Notes under the pieces: model-generated
Told to the model about the DNA's origin: nothing
The model's database searches: none
The model's input: only the letters and a program-made list of their open reading frames with translations
Part shown: one piece after another, positions 1 through 64,000 of the stretch
Layout of the letters: every line of letters starts with the position of its first letter
Numbering within the stretch: position 1 is the stretch's first letter
Translations under genes and position numbers: made by a program
Assembly (NCBI GenBank): GCA_025594325.1
Contig: JANHCV010000002.1
Coordinates: forward strand, 434,001-498,000
Reading direction: 5' to 3'
From: Blastocladiella emersonii ATCC 22665
Lineage: Eukaryota; Fungi; Blastocladiomycota
Length of the DNA: 64,000 nt

Positions 1-2548
1 ACTCAGCCTCGGACGCGGCCATGCTCGCGATCGCGGCCAGGACACCGACGTGCATCTCCTCGACCGACGGCAGGATCTGCTCGGGCGGCAGCAGGAACCC
101 GTACTCGCCAATGTCGCGGAGCTATGAGAAGGTGCAGGGTGAGCGGCGACGGCGGCGCGATGGTCTCGGGCGCGGCGTAGCGTACCTCGACGGCGAACGA
201 GTACGTGACGTTGGCCTTCTGGAACATCCAGTCGGTGCCTGACCCGCTCGTCTACACGAACACAGAGTGAGCAACCGCAGCACTGCCGCCCTCCCCAGTC
301 GCTCGCTCTCATACCGGGTAGATGGTCTTGCACACGTCGCCCGTGACAAACTCCATGCCATGGACCGAGTACACGCCGTCGGCGCCCGCGACCGCGGCTT
401 TCGCGAGCCGGGGCTGCGCGGGGAACGAGTCTTCGCAGTTGTACCCGTACGGGTACATCCACAGGAGGCTGTAGCTGTGGGTGTCGAGGGCGAACTGGAG
501 CGCGCCGCCCGTCTCGCGCTGGAAGGCGGTCACGAAGTTGACGATGGCCGTGGCCTCGGGCGAGCTGCCGGGCGCGGTCCCGCGGAACGTGTCGTCGCAC
601 GCGTCGGGGGAGGAGGCGTACAGGTCGAGCGGGTCGCTCCATTCGTCGGTCGGGAAGCTACACGGTGCGGGAACGAGTGAGGGTCGGTGGTCACGGTCAC
701 CATGGTGCTTGGGAAGCATACTTGCGGTTGATGTCGACGCCCATGCACTCGTCAGCGTAGACCTCCGTGTTCTTGCGCCACTACACCCGCGAGCCGCGCG
801 TCAGTTCAACCCCAACAGGCAATCGGTCGGCGAGCCACGTACCAAGCGGTCGAACGCGAACGAGTACTCGTACCCGTCGGGGTTGAGCATGGGCGCGATG
901 ATCAGCTCGTACGTGTCGAGGAGCGCCGTGACGTGCGGGTCGGTCCCGTACAGCGCAGCCCACACGTCGAGCAGGTTCAGCAACACCGACTACAACGTGT
1001 TCGAGCGAGATTTAGCCACCAGCCAGCGAACCAGTCCTCGTGCGTGCGCGTACCGGCGCAATCCACTCGCGCGCGTGCAGCCCGCCCGAGAAGAAGATCG
1101 CCGGCTTCCCCGTTTTCGGGACCGTGACGCCGCTGACGTTCATGGACCCGAGATCTCGCACGGGCGGCGCCGTGAGCCGCGCCCACAGCAGGTCGCGGCC
1201 CTCGTACGACTTGCCCATGGACGCGACCGTGACGAGGTCGGGTTTGGCCGCGGCGAGCCGCGCGAGGTACGCCTTCATGTCGGTGAAGTTGAGGTACCGG
1301 CCGGCGAGGTTGGCGGCGGCGCCGGCCGAGGTCCAGTTAAGCGCTGGGCGGACGGTGGGTTCCGGACGCGGCGAGGCTGTGGTGGTGGTGGAGGAGGTGC
1401 CGCCGTCGGTCGCGGTCTCGGTCTCGGTCGCCGTATCCGTCTCGGTGGTGGTCGATGACGAGCCCGTCGCGGTGGGATCGGGGACGGTCCGCGACCCGTC
1501 GCCGTCGGTCGACGTGGGCGACGGAGACGGCGAGCCCGAGGTGACGCTGGCGGATTGATATCGCCGCGGCGCGACGCGGGACGAGGTCGCGGGTGGCGGC
1601 TGTCCCGCGCACGGCAGCGAGCTGGATGAGGAGCCAGGCAGTGGCGTCGGGTCGACGACGGGCGTGGCGATAGTCCACGACGCGGACGCGCGTGAGGTGG
1701 CGACGACCGAGAACGCGGTCGTAGTCCCGGGCAGCACAGGAGCCGTCGCGACGTCGGCAAGCACGTCGGCGAATGCGCGCGTCGCGAAAGTCCCTACGGC
1801 GGCGACCTGCACGTCCGGGATGAGCGTGTGGTACTCGGCCTCGGGGAAGCGTTCGCGGACGACGGCGAGCAGGTCGTCGCACACAAGGAGATCCATTTCG
1901 ACCGATGCGCTCTCGGCATCCTCGTCGTCGTCCTCGGGCTCCTCGCTCGGCGAGCGGGGACCGATCCGACCGCGGCGAGGGCGAGCGCGGGTGCGAGGTC
2001 CCGCGTGGGAGCGGATGGTGGCGGCAACACGTTCACGTTGCCGTTGTGCGCTGCTGGAGCTCGAGGTGCTCTTGCGCGTGCTCCACACGTCGATGCCGTA
2101 GTCCTAGACGCGGCGTGATGCGGGTGAGCCTCGCACTCCCGAAACCTCGCATCCACGCGTTCCGTACGTGGGCAAGCTTGCGCAGCACGCGGGCGTCGCG
2201 CTTCGAGTCGAGGAGGAGGCGGATGAGTCGCTGGTTGTTGTATCGGACGCGTGTGCGCGGTTTCGGGCCTGCGCCACCGCGCGCGCGGGGCCGGCGCATC
2301 CGCGCGGCGAACGCCGAGATGCGCACGGCACCACCCTCCGCCTCCGTCGCCGCAGAGGCAACGCGAGGGGTAGCCGGCAACGCGTCCGCGCGCGGGAACG
2401 ACGGGCTCGCGATGATCAGGGCGAGGACGGCCACGGCGGCAAGGGCGAGCGTGACGACGAGGCGGGCAATCCCCGCGCGCTCCATGCGCGCACGAAGAGT
2501 CGGCCGCGCAGCGGTGCGAGTGGCGACGAGGTGTCGGAGCGAGTCCAT
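1..2548 (-). CDS. Secreted M14 zinc carboxypeptidase, multi-exon; C-terminus reaches the window edge
   Basis: N-terminal hydrophobic signal (LVVTLALAAVAVLALII), HAREW zinc motif, NPDGYEYS, WRKN..GVDINR, DTHSYS, ELRDIGEYGFLLPPEQI, assembled across GT-AG introns (e.g. 990-1053). Start may be 2548 or the next Met (MERAG). Confidence 0.9.
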
Positions 2549-2945
2549 GGAGTCGATTGCATTAAGCGAGGAGTGGTGTGGGTGCGCGAGGGAGCGCCTC
2601 TATCGCGACGGCGCGGGGCAGGCCGTGGCGGGCAGAGGCGGCCCCGCTGAGGAGGGCGAGGTGCAGCAAGTCGTTTCGCTTCATTCTCGCCAAACTGCTG
2701 CGGGAAACAAGAAGCCGGGAGCGGACGCGCTCTTGCTTGTTCTCGCCGCGGGCAACTGGGAGACGCGCGGCGGCGCCACCTCCTGACCGGATCGGATGAC
2801 GCGCCGCGCCACTCCGCTCCGCTCTCGGTCCCCGACGGCTTTTGCGGCAAGTTCCCTTGCACACGGCACCGCTGTGAGGGCACAGAAAATGGGATGTGTA
2901 TGCAGGGCACGATAGTTGTGAGAGAGACACAGCGCCATCGCCGCG

Positions 2946-4217
2946 TTACGCGGTCGAGGGAATGTCCGCGTCGCGCAGCCACGCGGCGACCTTGGTGAAC
3001 CCGAGCTCCGTCGCTGCGGCGAGCGCGCGGTCGTGGACGACGAGGTTCAACGGGATCCCTGAGTTTTTCCACCACTGGAGACGGGCGAGTACGGCGTCCT
3101 CGTCGTCGTCTTTCTCGACGCACAGCCACGTCTCTGGGCAAACCACGTACTCGCCCGAGAGGTTGGCAGCGGCCCAGACGAGGATGTTGAGCGCATTGTA
3201 CTCGGTCGCGGCGAGCACGACGAAGCGCCAGAACCCGAGGGCACGGGCGGCCGGCGACTTGGCAAACTGGCCGCCATCGCGGAATGCATTCAGTCTCTCC
3301 CGCGAGAAGAATGACCGATACTTGGCGGTGCAGCAGAAGTTATCCCGCGGGTAAGGATCGAGGTGGTGGCGCGGCACGTTCCCCTTGATCCACTCGAGGG
3401 TGCCGACACGAAGCTTGCCACGGCAGAGCGTGCGCACAACAAAGGACTCCCAGTTCATCTCGTGCATCCACGAACATTCGCCTTCGGTGTACACGAGCTT
3501 CGACTCGCGGAGGATCTTGAAGCTTCCGGCCTCGAGCGCGTCGATCGGAACCCACACGGTCGGCTCAAAGTCCATGGTCCGCTCGAGCTCTGTGTCAAAG
3601 ATCCAGTCGACAATGGCGGGATTATCGAGCGCGATGGCGCCTTCGTACGCACGGACAGTCGCCTTCAAAGGCAAGCTGGACCGTTTCCACCAATGAAGGA
3701 CGTCGAGGTGGCCGACGCCGCACGCCTCGTCGATTGCGCATTCCGTGTAGTGCTTGATGAGCTTGCGCGACTCGAGGTAGTTGAGCACATCAAGATAACC
3801 GAGCGACGACGCGATATCGACTAAGCAGAGTGGAGCCGAGCCGCCCGCGTCGCCAGAGACCTTGAGCTTGCTCCACTCTTCGAGAAGATCACACCGCTTG
3901 GCGACAACGAGAAGCGAGAGATAGAATGCCGACTGCTCGAAGCCTGGCGACGGGCCGCGGTTCTTCATCAATTCATTGCGCAGCGACTCGTACTGTGGAT
4001 AGAGCGCCCGCTTGACCCGAGCATGGAGCGAGTAGCGGAAGACGGTACGGCGCAGCTCCAAGAGCCCAGGAACGACGCGCAGAAGCTGGAGTGGGTCGGT
4101 CGCGCGCATGTCCACCATGAGAGCATGCTCAAGAATCGTCTCAACAAGCTCGCGCGGCAAGGGCTTGGTGTCCATGATGCGTTGCATGTGGTCCAAGACC
4201 AGTTCCAGTCGATTCAT
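2946..4217 (-). CDS. Intronless F-box-like N-terminus plus degenerate ankyrin-repeat protein (family with 36529 and 40391)
   Basis: LPRELVETILEHA F-box-like helix; ankyrin-like units ASSLGYLDVLNYL and ACGVGHLDVLHWW; C-terminal DDEDAVLARLQWWKNSG shared with the two paralogs in this window. Confidence 0.75.
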   Translation of the reverse strand: MNRLELVLDHMQRIMDTKPLPRELVETILEHALMVDMRATDPLQLLRVVPGLLELRRTVFRYSLHARVKRALYPQYESLRNELMKNRGPSPGFEQSAFYLSLLVVAKRCDLLEEWSKLKVSGDAGGSAPLCLVDIASSLGYLDVLNYLESRKLIKHYTECAIDEACGVGHLDVLHWWKRSSLPLKATVRAYEGAIALDNPAIVDWIFDTELERTMDFEPTVWVPIDALEAGSFKILRESKLVYTEGECSWMHEMNWESFVVRTLCRGKLRVGTLEWIKGNVPRHHLDPYPRDNFCCTAKYRSFFSRERLNAFRDGGQFAKSPAARALGFWRFVVLAATEYNALNILVWAAANLSGEYVVCPETWLCVEKDDDEDAVLARLQWWKNSGIPLNLVVHDRALAAATELGFTKVAAWLRDADIPSTA

Positions 4218-4698
4218 GGGGTGAGGAGCATGGGGTGGAGAGCGCCCGACGTGCGTGGTGAGCTGCGCCGACCAACGTTCCTGCCGCCCTCGCACAGCTG
4301 ACCGCGATGAAATGAGCGACGCGTGGCACCCACCGGTTTTTCGTCGCCGCCAACACATTGAGCGAGGCCACCTCACTTCCGATCCCTGCCCGTTTACTCC
4401 CGAGGACATCCGATGGCGGCGCCCGCACGAACGCGCGAGCAGCAGCGGCCGGTGGCTAAACGAGGCAGGTCGGGCCACGCGGAGCGAAAACGGGGAGGAG
4501 CGCTGGTCGGTGGCAAACGCGAGCTCGCTGCCTCTTTCTCGCCCGCCCACCGTTTCGGCTCGGAACCGAGCTGACGCTCGCCCCGCGGCGGCGTGGTGAG
4601 GGCTGTAAAGCGGGCGGAGCCCTCCGCAGTCGACTCCCGCTCTCCACCGCCGTCGGTTCGACCCGTTTGTTCCTCTCCGCTACGCATCAACACCAACC

Positions 4699-5478
4699 AT
4701 GACCGTCCCCGCCACCAAGACCGACGGCGCCGCCGCCGCCAACCCCAAGCCCGAGACCGTCCCGGCGCCCGCACGTGCTCGCGGCGGCAACGACCAGTCG
4801 GGGACCAGCTGGTTCGTGGGCACTGTCCCGCCGCCGCCCCACCACATGTACAACGCCGCGCCGCCCGCCAAGGCCGGCGGCACCGCGACGGCTGACGGTG
4901 CTGCCGCTCGCGGCTCGGGTTCGACTGCTCGCGGCTCGGGCTCGTCGTCTCGCGGCCCCGCTGGCGCCGAGGCCGCCGCCAAGGACAGCGGCGACGCCGA
5001 GGCCGGCGAGATGCCGCCGTGCTGCTGGAACTGCGGCACGCCGCCCGCCGTGTTCGCTGGTCCCGCGCCCGCCGACGCCGCCGGTCCCGGGACGCGCGCC
5101 TGGTCGCTTTTCCCGCCCGCCGTTCCCGAAAACTGGGAGTCGCCGGCGGGCCACCGCGGCGTCGCGCCGCCCATGGAGGGCGCGCGTGGCGGCCCGCCGC
5201 TGACCCCAGTGTGGTATAACTACGAGCCGCGCGGCGCCGGCGGCGTGCGCGGCTACAGCAACCCGGACCCGTACGGCTGTGGGTGGTTCTACGGCGGCAC
5301 CGGGCTCTGCGGCGGCTCGCGCGGCGTCGCGCCGCCCATGGCCGGTGCGCGCTACCTGCCCCCGATGCGTGGCGCCCCGCAGTACGTGCATGGCGGCGAC
5401 GACGCGTACGGCCCGCCGCCGTCGTGGTTCTACGGCGCCCGCGGCGCCCGCGGCAACTGCCGCTGCGGCGGGTGCTGA
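4699..5478 (+). CDS. Orphan Gly/Pro/Tyr/Cys-rich cassette protein A (putative metacaspase substrate/peptide precursor)
   Basis: Intronless 259-aa ORF with ATG in acc-ATG context. The block 5251-5445 matches 8197-8388 with mostly synonymous differences, which supports this reading frame. Contains PPCCWNCG and PMxGAR repeats. Confidence 0.75.
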   Translation: MTVPATKTDGAAAANPKPETVPAPARARGGNDQSGTSWFVGTVPPPPHHMYNAAPPAKAGGTATADGAAARGSGSTARGSGSSSRGPAGAEAAAKDSGDAEAGEMPPCCWNCGTPPAVFAGPAPADAAGPGTRAWSLFPPAVPENWESPAGHRGVAPPMEGARGGPPLTPVWYNYEPRGAGGVRGYSNPDPYGCGWFYGGTGLCGGSRGVAPPMAGARYLPPMRGAPQYVHGGDDAYGPPPSWFYGARGARGNCRCGGC

Positions 5479-5683
5479 GTGCGCGGTGGTGTCGAATGGT
5501 GATCGCGGCCGGGCGGCTGCCCGCGTGGATCGTCTCGTTTTGTGCTCGATTGTCTCCCATCCCTTGTAACAAAACATCTCGTTTGCGTTTGTGCCTACCT
5601 ATCAAGAACCCTTCTCTCCTTGAACCGAGACCACAACCGCCGTTTGAAGCGCGACCGCGAAAGAAGTTGCGTGGGCTGAACGC

Positions 5684-5701
5684 GTGAGTGGCGCAACGCG
5701 T
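5684..5701 (+). promoter_or_regulatory. 18-bp element GTGAGTGGCGCAACGCGT, copy 1 (copy 2 at 7476-7493)
   Basis: Exact 18-nt match located ~310 nt upstream of the metacaspase ATG and ~340 nt upstream of the gene C ATG. Confidence 0.5.
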
Positions 5702-5918
5702 GCTCCCCGCGATGCGGGCCGTCGACGCTCCCGTCGCCGGGCATGTTGCCGGTGAGTGCCGAACGAGGAGCTAATGCGAGTGGAGCATCCAGCAACGGGC
5801 AGCAACGGCGAGCGGTTGAAGAGGGCAAGTCGGGCGTTCCGGCCGGGAACACGGGCGAACGCGAGCGCTCTCCGTTCCCGCGTTGGCTTCCCTGGATCCC
5901 CCAACCGGAGCACCGGGG

Positions 5919-5928
5919 CTATATAAAG
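5919..5928 (+). promoter_or_regulatory. TATA-like box upstream of the metacaspase
   Basis: ctatataaag about 70 nt upstream of ATG 5995, in otherwise very GC-rich DNA. Confidence 0.55.
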
Positions 5929-5994
5929 CCGGCGGCGGCCCTCGGTCTCCTCGCTTGCTCCTGCAACAGCCAGTACTGCTGCGCATCGACCATC

Positions 5995-7287
5995 ATGGGT
6001 AACAAAGCACGCTGCTTCGGGCTCTCGTACCCGACTGGCCAGGGTGCCAACCCGATCCCGGGTACGCTTGCTCAGCCCACGGCATGACGACGGGCCAGTC
6101 GCTCAATCTCCTCCCGCGACCCGCATCTAGGCTGCGACGTCGACGCCAACAACATGGCCAAGATCGCGCGAATGATGGGCATCCAGGACGTGGTAGTGTA
6201 CAAGGACGACGTGGCGCCGGTCACGCGCGCGCAGATCCTCGGCGCCCTCGAGGACATGGTCTACAACGCGTGCGCCGGCGACACGCTGCTCTTCTCGTAC
6301 GCCGGCCACGGCGGCCAGACCAAGGACGAGTCGGGCGACGAGTACGACCTGCTCGACGAGTTCCTCGTGTGCGCCGACGGCATGATCCTCGACGACGAGG
6401 TGCGCGCTCTGCTCGCGTGCCTCCCCGCGGGCTGCCGCATGGTCGTAGTTTTCGACTGCTGCCACTCGGGCGCCATGGTCGACCTCGAGAACAACACGCA
6501 CGAGCTCCAGGCCGAGATCGTCGCGCTGTCGGCCGCGCTCGACTCGCAGGAGTCCATGGGATTCACCACCGGCGGCTGCTTCACCTCAGCAATCATGCGC
6601 GTGCTCGCCGAAAATAACGGAATCTCGTGGATCGACGCGGCGCCGCTCATCGGCGAGTACGACAACATGCGCTCGCAGAAACCCGTCCTCTCGTCCAACA
6701 TCCCCGACGGTACTATTTGCTCTCGCACTCCGCTCGGGCCCGACCAGCTCACTCACCTTGTCCTTGCGAGCCTGGTAGCCCTCAACAAGCCCGCCTTCGC
6801 GCCCGTCGGCACCTTCGCCGACGCGTCCAAGGGCTCGCAGTTCGCCTCCACGGTCAACCCGTTCGCATCGGCCGAGGAACAAAAGCAGGACGCGCCCGGC
6901 GCGCCCGCCGCCGCCGCGTCGACGGCCACCGGCAAGACCCAGACCGCCGCGCGCCCGGCCCCGTACCGCGGATACCCGTACTTCATCCCGTACGCCAACA
7001 CGCAGTTCTACCCGTACGGCGTGCCGATGACGGGTTTCCGCGGGAACGACTGGTCGCCGTCGCCCGTGTACGGCTTCGGTCCGTTCGGCCCCTACGGCGG
7101 TGGCCGCGGCGCTGCGCCGTGCTGCTGGAACTGTGGTGCGCCCCCGGCCGGCTTAGCTGTCCCTGCGCGCCCCATGGAGGGTGGGGGTGCCCGCAGCGCG
7201 GGAAGCTGGTTTTCTCCCTGCCCGAGCGGCCGCGGATTCGCGCTGCCCATGGAGGGCGCCCGCGGCCTCGCCCGCTGGCTGTTTTGA
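5995..7287 (+). CDS. Metacaspase (peptidase C14, type I-like) lacking an N-terminal prodomain, with a C-terminal cassette tail; exons 5995-6061, 6131-6709, 6779-7287
   Basis: GCDVD, SYAGHGGQ (catalytic His), DESGDEYDLLDE acidic Ca-site region, ILDDE, VFDCCHSG (catalytic Cys), p10 FTSA..QKPVLSS. Introns 6062-6130 and 6710-6778 are GT-AG and keep the frame. Confidence 0.92.
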
Positions 7288-7475
7288 CTGATTCGCCTTG
7301 TTCGATTCCCGTCGTATCGCCCGCTCCCGTCCCTGAGTATCACATCGTCTCAACAGAACCCCTGGTCTCAAACTTTGCGCCTCCTTCCTCCTACACCCAG
7401 GGCTCTTTCTTCCTTGAGGCACACGGTCGCTGCCACCCCTGTCGCTGCGTGGAGCGTCGCGTCCAAACTCAACAT

Positions 7476-7493
7476 GTGAGTGGCGCAACGCGT
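7476..7493 (+). promoter_or_regulatory. 18-bp element GTGAGTGGCGCAACGCGT, copy 2
   Basis: Identical to 5684-5701. Confidence 0.5.
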
Positions 7494-7818
7494 CTCCTCA
7501 ATCTGCCACAGTCCGCCTGTCACTTTGAAGTCGCATGTCTCGCTGGTCGCGCGGCTTTTTGAGACCACAAAAGCGGGCGAATGTTTCCCGAAGAAAGCTG
7601 GGATTTGAGCGTGAGCCGGGGTTCGGTGGGTTGCCGAAAGCGGAAGGTCGCTGCAGAAACGGGGAGAAGGCACCTGTACGCAAACGCGAGCACCTTCGTT
7701 CGTCGCTCACCGTTCCCGCGGGCCGCCCGGGCGCTCTAAAGTCGGCAGAGCCCCCGCGCTACCCACCCGCGCTCTCTTCGCGGCTAGTTCGACCAAAACC
7801 CTCTCCGCATCAACAACC

Positions 7819-8496
7819 ATGACCGTGACCAACAACAACAACAAGCCCCAGTCCGGCTCGCGCGGCGCCGGCGGTCCGGCCCGCGGCGCTCCCGCCGAGA
7901 CCGAGACCGAGACCAAGCCCGCCACCCCCAAGACCGATTCAGGCGACGCTGCCGGCGACGACAGCGGCGCGCCGCCCATGTTCGCGTACGGCCCGCCGCC
8001 GTGCTGCTGGAACTGCGGTGCGCCGCCCGCGCCCGTCATGTTCGCCGGCCCCGCCCCACCCGCCATGGCCGGCGCTCGTGGCTACTTCTTCGGCCAGAAC
8101 GTAGCCGATCGGAGCTTCGCGCCTCGCGCGGCCGGTGCGCCCCGCTCAGGCCGCCCGTTCCCGCCCGTCCCAACCACGTCCCCGGGCGCCCGCGGCGGCT
8201 ACTCGAACCCGGACCCGTACGGCTGCGGGTGGTTCTACAACGGCACCGGGCTCTGCGGCCCGCGCGGCGTCGCGCCGCCCATGGCCGGTGCGCGCGACCT
8301 GCCGCCCATGCGAGGCGCACCGCAGTACGTGCACGGCGGCGACGAAGCGTACGGCCCGCCGCCCTCGTGGTTCTACGGCTCCCGCGGCAGCACCGAGCCC
8401 GCCATGTCGCGCTGCGGCGGCGCTGAGGAGCATCGCTGCGACCCGTGGACTCGCCGCCCGCCGCCGGGCTACTTCTACGGCGGCCTCTGGTGCTAG
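7819..8496 (+). CDS. Orphan Gly/Pro/Tyr/Cys-rich cassette protein C, paralog of 4699-5478
   Basis: Intronless 225-aa ORF with the same start context (gcatcaac..accATGACCGT). Shares PPCCWNCG, GYSNPDPYGCGWFY.GTGLCG, GVAPPMAGAR and GAPQYVHGGD.AYGPPPSWFYG.RG with gene A. Confidence 0.75.
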   Translation: MTVTNNNNKPQSGSRGAGGPARGAPAETETETKPATPKTDSGDAAGDDSGAPPMFAYGPPPCCWNCGAPPAPVMFAGPAPPAMAGARGYFFGQNVADRSFAPRAAGAPRSGRPFPPVPTTSPGARGGYSNPDPYGCGWFYNGTGLCGPRGVAPPMAGARDLPPMRGAPQYVHGGDEAYGPPPSWFYGSRGSTEPAMSRCGGAEEHRCDPWTRRPPPGYFYGGLWC

Positions 8497-8884
8497 GGGA
8501 CGATGCTCGTCGCGTCGCTGAGGGCGTAGGCCACGCTGTCTCGGGGTGAAAAGTTGGTGGTGTTGATGATTGATTTGAGATAGTGAACAAGATTGTTTGA
8601 AGTCTGATGCGCATCACGATCCCCTCCCCTTTCTTGTGCAAGCAGGTAGAATCTAAGCTGAATAGCGCGAGGAGGAGGTCGCACAGTACCACTTCCCACG
8701 GATGGAGGGCACGCTGCAGAAGCGCATGTGTCGAGTAGCGAAAGGCCTCATAGTGCAGCGTCGAAAATCCGCGAGCGCCACGGAGAAGCGGGATCAAGCT
8801 GGCCTTGCTGTCGTCGAATTTGAGATCACGGGCTCGAGCCGCCTCAACAATCTCGTACTTCCGCTCCTTCGTGGTGCTTTGCAT
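8493..8884 (-). CDS. Possible small spliced gene with a SAP/HeH-like helix (KYEIVEAARARDLKFDDSKASLIPLL)
   Basis: Two offset ORF segments (8884-8700 and 8650-8493) read like protein, but no clean intron of typical size was found. Confidence 0.2.
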
Positions 8885-9154
8885 GCAGTTATGGACTGAG
8901 TCAAGGCGATGTTAGCTCAGGAGCAGCCTCAGCGGAGGGGAAAGCGAGAAGCTGCTAGACGAAAGCACAGCCTTGCTGCGCCATTTTCATCCCACGTGTG
9001 CGGCGAAACGCGTCGCTTTCGCGATCAAGCGACTGATCAGCCAAGTACACGAGGCACCCTGAATCTTGAGACGTTCGCTGTAATCGTGAATGAATTGCAG
9101 TGAGTTACGTGCCTCGACAGGCGAGTGCACCGAAGTCGGGAAACTGTCTCACGC

Positions 9155-9174
9155 GCGAGACACGCGTGTCTCGC
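9155..9174. repeat. Perfect 20-bp palindrome GCGAGACACGCGTGTCTCGC in intergenic DNA
   Basis: Equals its own reverse complement; centred on ACGCGT. Confidence 0.85.
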
Positions 9175-9445
9175 AAATCGCGTCGCTCACGTGATGGCAC
9201 GACGGGGACGCGTCGCGTTTCAGGCGCGCCGTGTCCCGCGGTCTCGGCGTCTCCCATCGGCTTCCCGCGCGCGATTGCACTAGGCGCAACACGAAATCAT
9301 CTCGGAGGGTGGGCGGGATGCGTCGCCGGGGCGCCTCTGTGCTCCGCGTCTCAAACTCGTCTCCGCCAGCACTCTGCTCCCTCGCACCCGCACTTGGATC
9401 CATGCATCAACACCGACCGCAGCCACCACCTCACCTGTCGCCACA

Positions 9446-12400
9446 ATGAGGTTGATGGCGCGCGTCCGCGCGCTCTACTTCGAGCTTGCGTACTCGCTCA
9501 TCTGCGAGAACCATGTGATCGACATCCTCGAGGCCATAGCCACGGTGCTCGAGTTCTTTCAGATCTCGGCCTTCATGTTCGCGCCCGACTACGCCTGGGG
9601 CCTGCCGTACCTGCAGCAGAAGCTCCAGTACGCGCTGCTCGCGTTCCACATCGACTCGCTGTCGTACACGCTGCTCGGCCTCGTCATCATCATGGACCTG
9701 TGCTTCGCGTTCCTCGTGGTCCAGATCGCGCGCAAGGGCGGTATCAGCTCGTTCAACGTGCTCCAGGTCGCCCGGTTCCTCGTCGGCATCCTGTCGACAT
9801 TCCTCTTCCTGCCCCTCCTCGAGGAGACCATCGCCGTCACGTACGAGTACTTCATGCTGGGCCACTACTCTCGCGACTACGTCATTGCGACCGCGTCCAT
9901 CACGTTCGTTGGGCTGCTGCTGCCGACCTTTGCGGTCGCGTACGTGCAGACGCCCGACCACAACCGCATCTCGGTCGTGACGCGCGCGTCGAGCCGGCAA
10001 CAGGTACGCTTTCCCGCTTCTCTGACTCCTTCTCTGACTCCTAGCACCACTCACCGATAGCCCTCTCGCACGTAGGTTATCCTCCTCGCCGTCAAAGTCA
10101 TCATCTCGATCGCCTTCGGTGTGCTCCCGACCGGCTCCTTCCCGTGGATTCTGTTCATCTGCATGCTCGGTCTCCTCGGCCTGTCGCTGTGGCTCCCGCT
10201 CTACTTTAACCCGACCGTCAACATGATCTGGGTCGGTCAGCAGGCCGCGCTGACGTACGGCAGCCTGATCCTCATCATCGTGTCCACGGTCCGGGGCAAC
10301 GACGACCCGACCCACGCCGAGGACCTGCCCATCTGGTTCATCATCGCGGTCGCCGGCATGGTCCCGGCGTCGCTGCTCGGCTCGTTCGCGTACCTGCGGC
10401 GCATGAGCCGCGTCCTCATCGGCATGGGCGTGTGGCAGCTCGAGATCTCGCTGATGCGGGCGCAGGTCAAGAACGCGCTCCAGAAGCGCTCGGCCGCGTC
10501 GCTCGCCGCGCCGCGCTCGCTCGGCATCGACAAGAGCGTCGGCAAGATCATGTCGGGCCCCTCGCAGCCGTACCTCGACGCTGACAACCCGTCGGCGGCG
10601 CTGGTCGCCGCCACGCGTGCCGTGACGCCGGCGGACCTGCTGCGCCGGTGCCAGTTCCCCGCCGAGGTCATCTTCGTCGCCAACACGCTGTTCGCGGTCG
10701 CCGGCGACCTCGTCACCGAGTATCTCATGGAGTTCATGGCGCGCGCATCGAAAAAGTACCCCGAGCACGACTCGCTGCACCTCGCGTGGATTGCCAAGGC
10801 CGCCGTGTTCGGCGACACGTCGGCGCAGCAGAAGCTGTACATCCAGAACCTGATCCGCAAGGCTGTCACGCGCACGCGGTGTGGCATGGACACGCGGTTC
10901 GCCTACTACGCCGTCATGAAGGTACATCTCGTCTCATCGCCGTACGTCCGTCGAGTCGCACTGACGACACTGGTCCCCATCACGCGTCTCGTAGAACTTT
11001 GAGATCTCGGCGTTCCGGCAGACGAGCCGCGACATGCGCAAGATGCCCGTCCTCGACATCATCCGGTACCACTTCAACTACACGCAGGCCATTGTGCACT
11101 ACTGCGGCACGCTCAAGTGGTCGCACACGTTCTGGCGCGTGTGCGCGTCCGAGCGCATCAACATCGAGCTGGTCCGTCCCACCCCGCACACACCCCTTAT
11201 CAGTATAAACTGACGCGAAACCCCCATGTGTAGCTCGGCGAGATCGCGGACCGGCTCCAGGAACACCAAAACGACGCGCTGCACCACTACCACTCGCTGC
11301 TCGAGCGGTTCCCGTCCATGACGCCGGTACTGCGTTCGTACGCGAGCTTCGTGTACGACGTGCTCAACAACGAGGCGCTCGGCGACGAGATCCTCGAGTT
11401 TGCCGACCGCCTCGACGAGGACAAGCGCACCGTGGCCGACCTCAACTCGCGCGGGCGCACCGCCTCGGGCCGCGGCCGGCGGTCGCGGTCGTCGTCCCGT
11501 GCGGGCGGATCGAGCACCATCGAGGGCAGCACGGGCGACAACTCGGGCAACGGGGACGGTGGCGACGCGGACGGGCGCAGCGAGCACGCGGCGAGCAGCC
11601 ACTACAAGTCGACGTACTCGGGCCGCAGCAGCGACCTCGTCAACAGCATCTCGACGCACTCCATCTTCGACGTCGAGTCGAGCGACCGCCAGCGGAACCG
11701 CATCGCGCTGCGGTCCATCGAGCGGATCCAGGACATGATCCGGTGGTCGATTGCGCTGCTCTTTGCGTCCATCGTGGCTGTCTACGGACTCGGCAACCAG
11801 ATCGCGGTCCAGGAATCGTCGCTGCGGGCGCTCATCGCGACCGCCGGTGTGTACGTGTCACCTCGCTGCTTGAGTCTCCGCGTCGACCAAGGATACTGAC
11901 TTTCGATATGTAGTCTGCGGCGGAACGCACTGGTCGCCATATCGGACGTGCGGTCGCTCAGCTTCTGCGGCAACTCCGTCCCGTGCATCGCGTACCTGCA
12001 GCCAATGGTGCTGGCGTCGAGCCTGGCGCTCAAGTCGGCGCTGACCAAGGTGTTCTTCGACTCGGGCGCGGCAACGGACGACTCGATCTTCACGTACTGG
12101 TCGTGGCGCTCGTTCCATGACCGCTCGCTGCGCTCGGTCCAGGACTGGCTGTCGCCGCTCAACGTGCTCACGTCGCTGTACCTCAAGGGGATGGAGGTGG
12201 CGACGGCGAACCCGGCCGACATTGCCGCGGGAAACGTGTACTCGCTCAACTGGATGCTCGACAACGGGCTGCCGACGACCTTCTTCGACTTCGTCTTCGA
12301 CATGGCGAAACAGTACCAGGAGCTGTACCTGGCGCGCGTGTCCAACTTCCTCAACATCATGGAGTACGCGTCGTACATTGTCGCGTCGATCCCGGCCGCG

Positions 12401-14731
12401 CTCTTCTTCTTCGTCGTCCTCCCGCGCTGGTTCCGGCTCGACCAGGAGCTCACGGCCGTGACGCGGCTCTTCTCGCGCATCCCGCGCCGCGTCGCCGGCA
12501 CGCTCGCCTCGGAGATGCGCGAGCGGTACGAGGCGACCATGGAGGCCGAGGGGTTCGCGGACCAGGCCGACAGCCGTGTCCCGGTGCTCCCTGCGGCCGG
12601 CGGCGCCGCAGGCGGCGAGTCGCAGTCGGGCTCGGGACCGAACAGTCTGGCGGGCCTCGGGCGGTCGTCCAACTCGCGCAAGCGCCTGTCGCTGCGCCTG
12701 CTCGCGACGTACGCCCTGAGCCTGTTCTCGGTGGTCGTGATCCTGCTCGGGCTCGCGCTGACGCAGACGATGCCGATGCGGCTGTACGCGGTGCGCGCGT
12801 CGCTGACCAACTTCTCCGGGGTGCGGTTCTCGATCGTGCTGCGTGCGGCGAACGAGCTGCGCGAGTACTTTCTGCTGCAGTCGAGCGACCCGACTACGAC
12901 GCGGCAGGCCATCATGCACGAGCGCAAGCTCGAGTACTGGAAGTCGGCGGCCGCCGCGCACGTCGACCTGCTCGAGGCGATCCACCGCGGGATCCTGTTC
13001 GGCAACGACACGCTCGGGCTGTCGCGGACTTACGGGCTCAACAACGTGGACGCGACCATGGTCGCCGCGGGGCTCGACGCCGACTCGCTGACTTTCACGC
13101 CCGTGTGCGCCAACGCCACGGACGTGAGCTGTTTCTCGGTCGACCAGAAGATCGTGTACTTCGCCGACATGACGCGGCGCGTCGTGCAGACGTCCAGCAT
13201 CTCGTTGCGCGACATTGACGAGATCACGACCCTCATCGACCCAACGGGCACCTTCTCGACGCAGATCGGCAAGCTCGCGACCGCCTACTCGCTGACCAAC
13301 GAGGCCGTCATCAGCGCGACCAAGACGGCCAACACGTGGCTGTTCGGCCTCACGTTCCCCGTGTTCCTCGTCTCGGTGTTCGCGATCCGCCAGGCCAACG
13401 CGGCCACTAAGGCCCGCATCAAGCGCACCCGCAACATCCTGTTCCTACTACCCGCCGAGACCGTGGCCAAGATCCCGTCCATCAGCCTGTACCTGAGCAC
13501 GGGCAAGATCCAGCAGCGGCCGCCCAAGGAGCCCAAGACCGAGCCCAACAACGTGTCGGCAGCCGACGCGAGCGCTGCGGCCGCCGTGTTCCAGCGCCGC
13601 GGCTCCGTCGCCACCCCCTCGTCGCCGCCATCGGCGTACCGCGCTCCACCTGTCGCGTCCCCGGCGGCCCGCCGCGCGAGCGTCACCATGGTCCCGCCGC
13701 GCCGCGGAAGCATCCTGCAGCAGCAGTACGCGCCACCAACCGCCGGCTTCGATGACGACTTTGCCTCGACCGCGAGCTCGTCGCGCCGCGTCAGCTTCCA
13801 CCCGGTCCCGTGCTTCGAGGTGCTCGCGAGCGACGGCGCGGCGTACGACCCGGCGCGCGGTAGTGGTGCTGCCGACTCGCCGACCGCGGCACCTGTGATT
13901 CCCGCCGATCCATTCGCTGACCCGAGCGACGACAACGACGAGGACGTCGACGCCGAGGATGACGATGTCGCGGCCGCGGCCGAGCGCGCCAAGGCGCTCG
14001 AGGAGATCCGCCGGCTGCAGGGGTTCACAGGGTCGCGGCGCAGCTCCATGAGCACGACGGGGTCGCGGCGCGCGAGTCTCGCGGTCTCGGGCGGCGCGCA
14101 GGCGGTGGCCGCTGCGATGGCTGCCGCCCGCGCAGCCAAGGACAACAAGCTCGGCGACGACGGCGACGATACGAGCGGCAGCGGGACCGGCACCGGGAGC
14201 AGTACGTCGCAGGTGCATGCCGGGAGCCATGCGGGCAGCCGACGCACGTCCGCGACGCCGACCGCGACGGGCTCGTCGCTCGGCAGCCGCGCGCTCGTCG
14301 TCCCCGGGCACGACGTCCCCGCCCACGCTGCCGCACCTGACGGCGGCGAGTCGAGTGGCGACGTGTCAGACAGCAACGACGGACACGGCGCGGGCGACGC
14401 GCAGCACGCCGAGAAGCGGCAGCGCGACCTGCACGCGCGGATCACGGCGTACCTCCGCGCTCTGCCATCGCCGCAAGAGATGCTGACGAGCAAGGACGCG
14501 CTCGAGGCGGCGGGCGCCGAGCTCGAGGAGGAGCGCGAGGCGCTGGCCATGGTCACGTCTGGATCCACGGAAAGCCGTGGGATAAAGCGCCAGGACTCGG
14601 TCGAGGTGTTGCGCGCGCACCGGAGCGCGGTCCATGCGCAGATCTCGGCGCACGCGGGCAAGCGGCGCGGGACGGGCGCGGGGAACGAGGAGGAGGCGGG
14701 GAGCGACCGGGAACGACGCGGGCGGGAATGA
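9446..14731 (+). CDS. TmcB/TmcC (tiny macrocysts)-like polytopic membrane protein; exons approx. 9446-10003, 10076-10921, 10995-11171, 11234-11850, 11914-14731
   Basis: N-terminal multi-TM block (LEFFQISAF, LFLPLLE), TPR-like FW...HYYHSLLERFPSMTPVLRSYASFVYDVLNN, two further TM-flanked extracellular segments, and terminal RNILFLLPAETVAKIP. Four frame-preserving GT-AG introns. Confidence 0.75.
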
Positions 14732-15169
14732 TGGTGTTGGGAACGGAAGACTTATATCTATCATGTATAGTTCAACTTAAATCGAGTTTAAGGAGAGTAA
14801 CCAGGAAGCACTCCAAGCTGACTGGCCTGTTGTGCGGGGGCGTGAACGATCCTTGACCGCAGGTTTAGTGTGCGCTCGCTCCGCGTGATCCGCTGCCTCG
14901 CGCGCTCCCTCCATCGCTCCGCCCATCACGTCCATGATCTCAAAGGCTCGATGCTTCAACCCCGTGTCAATATCGTGGGCCTCTGCGACGCGTTTGGTCT
15001 GCGTGCTTCGCTGACTTGAGCCGAAAGGAGCTGACACTGCTCGAGGTGAGCGTCGCCGTGTACCAAGGTAAACCGAACGTGCTTCCGGCGATACGATTGA
15101 CGGTAGATGCATATATGTACAGCGCGACGAACTAAATATACTCGGCCTGAGCTGCCCGAGCGAGTCGGT

Positions 15170-16330
15170 CTAGGTGTGCCCGCGGCCCTTGGAGCGCACG
15201 CTCACGAGCTAAATGTATCGTCAGAGTTAGCGTGGACGCGACGCGACGGGACGCGACGAGGCTTGAGGGAAAGCGCGTACGTAGTCAAAGTCGGCGTCGC
15301 GCAGCTTGCCGTGGCTGCCGCACCCGACGCAGGGGCTGTCCGAGACGACGGCGAGGGTGCAGGCGCACGCGTTGAAGGCGCAGCTGGCGCCGCACTGGAA
15401 GTCGGAGGCGGGCTCGGCGGTCTCGGGCCGCTGCAGGATCCACTCGAGGCCGCGGCTGGTGGACGCGGGGTCCTGGTTGAGTTTGAGGACGGCCTCGGTG
15501 ATGACGACGGGCGCGCGCTAAATGCGGGAGTGTGAGACGAGACGGCTAGAGTTGCAACGGGGGAAACGAACCTTCTCGAGGTACACGCCAACGAGGTGGA
15601 TCCCGACCGCGAGAGCGGCGACGCCGAGGAAAAAGGACGTCCACGACTTTTTCGGCAGCTCGCTGAGGTGGCCGAGCTGGACGTCAGTCGGGTCGAGGAC
15701 GGCGAGGATCAGGGCGACGAGGACGGCCACGTCGGCGAGAAAGCACACGGCGCCGACGACGGGGCGGTTGAACTTGGCGCAGCGCACGGCCTTGTTCAGG
15801 ACCTTGATGCCGGCGTTTACCGCGTCGTTGGTCTCGCGCACGAGCGAGGATTTGGTCGAAAAGTCGATGTGGAGAGGATCCTGCGACGCGTGGCCGCTCG
15901 GCGGCGGGAACATGAGCGAATGGAGGTACAGGAAGCACGTCTCGCCGCGGTGCGGGCGGCACCGGGCCGTGGCGAGGACGACGCGGTTCTGCTTGTCGAC
16001 GTCGCCGTCGATGAGGACGCCCGTGGGCTCGGCGGGGACGGACACGGTGGTGGCCGAGTCCGTGGTGGCGCCGGGCTGGGCAGAGACCACGGCCGAGGCG
16101 GGGGTGGGCGCGAGCTTGGCGGCCTGGAACGCAAAGGCCGTGTCGCGGTGCATGCGGATGGGCACGCCGTCGTTGTTAGCGGCGGACAGGCGGTCGAGGC
16201 GGCGGCGCACAAAGTGCAGGCGGACGAGCTGCAGCAGGTTGGCGATGAAGAAGCCGGCGCCGATGAAGAGGAAGCCGCCCGCGGCCTGGTCCTGCCACCG
16301 CGGCAGCGCGTCCGTCGTGTTCGAGTCCAT
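15170..16330 (-). CDS. Hypothetical membrane protein (about 3 TM) with a Cys-rich C-terminus; exons 16330-15572, 15517-15281, 15208-15170
   Basis: TM segments GFLFIGAGFFIANLL, VVGAVCFLADVAVLVALILAV and FFLGVAALAVGIHLVGVY. Canonical introns keep the frame. CGASCAFNACAC..PCVGCGSH in exon 2. Confidence 0.65.
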
Positions 16331-16606
16331 GGCAGCGAGTGGGGTGGCCGTCGCGTGGGCCGGATGGATGTGATTTGCGGGTGTGATGCGGGGGGAGGGA
16401 GAGCTTGGAGGCCGAGTCGGCGGACCACGCATGCGCGAACGTGTGGCGCGCGGCGTGGAACGTGCGGCGCCGCCCCACCGGGGCCACGCGGGCCATAACT
16501 CGCGGGCTGTGGCTTATCGCGGCCATCACATCGCGCCGATCTGTCTCCTCGCGTCGAGTCCCCGCTCTCCTCGCCCGCCCATGCAACTTTGAACGAAAAC
16601 ATCACC

Positions 16607-17817
16607 ATGTCCGGCTTCCCGAACGACCTGAGTGCCGACCAGCGCGCGTCGCTCGACACGCTGCGTGCCGCGCTGACGCCCGCGCACTGGGCTGAGCATG
16701 GCCTCGCCGCCGCCGACGTATGCCCGCTACGCTGCCGGCGTATCCGACCGTCAACTTAACTCTATCAATGTAGCTCGTGCTCTGGCGCGTCGACCTCGGC
16801 GCCATCCCGTCGGACGCGGCCGCCGCGCTATCGCCGGGCCAGACGGTCGTTCTGCTCAAGTTCCTGCGTGCGCGCAACTTTGTGGTCGCCGACGCGCTGG
16901 CGATGCTGACGGCGTGCCTCAAGTGGCGGCGCGACTTTGGCGTGGCCGCGCTCGCCGACGCGACGTTCCCTGCGTCGTACGCGGCGCTGGGCGACGTGCA
17001 CGGGCGCGAGCGCGCGTCGCGGTGCCCCGTCACGTACAACTACTACGGCGGGTTCGACGCCGACAAGATGTTAGCGGAAGAGGGCAACGGGCCCGAGGTG
17101 TTCCTGCGGTGGCGCGTGCAGCTCATGGAGCGCGCCATGGCGCTGCTCGACCTCGAGCGGGAGCCGGGCGTCGAGGCCGTGATGCAGGTGCACGACTACG
17201 CGGGCGCGTCGATGCGGCCCGCGGGCGCGATGCGCGCCGTGACGAAACAGGTCATCGCGACGTTTGCCGACAACTACCCCGAGTGTCTCTCGCGCAAGCT
17301 GTTCGTCAACGTGCCCAAGGTCATGGAGTCGCTGTTCGCCGCCGTCTCCATCTTCTCGCCCGAGCGCACCCGCGCCAAGTTCCGCATGGTCGGCGCCGGC
17401 AGCACGCGCGCCGCGCTGTGGCAGTGGATCGACGCGACCGAGCTGCCCGAGCGATACGGCGGCAGCGCCCTGGTCGTGCCCAACGACACCAAGTGGATCG
17501 CGGTTGGCGCCCGGTCCGCGTTCACGGTGTGGACGCCCGTCACCAAGGGCCAGACCGTCCACTACCACGTCGCCACGGGCGGGCTCGACGTCGGCGTCGC
17601 GTTCGGGTTCGCCGCCAGCTTGCCCAAGGGCGTCACGGACCCGGCGTCCGAGGCGGCCACCAAGGCCAAGCCCGAGGACGCTCCCAAGGTGCAGCGCGTC
17701 GAGGTGCACGCCGGGTCGGCCGTCGCGCCCAACGACGGGTTCGCGTACCTCTACCTCGACAACTCGTACTCGCTCCTCACGTCCAAGGACGTCCGGTTCG
17801 TCGTCAAGGCCGTGTAA
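16607..17817 (+). CDS. Sec14/CRAL-TRIO protein with C-terminal GOLD-like domain (patellin/Sfh5-like); intron 16718-16773
   Basis: LLKFLRARNF, LKWRRDF, PVTYNYYG, FLRWRVQLME, DNYPE..KLFVNVP, then a beta-rich tail with LYLDNSYS..SKDVRF. Confidence 0.85.
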
Positions 17818-18252
17818 CCCTACTTGATACACATGCATATTTACCTATCCTGAGCGCGAATCCGAATTCATGAAATGGCCATGAGAAGGATGGCGATGGA
17901 CATGTGGCGCAGGCAGGCTTTCCGCGCCCCAGCCCCGTCTTCCACCGCTTCTCCTGCCCACGCGGCCCGCCCAGTCGGTCCCTTGCCACGGAGCCCCCCA
18001 ACTCCGCCACCGCTTTCCCGGCCTCGACCACGACGCATTACACACCGTATCTTGCTCTGTATCAACTAGCGACTTGCTGCATCCGCGCCCCCGCACCGCG
18101 CTGCGCTCGCTCCCCGCTGTCGCCCACCGCCGTCGCCGCCGCTCCGTGTGGTGGCACCTTCGTCAACCACCGCCAACTCAACTCAACCCGTATCATCTCG
18201 CTAAAGCGCTGGCGCCACCACCACCTCCACCCTCCCTCAACCCGCCGCCATC

Positions 18253-19875
18253 ATGGGGTGCTGCTTCTCCACGGCCAAGTGGAAGCGCGAGGAGGTGCCG
18301 GACCACAAGTTCGATTTCGTCGACATTGACGAGTACAAGGAGCGCGACCTGTGGCCGCAGATTGCCTACACGTCCGTGTTCCTCATGACGTTCCGGTCGG
18401 TGCTCGTGTACATGGCCGATGTCTCGACGGCCGTGCTCATCATCGTGTTCAACCAGTGGTCGCTGTCGACGCGGCCCGAGACCCTCGCCAACAACAAGAA
18501 CCTGTCGCGGTTCCTCGGCATCTCGTCGTCGACCTTCGCGTCCATTGTCACCAACATCCGGTGGGTCTACATCGGGTCGATCCTCGTCTCGTTCCTGCTG
18601 CTCGCCATGGACGCGAAGAAGGCGCGGCGGATCATCCGGTCGCGCGATATCTCGTTCGCCTTCACCCACACCCAGGCCTACACGTACTACTGTCTGCGCA
18701 GCTTCGCGCACTGGTGCTTCTTCCGCCAGGTCCGGTCGCAGCACAAGACGTCGGACCAGGTCGCGCTGTTCGTCTTCTTCCGCCTCAAGGGGTGGAAGCG
18801 GCTGCTGTTCGCCGAGACGCCGCGCCACCTCATCAACGCGGCGCTGCTGTCGTTCCACGTGTGGGAGACGGGCAAGGACTCGCGCGGCAACTTTGACATG
18901 GACCGGTTCGTCGCCAACAGCAAGGCGACCATGACGACGCAGTTCGGAGTCTTCGTCATGGCGTTCGTGCTGACCATGTACATGATTAACCTGCTGTCGA
19001 CGATCCTCGCCGCGCTCGTCTACGTGCCGCTGCTGTGCCGCATGCGAGGCAACCTCAAGGAATACGTGTGCCACCTCATCGACAAGCGCATCTCGGAGCT
19101 CATGAAGCGCAAGGCCCGCCGGCGCATCCAGGAGCAGCACAAGGAGCTCGCCATCTTCGGCACCACCAAGGAGGCCGCCGCCGCCGGCGGACCCAAGGCC
19201 ACGCTCCCCGTCCTCACCGAGTACGGCAACGTTGCGCCCAGCCCCGGCCTCGTCGCCTCGTCCAGCCACGCTACCGGCACCACGTCGCCGTCGACGCACC
19301 ACCGTTTGGGTGGTGGCGGCGGGTACTACGATGAGAAGTCCGGCGCCGGGACCGGGTTCCGCGGCAGCGCCGCGGTGACGAAACCCCCCGGCTCGCCCGG
19401 CTACTACGCGAACCAGCCGCCGCCGGGCTCGCCGCGCGGGTCGCCCGCGGGCATGGCGCCGCAGTATGGGACCGCCAACCCGCCCGCCATCAGCATGCAC
19501 GCGACGGGCGCCAGTGGGGGGAACTTGACGCACCGGTCGTACGCGACGACCGCGTCCGCCCAGTACAACTCGCACGCCAACCTGTACGCGTCGCCCGCGC
19601 CGAGTCCCTACGCGGCGCCGGCCAGCCCGCACGTCGTCAGCTCGCACGCGACGGGCGCCAGCGGGTACGGGTACGCGGCCGGCGGCGGGAACGGGGGCGG
19701 GTACTACGGCACCCAGCAGTCGTCGTCGGCGCACGGCACGTATCGGTCGACGGGCCAGCGGCCACAACAGCAGCAGGCGTACCCGCTCCAGCAGTACCCG
19801 CCGCGCGAGCAGCAGCAGCAGCATCAGTACGGGCAGCAGCAGCAGCAGCAGCCAACAGGCGGCCGCCGGTACTGA
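18253..19875 (+). CDS. KCH1: Kch1/Kch2-like fungal potassium transporter family membrane protein with low-complexity tail
   Basis: KWKREEVPDHKFDFVDI, SFLLLAMDAKKARRII.S.DISFAFT, FRLKGWKRLLFAETPR, GNLKEYVCHLIDKRISEL match the Kch family pattern as recalled. Confidence 0.75.
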   Translation: MGCCFSTAKWKREEVPDHKFDFVDIDEYKERDLWPQIAYTSVFLMTFRSVLVYMADVSTAVLIIVFNQWSLSTRPETLANNKNLSRFLGISSSTFASIVTNIRWVYIGSILVSFLLLAMDAKKARRIIRSRDISFAFTHTQAYTYYCLRSFAHWCFFRQVRSQHKTSDQVALFVFFRLKGWKRLLFAETPRHLINAALLSFHVWETGKDSRGNFDMDRFVANSKATMTTQFGVFVMAFVLTMYMINLLSTILAALVYVPLLCRMRGNLKEYVCHLIDKRISELMKRKARRRIQEQHKELAIFGTTKEAAAAGGPKATLPVLTEYGNVAPSPGLVASSSHATGTTSPSTHHRLGGGGGYYDEKSGAGTGFRGSAAVTKPPGSPGYYANQPPPGSPRGSPAGMAPQYGTANPPAISMHATGASGGNLTHRSYATTASAQYNSHANLYASPAPSPYAAPASPHVVSSHATGASGYGYAAGGGNGGGYYGTQQSSSAHGTYRSTGQRPQQQQAYPLQQYPPREQQQQHQYGQQQQQQPTGGRRY

Positions 19876-20248
19876 GTTTCCTTCGCCTTGTACTCTTGTG
19901 TATCCCCCATCTCTCCCCCTTCCTTCTTCAGGATAGAATATGCCGTTTGCTTCACACTCGAGCGATCACGGACAGCGGACGAGGCCTGGACGCGCCGTGG
20001 CCGGCGCAGCACCGCTGACTCTGCCCGCCCTCGCCGGCGCCTCGACTCGACAGTTCGCTGACACTCCCTCGTCGCCGCGGCCGAGACAACTTGGCGCAGC
20101 AGAGCCTATGCGAGTCGCAGCGTTCCCACGGCGCGGCTGGGTCAAAAGCGTCTGCGCCGCCGCCGCCGCCATGCCGCTGCTTCGCTCCTCTCCCCCACGC
20201 CGACTGGACGCAAGGCTCCACTCCACCATCACCACCAACGACGAAGCA

Positions 20249-22048
20249 ATGAATGGAACAAAGACTACCAGCAACCGGCCCTCCGCCGCCTCCGCCGCCG
20301 CCGCCGCCAACGGCACGAACGGGAGCCGCGTCCCGCACCCGTCGGTGCTGCACTCGGTCCCCATCAACGACGACGCGCTGTCGGCGCACCGCGTTTCCGT
20401 GAGCGTGATCCGGGACGCGGCGTCGTCGGCGGCCGCGCTGCAGTTCCTGACGGAGCCGCACGCGCACGTCGCGTGCGCGGGCTCGCCGTCCTCGGTCCCC
20501 GTGCTGACGAAAGCGGGGATGCTGGCGCTCGACCTCGAGGGCGTGCTGACGCCCGGGGTCTCGGCGGCGCTCGCGGACCCGACGGCGGTGCCCGCGCCCG
20601 TCAACATCCACAGCATCCAGATCGGCGTCCCGCTCGCGCCGCTGCACGTTGCGCCGCTGCACCACGAGCTGTACCTGCCCGAGTCGCTCGCGCGCGAGTC
20701 GCACCCGACGCAGGTGGTCCCGAGCGTCACGCCCACGCACGTCTTCTACTGGGTGCTCGAGGATATGGCCGACGACGCGATCCGCGCCGAGGCGATGGAG
20801 CACGTGGCCGCGATCCTCGCGTTCCCGCACAAGGTGACCGTCCTGCACGCCGGCGCCGGCGACGCGTACGCGCTGTTCCAGCAGTACGGCGTGCGCCTGT
20901 GCGCGCCGCTCGTCAACACGCAGATCGTGTACGCGCGGTGGACGGCGCTCACGGCGCGCGTGCGCGATCTCCGCGCGGCGGTCGTCGGCGAGCTCGGCGT
21001 CGCGGACGTGCCGCCGCTCAACGCGCGGTTCCTTGCCATCGACGCCCCCGATACCGCGGCGGCCACGTCCGAGAGCGTGATCCCGAAAACGGACCTCGGC
21101 GCGCCGCCCGGCGAAATCTTTGACCCGGCGTGGGACGTGATGGGCCGGCTCGGGTCCGGGCTCAACGACGTGCTGCGCGCGTGCGGGCTGCCCGAGAACG
21201 CGCTCAAGAACAAGACGCGCGGCAGCGCCATCGCGCAGACCCGGTACGCCGTCACGGACGTGGCGTTCCTGTGCCAGGCGTACGCGCACATGATGCGCGC
21301 GATCGCGTACCTCGCGCACCACCTCACGGCGCTCGAGTCGTACGCCAACGTCCTGCCGATGATGAGCGCCGACGCGAACGCCGCCGCGGCCGCCATTGCG
21401 CGCGCCGACGCCAGCACCGCGTACGGCGCCACGGGACTCAGCAGCAGCGTCCCGCAAGACGACGCCGCGAGCGGCGCGATGCAGCACGAGGACGCCAACA
21501 TGGTGTGGGAACTCGCGGGCCTGATCGCGTCGTCGGGCACGCCCGCGCTCGACCCGCGCGCGGCCGGCGCCACGCGGCCCGCCGTCGATGTGGTCTGGTT
21601 CAACGAGCTCGTCGGGAAACGCATCACGAAACGCGCCCGCACACGGTACTCGCAGCGCGGCGGCGGCGCCGTCCGCCTGTGCGCTGACTTCCCAGCGTAC
21701 TTCACCCTCCTCGCCCCGTCCTACTTTGACACGGCCAAGACGGTCCGCATCGCCCTCGTCCAGATGCCGCCCGAACCCATGCTCGTCAAGCTCGCGACGA
21801 CGGCGGCGGCGTCCGCGCTCGTCTCGGCGAATATGGCGTCGGATATCGCCACCGCGCAGTCCAAGCGCGCAGCGAAACGCGCGGAGCGTGCCGAGCGCGA
21901 GGCCGCGGCTAAGGCGGGCGCGAACGGCGCCGAGGCGACACCGGCTACGGCCGAACCTGCGCCAGCTGCCCCGGTGGCGGCGGCTGCCAAGGCGGGCAGC
22001 GGAGGTATGGCGTCGAGCGCGAAATGGGACGACCTGTATGACCTGTAA
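20249..22048 (+). CDS. DEDDy 3'-5' exonuclease-domain protein (EXD1/Egalitarian/WRN-exo-like)
   Basis: ExoI LALDLEG, IQIG, ExoII LHAGAGDAYAL, VNTQ, ExoIII YAVTDV. The ORF is open upstream to 19940, so the start is uncertain. Confidence 0.7.
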   Translation: MNGTKTTSNRPSAASAAAAANGTNGSRVPHPSVLHSVPINDDALSAHRVSVSVIRDAASSAAALQFLTEPHAHVACAGSPSSVPVLTKAGMLALDLEGVLTPGVSAALADPTAVPAPVNIHSIQIGVPLAPLHVAPLHHELYLPESLARESHPTQVVPSVTPTHVFYWVLEDMADDAIRAEAMEHVAAILAFPHKVTVLHAGAGDAYALFQQYGVRLCAPLVNTQIVYARWTALTARVRDLRAAVVGELGVADVPPLNARFLAIDAPDTAAATSESVIPKTDLGAPPGEIFDPAWDVMGRLGSGLNDVLRACGLPENALKNKTRGSAIAQTRYAVTDVAFLCQAYAHMMRAIAYLAHHLTALESYANVLPMMSADANAAAAAIARADASTAYGATGLSSSVPQDDAASGAMQHEDANMVWELAGLIASSGTPALDPRAAGATRPAVDVVWFNELVGKRITKRARTRYSQRGGGAVRLCADFPAYFTLLAPSYFDTAKTVRIALVQMPPEPMLVKLATTAAASALVSANMASDIATAQSKRAAKRAERAEREAAAKAGANGAEATPATAEPAPAAPVAAAAKAGSGGMASSAKWDDLYDL

Positions 22049-22158
22049 AGGGGAGCGCCGGAGAGTGTCTTGTATCGATTATCGGTTTGGGCTTGTGAAT
22101 CATGTAACCATCATTACCGGAGCCTGCTGTCTGCCGTGTGCGCGTGGGGAGGGTCCGA

Positions 22159-22195
22159 CGCGACGCGTCTCGCGGCAGGCGAGAGACGCGTCGCG
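22159..22195. repeat. Inverted repeat CGCGACGCGTCTC-N11-GAGACGCGTCGCG
   Basis: 13-bp perfect arms between the exonuclease and GH26 genes. Confidence 0.75.
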
Positions 22196-22461
22196 CCAAA
22201 GTCACACGACAGACGCGGCCACGCTGATCCCGTCCCTGATCTCCTCCGCCGTTCCCACGCGTTGAAGGTGGGAACGAGCTCCACGTGTGAACGACGCTTC
22301 CGGCGACCTCAGCGGTCCGGAAGAGGGAGCGCAAGCGCGCCCGCAAGCTCGAGTCGAGTCGGGTGGGTCGGAGCGCTCGCGCCGCAAAGGGGAGGTCCCC
22401 GCCGTGCGATCGGCTCTCCCTCCCTCACACACCCCGCACTCGCGCAACCTTGCGAACCACG

Positions 22462-24259
22462 ATGACGATGATGGCGACGATGGCGGACGGCAGAAGCGTA
22501 GTCGGAGCACCACCTTCCCAAACGGAGCACAGCCCTGCGCCACCCGCACCCGACCAGACGGTTGATGAAGAGGCTGCCGCAGCGGCCGCCTTCACCGCCA
22601 AGCGCCTGTCGACGCTGTCCGCGCTCCTGCAGGATGCCGAGCACATCCGCGAGGACCTCGACCCGCGGCACTACTCTCGCCGGAGCACTACCGGATACCA
22701 CCCGCTGCACTCGCCGTCGCTGCCGGCGTCACCATCTCCGGCGCCCTTTGCATCGACTTCCCCGCTCTTTGCACCCGCATCGCTCTCCCCGTCCCCACCT
22801 GCGCCCGTCATCACGCTCTCGGCCGCCATGACCGCCGCCGCAACGAAACCCCCGACCGGCGCCGGCGGAAAACCGCGCCGCCGCGCGTGCGGCCTCGCGC
22901 GCTGGCTGCTCGTCCTCGCCGTCCTCGTCGTCCTCGGCGCCGGGTCCTACGTCGTGCTCGTGTACACGCGCGTCGTCGGCAAGCCCGGATGGCTCGAGTT
23001 CCTGCCCGTGTCGGCTTCCTCGGCCGCCGCCGCTTCGCCAGGGCAGCCGACGTCGGGTGGGTCTTCTCCGACCGCGGGGACCTCGCCGAGCGACGCGGCG
23101 ACGCCGTCTGTTGGCGCGGCCGCGGCGGGCAACGTCACAGGCGGGATGCTCGGCCGCCGCGTCGCGCCTGTCAACGGGAGCATCCTGTTCGGCGCGCACA
23201 TCTGGGGCGACGGCGCGACGTGGAGGCCCGAGTCGCCCGCCGACTGGAACAAGCGCATGGGTACGCTTCATCGCTCACGGAAGCCGCGACGACGCACGAC
23301 TAACGTCCCGCCCCGTCACGCGTGTAGACTTCCAGGGCGCCGGGTTCGGCTCGTTCGTGCACATTGACGCGGCCGACGGCGTCAAGGACCGCGCCGGCGT
23401 CCTGGCGCAAGCCGACGCGGTACGCGCCGCGCGCGGCTTCTTCCTAATCACGCTCGAGCCCATGGACGGCCTGGCCGCCATGACGCCCGCCGTCATCGAC
23501 AAGGTGGTCGCCGTCCTGAAAACCATCAACGACCGCGGCGTGCCCGTCCTGCTGCGCTTTGCGCACGAAATGAACGGCAACTGGTACCGGTGGGGCCAGC
23601 GGCCGCTCGCGTACAAGAAGACGTGGGTCGACCTCGCGCGCGCCGTCCGTGCTGGCGCGCCGCTCACGTCGCTCGTGTTCTCCCCGAACTCGCCCAACGG
23701 GTACCCGTGGGCCGGCAGCGGCGCGAGCCAGCAGCTCCCCGCGAAATCGGACCCCGAGTTCGCCGCCCTCGACACCAACGGCGACGGCGAGATCGGCGCC
23801 GGCGACGACCCGTTCGCGCCCTACTACCCGGGAAGCGAGTGGGTCGACTGGATCGGCATGTCGCAGTTCGACTTCGGCCCGTACCCGTTCGGCACCAACA
23901 CCATGGCCGACCCCGCCGCCGTCGCCGGACTCACCAACCTGATCGCGCCCTTCGCCGCGCGCGAGGGGAAACCGCTCGGGATCTTCGAGGCCGCATCCGC
24001 ATTCTACACCAACCCGGTGACCGCTAAGGGCACCGCGTCCGAGGCCGCTATGAAGGCCGCGTGGCTCGCCCAGCTCGTCGCGCCCGCGTCCCGCACACGC
24101 GGCGTCGCGCTCGTCATGTGGTTCGATTTCGCGAAACGCGAGGACGGGAACCTCGACCGCGACTTTGCGATCACCAAGTCCGACGCCGTCGCGGACGCCG
24201 CCAAGGCCGTGTTGCGGGATCGCACGCGGTCCGCGGCCGCGGGAGCGTCGGCGTCGTAG
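22462..24259 (+). CDS. Membrane-anchored glycoside hydrolase family 26; intron 23261-23327
   Basis: Single TM (WLLVLAVLVVLGAGSYVVLVY), LLRFAHEMNGNWYRWG (acid/base Glu), YYPGSEWVDWIGMS, KPLGIFE (nucleophile), and a DTNGDG Ca-binding-like loop. Confidence 0.85.
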
Positions 24260-24708
24260 TAGTAACTTTGATGGGACACATAGAACACTCTGTTTACTTG
24301 AAGAAAAGGCGGATATGGGCACGCGGTGCCGCGCGAGCACGATCCTGACGATATGCATCCGTCACCCTCCGTTATGGCCAGGCGAACTAGGCGGACAGAG
24401 CGTCGACGCGATGCTCCGAGCGGCGAGAGACCGGGGCCAGACGCACCCACGCGCGAAGGCTGGCTGAGGCATAAGTTCTGCTGGCTTCGCCGAGGGCGCG
24501 TCGTCGTCGCATCAACGCGCTGGCGACCGCAGCGAAGCGATCGGCTCTGATTGGCCGCGACGCGTCGTTCATCTCGAGGCGGCCAGCTGAGTGAGTGCAA
24601 GCGATCAGCTGAGTCGACCGTGGTTGGCGGGTGTGGTCGCGGACGCGACGTGTCTTTCACTATCGATCACAGAAGACACTCTTTTACTCATGTAAAAACT
24701 TTGATGAG

Positions 24709-27548
24709 CTAGGCCCACCGCGGCGTGCGAGCAGCGTCACCAAACAGCTGCCCCGACGGCTCGTACACGGTGCCATGCGTCGGGACGTAGAACCACTCGC
24801 CCTTGTGCCCGTCGTTGCGCATCGCGAGCCCGGGCAGGAACAGCTCCTCCTCGTCCTTGGCCTCGCCGACGTCGGGGTGCACGTCGATCTCACAGTACGC
24901 GTCCGCAGCCGCGAACGAGGTTGGGCGCGACTCGCACATCGGGTTCCGCGGCGACGACGAGACCAGCGCGTTGTGCTCGTGCAGCGTCAGGTACGAGCTG
25001 GTCGGGAGCACCCACAGCAGGTCCTCGGGGACCACATCCGTGGTCCACTCGTACGCCTCGTCGAGGAACTGCTGCGGCCCGCACAGAACCACGCGCAGCG
25101 CGAGCGGCGGCGGAGACGCGCCCGAGGAGTGCGACGACATGCGCCGCCGTGCTTGGTGGTTGTGCATCATCGACAGGAACCCGCACTGCTGCAGCACGCC
25201 GAGCACGTACTCGCGGTCGACGCGGCCCTGCGTCGTGAACGGCGAGGCCGCCGCCGGCGCGAGGGACTTGACGCGGTAGTGCACCTGGACCTGGTCCGGG
25301 TACGCCGCGGTCAGCAGATCGAACGTCGCGCGCCCGACGACGTGGTCGAGCGTCGCGTCGGCGGCCACCATCGTGAACCGCGTCGCACGCCCGACCCACG
25401 GCACCAGCGTGCGCAGCGGGAGGTACCCGTCGCAGTGCGTAGTCGTGTTGGTCGCCCACACCCACCCGCTGTGCATCGGGTACTTGATGAGCACGCGGTC
25501 GCGCGGGCTGACGCGCAGCTCGTTGGCCGAGCTGCCCGAGTGCGCGGCCGCCGCGACCTGCGGGAAGTACGTCTGCGCGAACTGGAACGCCGCCGACTGC
25601 AGGCCGGGGGTGGTGCCGGACCCGACGCCAATGAAGACGACGTGGTCAAAACTCCCATTCCCGAGCGGCAGCGCGCGCGCCGGGTTGAGCAGCGGGCTAC
25701 CGAAGGGCCCGCGGATCTGGAACTGCCGGTGGTTCTCGACCCCGAGGTCCGTCAGCAGGTCCGACATGAGCCCGCCGGGTCGCATCTTGATGGCGATCGT
25801 GAAGTGCGTCGCGTTGCCCGAGATCGGCGTGTAGTACCGCGTCACGTACGGCGAGCCACTCGTGTTACGCCGCGCCATGGCGCGCGGCAGCCGCATGCGG
25901 ATCTCGACGACGTGGCCGGGCAGGAAAAACGAGGGTTCCTCGGGGTACGCCTCGTGCGGGTACAGGAGGCAGAAGGTGAGGTGGTACACGGGGGCGGTCC
26001 CGCTGACGCCGGGCGGCGACACGAGCGTCTTCTGCGACAGGGCGTAGCGGCGGAACTCGAATTTCGAGAAGGCGTGGCCGGCCTCGGGCACGCGCGCTAC
26101 GGCCATGGTCATGAGCTTGGCGATGGCGGTGCGCGAGTGGATGTTGGTGCGCCGGCTGGCGAGGATGTGTACCCACTCGGCCTGCGTGATGCGGCGCTCG
26201 GCGATCGTCGCGTTCACAGCCAGCAGGACGCTCGGCTTTCCGCCGGCATCTCCGGCACCGCCGCCGCCAGTCGACGCGTCGCTCGACGTGTGCGTGGTCG
26301 GGCGCGAGTACGGGTTGGTGGCGAGCGTGGACGGGGTCGACGGCGCACCGCCCCCGCGAAGAGGCGACGGCGGGTCCTCGGGCACGCCCGCGAACGCCTT
26401 GAACAGCGACTTGTCGTACTCCTACACGGGCCGAAGTGTGAGCTTGTGGACTTAGGCCACGTACGAAGGAGAAGGCGAACCTCCTCGATGAACATGTCGA
26501 CCACAATCGATGTGCCGATAGCGTCGAGCAGAACTTGATGGCCGCCGGGATGCGCCGTGATCCACTGCGTCACGTCGAGCACGAGGCTGCCGACGCCCAC
26601 CACGAGCTGCCGGTTCTGGTCGGCGACGAGCCCGTTGAAGGTCTCCCACGACAGCAACGGCAGGTGGGCCGTGTTCGGGTTGTTGAGCACGTCGTACGCG
26701 AGCCGGCGCGCCATGGGGCTGCCGAGCGGGGCAGGCGGGCCGAGGGGCGTCATGCCTTCGGGCGCCGAGCGATCGACTTGCGGATCAACCTTGAGCGGCG
26801 GCGGTGCGGAACCGGTCGCATTGACGAGCGTGTACGCGCTGTCCGTGATCGACAGCATAGGCGCCCGGAGGCCCGTCAGGTCGTACTCGGCGTCGCGCGC
26901 GTCCGCGCGCCGCAGCACCACCTCGCCGTACGTGAAGAGCGGGATCCAGAGGACCAGGACTGCCCAGTAGTACAGGTACATGGCCGCAAACGGCTTCTCC
27001 TGGAGCGGGTAGTCGTGCGCGATCCCCTGCGGCATGTTGACGAACCCGAGGATGAGCAAGGCCACGCCGCACGTCGCGTGTATGCGTCGATTGCGCCGTA
27101 CAATCCGCTTCGGTAGAAACGCGGCGCGGTACGCGAGCGAGCGCAGGTGCGCGAGACCGCCGAGAAGCTGCACGCCGACGAGTCCGAGGATCACGTAGCC
27201 GAAGAAACGGTGGATGCGGCTGCAGTGCCGCGAGTTGGTCATGATGAGCGCGAACGACACGAACACGAGTATGGCGCCGATGATCTGCACGCCGGCGTGA
27301 ACTTTGCGGTAGCGCGCGTCGGTGCGATGGTACCGCGCGAGGAACGCCGCGCCGGGGAACCAGATGCCGAAGAGCAGCAGCATCATCACGCCGTGCGCCA
27401 GGATCACAGGGTGGTCAAAGTAGATGTACTTGGGCGCGGGCGCCGGCGCGTCGGCACGGACCGCTGGAAGCATCGCGGTCAGAGCGGCGAGGCTCGCGGA
27501 CAAGGCGGTCGCGAGCGAACGGGTCGTCGTCCACATTTTTCGTTGCAT
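24709..27548 (-). CDS. Fusion oxidoreductase: cytochrome b561 + cytochrome b5-like + FAD/NAD(P)H ferredoxin-reductase-type domain with SH3-like insert; intron 26422-26480
   Basis: TM helices with four His (AHGVMM, KVHAGVQ, IHRFFG, IHATCG); b5 motif LDVTQWITAHPGG and later HSRTA; RYYTP, GPFG, FIGVGSGTTP, VLCGP. Confidence 0.8.
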
Positions 27549-28738
27549 GACAATGTTCTGCTTGAGGCTTAGGGGTAACGGGAGAGAAACTGGCGCATCG
27601 ACCGTCGCCCTCGAGGACGCGCAACCGGTGCAGCGGCCGCAGCGCGTTCCCAGGAAGTGTGCGGTGCGCGGTGCGCGGTCGAAACGGAAAATCGAAGATG
27701 TACCGCAAGGCATGACGCTACCGGTCGTACTGTCCCCCGATGAACTCCACAAGCATTTGGTCGCAACTTGAGGCATACCGTGCGGTCAGAATGTCAAACT
27801 GCCCCTCATCGTAAACTATGTTTCATACGGCTCAACAAGCTTCAGGTAGTTATCGGCAGCCTCGCACATTCATGGGGCCGTTTCGGAACTTCAGGAAAAC
27901 CTCTTGGCAGTGAGCTGACGCGCCACACTTGTGAGCTGGTTCGAGACACGACGCGTTGCGCCACTCACGTGCTTGTCTCGCACGCTGCTGCCACACGTCT
28001 CGCAGCGTGAACAGGAGGAGCAAAGGAACCGTGCGGTTGATGGCAGTGCTAACCTTCGCTGCAAGAGCTATGTGGCTCCTGTTCTGCGCAAATTCTGTTT
28101 TCATACAGTGCAACAGTCCAAGGCTGTGGCTGTTCGGTGTAGCCGGCGGCCGTGAGAGGAGGATTTAACCTGTGGCACTATATTTATTAAGGATCAATGG
28201 TTTTTTATCGATTGTTCCATCCGACGATCATTGGGATGTGATCCCAACTCAAAGGGCTCCCGTTTCCGTCACGATCGCGACGCTCAGGGCCACCGTCAGG
28301 GCCGCGCGTGTATCCCACCCTTCAAATCCATCCATGGTCGATTGGCTGGGACAAACGTCTGCGGACACGCCAAAGCAGACCATGGGTTTGGTCGACAAAG
28401 CGCGGCATTGTCTCACACCACCTGTCTTGAGCCGCGTTCGGGGGGATCCGGTACACTGACCCTCTATTCGCCTCGTCGCTCTCGCATGTGCAGCCGGTCA
28501 CTGAATGCAGCGGGTCACTTCCATGTAATGGAATCGCAAAATGTATCTTCTTCAGAAATTCGCACTCGTATGCATTGCGATCTGCGTGCTTCAGTGCCTG
28601 CATCCCGTCGCTGCGGATGCTGCGTTCAAGATCGCAGTCAACTTGCCATTTGACGATCCCGGTGCGGCATCATGTTAAGTTAACGTCCTCAATCTGGCTC
28701 ACGAGCGCCAGTGCCATCATCCAGGCCTTGGGCCGACC

Positions 28739-31656
28739 ATGAATGGCATTCGCGACTTTGTCGACCTGCTCGCCGCGTCGCTCAACTCCACGGCTTCCTC
28801 AGAAAACGTCACGTTTGAGCTCGTGCACCACAACACCGGGTATACGAGTCTCGGCAGCACGCAGGCCGCCCAGGCCGCCATCTTCGACGATGGGGCACAC
28901 GCACTCATAACCGAGCTCTCGTCGAGCAACACGATGCCAGCCGTGCTGATGGGGGTGCGGTATAACAGCTGGACCTGCTCAGGCTCGGCCACCTCGACGC
29001 TGCTCAACGACAAGACCGAGTACCCGACCTTCTTTCGCACCATCGCGCCTGACGACGTGCAGGGCTTCATCCTCGCCAAGTTCATTCAGCACATGGGCTG
29101 GGCGCGTGTGTGTGTCCTGGCCGCGAGTGACGCGTACGGCACGAGCGGTATGCAGTGTAATCCCTCGAGCCTGCCTATATTCGTTTCACTCACTTGCGAT
29201 TGACCATGTATCCCTCCCACTTCTAGTGTCGTCCGTGTTCCTTGCCAACACGCAACGGTTTGGGATCACGGTCGCATCGAGCCAGGTCATCGACCAGACA
29301 GCTCGCGACTTTTCTCTGGTACTCGACAACATCCTGCAGAGCGACACCAACATCATTATCGTGTTCGCCAACCCCGAGTACTTTCTCCCGCTGCTGCGCC
29401 AGGCCAAGTACGTCATTTGTTGCTCGCGAGCCGCTCATTGCCGACTGACGCTCCCATGTGAGTAGGGCCCGTGAGCTGATTTCCGAAAACTACGTGTGGC
29501 TCGGCCCCGAGGCGTGGTCGCTGTTCACCTCGCTGTCGGAACTCACTGCTCAGGACCACGCCAACGCAAACGGTATGATGTACGTGATGCCGCGCGAGGA
29601 GGCGCTGTCGGAGTGGTACAACGCGAGCATCGCGCAGTGGAGCGCCGCGTACCCTGGCCGCCAGCTGCCGTCCTACTCGCACTTCTTCATGGACTGCGCG
29701 ACGGCACTCGCGCGCGGGCTCGCACGACTGTCGCGCAAGTTCGGCTCTGGCCGCGTCCTCGCACGCAACTACACGGCGAGCCTCACCGACTTTCTCGCGC
29801 CATTCGACGGTGTCTCGGGCGACGTCGAGTTCGACGCCATCGGCAACCGTAAGTCGTACTTTTCCGTGTACAACCTGTACGGTGGCACGTCGCAGGTCGT
29901 GTACGAGATCGGGCCCGACCTGTCCATCACGAACAAGGCGCCGCCGCGCTTCTAATCGGGGACCAGCGTCGTGCCGCGCGACAGCACCATCAAGCGTGCG
30001 CTGTACCTCGACTGGAACCTCCCCGGCGCGCTGGCCCTGGTCGCGCTCGACTGCGCGGCCATCGTCCTGATCGTCGTCACGGTCACGTACCTGCACCGCC
30101 ACCGCGCGTTCCCGGACATCAAGAACCTGTCGTTCCCGTTCCTCGTGCTCATCTGCGTCGGCTGCGTGCTCGTGCTTGTGAGCAACCTCGCGGACATCGG
30201 GCAGCCGTCGACGGCATCGTGCATCGTCTCGAACACCGCGTTCGTGCTCGGGTTCAACCTGGTCATCGCGGCGGCCGCGGCCAAGGCGTACCGGCTGTGG
30301 CGGCTTCTCGACACCAAGAAGGCGCTCGTGACCAGCGGCAGCTACGCGAACCGCAAGCTGTTCCGCGGGATCGGCGCGTGTCTCGCACTGCAGGCCATCA
30401 TCCTCATCGTGTGGACGACGGCGTACCCGTTCGGCCCTGCGATTGTCTCGGCGCGCACGTACTACTACTACCGGTGCCGCAGCAGCAACGACACGCTGCA
30501 GACGCTGGCGACGGGCGTGACCTTCACCTTCAACGCGGCACTGGTCGCGGCGCTCGTCGTGCTCGGGTACAGGACGCGCAACGCCATCAGCCGGTTCCGC
30601 GAGTCCATCTTCCTGCTCTCGGTCGGCCAGAACATCAGCGTCTCGGCGCTCGTCGTCGCGCCCTTTTCGTATTTCGATTTCGGTGCGAGCACGCTCGATG
30701 CGGCCTACATCAAGCACGCGATGATCGTCTATGCCGCGCTCTTCACTTTTGTCGCGCTCGCCGGCCGTCTCGTCGTCCCCGTGTACCGCGCGCGCAGGGG
30801 CATGGGCGTGGGCGGACACGCCATCCGCATCAACTCGACGGCAAGCGACCATGGCGAGCAGCAGCACCAGAAGCAGTACCAGCAACAGCAGTTCCAGCAC
30901 ACGCTCTGGTCGCACAGCTTCTCGAGAGCACAGAGGTCGATGGCGGGCAAGCACGATGCTGACTATGGCGCAAGCTCCAACGTGGGAGCGGGAACTGGAA
31001 CCGGCGTCGCCCCCGGGCCGACGGCAAGCGGAACCGGCGGGGCCGCGAACGCCAGCGCCATTCTGCTCACGCAGGAGGACCTGCGCGACGGCGATTTCGG
31101 GACCGTCCTGCAAGGGCTGTTCCCGGTTCGCGAGTTGACGGGCGACGGCGACGAGTCGGGTAGCGCGGCCGTCGCGGCCAAGGTACACCTTGTGGAACTC
31201 GACACGGTCCGCGGTACGGCCTGCCTGCCTGCCTCTCGAGAGAGTTAGCGCTTTGAAAACTCACCTCGTCTCGGCACGTAACATGTAGGCTGCGTGGTGC
31301 TCCTGCCCGAGACAGACGGCGGGCCGCTTGGCGTGGCGATCCGCCTCGTCGACCCAATCAAGCTCATTGAGCGCCCGAGCGGCCACCTCGACCGCATTGT
31401 GATCGCGTACGGCCAACAGCAGTGGGAGATCCAGTTCGCGTCGCAGCCCGAGGCCGAGCGCTGGTTCCTATTGCTGCGGATCCTGCTCTTCCAGCAGAAC
31501 CGGGACCCGTCGGCCGTGCACAGCATCGTTAGCGCGCACAAGCAGTCGCGGCCGGGCTCGGTCCTGGCGATCGCGGCTCCCCGCGTCAACGCGTCGCATC
31601 CCCGCGGCATGTACGCGCTGTCGTTTATGTCGATTACCGAGGAGCAAGATCGCTGA
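28739..31656 (+). CDS. Class C GPCR-like gene (Venus-flytrap ectodomain + 7TM + PH-like tail) interrupted by an in-frame TAA at 29953-29955; introns 29148-29226, 29408-29465, 31214-31288; 5' end uncertain
   Basis: CSGSATSTLLNDKTEYPTFFRT, GWARVCVL, YVWLG, FDGVSGDVEFD; 7TM with SFPFLVLICVG, AKAYRLWR, QAIILIVW, FRESIF. The frame continues unchanged after the TAA. Confidence 0.8.
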
Positions 31657-31870
31657 TCTAACCAAGAGGAAGGAGGTGAGATGGCCCGCGAATCGGCGGC
31701 CCTGTAACTATGAAATTGTATCTCTAGCGAACGGAACGCGTCGCTTCACTCTGAGGTCGAGGCAGAGTTCGCGGGACAGGGCCGCAGACCTCGCCATTCC
31801 GTCGATCACCCACTTTTGAGATCAACGGAGCAAGATACGAGAAGGGGACTGAGTGTTCTCTACTGATGTA

Positions 31871-34021
31871 TTAGGGGAACATGGCGTCAAGGATTAAAAC
31901 AAGCTGCGGCGGCACGGTTTCGCGTCCGCCGACCACGTTGAACGGCGCGCTGCCTGCGACTGCCGCTCGTGGTCCAACAATCGCCGCAATGAGCGAGCGA
32001 ACAGCACTGATTTCTTCCGTGCTCGGCACTAGTACATCCGCCTCTTGATCGAGGCACAGCTTCAGGTCAACGCTCACAGGGAGCGGCGACGGATTGATCG
32101 AATGCCGCGCGACCATGTCGAGCAGCGCACGCCAAACCTGCATCCGCGCGTGGCCGACGTGCCACGAGAGCTGGTACACTCGGCACGGCGAGTTCATAGG
32201 AGGCCGGATCGCGGGCGTGAGCTGCGCCATGCTCACACCGTACCCGGCACCGTGCACATCGAGGCGGCGGAGATGCGGCCTTGACGTCAACCATTCGAGA
32301 AAGCTCGGCGGAACAGTAGCGCCTGTTTTCAATGACGATGACATGGGGAAGTGGAGCTCCACTCCGCGAAGCTGGTCCATGGGTTCGTGAACTGGCGGCC
32401 GAACAGCGGACGCGCGCGGAACGACGCGGACCACCAGCTTGCGCACGTTTGGGATGCCAACGCCGGCTTGCGCGATCTCGTCCAAGTGAGTGGAACGAAT
32501 ATCAAGCATGTCGAGGTGCGGGAGCGAGGCACCGGTCAGGTTCACGCGATGATCGCGAATCCGAAGCTCTTTGAGCCCACTGAAAGCGGCAAGCGACAGG
32601 ACTTTGGCGGCAGTTGCGGCACCTGGCACATCGGGGACGCAGAGGAGGTCCAGGCGCTCGAGTCGCGGAGCCGTGACACCAAACCTGCCAAAGAGCCGGT
32701 TGCAGAAAGCCGAGGAAGCGGTCAGCGATTTGAGACTGAGGAGCGACTGGCCTTCAGTCACTGCACTCCCGAGTCCAAGCAGCTTGGCCGAGTAGAACTC
32801 GACGTGCTCGAGCGTCGGGATCGCAAACAGCGTCGTGAGGTGATCCATGGTGATGGGCAGGACCGTATCGTCGACCCACTGGGTCAGAGCGGGTACACAC
32901 GCGGGAGCGAAAATACTCGCCCCCGACATGAGCGGCGTAAAGTCGGGGACTTGCCAGGCATTTTGGTGGTGAATACTGACGCGTCGCAGCCGAGGAAGCG
33001 TGGCGGCGTGTCGCATGAGATCCGAGGGCACGCGTCGCAACTCGAGCGACTCGAGTGAGGGCGGCAGCGACGCAACGAATTGGCGCAGTACCTCCTCGGA
33101 CGCGCCGTGCTCGTCGAAACGGGTTCGAGTCCGCGTGAAACTGAGGTGGTGAAGCCGGTCCATGGTCGCGACGGAAGCCAAAAAGTGCGATGCGGCCGTA
33201 AAGTTGATCGAGTCAAGAACAAGGTCGTTGCAAAAAGGAGCCGCCGGGAGTCCGTAGACTGTAGTAGTGCCGCAAGGTCTGTGGACGATGATCAGCCGAC
33301 GCAAGTTGGGCAGCACGACAGGAGCGAGATCGACAACAATGTCCGTTCCAAATGCTCGGTTATCCTGCAGCGTCAGGCTGCGAAGGTGTTCGCGCCACGG
33401 TGACTTGAATGCCGCCGCGAGGCCGCTCGTCGTAAACGTGGTTGGATCGAGAGCGAGGTGTTGAAGGCCAGGGGTATGGTCCAGCACGCGTTTCAACAAT
33501 TGGTTGCTGCTCTTGATGTTGAGCAATGGGCGGCCGGTGGTTGCACCCGACTCGTTTCGCTCCAGCGGCATCCCACGAAGATCCAGAAAGCGGATGTGCT
33601 CCATTGGGTACGCGATCGTTGTCACGAGCGCGTCGTTGATGAGAAGCCGACGGATGGTCCCGTCGGCGCAAAAGCCACGACGGCCTGAGGCGAGCACCCA
33701 TTGAGAATCACCGGGCGCTGCCTCGAGAGCGGGAAACGTGTCGCTTCCCGGGAGCGCATTTGAGGCCGCGGTAGCTGCCCGCAAGACGGCAAAGAGCTGT
33801 GTCCGGGTAACGTCCTTGAGCACTCGGCAGGTTGCGCCCAGTCGGAGCAGCTGGCGAGCCCGTGTGCGGGGGTCAAAGCCGTCCACGTCCGCGTCGTCGC
33901 TGCGTTGCTCCCACTGCGCCAAGTCGACCGGCGCGAGCCACTCGACCACACGTTCGAGGATCTCGTGCGGGAGGTCCCTCAGTCCAATGCAGCAAGTTTC
34001 ATTCCGTTCATTCGATTCCAT
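31871..34021 (-). CDS. Intronless F-box-like + leucine-rich-repeat protein, copy 1
   Basis: IGLRDLPHEILERVV F-box-like start; LxxLxL repeats (IRFLDLRG, LQHLALDP, LESLELRR); homologous to the genes at 34177 and 38067. Confidence 0.75.
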   Translation of the reverse strand: MESNERNETCCIGLRDLPHEILERVVEWLAPVDLAQWEQRSDDADVDGFDPRTRARQLLRLGATCRVLKDVTRTQLFAVLRAATAASNALPGSDTFPALEAAPGDSQWVLASGRRGFCADGTIRRLLINDALVTTIAYPMEHIRFLDLRGMPLERNESGATTGRPLLNIKSSNQLLKRVLDHTPGLQHLALDPTTFTTSGLAAAFKSPWREHLRSLTLQDNRAFGTDIVVDLAPVVLPNLRRLIIVHRPCGTTTVYGLPAAPFCNDLVLDSINFTAASHFLASVATMDRLHHLSFTRTRTRFDEHGASEEVLRQFVASLPPSLESLELRRVPSDLMRHAATLPRLRRVSIHHQNAWQVPDFTPLMSGASIFAPACVPALTQWVDDTVLPITMDHLTTLFAIPTLEHVEFYSAKLLGLGSAVTEGQSLLSLKSLTASSAFCNRLFGRFGVTAPRLERLDLLCVPDVPGAATAAKVLSLAAFSGLKELRIRDHRVNLTGASLPHLDMLDIRSTHLDEIAQAGVGIPNVRKLVVRVVPRASAVRPPVHEPMDQLRGVELHFPMSSSLKTGATVPPSFLEWLTSRPHLRRLDVHGAGYGVSMAQLTPAIRPPMNSPCRVYQLSWHVGHARMQVWRALLDMVARHSINPSPLPVSVDLKLCLDQEADVLVPSTEEISAVRSLIAAIVGPRAAVAGSAPFNVVGGRETVPPQLVLILDAMFP

Positions 34022-34176
34022 TGTCCGATCCGTGGTCGCCGTCTGTGAGCAGACTCGAGCCCCGCTCGCTGTGCGATAGCGCCCGATTGCGGCGGCGCCA
34101 CATCACATGATAGATTGACGCGTCTCGCGTCACAAAGTCTGCTTCGGGATCGTTCGAAAACCGAGAGCAGAGTGTA

Positions 34177-36395
34177 TTACTCGAGAATGCCACGCACGAC
34201 TTCCGAGATGGCGGGCGGCAACGGACCGCCGACGCCAACGACGATGAGTGACGGAGCGGGTGCTCCAGCTCGCGGCCCCATGAGCTCGGCGGCAAATTTG
34301 CGCACAATCGTCACCTCCGCGTCCTGCGGGAGCGCGAGCTTCGAAAAGGCACCGATGCAGTCGACTTTCAGCTCGAAACGAGAAAGCGGCGCGGCCGTAA
34401 GCGTGCGGAAGACATCCAACGCCATGTCCCAGAACCACGGCTCGCTGGATACCGTGTCCCAAGTGACGGAGTACGCGTAGGAGAAACCTCCAGTCGGCAG
34501 CCGCGTCGCTACCGTCGTCATTGACGTCCGCGTGGTAGCCTGCGAGCCGCCGACCCAAACTTTCAGCTGGCGAAGTTTGGGGCGCGAGATCAGCCACTTG
34601 AACATGCACGGGGACATGGTCATTGGCGATGTTTGAGGGCTCACACGGGTGGCCACTTGGACCCGTTCAAGCTTGAGCAGAAGATCTCCGCTGGGCGGGA
34701 CAAGCGCGAGCGGTGCCTGCGACGCGACCGCAGAGTCGACATCAAGGTCCTGCAGATTTGGAAGCGCGACCGAACCTGCGTGATCTCGTTCAAGTGGTGC
34801 GGGAGAATGTGGAGCGATTTCAGATTGGGAAATGAAGCGCCGTTCAACGAGACATCACTTGCAGCGACCAGCGATAGTTCGACGAGGTGGGCAAATGTGG
34901 GGAGTTGAAGGAGGTCGCAAGCGCGAGGACTGGTAGAGTGTAGCTGTGACAATGGGGAGAGGAGACTGAGGTACTCCAGGTGAGGTGCCGTGGCAGCAAA
35001 TCCGCCTTCGCCAAACAACTGCGCGCAGACGGTTGCTGGTGCGGTGAGCGACTTGAGGTTCAAAGCCTGCGGGAACAGCGGAGTGTTTGCTGGTGCGTGT
35101 CGCGGCAAGTTCAGGTCGAGCGTGACTGTTTCAAGAGAAAGTGCCGCAGCGAGCGCCTGATGAATCTCGAAAGAGTCAGGCGTCATTGACCCGCTGCCAC
35201 CATTGCACTGAAGGCTCCAGGTGACAAGTGCTGGTAGACGAGACGGGTCAAAGAGTTCAGGCGACTCGTAGGACCCGTTGGCGTCGGGCCGTGAACTGGT
35301 CAAGTCAACGACGGAAATGGACCGCAGCTGTGGCAGGACCGCGATGTTACGCAGAAAGTTAGCTGGCACACCTCGAAGGACGATCGACTCAAGAGACGGA
35401 GGAAGTGACGCTGCGAGAAGCTGCATGGTTGACGGCGACACGCCGCCGGACGACTTGAGGCTGTTGGCATGCTTGAATTCGAAGTGGCGAAGATGGACCA
35501 TAGTGGAGATGGAGGTTGCCGCTGCCGCTGCAAACTTGACCGATTCCAGCACAAGGTGTGCGCAAAGAGGGACGATAGGAAGGCTTGTCACATGAACGAG
35601 ACTGTTCGAGATTGGCCGACGCTCAACGAGAACCAAGCGGTGGAGAGCTGGCATGTGAATGCCAGCGAGATCAAGGTTGACGTACGATTTCTCGGGTCCG
35701 CAGGCTTGCAGCACCAAGGATTTGAGGTTCGGGCGCCACGACGAATCAAGTACGGCAGCAATGTCGTCTCGAACGAGGACCGTCGGGTCGAAGGCAAGGT
35801 GCTGCAAACTGGGAGTACGACCAAGAATCTGCGTAACGAGCAAACTGCTCGCACGCAGACGGGCCTGCGCGGCGGCATGGCCTCGCTTGGTCGAGGTTTC
35901 GAGCGGCAAGGACCGCAGGTCGAGGTAGCGGATGCGGTCCATTGGGTACGGGAGCGTTTGGTACGGCAACGATGGCGAGGCCGAGTCTTGAGCAGCAAGG
36001 CGGAAGATGAACCCGTCAGAGCGGAACGCGCAGTGGCCAGAGACAAAGCTCCAAGGGCTAGTGCCGCCACTAGCTGCCAGCGTGGGAAAGGTGCTGTGCG
36101 TGGCCAGGGCGGTGCGCCGCGAGCCCTTGGCCGTCAACGCCGCGAAAAGCTCGCGCTGCGTGACCTCGTACATGCCTCGGCACGTTAGGCCAAGTGCGAG
36201 AAGGGCAAGGCAGCGCGTGCGCAGGTCAATTCCGTCGACAATGTCCATGTTGTCGCTGGCGCGATGCTTTGCCTTGTCCGCCGACTCGCGCCAGACATCA
36301 AAGTGGGCAAGCTGCGCGACGACGAGGGCGAGGACCTCGCGCGGGAGGTCGCACATCCCAATGCGGCGAGTCGTTGCGGTTTCATTCGCGTCCAT
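34177..36395 (-). pseudogene. F-box-like + LRR protein, copy 2, with a 1-nt frameshift near 34772
   Basis: Homology to the paralogs (ALPNL..KWLISRPKLRQL) continues in a different frame after HLNEITQ, joining ORFs 34641-36407 and 34177-34656. Confidence 0.65.
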
Positions 36396-36528
36396 GGTGA
36401 CTCTCATTCGATGTCCAGGGAGCGGGGACGAGTGCCTGACACCTGACTGAGCGACGCGAGGAACGCACTAGTGACTCGACCGACCGTCGCGTGCTGGCCG
36501 CTTCTTTCCGCTCCGCAACCCTATTGCC

Positions 36529-37794
36529 ATGAAACACGCCATGAATACAGGTCAAAACTCGATGCAACGCTTGCCTTATGAGCTGGTCGAGGACATCCTT
36601 GTGTGGGCCATCCGCGTCGACCCGCGTGGCACCGACCAGCTACCACTGCTCCGCGTCGCACCAGGTCTCGCTCAACTTCATCATGCTGCACTCCGCCGTT
36701 CTTTGCACGACCGAATCCAGCGCGCCTTAAACCCGAAGAATCAGATGCTGCGCAAGGCTCTCATTGATTGCCGCAGCAACCCTTACCCGACCGATCCCAA
36801 CCAGCTTCACTTCTACCTGTCGTTGCTCTGCGTCGACGGTCGTGTTGACCTGCTCAATTCGTGGTCTGAGTTCGGTGGGAAGCTGCCCAAGTCGCCCGAC
36901 TTCATCGACCTCGCATCCGCGGCTGGCCAAGTTCCCGTGCTGAACTGGCTCTGCTCCAAGGACCGATCGATTCAGTATACGGAGCGCGCACTTGATGAAC
37001 CAGCCCGCTCCCGGAAGCTTAAAACGCTGGAATGGTGGACCCGAGGTCCGCTCGCGCCCAAAGCTTCCCCTCGGCTACTCACCGAGGCCATCGAACGCGA
37101 CGACCCAAAACTTGTTCACTTGCTTTACAATTGTGGCCTCAGCGCTGTCGACAACCAGGGCAAGCAAGATGGGGCGCTCGAGGCGGCGCTTGTCTCAGGT
37201 AGCTTCAAGGTAATTTACAGCCTCGGCGTGGACGATAAACGGCTCCGCGAATACGTTAGCTGGAATAGGCTTCTCCCCCGCGTCATTGACGTGGAGAGCA
37301 TTGACTCGCTTGACTGGATTCGCTATCATGTCTGTGACGCGTGGATCGCGCTTCTCAACGTCGACGATTACGAGATTCCAACCCAAGCGCTGACCCGCGC
37401 TGGCAAGTCGGACGCAACTGCCTTTTCGACTCGTGCTGCTGCGGCTTCTCCACCACGCAATACTTTCAACGAGGACGTCGAGAAGAACAAGGCTTTCTCG
37501 AATGCCGTTTGGCACTCGGTGCTTGCTTACGCCAATCGAAACAGCAAGACGCGCGTGCTTGCCTGGCTCATCCGCGGGTCACTTCGCGACACGTTCGTCA
37601 CTCCAATCGAGTGGCTTGGCGTCGCCTCGAGCGATGACGAAGACGCGGTCCTCGCCCGGCTCGAGTGGTGGAGGAACTCGGGTCTCAATCTGCCGTGCGT
37701 CGCGGCGAGCTACGCCCTCAGTGCCGCGACATCGCTCGGGTTTGAGAGGATTGCCGCGTGGTGGCGCGAGTCGGGTCTCATTGACGACGAGTGA
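36529..37794 (+). CDS. Intronless F-box-like + degenerate ankyrin-repeat protein, head-to-head with LRR copy 2
   Basis: RLPYELVEDILVWA, DLASAAGQVPVLNWL, DDEDAVLARLEWWRNSG; close paralog of 40391. Confidence 0.8.
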   Translation: MKHAMNTGQNSMQRLPYELVEDILVWAIRVDPRGTDQLPLLRVAPGLAQLHHAALRRSLHDRIQRALNPKNQMLRKALIDCRSNPYPTDPNQLHFYLSLLCVDGRVDLLNSWSEFGGKLPKSPDFIDLASAAGQVPVLNWLCSKDRSIQYTERALDEPARSRKLKTLEWWTRGPLAPKASPRLLTEAIERDDPKLVHLLYNCGLSAVDNQGKQDGALEAALVSGSFKVIYSLGVDDKRLREYVSWNRLLPRVIDVESIDSLDWIRYHVCDAWIALLNVDDYEIPTQALTRAGKSDATAFSTRAAAASPPRNTFNEDVEKNKAFSNAVWHSVLAYANRNSKTRVLAWLIRGSLRDTFVTPIEWLGVASSDDEDAVLARLEWWRNSGLNLPCVAASYALSAATSLGFERIAAWWRESGLIDDE

Positions 37795-38066
37795 TGCGGC
37801 ATCCATGTTTCGCCGCTTGTCGGCAGTGCGCTCAATACATCATACTCATGTTCGATCTTGTGTTTGGTTCTTTGGCCGAATGAATAGCTTGAGGTCAGCC
37901 GCGACGCGCGCAGTACAACGGACATCCTGAAACAGGTCGCGTTGCGCCACATCACGCCACAAAGCTGGAAAACTAACACCATGAACCAAATACCGGGAAA
38001 ACGCATTATCTGAAGCCATGTAAGGGGGCACCGTACGAATGGATGAAATATTTAATTCAAGCCCGT

Positions 38067-40247
38067 TCATTGGTCAACAGCACGGCGAATCGCGCTCATG
38101 AAGTGAGTAGGCAGCGGGCCGCTTACGCCAGCAACGTTGATTGGAATTGAAATTTGACCCGGACGTTGCTCTGTGACGACGTTCAGAAAGCTGCGAACTT
38201 GATTGACCTCGTCCAACGTTGGCAAACAAACTCCTCCGTCAACACCAACGTAGTCGACCGCGAGCCGCACATGTGCGAGCGGAAGCTTAACGATTGCCTT
38301 CAATGCCGCAGCGGTGGGCGACCAAAATTCGTTGTAGTTGACAACCGTGTCCCACGTTGCTTGAAGCACGACATCAGGGCTCGCCGATCGCAGACCAGTC
38401 GCGGTGACTGCTGCATGCGTCCGCGTAGCCGGTTGGTCGCTGCCACTGACATGGATCTTGAATCTGTGAAGACTCGGGCGGGACGTAAGCCAGGCCAACA
38501 TGTCGAGATCGGCATACAAGTGCGGCGATTGGGAACTCGAGCGGGTGTAAACCTCGACCGTTTCAAGGTGTGGAATCGGCTCGCCAGTAAGCTGGACAAA
38601 AGCGACTTGCTCCAGGGACGAAGTCGCGGTAACGAAAAGCTTTCGAACGTTTGGAACGACAGCGAGACCATTCACAATTTCGTTGAGATGGGTGGGCTGG
38701 ATGTGCAGGGTCTCGATTGCGCGAAACGTGGTGCCGGACAACGAGAGATCGATCGTTTTGGCAATGGAGAGTTGTACGAGGTCGGCGAACACCGGAAGCT
38801 GGAGCAGGTTCGTATCCTCAGGCAAGCCAGAGGCGCCACGCGGGCTGTTGACAAGAGGCGAAAGTAGCATGAGGCGCCGTAGCTGCGGCGCGTCTGCAGC
38901 GATTTTGGAGTTGGAAAAGAGCTGCATGCAGATTGACGAAGATACAATCAACGACTCCATATTTGAGAGCGTAAGGCCCTTGGGCAAGTCGGTGGGAAGC
39001 ATTGGCAGCGTATGGAGATCAAGTTTGACAGTCTGGAGCGCTGAGGCGGCAAAAAGCTCCTTGTGCAGGCGCAATGAGTTTTTGTGCCTGGTCTGGACAT
39101 TCCACTCCTTCAGCGCGGGAAACCGGGATGAATCCAAGACGGCCAAATGTGCGATATTAGATCTCGGAGGTAGTTGTGCATAATCAATCGCGTGGACGGA
39201 TCGAAGGCTCGGCAAAGCTGGAGCGAAGCGCATGAAATCGACCAGGGCGCCCCGAAGCACAATGGATTCGAGCGACGTCGGGAGTGACCGCGCGAGAAAC
39301 TCCATGGCCTCGCGTGTCGCGCCGTCGTGAAGCCCAAGCCGCTTCGAGCGCGTGTACGTCAAGTGTTTGAGGTTGGCCATGGACGCGATCGAGATCGGTA
39401 TCGTGCTGGCAAATCCAGTCGAGTTGAGAAGAAGTGAGGTGATTTGTGGGGCGGTCGGCAGGTTGACGATAGCGGTGTCGATGCAGCTCAAATGGCGGAG
39501 CTTGGGGAGCACGACCGTGGCGAGGTCCGCGCGGCGCTGCCGTTCCGGGATCAATGTGTCCTGGAGAATCATGACTTCGAGCTTGTCCCGCCACGGCGCA
39601 TCAAACGCGAGCACAGCACCTTGAGGCGTAAGTGCGGTCGGAGAAAGCGCGAGCTGACGCAGCTCTGGAGTGTGTCGCAGCAGCTGGATGATCGTCATGG
39701 TACCAGAAGCAAATCCATGCGGAGCAGAAACGTTTTCGCCAGGTAGCAGCTCGTGACACTCGGTCGAAAGCCGTCGCAAGTCGAGAGATCGAATGTAATG
39801 CATCGGGAACAGGGCGGTGCTGTTAGAAGTGCATGAGTTGACGGAAAGCACTCTGGAGAGCGTCCCGTCTGACTGCACAGCAAAGCGTTTAGACGAGAAG
39901 CGCCACGGATTCGAGCCATCGTCGTCCTTGAGACGCGCGTGGTAAGGATGCTTTCCGGAGAACACGTCGAGTTCCAGGTCAAGCGCAGCGTATAGGGCCT
40001 GCCGCGTGATGTCCCACATGTCGCGACAGGTCAGACCGAGAGCAAGGAGATTGAGATGGCGAGCGGCCAGATCAAACCCAACGTAGTCGTTGTCGTCGAC
40101 AATGTCGCGGTTGCGCTGGCGCGACCAGTCGGTACGTTCCCAGCACAGGTTGAAGCGTGCGAGGTGCGCGACGACAAAGTTGAGGACTTCGCACGGCAAG
40201 TCGCCGAGCCCGATGCAGAGAGTCTTGCCTGTTTCATTGGCTTGCAT
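38067..40247 (-). CDS. Intronless F-box-like + LRR protein, copy 3
   Basis: IGLGDLPCEVLNFVV, IRSLDLRR, LRQLALSP, LESIVLRG; collinear with copies 1 and 2. Confidence 0.78.
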   Translation of the reverse strand: MQANETGKTLCIGLGDLPCEVLNFVVAHLARFNLCWERTDWSRQRNRDIVDDNDYVGFDLAARHLNLLALGLTCRDMWDITRQALYAALDLELDVFSGKHPYHARLKDDDGSNPWRFSSKRFAVQSDGTLSRVLSVNSCTSNSTALFPMHYIRSLDLRRLSTECHELLPGENVSAPHGFASGTMTIIQLLRHTPELRQLALSPTALTPQGAVLAFDAPWRDKLEVMILQDTLIPERQRRADLATVVLPKLRHLSCIDTAIVNLPTAPQITSLLLNSTGFASTIPISIASMANLKHLTYTRSKRLGLHDGATREAMEFLARSLPTSLESIVLRGALVDFMRFAPALPSLRSVHAIDYAQLPPRSNIAHLAVLDSSRFPALKEWNVQTRHKNSLRLHKELFAASALQTVKLDLHTLPMLPTDLPKGLTLSNMESLIVSSSICMQLFSNSKIAADAPQLRRLMLLSPLVNSPRGASGLPEDTNLLQLPVFADLVQLSIAKTIDLSLSGTTFRAIETLHIQPTHLNEIVNGLAVVPNVRKLFVTATSSLEQVAFVQLTGEPIPHLETVEVYTRSSSQSPHLYADLDMLAWLTSRPSLHRFKIHVSGSDQPATRTHAAVTATGLRSASPDVVLQATWDTVVNYNEFWSPTAAALKAIVKLPLAHVRLAVDYVGVDGGVCLPTLDEVNQVRSFLNVVTEQRPGQISIPINVAGVSGPLPTHFMSAIRRAVDQ

Positions 40248-40390
40248 GATGTGTTGACATTGGGTGAGGAGAGCACTTCCAGCGGCCGATAACGTGAGAA
40301 CTTCCCTGTGGCGGCGCAACGCGACGCGTCGGCGTGGGACTCGAGCGCCCGGCTGTGTCCAGTTGCTCTCCGCAGCCCGCCTTCACCACC

Positions 40391-41641
40391 ATGCTACACG
40401 CCATGAACACAGTTCAAGACATCATGCAACGCTTGCCTTATGAGCTGGTCGAGGACATACTCGTGTGGGCCATCCGCGTCGACCCGCGTGGCATCGACCC
40501 GCTGCCGCTCCTCGGCGTCGCACCAGGTCTCGCTCGGCTCCGCAGCGCAGCGCTTCGCTTGTCGCTCCACGAACGCTTTCGACGCGCCTTGGATCCGAAG
40601 AACCAGGCGCTGCGCACGAAGCTCATCGACTGCCGCAGTCGCCCGCTGCCGGCCGATCCCGACCAGGTCCACTTCTATCTCTTGCTGCTTTGCGTCGACG
40701 GCCATCGGAAACTGCTGGAAGAGTGGTGCGAGTCCGGCCGCAAGCTGCCAATATCGCCCGACTACGCGGACCTTGCGTCGGCTGCTGGCCAGCTCGACGT
40801 GCTCAACTGGTTCCGCCTCTATGCTCCTTCCTTCCAATATTCGGAGCGGGCAATCGACGAGGCAGCGCGCGCGCGAAAGCTCAAGTCGCTCCAGTGGAGG
40901 TCGCAGAGCGGACTCCGGATCAAGGCATCGCCTCGCTTGCTCACCGAAGCCATTGAGCGAGACGAGCCGAACGTCGTCCATTTGCTGTACGCCTGCGGCC
41001 TCGACCCGGTCGACGACTTGGGAAAGCAGGAGGGTGCTCTCGAGGCGGCTCTCGTCGCGGGCAGCTTCAAGGTTATCAATAGCCTCGACATCACCCCGAA
41101 ACGGCTTCGCAAATACATCGAGTGGGGAAAGCTTATCCCTCGCCTCATTGAAATAGAGCGCGTGGATGCACTCGAGTGGATTGCCATAAACGTTGAGCCG
41201 CAGTGGATTCCGTTCATCCGGGTCGACGACTACAAGATTCCACCCGAGGCTTTCAACCGCGCGGGCAAGTCGGATGCCACTGCTTTCTCGACTCGAGCTG
41301 TTGCGGCCGCGTCAGCTCATTTGCTTCGCGAAGAAAATCCCAACCTGGTTGAGTATCGCAGCGCGCTTTGGGACTCGGTCCTCGCGTACGCCAATCGAAA
41401 GAACAAGACGCGTGTTTTGAAGTGGCTCACCCGCAATGAGCCCAAGTGCCCGATTGAATGGCTCGGCGTTGCCGAGGGCGACGACGAGGACGCGGTTCTC
41501 AAGCGGCTCGAGTGGTGGAAAAACTCGGGTCTCACTCTTCCGTCCGTGGCAGCGACCTATGCCGTTCGCACCGCGGAGAAGCTCGGGTTTGACCGTATCG
41601 TCGCGTGGTGGCGCGACTCTGGCCTCGTCAAGGTCGCGTGA
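40391..41641 (+). CDS. Intronless F-box-like + degenerate ankyrin-repeat protein, head-to-head with LRR copy 3
   Basis: MQRLPYELVEDILVWAIRVDPRG identical to 36529; RAGKSDATAFSTRA shared. Confidence 0.8.
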   Translation: MLHAMNTVQDIMQRLPYELVEDILVWAIRVDPRGIDPLPLLGVAPGLARLRSAALRLSLHERFRRALDPKNQALRTKLIDCRSRPLPADPDQVHFYLLLLCVDGHRKLLEEWCESGRKLPISPDYADLASAAGQLDVLNWFRLYAPSFQYSERAIDEAARARKLKSLQWRSQSGLRIKASPRLLTEAIERDEPNVVHLLYACGLDPVDDLGKQEGALEAALVAGSFKVINSLDITPKRLRKYIEWGKLIPRLIEIERVDALEWIAINVEPQWIPFIRVDDYKIPPEAFNRAGKSDATAFSTRAVAAASAHLLREENPNLVEYRSALWDSVLAYANRKNKTRVLKWLTRNEPKCPIEWLGVAEGDDEDAVLKRLEWWKNSGLTLPSVAATYAVRTAEKLGFDRIVAWWRDSGLVKVA

Positions 41642-42060
41642 TTGCAGGATCCGTTCTGCTTGTTGAGACATTTCGCGCGGGGAACGCGTTTCATACAATC
41701 AAATTTTCCAATGGTCGTGATCACCGACATTGCCTCGGCAGGCGATTGCGCGATGTGGCTGACGTCAGGGGTACTTGCCGACGTGCGGGGTCCTGAAACG
41801 AGACGCGTTGCGCCACAGCTGCGCCACACTCGAAACGCCCCTGATACCGGGGATCAAGACCACAACAACGCCGTACAGGTCGTGGCCGTGGGCGGCGTTG
41901 CGCGCCGATGGACAAACAACTCGACGAGCTACTCGCAAACGAGGACTCGGGCGGGAGACACACACAGATGTAAATTAATCACGGTATATACATCTAGTAA
42001 TGAACGCCTCGTCATCGCGTGTCCGCCCACTTGTGGAGCGCAAACAAACTACTAGGACTA

Positions 42061-42247
42061 ACCCGAAAGGAACCGCCGTCCTCGCTTCCGGTCGCGGCAT
42101 CGAGGACCCCATCTTGTCGGTCCGAGCCAGCCAAAACTACTCCATTGAGACCTCGAGCGCGCCGCCGACCCACCCGAAAGGCACCGTACATCTCTTTGTC
42201 ACAGGTGGGGTCAGACTACGAGGACCCTCCATCTTGTCGGTCCGAGC
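42061..42247. repeat. Two-copy imperfect direct repeat (~110-120-nt period): ACCCGAAAGG(A/C)ACCG ... CGAGGACCC(TC)CATCTTGTCGGTCCGAGC
   Basis: Copies at 42061/42101 and 42172/42219. Confidence 0.7.
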
Positions 42248-42409
42248 GACGATGGGGCGCGCGAGTCTCTGGCACGCACGCGCGCGGGATTGAGGACCAT
42301 ACAAGATACCACACGCGCGCGCGCGGCCGGTACTTGCGGAACAGGATGTGCACGCGCACGCATACCACTGAGTGGCATGCGCGCGGTGGCTTCTACACGC
42401 GGGGACGCG

Positions 42410-42860
42410 TTAGTTGAGGAGCACGACAAGGAGCGCTCAGAGTCGGATCCGTCCCTTAGATGTGCGAGCGCGAGCGTGCCGAGTCTTGGCCAGGCCGTCG
42501 TGGCTTTCGAGGATGATGACGACGACGCGCGAGAGCAGCCCTTGGTGATGATGATCTTGGCGATGCCGACCGTCGACAAGACCAGGCGCTCGAGGCCGAC
42601 GAGGTGCAGCGCGACGTCGATTTGGGCGAGACGCGGCGCGCTGGTCACGGGCAGCAGCAGCGCGAGCGCGAGCACGAGTCGATCATGGCGAGGTACTTAA
42701 CGATGATGGCGATGAGGCAGCGCTTGATGAGGTCGCGGTGGAACGCCGGGGTTGATGGCCGTGGTGGACCGCGACCATGGTGACGAGGTTGTGGTCGTGC
42801 TCCTTGATCGAGCCTTGGTACGTTGCAGCAAGTGAGGGTAGTGGAAGATTATAATCATGG
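42410..42860 (-). pseudogene. Possible decayed membrane-protein gene
   Basis: Codon-like hydrophobic segments (RDLIKRCLIAIIVKYLAMID; LALALLLPVT; LSTVGIAKIIITKG) lie in different frames; TATA-like ctataag near 42915. Confidence 0.25.
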
Positions 42861-44101
42861 TGATGGGTGGCTGTGAGGAAGGAGCGAGGAGGATGCGGGG
42901 ACCCAGGGCGAGCTGCTTATAGCTGACCGAGCGGCTGACCTCGCTGCACTGACTGGCGAGGCACTGCGCACGACGTGATATGCCGAGGGCGACATGATAA
43001 AGCCTATTTTTGGCCGTCCTCGCGCACCCAGCCAGTCAGTTGCGCGTGGGGGACTGCCAAGAAACGGACGCGAGACACCGTCGCGAGGCAAAAACGCGTC
43101 TCGCACCCCGCACGTGAGTTTCGCGTGACTAATACAACGCGTTAATCGAGACCCTTTCGTGCCAAAAGCACACTCGTTACATCGTACACTCGAAGAGAAT
43201 GATGTCAAGGACGCGACTTCGGGTTGCGGAAGAGCGCTAGGACGCGTCGCGAGGCGACTCGTTAAGACGGGCGACCTCGCTCACTTCTCCCCGCACCCAA
43301 GTTGCTTGCCTCCTCACTCATCCATGTTGGTTTTGACGCGAAGAATCTATTTTACATTGAGAGAGAGAGAAAGAAAGGAAAGGAAGGAAAGAGAGTCTGG
43401 GCTACCACAGATGCCGCGCCAACGCACAATGCTCGATCCGCTGCGTGATCGCCGTGATCGTGCCCGCGTTGTTATCGGGACACACGACGACCGACCTTGG
43501 CGTCGCGAGGGGCGACGACACCGAGGTCGGTGTAGCCATCTCGCGCAGGGGCGTGAGCGCGAGCGACGACCGCCGCCGCTGCTCGGCGAGGGGCATGATG
43601 AGCGGGGACAGCGGCGCGTCGTGTGGCGTGCGTGGGAGGGTGCTGGGGCTGCGGGCCGCAAAGGTGCGAGGGTGCGGGTGGCGAGGCAGCACGAGCGGCG
43701 CGGGTGGAGGTGTGGCGCGCGAGAGCGTCGGCGGGGAGATGGAGCGGGAGAGGGGTGCGGGAGGTGGGAGAGGTGCTGCTGCTGGCGGCGGGGGTGGTGG
43801 TGGCGAGCTCGAGAGCTTGATGATGAGGTGCGTCGTCGTCGTGGTCTCGGGCTCGGTCACGATGCCGCCGCCGAGCGAGCGTGAGGTAGATGATGAGGGT
43901 GGAGAGGGTGTTGGTTCTACTTCTTGTACACGTTGGTTTCCGGGTTGCTGATTTTTTTCTTCGTCGTTGGTGGTGTTGGTGTGGGGTGTGGGCCCGCTGG
44001 CGTCGGCCCGCGACAGATTCCCGCCGTCCTCGTCGACTTCTACGTCGTCGTCGTCGTCATCCTCGTCGAGGAGAACGGGCGCCCACGTGTCGAGAGCCGA
44101 C

Positions 44102-47100
44102 TTAAAAGGGCGCGAACGCGTTGGGGTTGCGGAGGGCGACCCACTTGTCCTCGTTATCGGCGTACACCTTCCAGCCGAGCTGCGCGACGAGGTCCTTGCG
44201 GATCGCGAGCGCCTTCTTGACCGTGTCGACGTTGCCCGAGGTCAGCGCGGTATCGGCAACAAACTTGTTGGCGACCTTGAGGGCGGCGCCGACGTGGCCC
44301 TGGGCGACGAGCTGCGGGACGACGAGCTGGAGGAGCTCGAGCGACGGCACCGAGTCCTGCTTGTCGGCGGGGAGCGCCCACTGCTTGTACTCGGCGAGCG
44401 CCGCGGCAAAGTCGGCGTGGTCGGCGCCGTGCGCGGCGAGCAGCGCGTGCGCGCGCTTGAGCAGAGCCGCGACGAGCGACGCCTTGCGTGCCTCGGCCGC
44501 CTTGCGCGTCGCCGACGGCTTGTCGGCCTCGTGCGCCGTCAGGGCGAGGTCGCCGGCGACGTCCTTGCGGTCGATGGCGGCGATCACGGCGTCGGCGGCG
44601 GCCAGCACGGCCGCGTGGTCGGCGGCGGGCGCGAGCTCGAGCAGCGCGTCGAGCAGCGGCAGGTGCGCTGGGTGCGCGGCGGCGAGCTCGGCGGCCAGCG
44701 CGGCGCGCGCGGACTCGTCGTCCTTGAGCGTCTTGAGGTGCGCGATCTGCAGGTCGCGGATCTGCTCGGCGAGCGTGGGCTTGGGCTCGGCGTCCGACTT
44801 GTCGGACGACGACGACGACGACGACTTCTTCTCCTTGGCGGCGGGCCCGTTGGTGATGGCGACGGCGAAGGCGCCGAACCCGCCGTCGATCTTGCCCTTG
44901 GTGCCCTCGGTCAGCGCGACCGAGCCGACGAGCAGGTCGCCGGGCTTGGCGTCCTTGACGTCGGCGGGGAGGACGGCGAAGGCGACGCGGCGGTCGCCGC
45001 GGGTCAGGGTGAGCTTGCCGAGCTTGGACCCGCGGGTCACAGCGTCGGCGTACGTCGTGTAGAGGTCGACAGACGCGCCCTTGGGCGCGGGGAAGTCGAG
45101 GGCGAGGGGCAGGTCGCGCAGCTTCTCGAGGACGGCGACGGCGTCGTGGCGGATCTGCACGCGCACCGTGTAGTCGCCCTTGTCGAGCTTGATCGACTTG
45201 GCGTAGATGTCGTGGGTGGCCAGCAGGCGCTGCGCCGCGTCGTGGATCAGGACCAGGAACGCGTCGTACGGCGCGTCGTACAGGACGTTACCGATCCCGG
45301 GGAACCGCGGCGTGACCGACGCGGCGGCGTCGAGCTTGACGTTGTACGTGTGCACGAGCTGGTACACCTGGCGCGTGTCCGGGGTCAGGTCGCGCGTGGC
45401 CGAGAGCGGCGAGATGACGGCCGACGCGGGGCGGATGAACTTGCGCAGGTTGTCGACGGTGAGGCCGACGGTCACGGCGTTCTCGCTGCCGAGGTGCGAC
45501 GCGATCTCGATGCGCGACACGGCGTCGCCCTGGACGAGCGGGGCGGGGACCGTCACCTCGACGCCGTGGAACACGACCTCGACGTCGACGACGTGCGACG
45601 ACGCCGAGCTCCACCACTGCGCGAGGCACAGCTCCATGGTGATCCCGGGGAGCACGCGCTGGCGCTTGGCCTCGAACACGTCGGGCTCGTTGGTGCGCAG
45701 CGCGAACTTGTACGTCTGGCCGTGGTCGGGGTACCGGTTCTGCGGCGCGAGCTGCAGCGTGCGCACGAGGTAGATGGCGGACGTGGTGCCGGAGCCCGTC
45801 GTGGCGGGGTTACCGGGGGCCGGGGCCGCGCGCACGACAATGTCGGCGAAGGTGGCGTGCTCGGGGACCGCAATGAACTTGCGCTCGATGCGGCCGGCGG
45901 ACGTCGGCACCTCCTTGAAGGCGATGGCGGCGGCGCCCTCGGCGGGGACCGCGTGCGGCTTGCACACGGTCACGGGGATCGTGAACAGCGCGCCCTTGGC
46001 CTTGTTGGTCGTGTCCCACGCGGCCACGTACCCGGCGTGCAGGCCGGGCGTGAGCAGGTGCGCGTCGACCTCGAGCGGCAGGCTGCGGCCGTCGGCCGTC
46101 ATGTGCGCGAACGCGGGCGCGCGGATCCACGGGTGCGACGGGATCAGGGCGAGGCGCAGGTCGAGCGACAGCTTGGCGTTGTTGAGGGCGTCGCGGGCGT
46201 CGTCCGACGGCTCGGGGACCGTGAGCTCGGGGGCCGTCTCGAGGTCGACAAAGTACTGGTCGGCCCAGTCGGGCTTGACGGCGGGGAGCGGGAACTCGGC
46301 GGCGACGGTGGCCGTGGCGGCGTAGGGGCGGTGGGTCTCGGCGTACCCGCGCAGGTACACGCCGCGGGCCTTGGCGTCGCCGATCGAGACGCGGAAGTTG
46401 ACGTCCTGGTCGACGGCGTCCTTGTGGGCGATCAGGTGCGTGAAGGCCTTGTCGGTCTGGATGAAGGGCCGCTTGAACGGGTCTGTCTCGACGGGGGTGC
46501 CCGTGGCCTGGATCGCCTTGAGGATGCGGTAGCTGTTGAGCTTCTTGCCGGCGACCTCCTTCTTCCAGCCCGAGACGAGCAGGGCGAGGTTGCCGCACGC
46601 GTTGGGCGACGACATGGACGTGCCGTTCATGAGCTGCAGCTTGGCGAGCTGGTAGGTAGGCACGGCGGTAATCGCGCTTCCCGGACTGTACACATCGACG
46701 CCCCAATCGCCGTCGTACGTCGGCCCGCGCGACGACCACGTGTACGCGCGCTCGGGGACGTTGTTGTTGACGAGCGCGTACTCGGCGGCCATCTGGTTGT
46801 GGCCGACGTGCGCGCCGACCGAGATCACGCCCTCGGTGGTACCGCCGGGCGCGCCGACGGTGGTGAGCGCGGGGCCGGCGTTACCCGCGGACGACACGAC
46901 GATCACGCCGTGGCGGCGCACGGCCTGCTCGCGCAGCAGCTCGATGAAGCGGCCCGTGTCCGACACGTGCGACGCCTCGCCGTACGAGATGTTGCACAGG
47001 TCGACCTTGTTCTGCACCATGGCCAGCACGGCGCGCGACAGCGCCGCGCCCGTCTCCATGGACCCGAGGCGCGTGTCGCCGATGCGGATCGAGACGATCT

Positions 47101-48073
47101 GCGCGCCGGGCGCGATGCCGTTGAGCGCGGGCTCCTCGGGGAAGTTGGCGGCGGCGATGGCTACACGTGGCGGGTTGCGGTGTGTTAGCCCGAGAAGGAC
47201 GGGAGTAGCACGGTGAGCAAAACGGACCAGCGACGTGGGTGCCGTGGGAGCCCGAGAGCGTGACGATCGAGACCGTGTCGGCGTTATCGTAGACGTTGAC
47301 GGAGAAGGCGAGGTTGTCGACGACGCCGAACCGGTGGTACTGGCCCTCGAAGCGGTACGAGGCGAGGGCGGGCTGGTCGCGCAGGTCGCCCGACTCGTTG
47401 GTGTCGACGACGACACGCCAGTGGGTGCCGTCGTAGAAGGCGACCACGTCGTAGACGGGGCCGGCGTCGTCGTACTTGTCGGCGAGCGCCTTGAGGGCGT
47501 CGATGCGGTCCTGGGCCTCCTTCTTGGCCGCGTCGCCGTCGGCGGCCGCGAGCTCGGCCTGCAGACCGGCCTCGATGCGCGCGTGCTGCACGGCAAACTC
47601 GGCCTTGCGCTCGCGCGTGACGCGGCCGAGCACGGGGCCGAACAGGCTGAAGCCGCGCAGCAGGCCGACGCGGTAGGTGCCCGAGGGGACCGTCCACTTG
47701 TCGCTGAGGACGAGGCGGCGGCCCGTCGCGCCGACCAGCGTCAGGGCGTCGTCGGCGTGCGGCTCGGCCTTGACGGGCTTGCCCATGCTCACGTCGCCGG
47801 CGCCCGTCGCGTCGACAATGTCGATGATCTTGGGCTTGCCGTCGGACGTGACCTGCATGCCGGGCGCCGTCGGGTCGACGCCCGTGTCGAGGATCGCGAT
47901 GACCGAGTTGCGGCCGTCGTACTCGGGGTTCTTGGTGATGAAGGCGGACGCCTCCGTCTCCTGTGGGCGGGAAGGTGGACGTGAGCGACCTGCGGGAGAG
48001 CGCTGGAGGGTGCGCGGCGCCGTACATCCTTGGGCAGAAGGCCCTGCACGGGGAAGGCGTCGATCTTGGTCAT
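44102..48073 (-). CDS. TPP2: Tripeptidyl peptidase II (S8); exons 48073-48026, 47960-47228, 47160-44102
   Basis: GLLPKDETEA, ILDTGVDP (Asp), SHGTHVA (His), NGIAPGAQIVS, LMNGTSMSSPN (Ser), TPPII-type C-terminus ending NAFAPF*. Confidence 0.95.
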
Positions 48074-48402
48074 GGCGGCGAGGTGGTTGATACGTTGCAG
48101 GGTACGTGGAGCACGTCAAGGGGAGCACCTCCACGGGCGAGCGGGGGGCCGGCCGAGCTTTATAGGGCTCCCGCTGCTGTCTACCGCTCTCCCTGTCCTG
48201 TTGTTCCTGCCGCGTCATGACCAACAGCAAACGATGTCAGCCAGCGTGTAAACTCGCGGGCCGGGCCGCGGCGTAGCGCGTCGGTCTCGCCGGACTCTGC
48301 CGCCGCTCACGCGGAACTGAGACGCGATCCAATCGATCCAATCGCGTGCTCGCTGCTGCTCCCCAGCAAAACCAACGGAAACCCGCGTTTCGCCGGCGAT
48401 TC

Positions 48403-48470
48403 CTATTCTGCCCCCCAGCCGGTTATCCTGCCCCCCGCGGCTATTCTGCCCCCTCGGCTATTCTGCCCCC
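48403..48470. repeat. Four tandem copies of (C/T)TAT(T/C)CTGCCCCC in the TPP2/kinase divergent promoter
   Basis: Copies at about 48403, 48423, 48441 and 48458; four G5-G6 runs on the minus strand. Confidence 0.8.
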
Positions 48471-49129
48471 AAGCCACGGTCACATGATATCGCGACGCGT
48501 CGATTTCCCGCGGCCGGCCGCCGTTATCACGTTTCGCCACCGCCACGTGAACTGCACGCCGTGCCTCGCGCGCCTCGCGCCTCGCGCCGCGCACGTGCGT
48601 GGTGGCGGGACGCGTCGCGCGACGCGCCTCGCGCAGAATGTCTCCCCCCACTTCGGCCTTGGCCACTTTGTTCATTTCCCGCCCGCCCGTGCCGACTGGT
48701 CGCGCCGCGCCGTGCCGCCTGCTCCGCCCGCCCCCGCGCTCCTTCCCATCAGCCAGCCGCTCGCTCGCGGACAGAGCTCCGACCGATCGCGTCTCCGCGC
48801 ACCCTCACTCTCTCGACAACTTACCGCCACGCCTACCACCACTCCATGCAGCTTCGATCCGCAGCGGCAGCGACTACGACTCCCTGCCCCTGCCCCATCC
48901 GTTGCTGCTAGACACAGGCGACTAGACTAGACGCGGTAGCAGCGCGCGCGCGGGTCACCTGCCCCGCCTCTCCCACCCACCACCTATACTCGACTAGATC
49001 CGACTTTTTCGCTCGCCCCTGCTCGCTCGCTCCTTTCGGCTGCTGCTGCGGGCTATAGACGACTACTAGACCAAGACGGGACACGACTGCGCCCACCGAC
49101 TCGAAGCTGGCCTTCGACTCGCCACCACC

Positions 49130-51417
49130 ATGTCCACGTACAACTCGCCCGCGACGCCCACCGCGGGAGGCGCCCCGGCCCCCGCCCCGGCCGCCGGCGG
49201 CGAGGCCCCGCCAACACGACCGTCCAAGACGTCGCGCATCGGGCCCTACATCATGACCAAGACGCTCGGCATGGGCTCGACCGGTACCTTCTCTTCCACC
49301 GACCCGACGCACCGCGATCACTCACCCCCGAACCCCCCAAAACTGTAGGCCGCGTCAAGCTCGGCGTGCACCACCGGACCAACCAGAAAGTAGCGGTCAA
49401 GATCATCCCAAAGCAGGCCATGAGCAACGGGCAGGCGCAGAACCTGGCGCGCAAGATCGAGCGCGAGATTGTGATCATGAAGCTGGTCCAGCACCCGAAC
49501 GTGATGCAACTGTACGACGTGTACGAGACGGACGACGAGCTGTACCTGGTCCTCGAGCACGTCGAGGGCGGCGAGCTCTTCGACTACCTCGTCAAGCGCG
49601 GCCGCCTCGACGAGCGCGAGGCGTGCACCTTCTTCCAGCAGATCATTTTCGGGCTGGATTACTGCCACAAGCACCAGATCTGGTCCGTACCCCTCATCGT
49701 TCCGCTCCACGAGCTCGCGCTGACACTTCGTGGGTGTAGCCACCGCGACCTCAAGCCAGAAAACCTGCTGCTCGACTCGCAGCGGCGCATCAAGATCGCC
49801 GACTTTGGGATGGCGAGCATACAGCAGTCGGGCAAGATGCTTGAGACATCGTGCGGGTCGCCGCACTACGCGTCGCCCGAGATCATCAAGGGCATCAAGT
49901 ACGACGGCGCCCTGTCGGACATTTGGTCGTGCGGCGTGATCCTGTACGCGCTGCTGTCGGGCAACCTCCCCTTCGACGACGAGAACATCCGCCGGCTGCT
50001 CTCGAAAGTCAAGACGGGCAAGTTCTACATGCCGCCGCACATCTCGCCCGACGCGCAGGACCTGATCGCGCGCATGCTGCACGTCGAGCCCGACCAGCGG
50101 CTGCGCATGGCCGACGTGGTCGCGCACCCGTGGTTCAGCACGGTCCCGCCGCAGATGGACCTGCAGAAACCCGTCTCGGACAACATCCTCAAGCACGTCG
50201 CCGTGGCCCCCGCCAACATCGACGACGATATCGTCAAGTCGCTCAACCTGCTCGGCTGGGTCGACGAGCCCGCCCTCCTCGCCGCGCTCACGTCCGCGCA
50301 GCCGAGCGCGGAGAAGATCTACTACCACCTGCTCAACCAGCGCAAGCAGGAGTACATTGCCAACTACGCGGCCGAGGACGACGAGCTCGACGACGACCCG
50401 ATGACGCCCCTCGGCGGCGGCATGGGCGGCGACGACGGCCTCCCGCGCCGCCGCGCAGAGTCCCTCGCGTCCGTCTTCACCGACCGCGACCGCACCCGCC
50501 ACGGCCGGTCCGAGAACTCGCTCGTCACCGACTCGCAGGCCAACCTCCTCGCCGGTGGGGGTTCGCCGCACGCGACCCACCACCACAACCCGCACGCGCC
50601 CAGCCCGCTGCACCACGCGGCGTCGGGCACCGCGAGCGTCGGCCACTCGCGCCCGGGCTCGGGCGCCGGCACGCCCGCGCGCGGCGGGTCCAACCCGCAC
50701 ATGCTCAGTCCCGCCCAAAACGGCGGCGGGTCGGCGTCCGACTTCCGCGGCCGCGTGCAGAGCTCGGTCGACCCGCCCGCCTCCGGCTCCGCCAAACGCG
50801 CGGCGGGGACCGCGGGCAGCGGCGGCGAGCTACACGTCACGATCCCCGCCGGATCACCAACCTCGTCCCCCGGCACGCCGCGGTTCCACCGCAAGCCGCG
50901 CGGCGGGAGCCCGCTCGCGGGCGGCGGGTCGACGTCGGCGGGGTCGGGCACGCTGTCGTCGAACGAGCTCACGACGCCCGTCTCGGCGAGCGGCAGCGGG
51001 GCCCCGAAACGGTCGTGGTTCGCGGCGCTCATGGCCAACTTCAAGCCCGAGTCGATCACGGTGATCCACCGCGCGCCGGTCTCGGCGACGCTCGCGGTGC
51101 TGCGGACCGCGCTGCCCGAGATGCACGTCAAGGTGCAGGAGGGGCGGCGCAACGGGCTCAAGTGCAAGCTCGACGAGGCCACGGTCGCCGCGCTGCTCGG
51201 TGGTGCGGCGGTGCCCGCGGCGACGGGGGATGGGGGCGAGCACGCGGTGCGCAGCGTCAAGTTCCGCATCGACGTGAGCGAGGCGCCGGGCACCTCGGCT
51301 ACGGGGTCGGTCGGCGGCGACCCGGCGTCGGCGCTCGCCTTCAGCTTGCAGCAGGGGCCCATGGCGGGCCTGCACCGCGTGCTCGAGCAGCTGGCGGCCA
51401 TTGGCATCGGCCAGTGA
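49130..51417 (+). CDS. CAMK-group Ser/Thr kinase, Gin4/Hsl1/BRSK(SAD)-like; introns 49284-49348, 49683-49739
   Basis: LGMGSTGRVKLG, VAVKII, IEREIVIMKL, CHRDLKPEN, IADFG, TSCGSPHYASPE, UBA-like segment, C-terminal KRSWF plus KA1-like domain. Confidence 0.92.
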
Positions 51418-51507
51418 GCTTGACCGTCGGAAGGAGACTCTGGAGGAGTTGCAGGGCAAAAACGCGAATATACATAGGAAATCTCAAAGCCACCACGACT
51501 ACACACA

Positions 51508-54500
51508 TCACATCCCGGCAGCCGCCGACGACGTGAACCTGAGCACGCCGTCCGCGAACACCCCATCAACACCCGCGCGTTCCTGGGCGAGGACGTTGGC
51601 GGGGACCGCGTTCTCCTCCCCAAACGTCGCGAGGAGGAGCCCGCTCTCCTTGACGGCCTGGACGAGCAGCGGGACCTGGACCATGGGCCGCGCAAAGCAC
51701 AGCACGCCGAGCATGTTGTTGGCTTTCGCGAACCGGATCGCGTCCTTGAGCGACGCATCCCCGTCGTGGCCGCCATCGTCGGCGGCGTCCACGTCCCGCG
51801 GCGGGTACCCGGCGTACGTGTTGAAGAAGACGGCGAAGTTCGGCTGCTTCCAGTTGACCGCGTTGCACACGTGGCGGTGGAACGAGCAGAACACGAGGCT
51901 GCGCGGCCGCCCCGCCGCCGCGTCGTCGTACACGGTCGCGAGCACGCGGTCGACGAACGGGTTCACGCCCATCGCCGCGGCGCCGTTGTCCGTGTACTTG
52001 AGCTCGATGACGAGCGCGACGTCGCGCGGTAGGCGCGCGAGACACTCGCCGAGCGTGAGGAAACTCCCACGGAGCGCGGCCGCGAGCCGCGTCGCGCTCG
52101 GGTGCAGCCCCAGGGCCGCGGGGTCCCACGCGGTGCCGGCGGACTGCGCGAGCGCGGCGAACTGCGCGGCCGTCAGGTGCGCGACGGGGACGCGGACCAG
52201 GTCGCCATGGACGGGGACCGCCGCGTCCGGGTACACGACGGGCACGCCGTCGCGCGTCACCTGCACGGGCACGTGCACGTACTTGTGCGCGAGCGAGGAG
52301 GCCGTGATGAGCGATGCGAGCCCGCCGTGGTGGCCAGAACCGGTACCGCCAGCGGCCGAGGCGACGCCCGAAGGAAGCACGGGGGAGGCCATGAGGCTCG
52401 ACACGCTGCCGGGCGCGGTCGCCGAGAGCCCCGTGGAGCCCGTCGCGGACGCGGAGGAGTTGAGCAGGCGCGACGACGACGTCGACGTCGCGGACGCCAT
52501 GGCGGGGACGACCTGCGTGGTCTTCCAGTAGGTCGCAATGGCGCCGCCGACCGAGAGCTTCGGGTGCGAGAAGGGCGAGATGAGCGAAAAGTCGATAGCG
52601 AGCTCGCCGACGAGGGCCATGGCGTCGAACAGGGGCACCGAGAGGCGGCCGGACGCGTTCCCGCGGCTGACGGCCGCGACGAGGTCGTGGGCGAGGACGG
52701 CGCCGCGCGCGATCGGCTTGGTGCCGTACGTCGGGAACACGTCGACGTGCAGGGCAAATTTGCCGAGGTCGGGCGCCTGGAACGCGTACACCTCGTGCTC
52801 GTCGTCCATGGGCAGGATCACCGTGTGCGGGATGGTCCCGCCCGTGTCGGGTTTCGCCGCAATCACGAGCCGCAGCGACGCCAGGTTCTGCGCGTACAGC
52901 GTCACGGGGCTCGCCGACGGGAACCCGAGCTGCACCTGGTACTTGGCCTCGAGGTACATGTGGCCGTAGATGCGGAACGGGAGGATCGGCGGCGGCAAAG
53001 CGAGCGACGGGATCGTGTCGAGGTCCATGTCCGTCGGCCCGTCGTGGTCGGCGCCCGCGGCCGGGTTCGACCCGGGCGAGCCCGACGTCGCCGTGAACAG
53101 CCGCGACGGCGCAATCGGCTGGATCGGCAACGGGCTCGGCGTCGTGTGCTGGTGGCGCAGCGGCGAGGGGCCAGCGCTTCCGAGAAGCGACGGCGTCATG
53201 GGCGCGACCGCAGCGACCGCCGCTGCAGCCGCCGCCTCGGCGAGCTGGCGCTGGCGCTCGCCCTCAGCGGCTTGTTCGAGCCACGCGACGAGGAGGGCGG
53301 CGACATCGATATGCCCGCGGTACAGAGCGTGGGCGAGGCACGTCCAGTTGGACTCGTCGAGGAGGTCGGCGCGGGCGCCCGTGTCGAGGAGGGCGCGGGC
53401 GCAGTCCATGTGTCCCTCGGCGGCGGCGTAGAAGAGCGGGGTCCAGTTGTAGTACTTGTCCGAGATATCGACCGACGGGGTGACGTGCTGGCACAGGAGG
53501 CGGGTGAGGTCAAGGTGGCCCTGCTTGGCGGCGATGTGGAGCGGGTGCAGCCCCTCCTCGGGGGCGAGCGGGGCGCCCTCGGCGATCAGCAGGGTGGCGA
53601 TCTCGACGTGGCCGTACTGGGCGGCGAGCGAGAGCAGGTGGTGCGGCTGGGTATCGATGCGCGACCCGTGGGTGAGGAGGAGCCCGACGAGCTCGGTGTT
53701 GCCCGCGATGATGGCGTAGATGAGCGGGGTGCACCCGTCGTGGTCGACGACGTGCGAGCGCGCGCCGAGCTCGAGGAACAGCGTGGCCATGGCGACGGCC
53801 GCGTTCAGCGCCGCGTAGTGCAGCGGGGTGCGCCCGTACACGTCGGCGGCGTCGAGGCTCGCGCCGTACTCGATGCACACGCGCACCGCGTCGACGGAGC
53901 CCGATAGCACCGCCGTGTGCAGGCAGGTGCGCTCGTTGATCTCGTCGCAGTACGCCACGTCCGGCAGCGTGCTGGCGAGGACCGCCGAGACGGTGGGCGC
54001 GTGGCCCGTCTTGCACGCGCGCTGCAGCACGCGCGACACGAGCGCGGTGCTGGTCGGGTTGCGCGTCACCTTGCCCAGCATGTCGGCGAGGCGGTCGGGC
54101 TGCGCGGCCTTGGCGGCCATGATGAGCTCGGACTCGAGGTCCTCGAGCGAGTCGGTGCGCGGGAGCACCCCCTGGCCGTGCGAGGCAGCAGCAGAAGAAG
54201 TCGAAGCGCCGGGGAGGGCCGAGTGCGCGTGGCGGGTCGGGTTGGCGGCGGGCGAGGCGACGGCGGCGAGGTCCATGTGGTTGAGCTCGGCGAGCTGGAC
54301 GGCGACGAGGTCGGTGAGCTCGGTGAGGGTGTCGCGGTTGAAGCACGGCTGGACCTCGATCTGGCGCGACAGGTAGAGCTCCTTGGTCGAGGATTTGGAC
54401 CGCTTGTCCCACTTCTTCAAAATCTTGCGGAAACCCGTCGCGTTGAGCTCGACGTACTGCTGCAGCTTGGTCAGGTCCTGCTGCAGCTGCCACAGGGCCT

Positions 54501-54971
54501 CCTGGATGGTGCGCAGGGTGACAGGGTTGCGCGACCCTTCGTGCACGAAGCGCTTCTTCTCGAGCAGGGTGCGCAGGCGGATGCCGAGGTCGTTCTCCTT
54601 GGTCATGTAGAAGGCGTTGACGCGCTCGAGCTCGCGCTCCAGCTTGAAGAAGAAGTTGGCCTTGAGCGCCTGCATCGGGTCGGCCGCCGCCGACGCGAGG
54701 GCGTAGTCGGCGGGCGAGAGCGCGCTGGTGCCCGACGCGGACGCGGCGGCGAGCGAAGGCGACACGGGCTGCGCGGCAATGGTGATGGCGTGGCCCTTGC
54801 GCGGGTCCTCGAGCACGTTGATGACCTTCTTGAGGGCCTTGTAGTTCATGTAGTGGGCCGACCACTCGGGCGTGGCCTGGCCCTGAATCTGCTTGCCGAA
54901 CTGGAGGGGAGGGATGGAGATGGTGAGCGATAGCCGCTTGTAGTGCAAGGATAACGGGCACACACCTTCAT
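51508..54971 (-). CDS. PHO81: SPX-ankyrin-GDPD protein (Pho81-like CDK inhibitor/phosphate sensor); 6-nt first exon, intron 54901-54965
   Basis: MK|FGKQIQ, YMNYKALKK, FFFKLERELERVNAFY, GFRKILKKWDK (SPX), ankyrin repeats, FRIYGHMYL, and GDPD-like VQVTRDGVPVV, IELKY, FCSF, IRFAKANNMLGV. Confidence 0.9.
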
Positions 54972-55478
54972 GGCGGCGACAGGTGCACCCGGACGGGGGT
55001 CGATCAGTCGGCGACGGGGCGACGGCGGAGCGTCAGGGCGGCGCGCGAGATGCGCAGAGGACGCTCCGAGGGAACGGGGAGGAGGTGGCGCGGGTGCGAG
55101 CGCAGGGTCGCACGGCCGGCGCTCGGGGCGGGCGGGGGGGCGGGAGAAGACGCAGAGCGGCGCAGATCAACTCGCCGTTGCGTCGAGTGGGTCGTGTTTA
55201 GAGCCGAGAGGGTAAACAACTAGGACAGGAGAGGCGACTCGGGCGGTGGCGGAGCGGCGACACGGCGAGAGCAGAACACGTTTCCCGCGTTGAAACGCCC
55301 CGCGCGTGTGGTCACGCTGCGCCCGCCGCTCCTTTGCGAGCGCCCCTCCTTTGCTCTCCGTTCCCGCTCGCTCGCGTCGCCGTCGTGAACCTCCCTCCCT
55401 CCCTACCAGCACCGCCTGCAACGCTACCGGCACCCAGTCACTGGCTGCAACGCATCTACCGCCCCGAGACCCGCAACC

Positions 55479-55776
55479 ATGGCCAAGGCAGCGCAGCCCG
55501 AGCTGAAAAAGTACATGGACCGCCGCGTCCAGTGCCAGGTGAACGCCAACCGCAAGATCACGGGCGTCCTGCGCGGCTACGACCCATTCCTCAACATTGT
55601 CCTCGACAACGCCTCCGAGGAGCTCAAGGGCGGCGAGAAGTTTGAGATCGGCACCGTGGTGCGTTTCGCTGCTCCTTCTCTCGTTCCGAACCCGTGCTCA
55701 CTCACGCTCCCCTCCCTGATAGGTCATCCGCGGCAACAGCGTCGTGATGCTCGAGGCATTGGACAAGATCTACTGA
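55479..55776 (+). CDS. SMX2: Small nuclear ribonucleoprotein G (SmG); intron 55659-55722
   Basis: PELKKYMDR..Q.NANRKITGVLRGYDPFLNIVLD..IG.V|VIRGNSVVMLEAL. Confidence 0.95.
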
Positions 55777-56555
55777 GCGTGCGCGCCGCGGCGAGAGCTG
55801 CAATCTGTACATGTTATTCCTCCCCATCCCCACCCCCACACCCGAAAACCAATGCAAATACTCCGCACAGCTCACTCGTCTCCGGCCTCCCTCCCGTTGC
55901 GCTTGGTCGCAGCGCGCCCAGCTCGACAGGCCCCGGTGGGCCACCCAGGCGCTGCCCATCTCGCGCTCGGGCCGTGGGCACCAGCGAGGCCGAACGCGAC
56001 CACGCTTGTTTGTTGAGAGACTCTGAAAGCACCTGAGACGCTCCTACTCATGAATTCGCGGTAATCAGCGCGCCCTCGATTAATTTCTCGCCGAGCGGGC
56101 TGCATGCACATCACCTGATTGGCGCAGGCGCACAAGAAGGCGAGGTGGCCGCCACGCTGCCACCATTCCAGCAGCACGGATTCCCTCTCCTCCCCGACCG
56201 TAACCCGTTCCCCTGCTACGCATCAACACCGCCGTCCGCGCCGCCGCAGACTGCCTGCACTAGATTGCTCGCACCCGCCGCGACCGCTGCCGAGTGCCTG
56301 CCGCCTGCTCGTTTGCTCGCCACCCGCAAGTTCCGCCCGCCCCGCTCGCCCGCCCATGGCTCGCCCTTGCTGTTGAATCACCCACACCCACCGCCCTGAA
56401 GCCGATTCCTCGCATACACCCTCACGAGCAACTGCACGCCGCACTCGAGCTCGCCCGCACCGCGCACGCGTTCCTCTCCCCTCGAAACCCTAAACCACCA
56501 CTAGACGCGCACCTTTACCCCCTACCATCCTGCCCCTCCGCACCCCGCTCCCGCC

Positions 56556-57338
56556 ATGGCCGACAACATCCTCATCCCGCTCCTCGTCGGCCTCGTCGTC
56601 TTCGAGGTCGTCCTGTACCTCATCCACCGCCGCCGCCAGCGCCGCCTGCGCGCAAAGGACCTGGCCGAGGCACCCACCATGGACGTGTGGTACCTGCCCG
56701 CGGGATGGACCAACAGCCGCCCACCCTCGGAACTCGCCGACCCGAACCTGGTCCCGAACGGCCAAGCCGTGCCCAGCGCGCCCATGGGCGGCGGCGGAAA
56801 CCCGGGCGCCGCACCCACGCCGTCGCGACCGCCGCCCACCCGCCACATCTCGGCCCACCTGCGAACCCGCGGCTACGTCGTCCTTGGCGTCGTCGAGAAG
56901 TGGCGCGGACTCCCGCACCCCGACGACGACGTGCTGCCCCGCTACACGCCCGTCGCTGCGCCCAACGCTCGCGTCGATCTCGACCCGCTCCCTGCCATGG
57001 CCGACTCGCCCGCACCGGGGGCCGCCGAGTACGTCGAGATGACCGACACCCACGTCGACCTGCCCCGCGCCCGCGTTCCGCCACCACCAACACCAGCACC
57101 AACAGCGCCAGCGGCGATCGCGGGCGCCGCCGAGCCCCTGTCCCCGTCCCGCTCCGTCTCGTCCATCACGCCAATACTCTCCGGACCTGGACCGACGCCG
57201 CCCGAGCCCGCCGCGCTCGTCCTCCAGAGCGCACCGAGCTCGCCCACGCACGCGGACTTGCCATCAACATCCGCGGCGGTGGCGGCGCCGGCGTCGCTTG
57301 CGGGTGGTGAGCCATCACCGCGCGGCGTCGTCGCATAG
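56556..57338 (+). CDS. Hypothetical single-pass membrane protein with Pro-rich cytoplasmic tail
   Basis: gccATG context; TM ILIPLLVGLVVFEVVLYLI followed by the basic stop-transfer HRRRQRR. Confidence 0.6.
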   Translation: MADNILIPLLVGLVVFEVVLYLIHRRRQRRLRAKDLAEAPTMDVWYLPAGWTNSRPPSELADPNLVPNGQAVPSAPMGGGGNPGAAPTPSRPPPTRHISAHLRTRGYVVLGVVEKWRGLPHPDDDVLPRYTPVAAPNARVDLDPLPAMADSPAPGAAEYVEMTDTHVDLPRARVPPPPTPAPTAPAAIAGAAEPLSPSRSVSSITPILSGPGPTPPEPAALVLQSAPSSPTHADLPSTSAAVAAPASLAGGEPSPRGVVA

Positions 57339-57618
57339 CGGCTCGCCCGCGCGCTCGCTCGCTGATGCTGCTGCTCTGGGCCGGCACCACCGTGTCGTTC
57401 ATGTTACATATATTACTTCTCGTATCCTGCATCACCACATCGTCTTGTGCGACTAGACCTCTGGCCGAGAAAACGCGTCGCCTAGCAGTCGACAGGTTTG
57501 ACACGTCGACGCGATCCCATCACACGAGCGTGTCGCTGAACGCGTCGCGCCACTTCCGAAGCGTCGTTCCCACGACTCGCGCTCCCTGCACCGACCACCC
57601 ATGTATACAGCACGAACT

Positions 57619-59318
57619 CAAATGGACTCTAACACTATGCAACTACCGCGGCTCAGCCCGGACATCCTCGAGAACATTCTCACTCGCGCCCTTCGCATGC
57701 ACCGCAACCGCAACGACTTTGCCGCGCTCTCGCAGTACTCGCGCGTCTTACGCTACGCCGATGCTCCTGGCGTCTTGCGCGCCATCTTTAATCGCTCGCG
57801 AAAGCTCTCAATCGATCACGCCTGCTATTATGGACGTCTCGCTGTGCTCGAGCAGCGACACCGTATGGGCATGTTGGCGCCAATCGATTTGCGCACGCTC
57901 GGGAGGGCGATTAACAACTTCGACCTCGACATCCTCGAGCTTCTCTGCGGAACGGAGCTCCCGGCTGGGTTCACGGACGGCCGGTTCAAGGAACACTCGC
58001 TCGTTGCCCTCGGCGTTCGTTTTGCCCCCATTGGTGGGACAACGGTGGTACGTTTGCTTTAGTGTTGATTACGCGCAAGCCGTTCCTACGAACTAAATTA
58101 TCCGTGTGGTAGAGACCAAATGGACTGCAGCGTCCCGACGAGCGAGTCCTGCACGACGAAATGTACATTGCCAACGGCTTGATCCAGGAACTCGCGTATA
58201 TGTACCAGGCCATCACGCGGAACGGGATCCAAGCTCTCAACCGCGCTATGAACAGCCCGAACCAGGCGTTGACCTCGCTCAAATTTACTTGCTGCACGCT
58301 CGACTGGACGCGGTTTGCATCGCTCGAGTTTCCCGCCACGCTGCTCGACTTGGACGTGGATGTGTACTGGTTCAAGCGGACTCTCCCAGCGGATGCACTT
58401 GCTGACTGGTCTTGGCCGCCCAAACTTTGCCGGCTTGGCCTGCAAAACATCGCGCTGGATCCCGAATCAGTCCTGGCGCTGCTCAAAAAACTTCCGGCGA
58501 CCATTGAAGAACTCACACTCTCGTCTGACCTGCTTGACGAAACCGACCTCGCATGGATTATCCAGTTCCTCCCGCCAACTCTCTACGACCTGACTATCTG
58601 CAGTACCAGTCTCACTGGGGACGGCTTTGAAGCCATCAGTCCTTTCCTACCAGCAACTCTCCGCCGGCTGTCCTTAGTCGTAGACTGTTTGGGTGAACCA
58701 AATGGGAACAACCAGCTTACGTTCAAGTTTCCCAATACGCTTGAGCAGCTCGAGCTGCGGGCCAACCTCATTAATGAGCCAGCACTGCGAGCGCTTGGCA
58801 AGGCTCTCCCTAAATCGCTTCTCGAGCTTCGCATTGACTCCGATTACAGTGGTCTTAGCGACCAAGCACTTGCAGGTTTTCTAACTTGTCTTCCACCCGA
58901 GCTTGCTCTCTTTGAATTTTCTTCCTACGATCTGGGCTCAACCGGGCTCCAGGTCTTGATGGACGCGCTCCCACCCACGCTCAACTCGCTCGCCCTGCGT
59001 GATGCGGGCCTGGAGGGATCCAACCTTTATGTGCTTCTCAGACAGCTTCCTCCCTCGCTCGACACGCTCGATTTAAGCTGGAACCTGCTGGGAGCGGACG
59101 GAGCGGCCGCTTTGGCGACAAGGATACCGCTAGGGACCGCGCATTTACACCTTCAGTCGGTCGCGTTCGGTGACGCGGAGCTCAGAGCGCTGGCGCACAG
59201 GCTCCCGTCGGCCCTTCGCCTTCAAATGATCGACCTCTCTGGCAATTATACCGTCACTCCGGCGGGCTGGTCGTACCTCGCGAGTAGCGGACCTATTGCG
59301 CTGCACATCAAGCGATGA
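57619..59318 (+). CDS. F-box-like + short ankyrin-like + RI-like LRR protein; intron 58048-58112
   Basis: LPRLSPDILENIL, SIDHACYYGRLAVLE; a phase-0 GTACGT..TAG intron joins this to the LRR ORF 58161-59318 (LDLSWNLLGADGAAALA, IDLSGN). Confidence 0.72.
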
Positions 59319-59506
59319 ATACGGACCGCTCGCACTGCTTCGCGCTCACAACCTCGCTCTCGCTCTTGCAGAAATTGGTACGACGACCGCCGAGGGACCT
59401 CAAATGAAGTTTCCCCTTGCACAATACACACATTCTTCGCTTGATAAAGCCCTAAGACTCAACATTTTAGGCGCGGGTCGTTGCTCGCGATGCGAGCGCA
59501 AGGAGG

Positions 59507-59536
59507 GGTGAGACGCGTCGAGAAAACATGTGATAC
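59507..59536 (+). promoter_or_regulatory. Conserved upstream element GGTGAGACGCGTCGRGAAAACATGTGATAC (also 61741-61770; variant 63814-63840)
   Basis: Near-identical 27-30-mer located 110-140 nt upstream of each orphan-family start. Confidence 0.55.
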
Positions 59537-59649
59537 TCGCGTGACGGCGAAACTGTGGCGTTTCTGTTGGTCCACGCAGGTTCCCACGCTGAAGCGACTC
59601 CGATGACGCACGCTTCGCAGGCACGATCGGACTTCATACAACGCAGACC

Positions 59650-61196
59650 ATGAATCGAATGAAAACTGGCGGCAAACGTGGCCGCGGCCGCGGTCGGGGC
59701 AAGTCCTCGCTCCGTCCTTCAGGTTGACGCGTAACCTTCGCTTGACGTGCAATCTCCGCCTGACGCGCAGCCTCCGATCGACGCCTCCGTCACGTCCGAT
59801 GCAATCGAGACCATCCCCGCTGTTGACGAGTACCGCTGGTTTGGCGGAGGCAAGCTTGTCCCGGGCGACGACTTGACCGCCGACGAGCTATTCCGCGACA
59901 CGGTGCTTCCCGGGATCGAGGCGCGCTACAACACGCGCGAGGAGATTGTTGACGTGATCGAGAAGCTGGACAAATGCGCCAAGCAGTGTCACTCCGAGGT
60001 CAACGGCATTCTCCGCCACTACGAGCGTCTCCACGGTCCTCGTGAGCTCGCTTTGTTCATGGACTCGCACCATAACATCAAAGCCGTCTTGGTCGCCGTG
60101 CTTGACTCCGGGACCAAGAATCAGCCGGAGCGGATTGCTCACCAACGGCTCCGAGCTGCCGTTGTTGCGCACCGCCGCTTCGGGCTGTTCCCACCGCTCT
60201 TCCGCCCCGAAGGTTCAGGCGATTTCTACTTCGACGTCGCCAATTCGATCTTCTGCGCCATTTACTCCAACGCCGAGACTTCCATCCTGGACTTGTTTGA
60301 CAAGCTTGACCATGACCTTTTGCAGTATTATACTCCCATGTTCCAGGACGATCTCCGTAAAATCTTGGATCAACACTCCCGAACCGCCAGTCTCGTTCGT
60401 GCCGGCAAGCGTGCCGCTTTTGACGAAATGCAACCGCTGCTTCTTCGGGCCACTGTAACCCAGCGGACCGCTGACCTTTCCCGCCTTCTCAAGCGGTCCC
60501 CTGGCGTGGCGGGCGCGCCTAGCCCGTTGCAAGTGGCTGCTGTCGTTCCCGAGCTCGTCCGCGGTTACATTGCGATGGGCGCCTTGCCGCACGGCTACTC
60601 CTTGCCCAAGCTGATTCCGGACGACCAAATCATTGGCCATGTGATTACCCTCGAATTTGCCGCGTTTTTCAAGCTCTTCGTCGTTCGCCCGAGCCCAACA
60701 AATCTCGCCGAACTGCCGGGACAGCGCTATCCCACCTCGCCCAACTGGAGCACTTGACGCGCTTCTCGGAAACGAGGGCAGGCCGCCCGTGGCACTCGGT
60801 GCCATCAAGTCGCGCGATGTGGATCGCGTCGAGGCCTGGCTCCGCGCGGGCGTCGCGCACGCACTCGGGGCGTGGGACCAGAACCTCGGCCTCATGAATC
60901 ATTATTTGAAACCCGAGCACTTGTGGAAGCCAGTGTCTGCCGACGAGTCAGCCGCGACTCCAACTTCTCGCCGCCGCCGCTGGTTCGTGGGTCCAATTCT
61001 TTTGATCAATGGCAACTTTCGCGCGTGCGGCTACGAGGGCGGAGTGAAGGCAAGCAGAAAGACGGCCCTGCTTTCGCCTCAAGAGTTTCAGGCGCTCGTT
61101 GCCCGCATCGACGAGTGGCGCGCGCACGAGGAGGTGCGCAAGGCCCAGCTTACGCAGCAGCTCCAAGGTTTGTCGTTTCAGCCGCTGCACAACTAG
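59650..61196 (+). pseudogene. Orphan family copy 1 (MNRMKTGGKRGRGRGRG...), with frameshifts and a nonsense codon
   Basis: Aligns with 61904-63389, but has a frame break and TGA/TAA near 59725 and a frameshift near 60730. Confidence 0.6.
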
Positions 61197-61903
61197 CGGC
61201 CCTGGTCGTTCAGCGCGCATTGATGGCGCTCCATGCGCGTAAGTGAGAAAGTCTCGCGTTGTTTTTCTCCTTTGTCGCGTCCGAGTTTCGTGCCCTTGCT
61301 GTATTGCACTCGATCGGCCCTCAGCGCTGTCGATGCCCTTTCGTTGGTGTAATACATTGTCGTTCCTTCCCACACAACCACGTCATATCACATCTCAGCA
61401 CGCGCGAAAGTGAACGCTGATCATGGCCCCCCTTCTCGCGATGGCCCACACCGCGCTTGTAGTGATGGTGGGCAAGGGCAGCGTCCTCTTTCTTCTAGCT
61501 CGTCATTCTCCATTCGCGTGGACAGCCTCCACCGACCATGTATACGAATGACATGCTTCACAGCGAACACCAGCAAGTGATGTCGTCTGCCGCGGGCTAT
61601 GTGAGGCGGGAACAGCTCGTTCTCATTCGCGCGACTATTCGCAGTCACCAACTACGACTTCACGCAATGCATCTGATGATTGCGACTTTCGCTAACTACA
61701 TCGTGGCTGTGTGCTGGTCAGGACATGACGGCTTGGAAGAGGTGAGACGCGTCGGGAAAACATGTGATACGCAGGTGACGCAACGCGAAAGGTGAAGTGT
61801 GGCGTCGTCCACCGCATTTTTCGCTCGCGCGGCTTCCCCAACCGATCCTAGCCTGTTCGTACGCACGCTCCCGGGAGCGCTACGATCTCATCCAAAGCAC
61901 ACC

Positions 61904-63389
61904 ATGAATCGAATGAAAACTGGTGGCAAACGTGGCCGCGGTCGCGGTCGCGGCAAGACTTCCCGTCCCGCTCCCGCTGCTTCAATTGACGCGCCACCTT
62001 CGATCGACGTCTCTGCCACATCCATTGCAATCGACGATCTTTCCACTCTCGAAGAGTGCCGTTGGGTCGGCGGAGGCAAGCTTGTACCGAGCGCCGACCT
62101 CACCGCAGACGAACTTTTCCGCGACTCGGTGCTTCCTGGGATCGCCGCACGCTTCAAGACGCGCGAGGAGCTTTCCGACATGGTCGAGAAGTTGGTCGAA
62201 AGCGCCAAGCAATGCCACGCCGAGGTGAACGACATTCTTCGCCACTACGAGCGCCTCCACGGTGCTCGTGAGCTCGCTTTGCTCATGGAGGTACGTATAT
62301 CGAGGCCGTGCTACACGTGGTGCTCGACTCTGATACCAAGACTCGGCCCGAGCGGATTGCGGACCAGCGGCTTCGGGCCGCCGTTGTTGCACATCGCCGG
62401 TTTGGTCTGCTCCCGCCTCTGTTTTACCCAGAGGGCTCGGACGAATTCTACCTCGACGTCGCCGACGCTCTTTTTTGCGCCATTTACGACACCGCCGAGC
62501 GCATCCTCCCAGCGTACTTCGAAATGCTCGACCATAACCTTCTGCAATACTTCATTCCCAAGTTCGAGGACGAGGTTCGCCAAAGCTTTATCAACGGTAC
62601 CACAACTCTGGCGGCTCAGCTCACGTCGAGGAGCGGGTTATTGTGGAGGACATGAAGAAGATGCTCCTCAGGGCAACCACAAACCAGCGGATTCGTGACC
62701 TTACTCAGCTTCTCAAGCAGCCCCTTGACAAAATTCGCCCGTTGCAAATGGTTGCCGTCATGCCCGAGCTCGTCCGCGATTACGTCAAACTCGGCGCCCT
62801 ACCGCCCGACTATCGCTATCCCCCACTCATTCCAGACATCGAGGTTGTCAGCCGTGTGATTACTCTCAAATTCACCGCGTTCCACAACCTTTTCGTTGCC
62901 GGCCCGAATCCAATGCTCTCTGCCAATTTTTCATCTCCTCTTCCCCACCCAACGGACGCGCTCGAGGCGCTTATTGGAGGCAAGGGCAAAGCACCCGCAG
63001 CCATTGGTGCAATCAAGTCGCGCGACGTGGAGCGCGTCGAGGCGTGGCTCCGCGCAGGAGTCACGCATGGACTCGAGGTGTGGGACGCGATGCTCCGCGT
63101 CATGAACCATTTTGTGAAACCCGAGCACCTGTGGACGGTAGAGCCGGCCGATCAGGCGGGTGCAACCACGACTCGCCGCCGTCGCTGGTATGCGGGACTG
63201 ATTGTCGTGGTCGACGACAAGTTTCGCATCTGCGGATACGAGGGCGGGGTGCAGCTGAGCGCCAGAGAATACCAGCTCTCGGCTGTGGAGATGAAGTCGC
63301 TCGTTGCCCGAATCGACGAGTGGCGCGTGCACCAGGACCAGCTTGCGCAGCAAATGCAATCGCTGTCGCTTGGGTCGGGGCGCCGCTAG
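61904..63389 (+). pseudogene. Orphan family copy 2, with two frameshifts (near 62295 and 62615)
   Basis: Three consecutive ORFs in different frames together align with copy 1 (GGGKLVP, HYERLHG, HRRFGL.PPLF, IKSRDV.RVEAWLRAG, CGYEGG, ARIDEWR). Confidence 0.6.
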
Positions 63390-63969
63390 CGACGATCTCC
63401 GTTTGGCGCTCTCACGGCGCATCGATAGCCGCGCTGCCTGACCCGCAGCGCCGAAAGTCTTGAGTGTGCGGGAGCGGCGGGGTCGTTGAGCTCGCTCGTT
63501 GATGATTCGTTTCGTTTGCGTCCAAGATTCGCCTCATCACCACGTTTCTCGCCTGGATGCGTTAGCCTGCCGCTTTTTGTTCTGCATCAATACCGATCAT
63601 TTTTGTGATATGTCATCTCTTGTTCCCATGCAATCGGTTCTCCAAACGGTTCATTCGCGCGGATAAGCCACTCTCACCTATCAAATCCTCACGTCTCGCG
63701 TAAGCTTTTGGGAGTAATTTCCGAACCGTAACGGAGAGGGACTGCGAAAATCATGTCGCGGCTTGATGACAGTCGGTCGAGGCAGGTGTAAACGCGCGAC
63801 TGCTCGCACATCCGAGACGCGACGGGAAATCATGTGAGACTCAGGTGATGTGAGCCACACCTCGTTTCCACCCGCTGCCCGCGCCCATCCCCACGCCCTC
63901 AGCTTCAGCTAACCATCGCCAAGAGCCTAGACTCTCTCTGGCATCGTCCCACTCCATGCAACGCACCAA

Positions 63970-64000
63970 ACGAATCCCATGAAACACCGTCGAACCCGCC
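63970..64000 (+). other. Probable start of a third orphan-family copy, truncated by the window edge
   Basis: acgaatcccATGAAA resembles atgaatcgaATGAAA of copies 1 and 2 and follows the third promoter-element copy. Confidence 0.35.

Follow-up and report, generated by a model that had tools for sequence, protein, structure and literature searches.

Tail-only paralogues beside prodomain-less metacaspases in Blastocladiella emersonii: candidate partners or decoys of the neighbouring enzymes

Organization of the locus

Why is a metacaspase gene flanked on both sides by small genes that carry the same motifs as its own tail? We addressed this question in a window of 64,000 nucleotides (the whole stretch of DNA that was analyzed) from the water mould-like fungus Blastocladiella emersonii ATCC 22665, in which genes A, M and C lie in the same orientation. 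The features referred to below are listed here, with positions counted from the first letter of the window.

4470-4698, plus strand: promoter and 5' leader of A, collinear with the promoters of P0002 and C
4699-5478, plus strand: gene A (P0073, 259 aa, single exon), tail-only paralogue (ORF call, BLASTP, motifs, codon bias)
5685-5700, plus strand: invariant 16-nt element TGAGTGGCGCAACGCG, ~295 bp upstream of the M ATG
~5920 and 5982, plus strand: TATAAAG box and leader CGCATCGAC upstream of M (sequence reading)
5995-6061, plus strand: M exon 1, MGNKARCFGLSYPTGQGANPIPG (splice model identical to P0001)
6131-6709, plus strand: M exon 2, catalytic core with GCDVD, the YAGHGG His, the DCCHSG Cys and acidic residues of the Ca-site type (Pfam, alignment, AF2, Foldseek)
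6779-6873, plus strand: first part of M exon 3, core end and proximal tail (ALNKPAFAPVG...NPFASA), kept in P0002 and P0003
6874-7287, plus strand: M distal tail, from EEQKQDA to the stop, predicted to be disordered (pLDDT, collinearity with D, BLASTP)
7477-7492, plus strand: the 16-nt element again, ~326 bp before the C ATG
7640-7818, plus strand: promoter and 5' leader of C, with blocks collinear with the A and P0002 promoters (alignment, search with the P0002 upstream region)
7819-8496, plus strand: gene C (P0074, 225 aa, single exon), tail-only paralogue (ORF call, BLASTP, motifs, codon bias)

A first-pass annotation of this DNA had proposed three co-oriented ORFs (A, a metacaspase and C) with shared motif units in a zoosporic fungus. 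The ORF positions agree with the ORF calls, and the host was correctly recognized, M matching the B. emersonii protein H9P43_002083 (NCBI) with 94% identity and a shortfall due to two introns. The gene spans 5995-7287 in three exons, its start at 5995 replacing the 6154 ORF, and the splice model matches NCBI protein P0001 exactly. Scanning the 64 kb for motifs in six frames bore out the shared units (PCCWNCG.PPA and PM[EA]G..AR, present in A, M and C). CCWNCG was confined to 5020 (A), 7120 (M tail, as CCWNCGAPPA) and 8002 (C), and PM[EA]G..AR to 5170 and 5335 in A (PMEGAR, PMAGAR), 7171 and 7246 in the M tail (PMEGGGAR, PMEGARG) and 8278 in C (PMAGAR). In addition, GYSNPDPYGCGW is found at 5251 in A and 8197 in C, and GCGW gave matches at 5275 and 8221 within family genes and three further, unrelated ones. 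The other called genes nearby encode an M14 carboxypeptidase, a TmcB-like TPR protein, a CRAL_TRIO protein and two proteins without a Pfam match.

A metacaspase with a C-terminal tail instead of a prodomain

M matches Peptidase_C14 (PF00656, E = 4.6e-15, 56 bits against a cut-off of 21.4), and its GC3 is 0.89. In an alignment of 23 sequences (M and 22 metacaspases), the dyad H82 (SYAGHGG) and C133 (FDCCHSG) occupies invariant columns. Acidic residues of the S1 type (D27 in GCDVD, D131 and D160) and of the Ca2+-site type (E93, D95, D98, E99, D105, D110 and D111), whose roles are assigned by homology, are also conserved in M; the catalytic and S1 residues named in the first-pass annotation are thereby accounted for. 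AF2 modelled core residues 1-225 with pLDDT >90, and the best Foldseek matches of this core were Geobacter GSU0716 and metacaspases of Candida glabrata, yeast, Trypanosoma brucei and Arabidopsis (E = 1e-13 to 5e-18). By profile, predicted fold and catalytic residues, M is a metacaspase (MEROPS C14B).

A prodomain of the type I kind (Pro/Gln-rich or zinc-finger) is absent from M, which begins 8 residues before the first core strand, whereas Mortierella and yeast-type metacaspases in the same alignment have prodomains of 100-200 aa. Features of types II and III are absent as well, the p20-p10 linker being nearly missing (MVDLENNTHELQAEIV) and the order being p20 then p10. GSU0716 (PDB 3bij; PMC9820594), the best structural match (E = 4.6e-18), likewise has no prodomain and a very short p20-p10 linker, but M differs from this prokaryote type in being a spliced nuclear fungal gene with fungal-type codon usage and a long C-terminal tail. 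This tail is predicted to be disordered (pLDDT ~33) and is rich in Gly, Pro, Ala, Arg and aromatic residues, with over-represented Arg-Gly dipeptides; its distal part also contains YRGYPYFIPYA. M, its tail-bearing paralogue P0003 and a further metacaspase, P0002, form a clade that, judged by alignment and modelling, is without an N-terminal prodomain, has almost no p20-p10 linker and bears a long C-terminal tail, predicted to be disordered, instead. Their cores are ~90% identical (catalytic-domain dS 0.19-0.25 among the family metacaspases), yet the tails differ greatly.

Free-standing members of the tail family

Besides A and C, a third free-standing member, D, was found on another contig, directly downstream of and convergent with P0003. 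A and C are 53% identical (BLASTP E = 4e-49). Against the M tail, A shows 52% identity over 58 aa (composition-adjusted BLASTP E = 5e-09) and C gives E = 6e-06; with the distal tail, the z scores are 6.6 for A and 5.1 for C. D is collinear with the entire distal tail of M (z = 7.5), and the stretch preceding the CW motif is still alignable by itself (z = 4.6); in both cases, 0/400 shuffles reached the score. The corresponding pre-CW parts of A and C gave no significant alignment with the metacaspase tails. Module alignment of A, C, D, M and P0002 revealed invariant C, W, C, G, P and P columns (C-W-x-C-G-x-P-P). The proposal that A, the metacaspase and C belong to one family, with the metacaspase tail as a true member, is upheld by these comparisons, including that between D and M.

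A CCHC zinc knuckle (CX2CX4HX4C) was considered for the shared motif and ruled out, as only C-W-x-C-G is present, with no His or fourth Cys at the required spacing; no zinc-finger Pfam model matched at E <= 1.

None of A, C and D has similarity to C14 peptidases, and A has no Pfam match at E <= 1. Protein A is predicted to be disordered throughout (pLDDT 44, in an AF2 model built on three sequences only). No segment resembling a signal peptide and no stretch resembling a transmembrane helix was observed in A, C or D, in line with the first-pass annotation; the maximum N-terminal Kyte-Doolittle mean in an 11-residue window is 0.45 for A, -0.19 for C and 0.91 for D.

Shared promoters and recurring linkage

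The promoter of A contains, in order, AACGGGGAG, GCAAACGCGAGC, a TAAAG box, CGCTCTC, GTTCGACC and, just before the ATG, CGCATCAAC. When the upstream region of P0002 was searched against 300 kb, the best non-self matches were the promoters of A (E = 5.6e-6) and C (E = 0.003). Clear promoter homology is limited to A, C and P0002; the promoters of M, P0003 and D have only the leader, a TATA-like box and short blocks in common. In 149 kb there are seven occurrences of the leader CGCATC[AG]AC followed by ATG, and the six family genes account for six. Further copies of the 16-nt element are found upstream of D and at L002 167-181, and one unrelated gene of the window is preceded by it as well (27951-27969, minus strand).

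When 1.84 billion representative proteins were searched exhaustively with a profile, A, C and D were the sole matches apart from a spurious one. Within this set the family is confined to one species. All three free-standing members (3/3) adjoin a tail-bearing metacaspase, at two unlinked loci. A homolog search for such linkage had been suggested in the first-pass annotation, and the linkage does recur, D adjoining P0003. P0002 has no tail-only neighbour, although it has a tail. Our literature searches found no description of a locus of this kind, which agrees with what had been said of it at the outset.

In the free-standing genes the catalytic part is gone, and the distal tail is retained together with a promoter and 5' leader of the metacaspase type. 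Together with the young age of the family (dS ~0.2), the shared promoters and leaders indicate that the adjacency reflects local duplication with loss of the peptidase, and functional coupling is unnecessary to explain it; A, C and D stand beside the enzymes because they arose there.

A possible role as partners or decoys

We see about an even chance that A, C and D, as peptidase-less paralogues of this young, Blastocladiella-specific metacaspase clade (M, P0002 and P0003), act as its partners or decoys. The metacaspase tail would target or regulate the enzyme, as the Pro/QN-rich prodomain does in yeast Mca1 or the disordered regions do in Arabidopsis MC1. A, C and D, which are probably co-expressed with the enzymes, could bind the same partners or the tail itself, and a metal ion might bring together the lone CxxC half-sites of two chains. 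They may act as decoys, competitors or co-assembling clients, as CARD-only proteins do for caspase-1. They may also be cut by the metacaspase, because their Arg-Gly sites are the same as those of the tail.

In humans, the CARD-only proteins COP/CARD16, INCA/CARD17 and ICEBERG/CARD18 are encoded beside CASP1, from whose duplication they derive, and serve as decoys (PMC3775265). Both cases involve small, lineage-restricted, locally duplicated genes beside a clan CD, family C14 protease. As far as their sequences tell, A, C and D are paralogues of the CARD-only type, duplicated from a neighbouring protease gene, with the non-catalytic region kept and the peptidase gone. The differences are that the human proteins keep a folded N-terminal death-fold domain whereas a disordered C-terminal tail is kept here, that the enzyme is a metacaspase and not a caspase, and that the decoy role is proposed here by analogy. 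Moreover, duplication of the CARD-only genes was deduced from coding similarity and adjacency (PMC3775265), whereas promoter homology is seen here.

Disordered appendages on metacaspase cores have been described before. The prodomain of Mca1 directs localization to aggregates (PMC5053244) and is removed by cleavage at R72 or K86 under high Ca2+ in vitro (PMC5053244, PMC10473220), and AtMC1 is recruited to stress granules and released from them through its disordered regions (PMC10473220). The appendages of yeast Mca1/Yca1 and Arabidopsis MC1 (prodomain, 360 loop) resemble the tails studied here in being low-complexity, Pro-rich and disordered. However, those appendages are N-terminal, whereas the present ones are C-terminal, are rich in Gly, Pro, Ala, Arg and aromatic residues plus Cys in place of Gln/Asn, and also exist as separate genes.

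LSD1, as Coll et al. 2010 reportedly found, binds MC1 and is a negative regulator. It offers another parallel, namely a free-standing protein whose Cys motif is also found in a type I metacaspase, outside the catalytic part, and which regulates the enzyme via that region; the MC1 prodomain carries a zinc finger of the LSD1 type (PMC10473220). The differences are that LSD1 has complete, ancient CxxC...CxxC fingers and its gene is not adjacent to MC1, whereas a single CxxC half-site in a disordered context is present here.

Alternative explanations

It is also conceivable, if doubtful, that there is no functional coupling at all, and that A, C and D are by-products of duplication and internal deletion, fast-drifting orphan disordered proteins that are possibly being lost and whose position is historical. 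The youth of the family and its restriction to a single species agree with this, as do the very different tails on nearly identical cores and the fact that P0002 does without a tail-only neighbour. A look-up of RNA runs listed none. Large parts of A, C and D cannot be aligned with one another, indels are numerous and internal tandem repeats have arisen recently; outside one block of ~62 codons, A and C diverge fast, again with many indels, which fits relaxed constraint too. Against mere drift, all three ORFs are still open over 225-259 codons, their GC3 values being 0.81-0.90 (0.90 in A and C), and the TATA-type promoters of A and C are intact. Within the conserved A/C block, 9/15 differences are at third codon positions, including a synonymous Ser switch between AGC and TCG, and dN/dS is 0.31. 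Between A and D, on different contigs, the start context and the N-terminal MTVPATK are kept and the changes are mostly synonymous, and the CW motif is invariant in five proteins.

We consider it improbable that A, C, D and the enzyme tail are polyprotein precursors, from which the Ca2+-activated, Arg/Lys-specific metacaspase, by cutting at Arg-Gly, frees defined cytosolic peptides (24-mers and 10-mers, for example) as damage signals or for further modification. Several observations are compatible with this, including the acidic S1 residues of the enzyme and the second locus with the same linkage. Arg is followed by Gly in 12/16 cases in A, 8/15 in D, 8/15 in the P0003 tail and 5/9 in the M tail, far above shuffled sequences, and in 0/7 in the M core. 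In-silico cutting after each Arg/Lys yields fragments of equal length from A and C (24, 10, 6, 24); from D, P0002 and P0003 it yields repeated units that are identical. There is also a precedent for a metacaspase-released peptide, as plant MC4 frees Pep1 from PROPEP1. However, an Arg-Gly excess is just as typical of disordered regions of the RG/RGG type and of CGC-GGC-rich DNA, duplication accounts for the adjacency (common promoters, young family), and the putative peptides, apart from one A/C block, are not conserved among paralogues with dS ~0.2, which would be unusual for bioactive cores.

Comparison with known precursor systems points the same way. PROPEP1/MC4, KEX2-processed repeat proteins and borosins share with this locus basic-bounded repeats, a basic-specific protease nearby and, in borosins, one copy fused to the enzyme, but here there is no signal peptide, no core conserved across the paralogues and no tailoring enzyme. 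PROPEP genes are not clustered with MC4, and borosin precursors are fused to a methyltransferase, not a protease. The hallmarks of RiPP, dikaritin or KEP systems are likewise missing, with no tailoring enzyme annotated among the called genes flanking A, M and C and with cores unconserved in A, C and D save for one A/C block. The nearby M14 carboxypeptidase has a hydrophobic N-terminal segment that reads as a signal anchor, and would therefore sit in another compartment. The step from linkage to a protease-plus-precursor cluster in the first-pass annotation is not supported, since the promoters point to local duplication and the flanking genes include no tailoring enzyme; its analogies with borosins, RiPPs and macrocyclization have no sequence basis except the Arg-Gly spacing. 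More improbable still is a fungal counterpart of PROPEP/MC4 damage signalling in plants, with the tails and tail-only proteins, punctuated by Arg-Gly, as cytosolic polyprotein substrates that the Ca2+-activated metacaspase would cut into defined peptides; one precursor would be part of the enzyme, and neighbouring genes with the same type of promoter would supply the others. By analogy, we favour tail-only partners or decoys over peptide precursors as the function of these proteins.

That A and C are not genes but long chance ORFs in DNA of 74-77% G+C is hardly credible: long ORFs do occur in every frame on both strands (e.g. a 403-aa antisense ORF), the genome annotation consists of ab initio gene models without transcript data, and A and C give no Pfam, Atlas or structural signal, but GC3 of 0.90 is restricted to the annotated frame and its mirror, which is closed over the conserved A/C block, the third-position bias and low dN/dS there are specific to the annotated frame (other open frames not below ~0.9), the proteins are homologous to the tail of a bona fide gene, and the metacaspase genes have the TATA box and leader in common with A and C.

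Biological significance

The regulation and targeting of metacaspases are poorly understood beyond yeast, trypanosomes and plants. The family described here is a compact natural experiment, with three near-identical cores, very different disordered tails and three tail-only genes of the same promoter type. Binding to the enzymes, or competition with them, would make the tail-only proteins the first dedicated metacaspase regulators of the decoy type, to judge from our searches, and a decoy role would parallel the CARD-only proteins of caspase-1, the same solution having evolved twice in family C14. If peptides are released instead, metacaspase-released signalling peptides would extend from plants to fungi. 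Should neither role hold, the locus still illustrates clearly how a gene can be born by domain loss while its promoter is kept.

Three genes that share a tail sequence

A six-frame scan located the open reading frames and motifs of the locus as the first-pass annotation had described them. The window metacaspase gene (M) is flanked by two genes, A and C, which encode tail-like proteins with no peptidase part. In the whole 64 kb, CCWNCG occurs three times, once per gene, and all five occurrences of PM[EA]G..AR lie inside the same genes.

4699-5478: gene A (P0073, 259 aa)
5995-7287: gene M, metacaspase, three exons (5995-6061, 6131-6709 and 6779-7287)
7819-8496: gene C (P0074, 225 aa)

The metacaspase reading frame matches H9P43_002083 of Blastocladiella emersonii ATCC 22665 (P0001, 384 aa), and M occupies positions 439,995-441,287 of contig JANHCV010000002.1 (assembly GCA_025594325.1). 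The unspliced frame is only 94% identical to P0001, which is an artefact of two introns of 69 nt each with GT..AG ends; joining the three exons reproduces P0001 exactly. The second intron (6710-6778, 69 nt) is in frame and free of stop codons, its splicing is predicted, and its retention in a transcript would add 23 aa to the protein close to where the catalytic core ends. A and C are single-exon genes in the NCBI annotation too; the genome was annotated ab initio with funannotate, giving 10,031 genes without transcript input (PMC9730499). A search for RNA runs covering the 3.8-kb stretch listed none; the three sequencing runs found for it are genomic DNA from a single sample, in which depth stays even over intergenic sequence and intron-skipping joints are absent. 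In each of these runs, genomic contig depth increased 2- to 4-fold at 6148-6609, in the catalytic exon of M; near-identical words common to the paralogues P0002 and P0003 fit this increase better than a difference in copy number.

Since the region has a G+C content of 74-77% and long open reading frames in every frame, coding status was tested separately. GC3 is 0.90 for A and C and 0.89 for M. A and C share a gapless conserved block of 62 codons, where 9 of the 15 differences are third-position changes and one Ser codon has moved between families (AGC/TCG). The dN/dS of this block is 0.31 in the annotated frame versus at least 0.94 in the others, apart from the mirror frame, which is the exception in one of two sub-blocks and is not open there. 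We conclude that A and C are genuine coding sequences and that purifying selection acts on the conserved 62-codon block at least. The two proteins are 53% identical (E = 4e-49); A shares 52% identity with the last 58 residues of M (E = 5e-09, composition-adjusted), and C matches M with E = 6e-06. Neither A nor C had a Pfam match at E <= 1, and the best ESM Atlas score (0.60) was uninformative.

An intact metacaspase with a predicted disordered tail

M matches Pfam Peptidase_C14 at 4.6e-15. In an alignment with 22 homologues, the dyad His (YAGHGG) and Cys (DCCHSG) are invariant, as are the Asp of GCDVD, the Asp preceding the catalytic Cys, and a group of acidic residues of the kind found at Ca2+ sites. 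Residues 1-225 were modelled by AF2 with pLDDT above 90, and residues 227-384 are predicted to be disordered (pLDDT about 33). The best Foldseek match is Geobacter GSU0716 (3bij, 4.6e-18), followed by metacaspases of Candida glabrata, yeast, Trypanosoma brucei and Arabidopsis. M is therefore predicted to be an intact enzyme. Mortierella and yeast-type proteins in that alignment differ from M, which lacks an N-terminal Pro/Gln-rich prodomain and has hardly any p20-p10 linker, an arrangement reviewed as prokaryote-type (PMC9820594).

At least six related metacaspase genes are present in B. emersonii. M, P0002 and P0003 form a young subclade (dS 0.19-0.25 and dN/dS 0.15-0.29 over 180 catalytic codons) with long, Cys-containing tails rich in Gly, Pro, Ala, Arg and aromatic residues. 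The tail of P0002 contains SPCWHCGAPP, and that of P0003 carries two copies of a unit of ~76 aa containing GPCGWGGSGYWNCSRGAAPA. In P0004, its tandem neighbour and P0005 the tail is short and acidic. The tandem pair consists of two short genes (290 and 287 aa) on contig JANHCV010000015, at 8590-9521 and 10001-10925 of the fetched region L004. The active-site motif is altered to DSCSNG in P0004, and P0005 has DCCHSE in place of DCCHSG.

A third free-standing gene beside another metacaspase

We examined 10 kb on either side of each related metacaspase gene. A third free-standing gene, D (P0075, 236 aa), was found adjoining P0003 in convergent orientation on another contig. Its N-terminus (MTVPATKPD) resembles that of A (MTVPATKTD), it contains PPPCWNCGAPPAMF and PHMEGARG, and it has a C-terminal Cys, as do A and C. 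No similar gene flanks P0002, P0004, the tandem neighbour of P0004, or P0005 within these limits. A word-indexed protein search with an A+C profile returned A and C alone, and an exhaustive search of 1.84 billion representative proteins with an A+C+D profile returned only A, C, D and P0076 (801 aa, E = 1.9e-4), which direct reading identified as an unrelated repeat protein. Every free-standing member known from the databases of annotated proteins adjoins a tail-bearing metacaspase, at two unlinked loci. Homologues of A and C away from any metacaspase, which the first-pass annotation had named as evidence against its proposal, were absent among annotated proteins.

Semi-global alignment revealed that D is collinear with the tail of M from EEQKQDA to the C-terminus (z = 7.5, a score reached in 0 of 400 shuffles). 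The matched pairs are ATKPDA/QKQDA, PARGFPGDYLYTLPFA/PYRGYPYFIPYA, PPCWNCGAPPA/PCCWNCGAPPA, GGYWID/AGSWFS and GRGYAVAPHMEGARG/GRGFALPMEGARG, and the part preceding the C-W-x-C-G-x-P-P (CW) motif gives z = 4.6 by itself. A and C also align with the M tail (z = 6.6 and 5.1, respectively), and the columns of the CW motif are invariant in five proteins. These alignments indicate that the free-standing proteins match the metacaspase tail along its whole length, beyond a motif. The same shuffle test gave no significant match between the tails and those parts of A and C that precede the CW motif, nor between the P0002 tail and either A or C. For the P0003 tail, the C-terminal block of A was not significant by BLASTP (E = 0.12) and the full lengths gave z = 4.6-5.4, so that this relation is suggestive only.

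Metacaspase-type promoters upstream of the tail-only genes

The 230 bp preceding the ATG of A and of C are collinear with the 235 bp preceding the ATG of the metacaspase P0002. The shared blocks are, in order, AACGGGGAG, a spacer of 16-17 nt, GCAAACGCGAGC, a CT.TAAAG box, CGCTCTC, GTTCGACC, and CGCATCAAC directly before ACCATG. When 300 kb were searched on both strands, the best non-self matches of the P0002 upstream region were the promoters of A (E = 5.6e-6) and C (E = 0.003). Such promoter homology is strong in A, C and P0002 only. The leader CGCATC[AG]AC with an ATG within 14 nt occurs seven times in 149 kb, and six of these are the starts of A, M, C, D, P0002 and P0003. The longer form (GCT)ACGCATC[AG]AC precedes the ATG by 4-11 nt in each of the six family genes and in a uridine-kinase/UPRTase gene, and may act more widely in B. 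emersonii as a start-site or leader signal. Its positions in the window and in the fetched regions containing P0002 (L001), P0003 with D (L002) and the P0004 tandem pair (L004) are as follows.

Window 4683, 5982, 7806 and 56215: leader motif
L001 9981: leader motif
L002 9984: leader motif
L002 12952, minus strand: leader motif
L004 3076: leader motif

M, C and D also share an invariant 16-nt element, TGAGTGGCGCAACGCG, which lies 150-330 bp before each ATG in a constant orientation, between unrelated flanks.

Window 5685-5700: 16-nt element
Window 7477-7492: 16-nt element
Window 27951-27969, minus strand: 16-nt element
L002 13095-13109, minus strand: 16-nt element
L002 167-181, minus strand: 16-nt element, at the edge of L002

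Allowing up to 3 mismatches, three copies were found in the window versus 0.03 expected by chance. The element is absent upstream of A, P0002 and P0003, and it also lies upstream, in sense orientation, of an unrelated window gene for a 520-aa membrane protein with a cytochrome-b5-like end. It looks like a candidate transcription-factor site and hints at co-regulation of the genes downstream. The RFX X-box consensus differs from it by about 3 mismatches in 12 positions. Genomic contigs show loose ends at 5701 and 7477, which suggest further copies in the genome.

Taken together, A, C and D are tail-only paralogues with metacaspase-type promoters, in a young family. Because promoter, leader and distal tail are kept and the peptidase is absent, their origin is most simply explained by a duplicate that lost its catalytic region. 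At 0.18, the dS of the A/C block is comparable to the values for the catalytic domains. A scenario in which an older free-standing gene was fused to an enzyme without a tail would leave the common promoters unexplained. Common descent accounts for the linkage of A, C and D to metacaspases.

Tail turnover and the peptide-precursor alternative

The tails and free-standing proteins consist of 43-50% Gly+Ala+Pro, about 6% Arg and 8-14% Trp+Tyr+Phe, with 4-9 Cys; AF2 predicted A to be disordered, with no secondary structure (pLDDT 44, from an alignment of three sequences). The catalytic cores of M, P0002 and P0003 are ~90% identical and their distal tails barely alignable, so the tails turn over quickly by gain and loss of repeats. 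Exact recent internal duplicates are present in P0002 (16 aa), P0003 (~76 aa) and D (19 aa).

L001 10001-11451: P0002, exact internal repeat
L002 10001-11663: P0003, exact internal repeat
L002 12229-12939: D, exact internal repeat

Gly follows Arg at 12 of 16 sites in A, 8 of 15 in D, 8 of 15 in the P0003 tail and 5 of 9 in the M tail (shuffle p below 0.01), and at 0 of 7 in the M core. Arg-Gly is far commoner in these four sequences than composition predicts. A less likely reading, proposed for A and C by the first-pass annotation (RiPP-like or damage-signal peptides), is that the free-standing proteins are peptide precursors cut by the metacaspase, and the Arg-Gly spacing of these proteins and the tails is the one sequence feature in favor of it. 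However, RG-rich disordered regions and CGC-GGC-rich DNA show such spacing just as typically, and the supposed peptides, except for one A/C block, are unconserved among paralogues only ~0.2 synonymous substitutions per site apart. Moreover, the proteins have no signal peptide, no tailoring enzyme occurs among the neighbours, and linkage, the main argument for precursors, is now explained by descent. An M14 carboxypeptidase that might trim Arg-ended peptides was rejected as a cluster member because of its hydrophobic, signal-anchor-like N-terminus. We therefore do not adopt precursor processing as the best explanation.

1-2548, minus strand: M14 carboxypeptidase gene, two genes upstream of A; signal-anchor-like IARLVVTLALAAVAVLALIIA at the N-terminus

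Possible roles as metacaspase partners or decoys

The tail itself may stand in for the missing prodomain, targeting or gating the enzyme. In yeast Mca1, the Pro- and QN-rich prodomain mediates association with aggregates and is removed in vitro at high Ca2+ by cleavage at R72 or K86 (PMC5053244). Disordered regions govern entry and exit of Arabidopsis MC1 at stress granules (PMC10473220), and in TbMCA2 a Pro-rich N-terminal segment stretches across the active site (PMC9820594). Made from similar promoters, tail-only proteins would encounter the partners of the enzymes and could compete with, recruit or buffer metacaspases. As they carry the Arg-Gly sites of the tail, the roles of partner and substrate would not be mutually exclusive. 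More speculatively, the lone invariant CxxC, embedded in disordered sequence, might supply one half of a metal site formed between chains.

The closest precedent is provided by three CARD-only proteins encoded beside CASP1, which arose from caspase-gene duplication and act as decoys (PMC3775265). That a C14 protease can have a protease-less paralogue as its neighbour is already known from caspase-1, and the locus is not the categorically new precursor system first proposed. What differs from the caspase-1 case is that a metacaspase, a disordered C-terminal tail and demonstrable promoter retention are involved; nothing comparable was found in the literature linked to metacaspases of Blastocladiella or Blastocladiomycota. 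The locus offers a compact lead, open to experiment, on how metacaspases are regulated in an early-diverging fungus.

Follow-up and report, generated by a model that had tools for sequence, protein, structure and literature searches.

A putatively disordered, arginine–glycine-punctuated protein family fused to and encoded beside metacaspases in Blastocladiella emersonii

The genome of the water mould-like fungus Blastocladiella emersonii ATCC 22665 encodes a protein family, predicted to be intrinsically disordered and known only from this species, whose members are three stand-alone proteins (A, C and D) and three metacaspase C-terminal tails (those of MC3, MC4 and MC5) (n = 6, all from one genome). 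Each member carries a cysteine-containing module together with blocks punctuated by the signature G-[A/S]-R/G (the slash marks the prospective cut), and each is fused to or directly beside an arginine-cutting protease, suggesting a dedicated protease–substrate pair. We tentatively propose, at somewhat less than even confidence, that A, C, D and the tails are cognate metacaspase substrates in trans and in cis, docked via the shared module. To our knowledge, hardly any physiological substrates have been identified for the metacaspases of fungi and protists, and the few dedicated metacaspase–precursor pairs that we know of are all from plants. Here, the B. emersonii genome itself marks candidate substrates through a fused and adjacent module, a sharp site signature and strongly selected blocks, so that a single enzyme, three small proteins and their predicted masses would suffice for an inexpensive direct test.

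The metacaspase locus and its putatively disordered family

The window, the whole stretch of DNA that was analysed, spans 64,000 nucleotides (assembly GCA_025594325.1, contig JANHCV010000002.1, positions 434,001-498,000, forward strand) and carries A, MC3 and C with the following features.

4699..5478, forward strand: gene A (P0002), stand-alone family member, 259 aa, intronless, N-terminus MTVPATK
5014..5049, forward strand: PPCCWNCGTPPA module of A (CxxC), common to the family
5146..5442, forward strand: Arg-delimited blocks of A (PMEGAR 10-mer, two 24-mers, PMAGAR unit)
5158-5187, forward strand: GVAPPMEGAR in A
5323-5352, forward strand: GVAPPMAGAR in A, from the translation
5995..6064, forward strand: MC3 exon 1 (P0003, H9P43_002083)
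6065-6130, forward strand: MC3 intron 1 (GT..AG)
6131..6709, forward strand: MC3 exon 2, catalytic domain (Pfam PF00656, PDB alignments, pLDDT >90)
6295-6318, forward strand: His motif SYAGHGGQ in exon 2
6451-6471, forward strand: Cys motif FDCCHSG in exon 2
6710..6778, forward strand: MC3 intron 2 as annotated (69 nt, frame-preserving, stop-free)
6779..7287, forward strand: MC3 exon 3, C-terminal tail, predicted to be disordered
6820-6840, forward strand: conserved linker SK/G in exon 3
6961-6996, forward strand: conserved YR/GYPYFIPYA in exon 3
7114-7149, forward strand: APCCWNCGAPPA module of the MC3 tail, exon 3
7234-7263, forward strand: GFALPMEGAR in exon 3
7819..8496, forward strand: gene C (P0001), stand-alone family member, 225 aa, intronless
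7996..8031, forward strand: PPCCWNCGAPPA module of C, common to the family
8194..8385, forward strand: Arg-delimited blocks of C, paralogous to A 5251-5442
8266-8295, forward strand: GVAPPMAGAR in C, from the translation

Judged by its profile and structural matches, MC3 is a metacaspase (peptidase C14B) with an intact predicted catalytic dyad. It matches PF00656 (E 4.6e-15; score 56 bits, cutoff 21), which assigns it to the caspase/hemoglobinase fold, and Yca1, AtMC4, TbMCA2 and AtMC9 in the PDB; in its AF2 model the catalytic domain exceeds a pLDDT of 90 and the tail averages about 35. The dyad residues His82 (GHGG) and Cys133 (DCCHSG) are invariant across a 51-sequence alignment and Asp27 and Asp131 are conserved, the latter two forming what we take, by analogy to TbMCA2, to be the acidic S1 pocket for Arg/Lys. 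Metacaspases cut after Arg or Lys only (PMC10235996). No type I prodomain (Pro/Gln-rich or zinc finger) was found in MC3, which begins three residues ahead of the first strand of its catalytic domain and has its low-complexity region at the C-terminus; if retained, intron 2 would add 23 aa (open reading frame versus P0003). MC3, MC4 and MC5 are near-identical, prodomain-less, tail-bearing enzymes (catalytic domains ~90% identical) in which the sole Lys-Gly of each tail is the conserved SK/G linker, and MC6 and MC7 are tail-less paralogs.

A tail-bearing metacaspase is found 517-565 bp from each of genes A, C and D, which occupy two loci on separate contigs (D on contig 7), and the module is seen both fused to the enzyme and adjoining it; no family neighbour was found at the MC4, MC6 or MC7 loci (L001, L003 and L004). 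The CxxC-containing module, PPC(C)W[NH]CGAPP or PPC(C)WNCGAPPA, is intact in five of the six members and degenerate in MC5, where YWNCSRGAAPA occurs twice. Downstream of it come Arg-terminated blocks, 10-30 residues long and rich in aromatic residues, Gly and Pro, and the family composition is 17% A, 16% G, 15% P, 11% Y/F/W and 5.6% R. Protein A is predicted to be fully disordered (mean pLDDT 46, from an alignment of three sequences), and the predicted disorder of A and of the tails would leave them accessible to proteases. Signal peptides are missing from the precursors and from the enzyme, the N-termini (MTVPATK...) being Ala/Pro/polar with no hydrophobic stretch. Outside the B. emersonii genome, no relatives were returned by a word-indexed search with C, an HMM profile built from A, C and the tail and run against 1.84 billion representatives, a profile of A, C and D or an ESM Atlas search, and metagenome scans with the family and metacaspase profiles were likewise blank; conservation was therefore assessed on paralogs only.

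Arginine–glycine sites and selection on the blocks

Pooled over the family, Arg is followed by Gly at 44 of 80 positions, against 12.8 expected (binomial 1e-15), with RG enriched in all six members. A recount agreed with a sequence-only reading of this DNA that had placed RG at 12 of 16 Arg in A, 7 of 16 in C and 5 of 9 in the MC3 tail, and per-protein shuffles gave p values of 5e-5, 0.006 and 0.004 for these three and of 2.5e-4, 0.026 and 6.5e-4 for D, the MC4 tail and the MC5 tail. The same reading had cautioned that Gly-rich low complexity inflates RG; the excess exceeds chance in the shuffles and is missing from other long open frames of the genome (observed/expected 1.05, 72/1061). Upstream of the family Arg, Gly occupies position -2 in 41% of cases and Ala or Ser position -1 in 52%, and G[AS]RG occurs 16 times compared to 0.45 in shuffles. 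Neither the catalytic domains, nor the tail-less MC6 and MC7, nor other frames of the genome show this signature, and KR/RR pairs are essentially missing from the block regions, where the sites are single Arg.

In D and in the MC4 and MC5 tails, identical cores recur, separated by divergent spacers. Paired copies match exactly in protein over 19 residues in D (5 synonymous changes), over 16 in the MC4 tail (4 such changes) and over 36 and, in a second repeat, 11 in the MC5 tail (10 and 2 such changes), with pS between copies of 0.36-0.41. The overall tally of 21 synonymous to 0 non-synonymous differences indicates that these Arg-bounded repeat blocks are under strong purifying selection. Within A or C the blocks are single-copy, without internal repeats; the two paralogs have a dN/dS of 0.34, and A 5146..5442 and C 8195-8388 are 91-93% identical in nucleotides.

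Candidate substrates and competing explanations

Under the substrate proposal, activation would lead the enzyme to process its own tail in cis, first at the conserved SK/G and YR/G positions, and to cleave the neighbour proteins in trans once these were recruited through the PPC(C)WNCGAPPA module, giving a fixed repertoire of short linear peptides that end in Arg. The whole would be a cytosolic system of signal-peptide-less precursors resembling AtMC4–PROPEP1. We infer cleavage, its placement at the G[AS]R/G sites and a functional role for the fragments in place of the intact proteins from the intact Arg/Lys enzyme, the sharp signature, the uniqueness of SK/G, block selection, the occurrence of fused and separate forms, the predicted accessibility and the precedents of AtMC4 and LmjMCA. 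Precursor peptides usually have a conserved leader and a variable core, and the proposal is weakened by the reverse arrangement in A and C, in which the putative core half is conserved and the N-terminal half divergent. It is further weakened in that all data come from one genome and from paralogs, that one ancestral pair of genes, duplicated afterwards, may account for the adjacency, that MC4 has no family neighbour, and that G-[A/S]-R/G is unlike the one metacaspase cleavage signature compared, that of AtMC9, with basic P3 and acidic P1' (PMC10235996). Were cleavage confirmed, metacaspase-driven peptide release would extend beyond plants and a P4-P2' motif would be defined for a fungal metacaspase; were it not, the family would still be a clean case of selection acting on the precise sequence of a low-complexity domain.

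RG-rich, aromatic disorder also fits self-associating or Arg-methylated low-complexity domains, and the main rival, which we regard as possible though doubtful, is that Arg and aromatic 'stickers' of the tails and of A, C and D co-assemble into a condensate, aggregate or scaffold that places or regulates the metacaspase, RG being a contact or Arg-methylation motif and no cut site. The composition and predicted disorder of these regions agree with such a role, homotypic binding would account for a module common to the tail and the neighbours, and the Pro-rich C-terminal domain of LmjMCA binds itself and partners (PMC4632311). RGG/GAR-box proteins are similarly disordered, Gly/Arg-rich and supplied with aromatic residues, but the B. 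emersonii family departs from this class, with RGG at only 7 of 44 RG sites and Gly before Arg at 10 of 80, the -1 position being Ala, Ser or Pro instead. The blocks also differ wholly among paralogs, which argues against a single common binding partner. Self-associating low-complexity domains are usually conserved at the level of composition, whereas here blocks of 16-36 residues are protein-identical at a pS of ~0.4, a far stricter and sequence-exact conservation.

A more ambitious form of processing, in which the metacaspase is a dedicated maturase of multi-block precursors, some fused C-terminally and some encoded next door, in a case of eukaryotic peptide maturation, we consider unlikely. 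Each paralog would then yield its own lineage-specific, sequence-constrained Trp/Tyr/Cys/Pro-rich peptides, which would serve as signals, damage cues or toxins.

Calpastatin, a disordered multi-repeat inhibitor of calpain, is the model for a less probable alternative still, in which the proteins A, C and D, together with the enzyme's own tail in cis, are pseudo-substrates whose many Arg fill the active site and so buffer or inhibit a Ca2+-dependent protease. Multi-site disordered proteins encoded beside an enzyme with a similar tail would suit this role, and part of a metacaspase's own chain, lodged in the active site, is known to hold such enzymes latent (PMC10235996), but no inhibitor-like features and no homology to any known inhibitor were identified in the family, and inhibition of catalytic domains that are ~90% identical would not need such diverse blocks. 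That the genes are non-functional, fast-evolving GC-rich frames or artefacts of annotation, their RG being a by-product of GC-rich repeat DNA, is very improbable: a GC content of 74-77% and the want of homologs elsewhere would fit, but the synonymous bias of the repeat blocks and the A/C dN/dS already largely refute it, other frames of this GC-rich genome lack an RG excess, and A, C and D share a conserved start context and upstream TAAAG-type element.

Peptide units and related systems

The five Gly-started, Arg-ended 24-mers of the sequence-only reading translate exactly (5251-5322, 5371-5442, 8194-8265, 8314-8385 and 6970-7041), and the A/C pair does hold its length through one Gly gained at the start and one residue lost ahead of the final Arg. 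The three 10-mers are likewise confirmed, but the two GVAPPMAGAR copies are followed by Tyr or Asp and are not R/G-bounded on the right. A conserved length of 24 residues did not hold up, because paralog units differ (D 19/11/19/12; MC4 12/16/16; MC5 29/14/16/8) and, the A/C pairs being paralogous DNA with 91-93% identity, only three 24-mers are independent; when cut sites were placed at random, a threefold match of this kind arose in 2% of trials for lengths >=15 and in up to 10% for any length.

The metacaspase had also been suggested to work by transpeptidation, restoring the R-G bond and releasing 24-mers cyclised head to tail, with a disulfide loop in some of them; we judge this the least probable reading of all. 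The units do include Gly-started, Arg-ended ones, the clan CD relatives of metacaspases (legumains/AEPs) cyclise peptides (PMC5834244), and re-ligation by a metacaspase has been proposed as a hypothesis (PMC10235996), but several repeat units begin with His or Asp, the 24-residue length is variable, no demonstrated metacaspase transpeptidase was found in the literature consulted and nothing in the sequence separates cyclisation from plain hydrolysis. Features of AEP-type cyclic precursors were not found in the family, in which P1 is Arg rather than Asn/Asp, the enzyme is C14 rather than C13 and a constant N-terminal Gly is missing from units that start with Gly, His or Asp. A Cys-pair disulfide is unlikely in situ, as an oxidising compartment is not expected for a precursor and enzyme without signal peptides. 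What survives of the original idea is the tie between Arg/Gly-delimited, selected blocks and an adjacent Arg-specific metacaspase, now strengthened by the family-wide G-[A/S]-R/G signature, purifying selection, fused and adjacent forms at two loci and predicted disorder; the fixed length and transpeptidation gained no support.

Among known systems, plant AtMC4 frees Pep1, a peptide of ~23 residues, from signal-peptide-less PROPEP1 by a cut after Arg69 (10.1101/2020.03.09.983940). This pair (and AtMC9–GRIM REAPER) resembles the B. emersonii system in its Ca2+-dependent Arg/Lys metacaspase and cytosolic signal-peptide-less precursor, but the B. emersonii family is non-homologous and has many putative sites per protein, repeated blocks, adjacent genes and a module that is also fused to the enzyme. 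Kinetoplastid metacaspases (Leishmania LmjMCA; TbMCA5-type) similarly carry, behind the catalytic domain, a C-terminal extension of Pro-rich, low-complexity sequence, which in LmjMCA is released at Arg (PMC3047009) and binds itself (PMC4632311). LmjMCA differs, however, in its N-terminal targeting segment and in a tail non-homologous to those of MC3, MC4 and MC5, and neither tail paralogs beside its gene nor G[AS]R/G punctuation have been reported. Precursors of KEPs, alpha-factor and dikaritins share repeated, identical or near-identical, gene-specific cores with basic sites between them (PMC6339444, PMC7329392). KEPs have signal peptides, dibasic KR sites and a subtilisin-like Golgi protease, whereas the B. 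emersonii family has single Arg sites and a cytosolic cysteine protease as its candidate enzyme; the signal peptide plus KR/RR flanks of KEPs and fungal multi-core RiPPs were not found in it. Borosins (OphMA) offer a parallel for a substrate either fused C-terminally to its processing enzyme or encoded by a separate neighbour gene (PMC7878506; 10.1101/2021.12.24.474128), although that enzyme is an alpha-N-methyltransferase rather than a protease, and no tailoring enzyme is evident at the B. emersonii locus.

Two further candidates in the window were set aside. An M14 carboxypeptidase (309-2088, reverse strand) was considered as an Arg-trimming partner, but another gene separates it from A and its specificity position is Thr (GSGTDW), matching neither the Asp of B-type nor the Ile of A-type enzymes. 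An 18-bp shared element, with five copies in the window, seven at L002 and none at L001, was rejected as cluster-specific co-regulation owing to its dispersed copies. Three sequencing runs, all of DNA from the same sample, placed reads over introns and intergenic DNA, and read depth dipped over the 77% GC genes in two of the three.

Gene organization and family members

The locus, with a GC content of 59-77% in the window and short GT-AG introns in its genes, comprises three genes on one strand: the metacaspase gene MC3 (P0003) and two stand-alone genes, A and C, related to its C-terminal tail. Two close paralogs of MC3, MC4 (P0004, contig 2) and MC5 (P0005, contig 7), are present in this genome; their catalytic domain and linker are ~90% identical to those of MC3, and their C-terminal tails are long, mutually different and of low complexity. 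A third stand-alone gene, D, lies beside MC5.

Gene models and C-terminal stretches of the family (window coordinates unless stated)
4699-5478 (+): gene A, 259 aa, intronless
5995-6064, 6131-6709, 6779-7287 (+): exons of MC3, 384 aa, annotated model H9P43_002083
6710-6778 (+): MC3 intron 2, 69 nt, in frame and stop-free
7819-8496 (+): gene C, 225 aa, intronless
Contig 7, 565 bp from MC5 and convergent with it: gene D (P0075, H9P43_006325), 236 aa, stand-alone
5452-5475 and 8467-8493; 12232-12260 (-) of the MC5/D locus: aromatic/Gly C-terminal stretches of A, C and D

Genes A, C and D share the N-terminus MTVPATK, a PPCWNCGAPPA module, a PHMEGAR unit and a C-terminal Cys, and the PPCCWNCGAPPA module is found both in the enzyme tail and in A, C and D. 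Among 5.8 billion proteins, A and C had no detectable relatives except one another, the window's own three proteins were all that a profile recovered from 1.84 billion representatives, and protein, profile and metagenome searches yielded no orthologs; the family is known from one genome. The adjacency of stand-alone gene and metacaspase may trace back to a single ancestral pair; no stand-alone family gene adjoins MC4. The terminal Cys of A, C and D follows the aromatic/Gly stretch (..CGGC, ..LWC, ..FFC), and these endings are not CaaX boxes. If MC3 intron 2 were retained, the protein would gain 23 residues, located after the p10 region and before the tail.

In two of three DNA sequencing runs, depth was nearly lost over 4700-5460 (A) and 7870-8480 (C), where GC reaches 74-77%. 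Because the third run covers both genes fully, this probably reflects sequencing GC bias rather than deletion. An 18-bp element, GTGAGTGGCGCAACGCGT, occurs at 5684-5701, 7476-7493 and 27951-27968 (-). It precedes the metacaspase ATG by ~310 bp, gene C by 326 bp and gene D by ~155 bp. The element is dispersed (five matches with at most three mismatches in the window vs 0.17 expected, seven near-copies at the MC5/D locus and none at the MC4 locus), and probably represents either a promoter element common in the B. emersonii genome or one of its small repeats. A TATA-like GCT(N)TAAAG...GGC.GAGCCC ~70-95 bp 5' of the ATG is common to A, C and the metacaspase (4602, 5918, 7733), and alignment revealed a pre-start sequence, CGCATC.A..CAACCATGACCGT, common to A, C and D. 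Also within the window, an M14 carboxypeptidase gene (309-2088, -) contains at least one intron and encodes a Ser/Thr/Pro-rich insert; Thr occupies its A/B-type specificity position (GSGTDW).

The Arg-Gly signature and unit length

The sequence-only reading had described Gly-started, Arg-ended peptides of 24 and 10 residues in A, C and the MC3 tail. Translation confirmed all of these peptides and their positions, together with the proportion of Arg followed by Gly (12/16 in A, 7/16 in C and 5/9 in the MC3 tail), which exceeds that of shuffled sequence in each protein (p = 5e-5, 0.006 and 0.004, respectively). Enrichment of RG was found in six of six family sequences (pooled 44/80 vs 12.8 expected), and a scan of ~133 kb of the genome for frames rich in RG returned family members only. 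Other long open frames of the same genome lacked the bias (72 RG among 1061 Arg, observed/expected 1.05), and RG counts were 0-1 in the catalytic domains and in the acidic-tailed paralogs MC6 and MC7. Family Arg residues share the context G(-2, 41%)-[A/S](-1, 52%)-R↓G(+1, 55%), the arrow marking the putative cut, with 16 instances of G[AS]RG vs 0.45 in shuffles; compared with one published metacaspase cleavage signature, this motif did not match. Lys-Gly occurs exactly once per enzyme tail, at the conserved linker site SK↓G, with a conserved [YF]R↓GYPY[FL]IPYA downstream. This tail start (6961-6996, with equivalents at the MC4 and MC5/D loci) adjoins RG-rich sequence and, in its R-x2-5-PY pattern, resembles PY-type nuclear import signals.

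The further proposal that 24 residues is a conserved unit length is weak. The first unit stays at 24 residues between A and C through a +1/-1 residue shift visible in the alignment. The two A/C pairs are the same DNA (91-93% identity), leaving just three independent 24-mers, a coincidence expected at 2-10% under random site placement, and the paralogs do not preserve this length.

Repeat blocks and possible gene conversion

Across 63 alignable codons, A and C gave dS 0.20 and dN 0.07 (ratio 0.34). More can be learned from the internal repeats, which occur in D (two 19-mers), MC4 (two 16-mers) and MC5 (two 36-residue and two 11-residue blocks). Their copies are protein-identical, with 5 (D), 4 (MC4) and 10 + 2 (MC5) synonymous and no non-synonymous substitutions, counts biased by the selection of blocks for being identical. 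By codon comparison, the 36-codon block of MC5 (10 silent, 0 replacement) cannot be neutral despite this bias; all Arg boundaries within the repeated MC5 unit are kept. Segments between blocks diverge. MC3, MC4 and MC5 differ in their catalytic domains by dS of only 0.19-0.25, a divergence younger than that of the repeats within single tails (whole-unit pS 0.36-0.41). This suggests that gene conversion between paralogs, which lie on different contigs, homogenized the enzyme part while the tails went on diverging.

Candidate metacaspase substrates and alternatives

The His/Cys dyad and conserved Asp residues of MC3 are intact. In the AlphaFold2 model of the enzyme (51 homologs), pLDDT exceeds 90 for residues 1-222 and is ~35 for the tail (227-384). 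Protein A, modelled from three aligned sequences only, had a mean pLDDT of 46 without secondary structure; such predicted disorder would make the sequence accessible to a protease. Since the module is both fused to and located beside an Arg/Lys-specific protease, the sharp Arg-centred motif is confined to it, the sequence is predicted to be disordered and the blocks between Arg residues are under strong selection, we tentatively favour, at somewhat less than even confidence, A, C, D and the tails as cognate substrates: the metacaspase would cut its own tail in cis and A, C and D in trans, with the shared CxxC module possibly docking substrate on enzyme. There are three precedents: AtMC4, which releases Pep1 by cutting PROPEP1, a precursor that lacks a signal peptide, after Arg69 (10.1101/2020.03.09.983940); Leishmania LmjMCA, whose Pro-rich C-terminal domain is released at an Arg and interacts with itself (PMC3047009, PMC4632311); and the borosins, with enzyme-precursor in fused and split forms (PMC7878506; 10.1101/2021.12.24.474128).

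The main rival, a self-associating low-complexity domain, is unlikely but carries appreciable weight; the self-interaction of the LmjMCA domain (PMC4632311) also speaks for it. The B. emersonii blocks, identical within one protein and unrelated between paralogs, fit gene-specific peptide products such as those of KEX2-processed repeat proteins (PMC6339444, PMC7329392) better than generic sticker sequence, without amounting to proof. A role as pseudo-substrate regulator, the third option, appears improbable. Cyclisation of the excised peptides, raised by the sequence-only reading, is very improbable and found no sequence support, as unit length varies across the family, some units begin with His or Asp, and metacaspase ligation is put forward only as a suggestion in the accessible literature (PMC10235996).

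The catalytic motif DCCHSGA (6451-6471) resembles the tail module PCCWNCGA (7114-7149) in its CC, aromatic/His, polar and Gly-Ala positions, a likeness that may be coincidence. At the MC6 locus, two short metacaspase genes stand in tandem (4590-5521 and 6001-6925; 290 and 287 aa), the second of which (P0006) has DSCSNG instead of DCCHSG.
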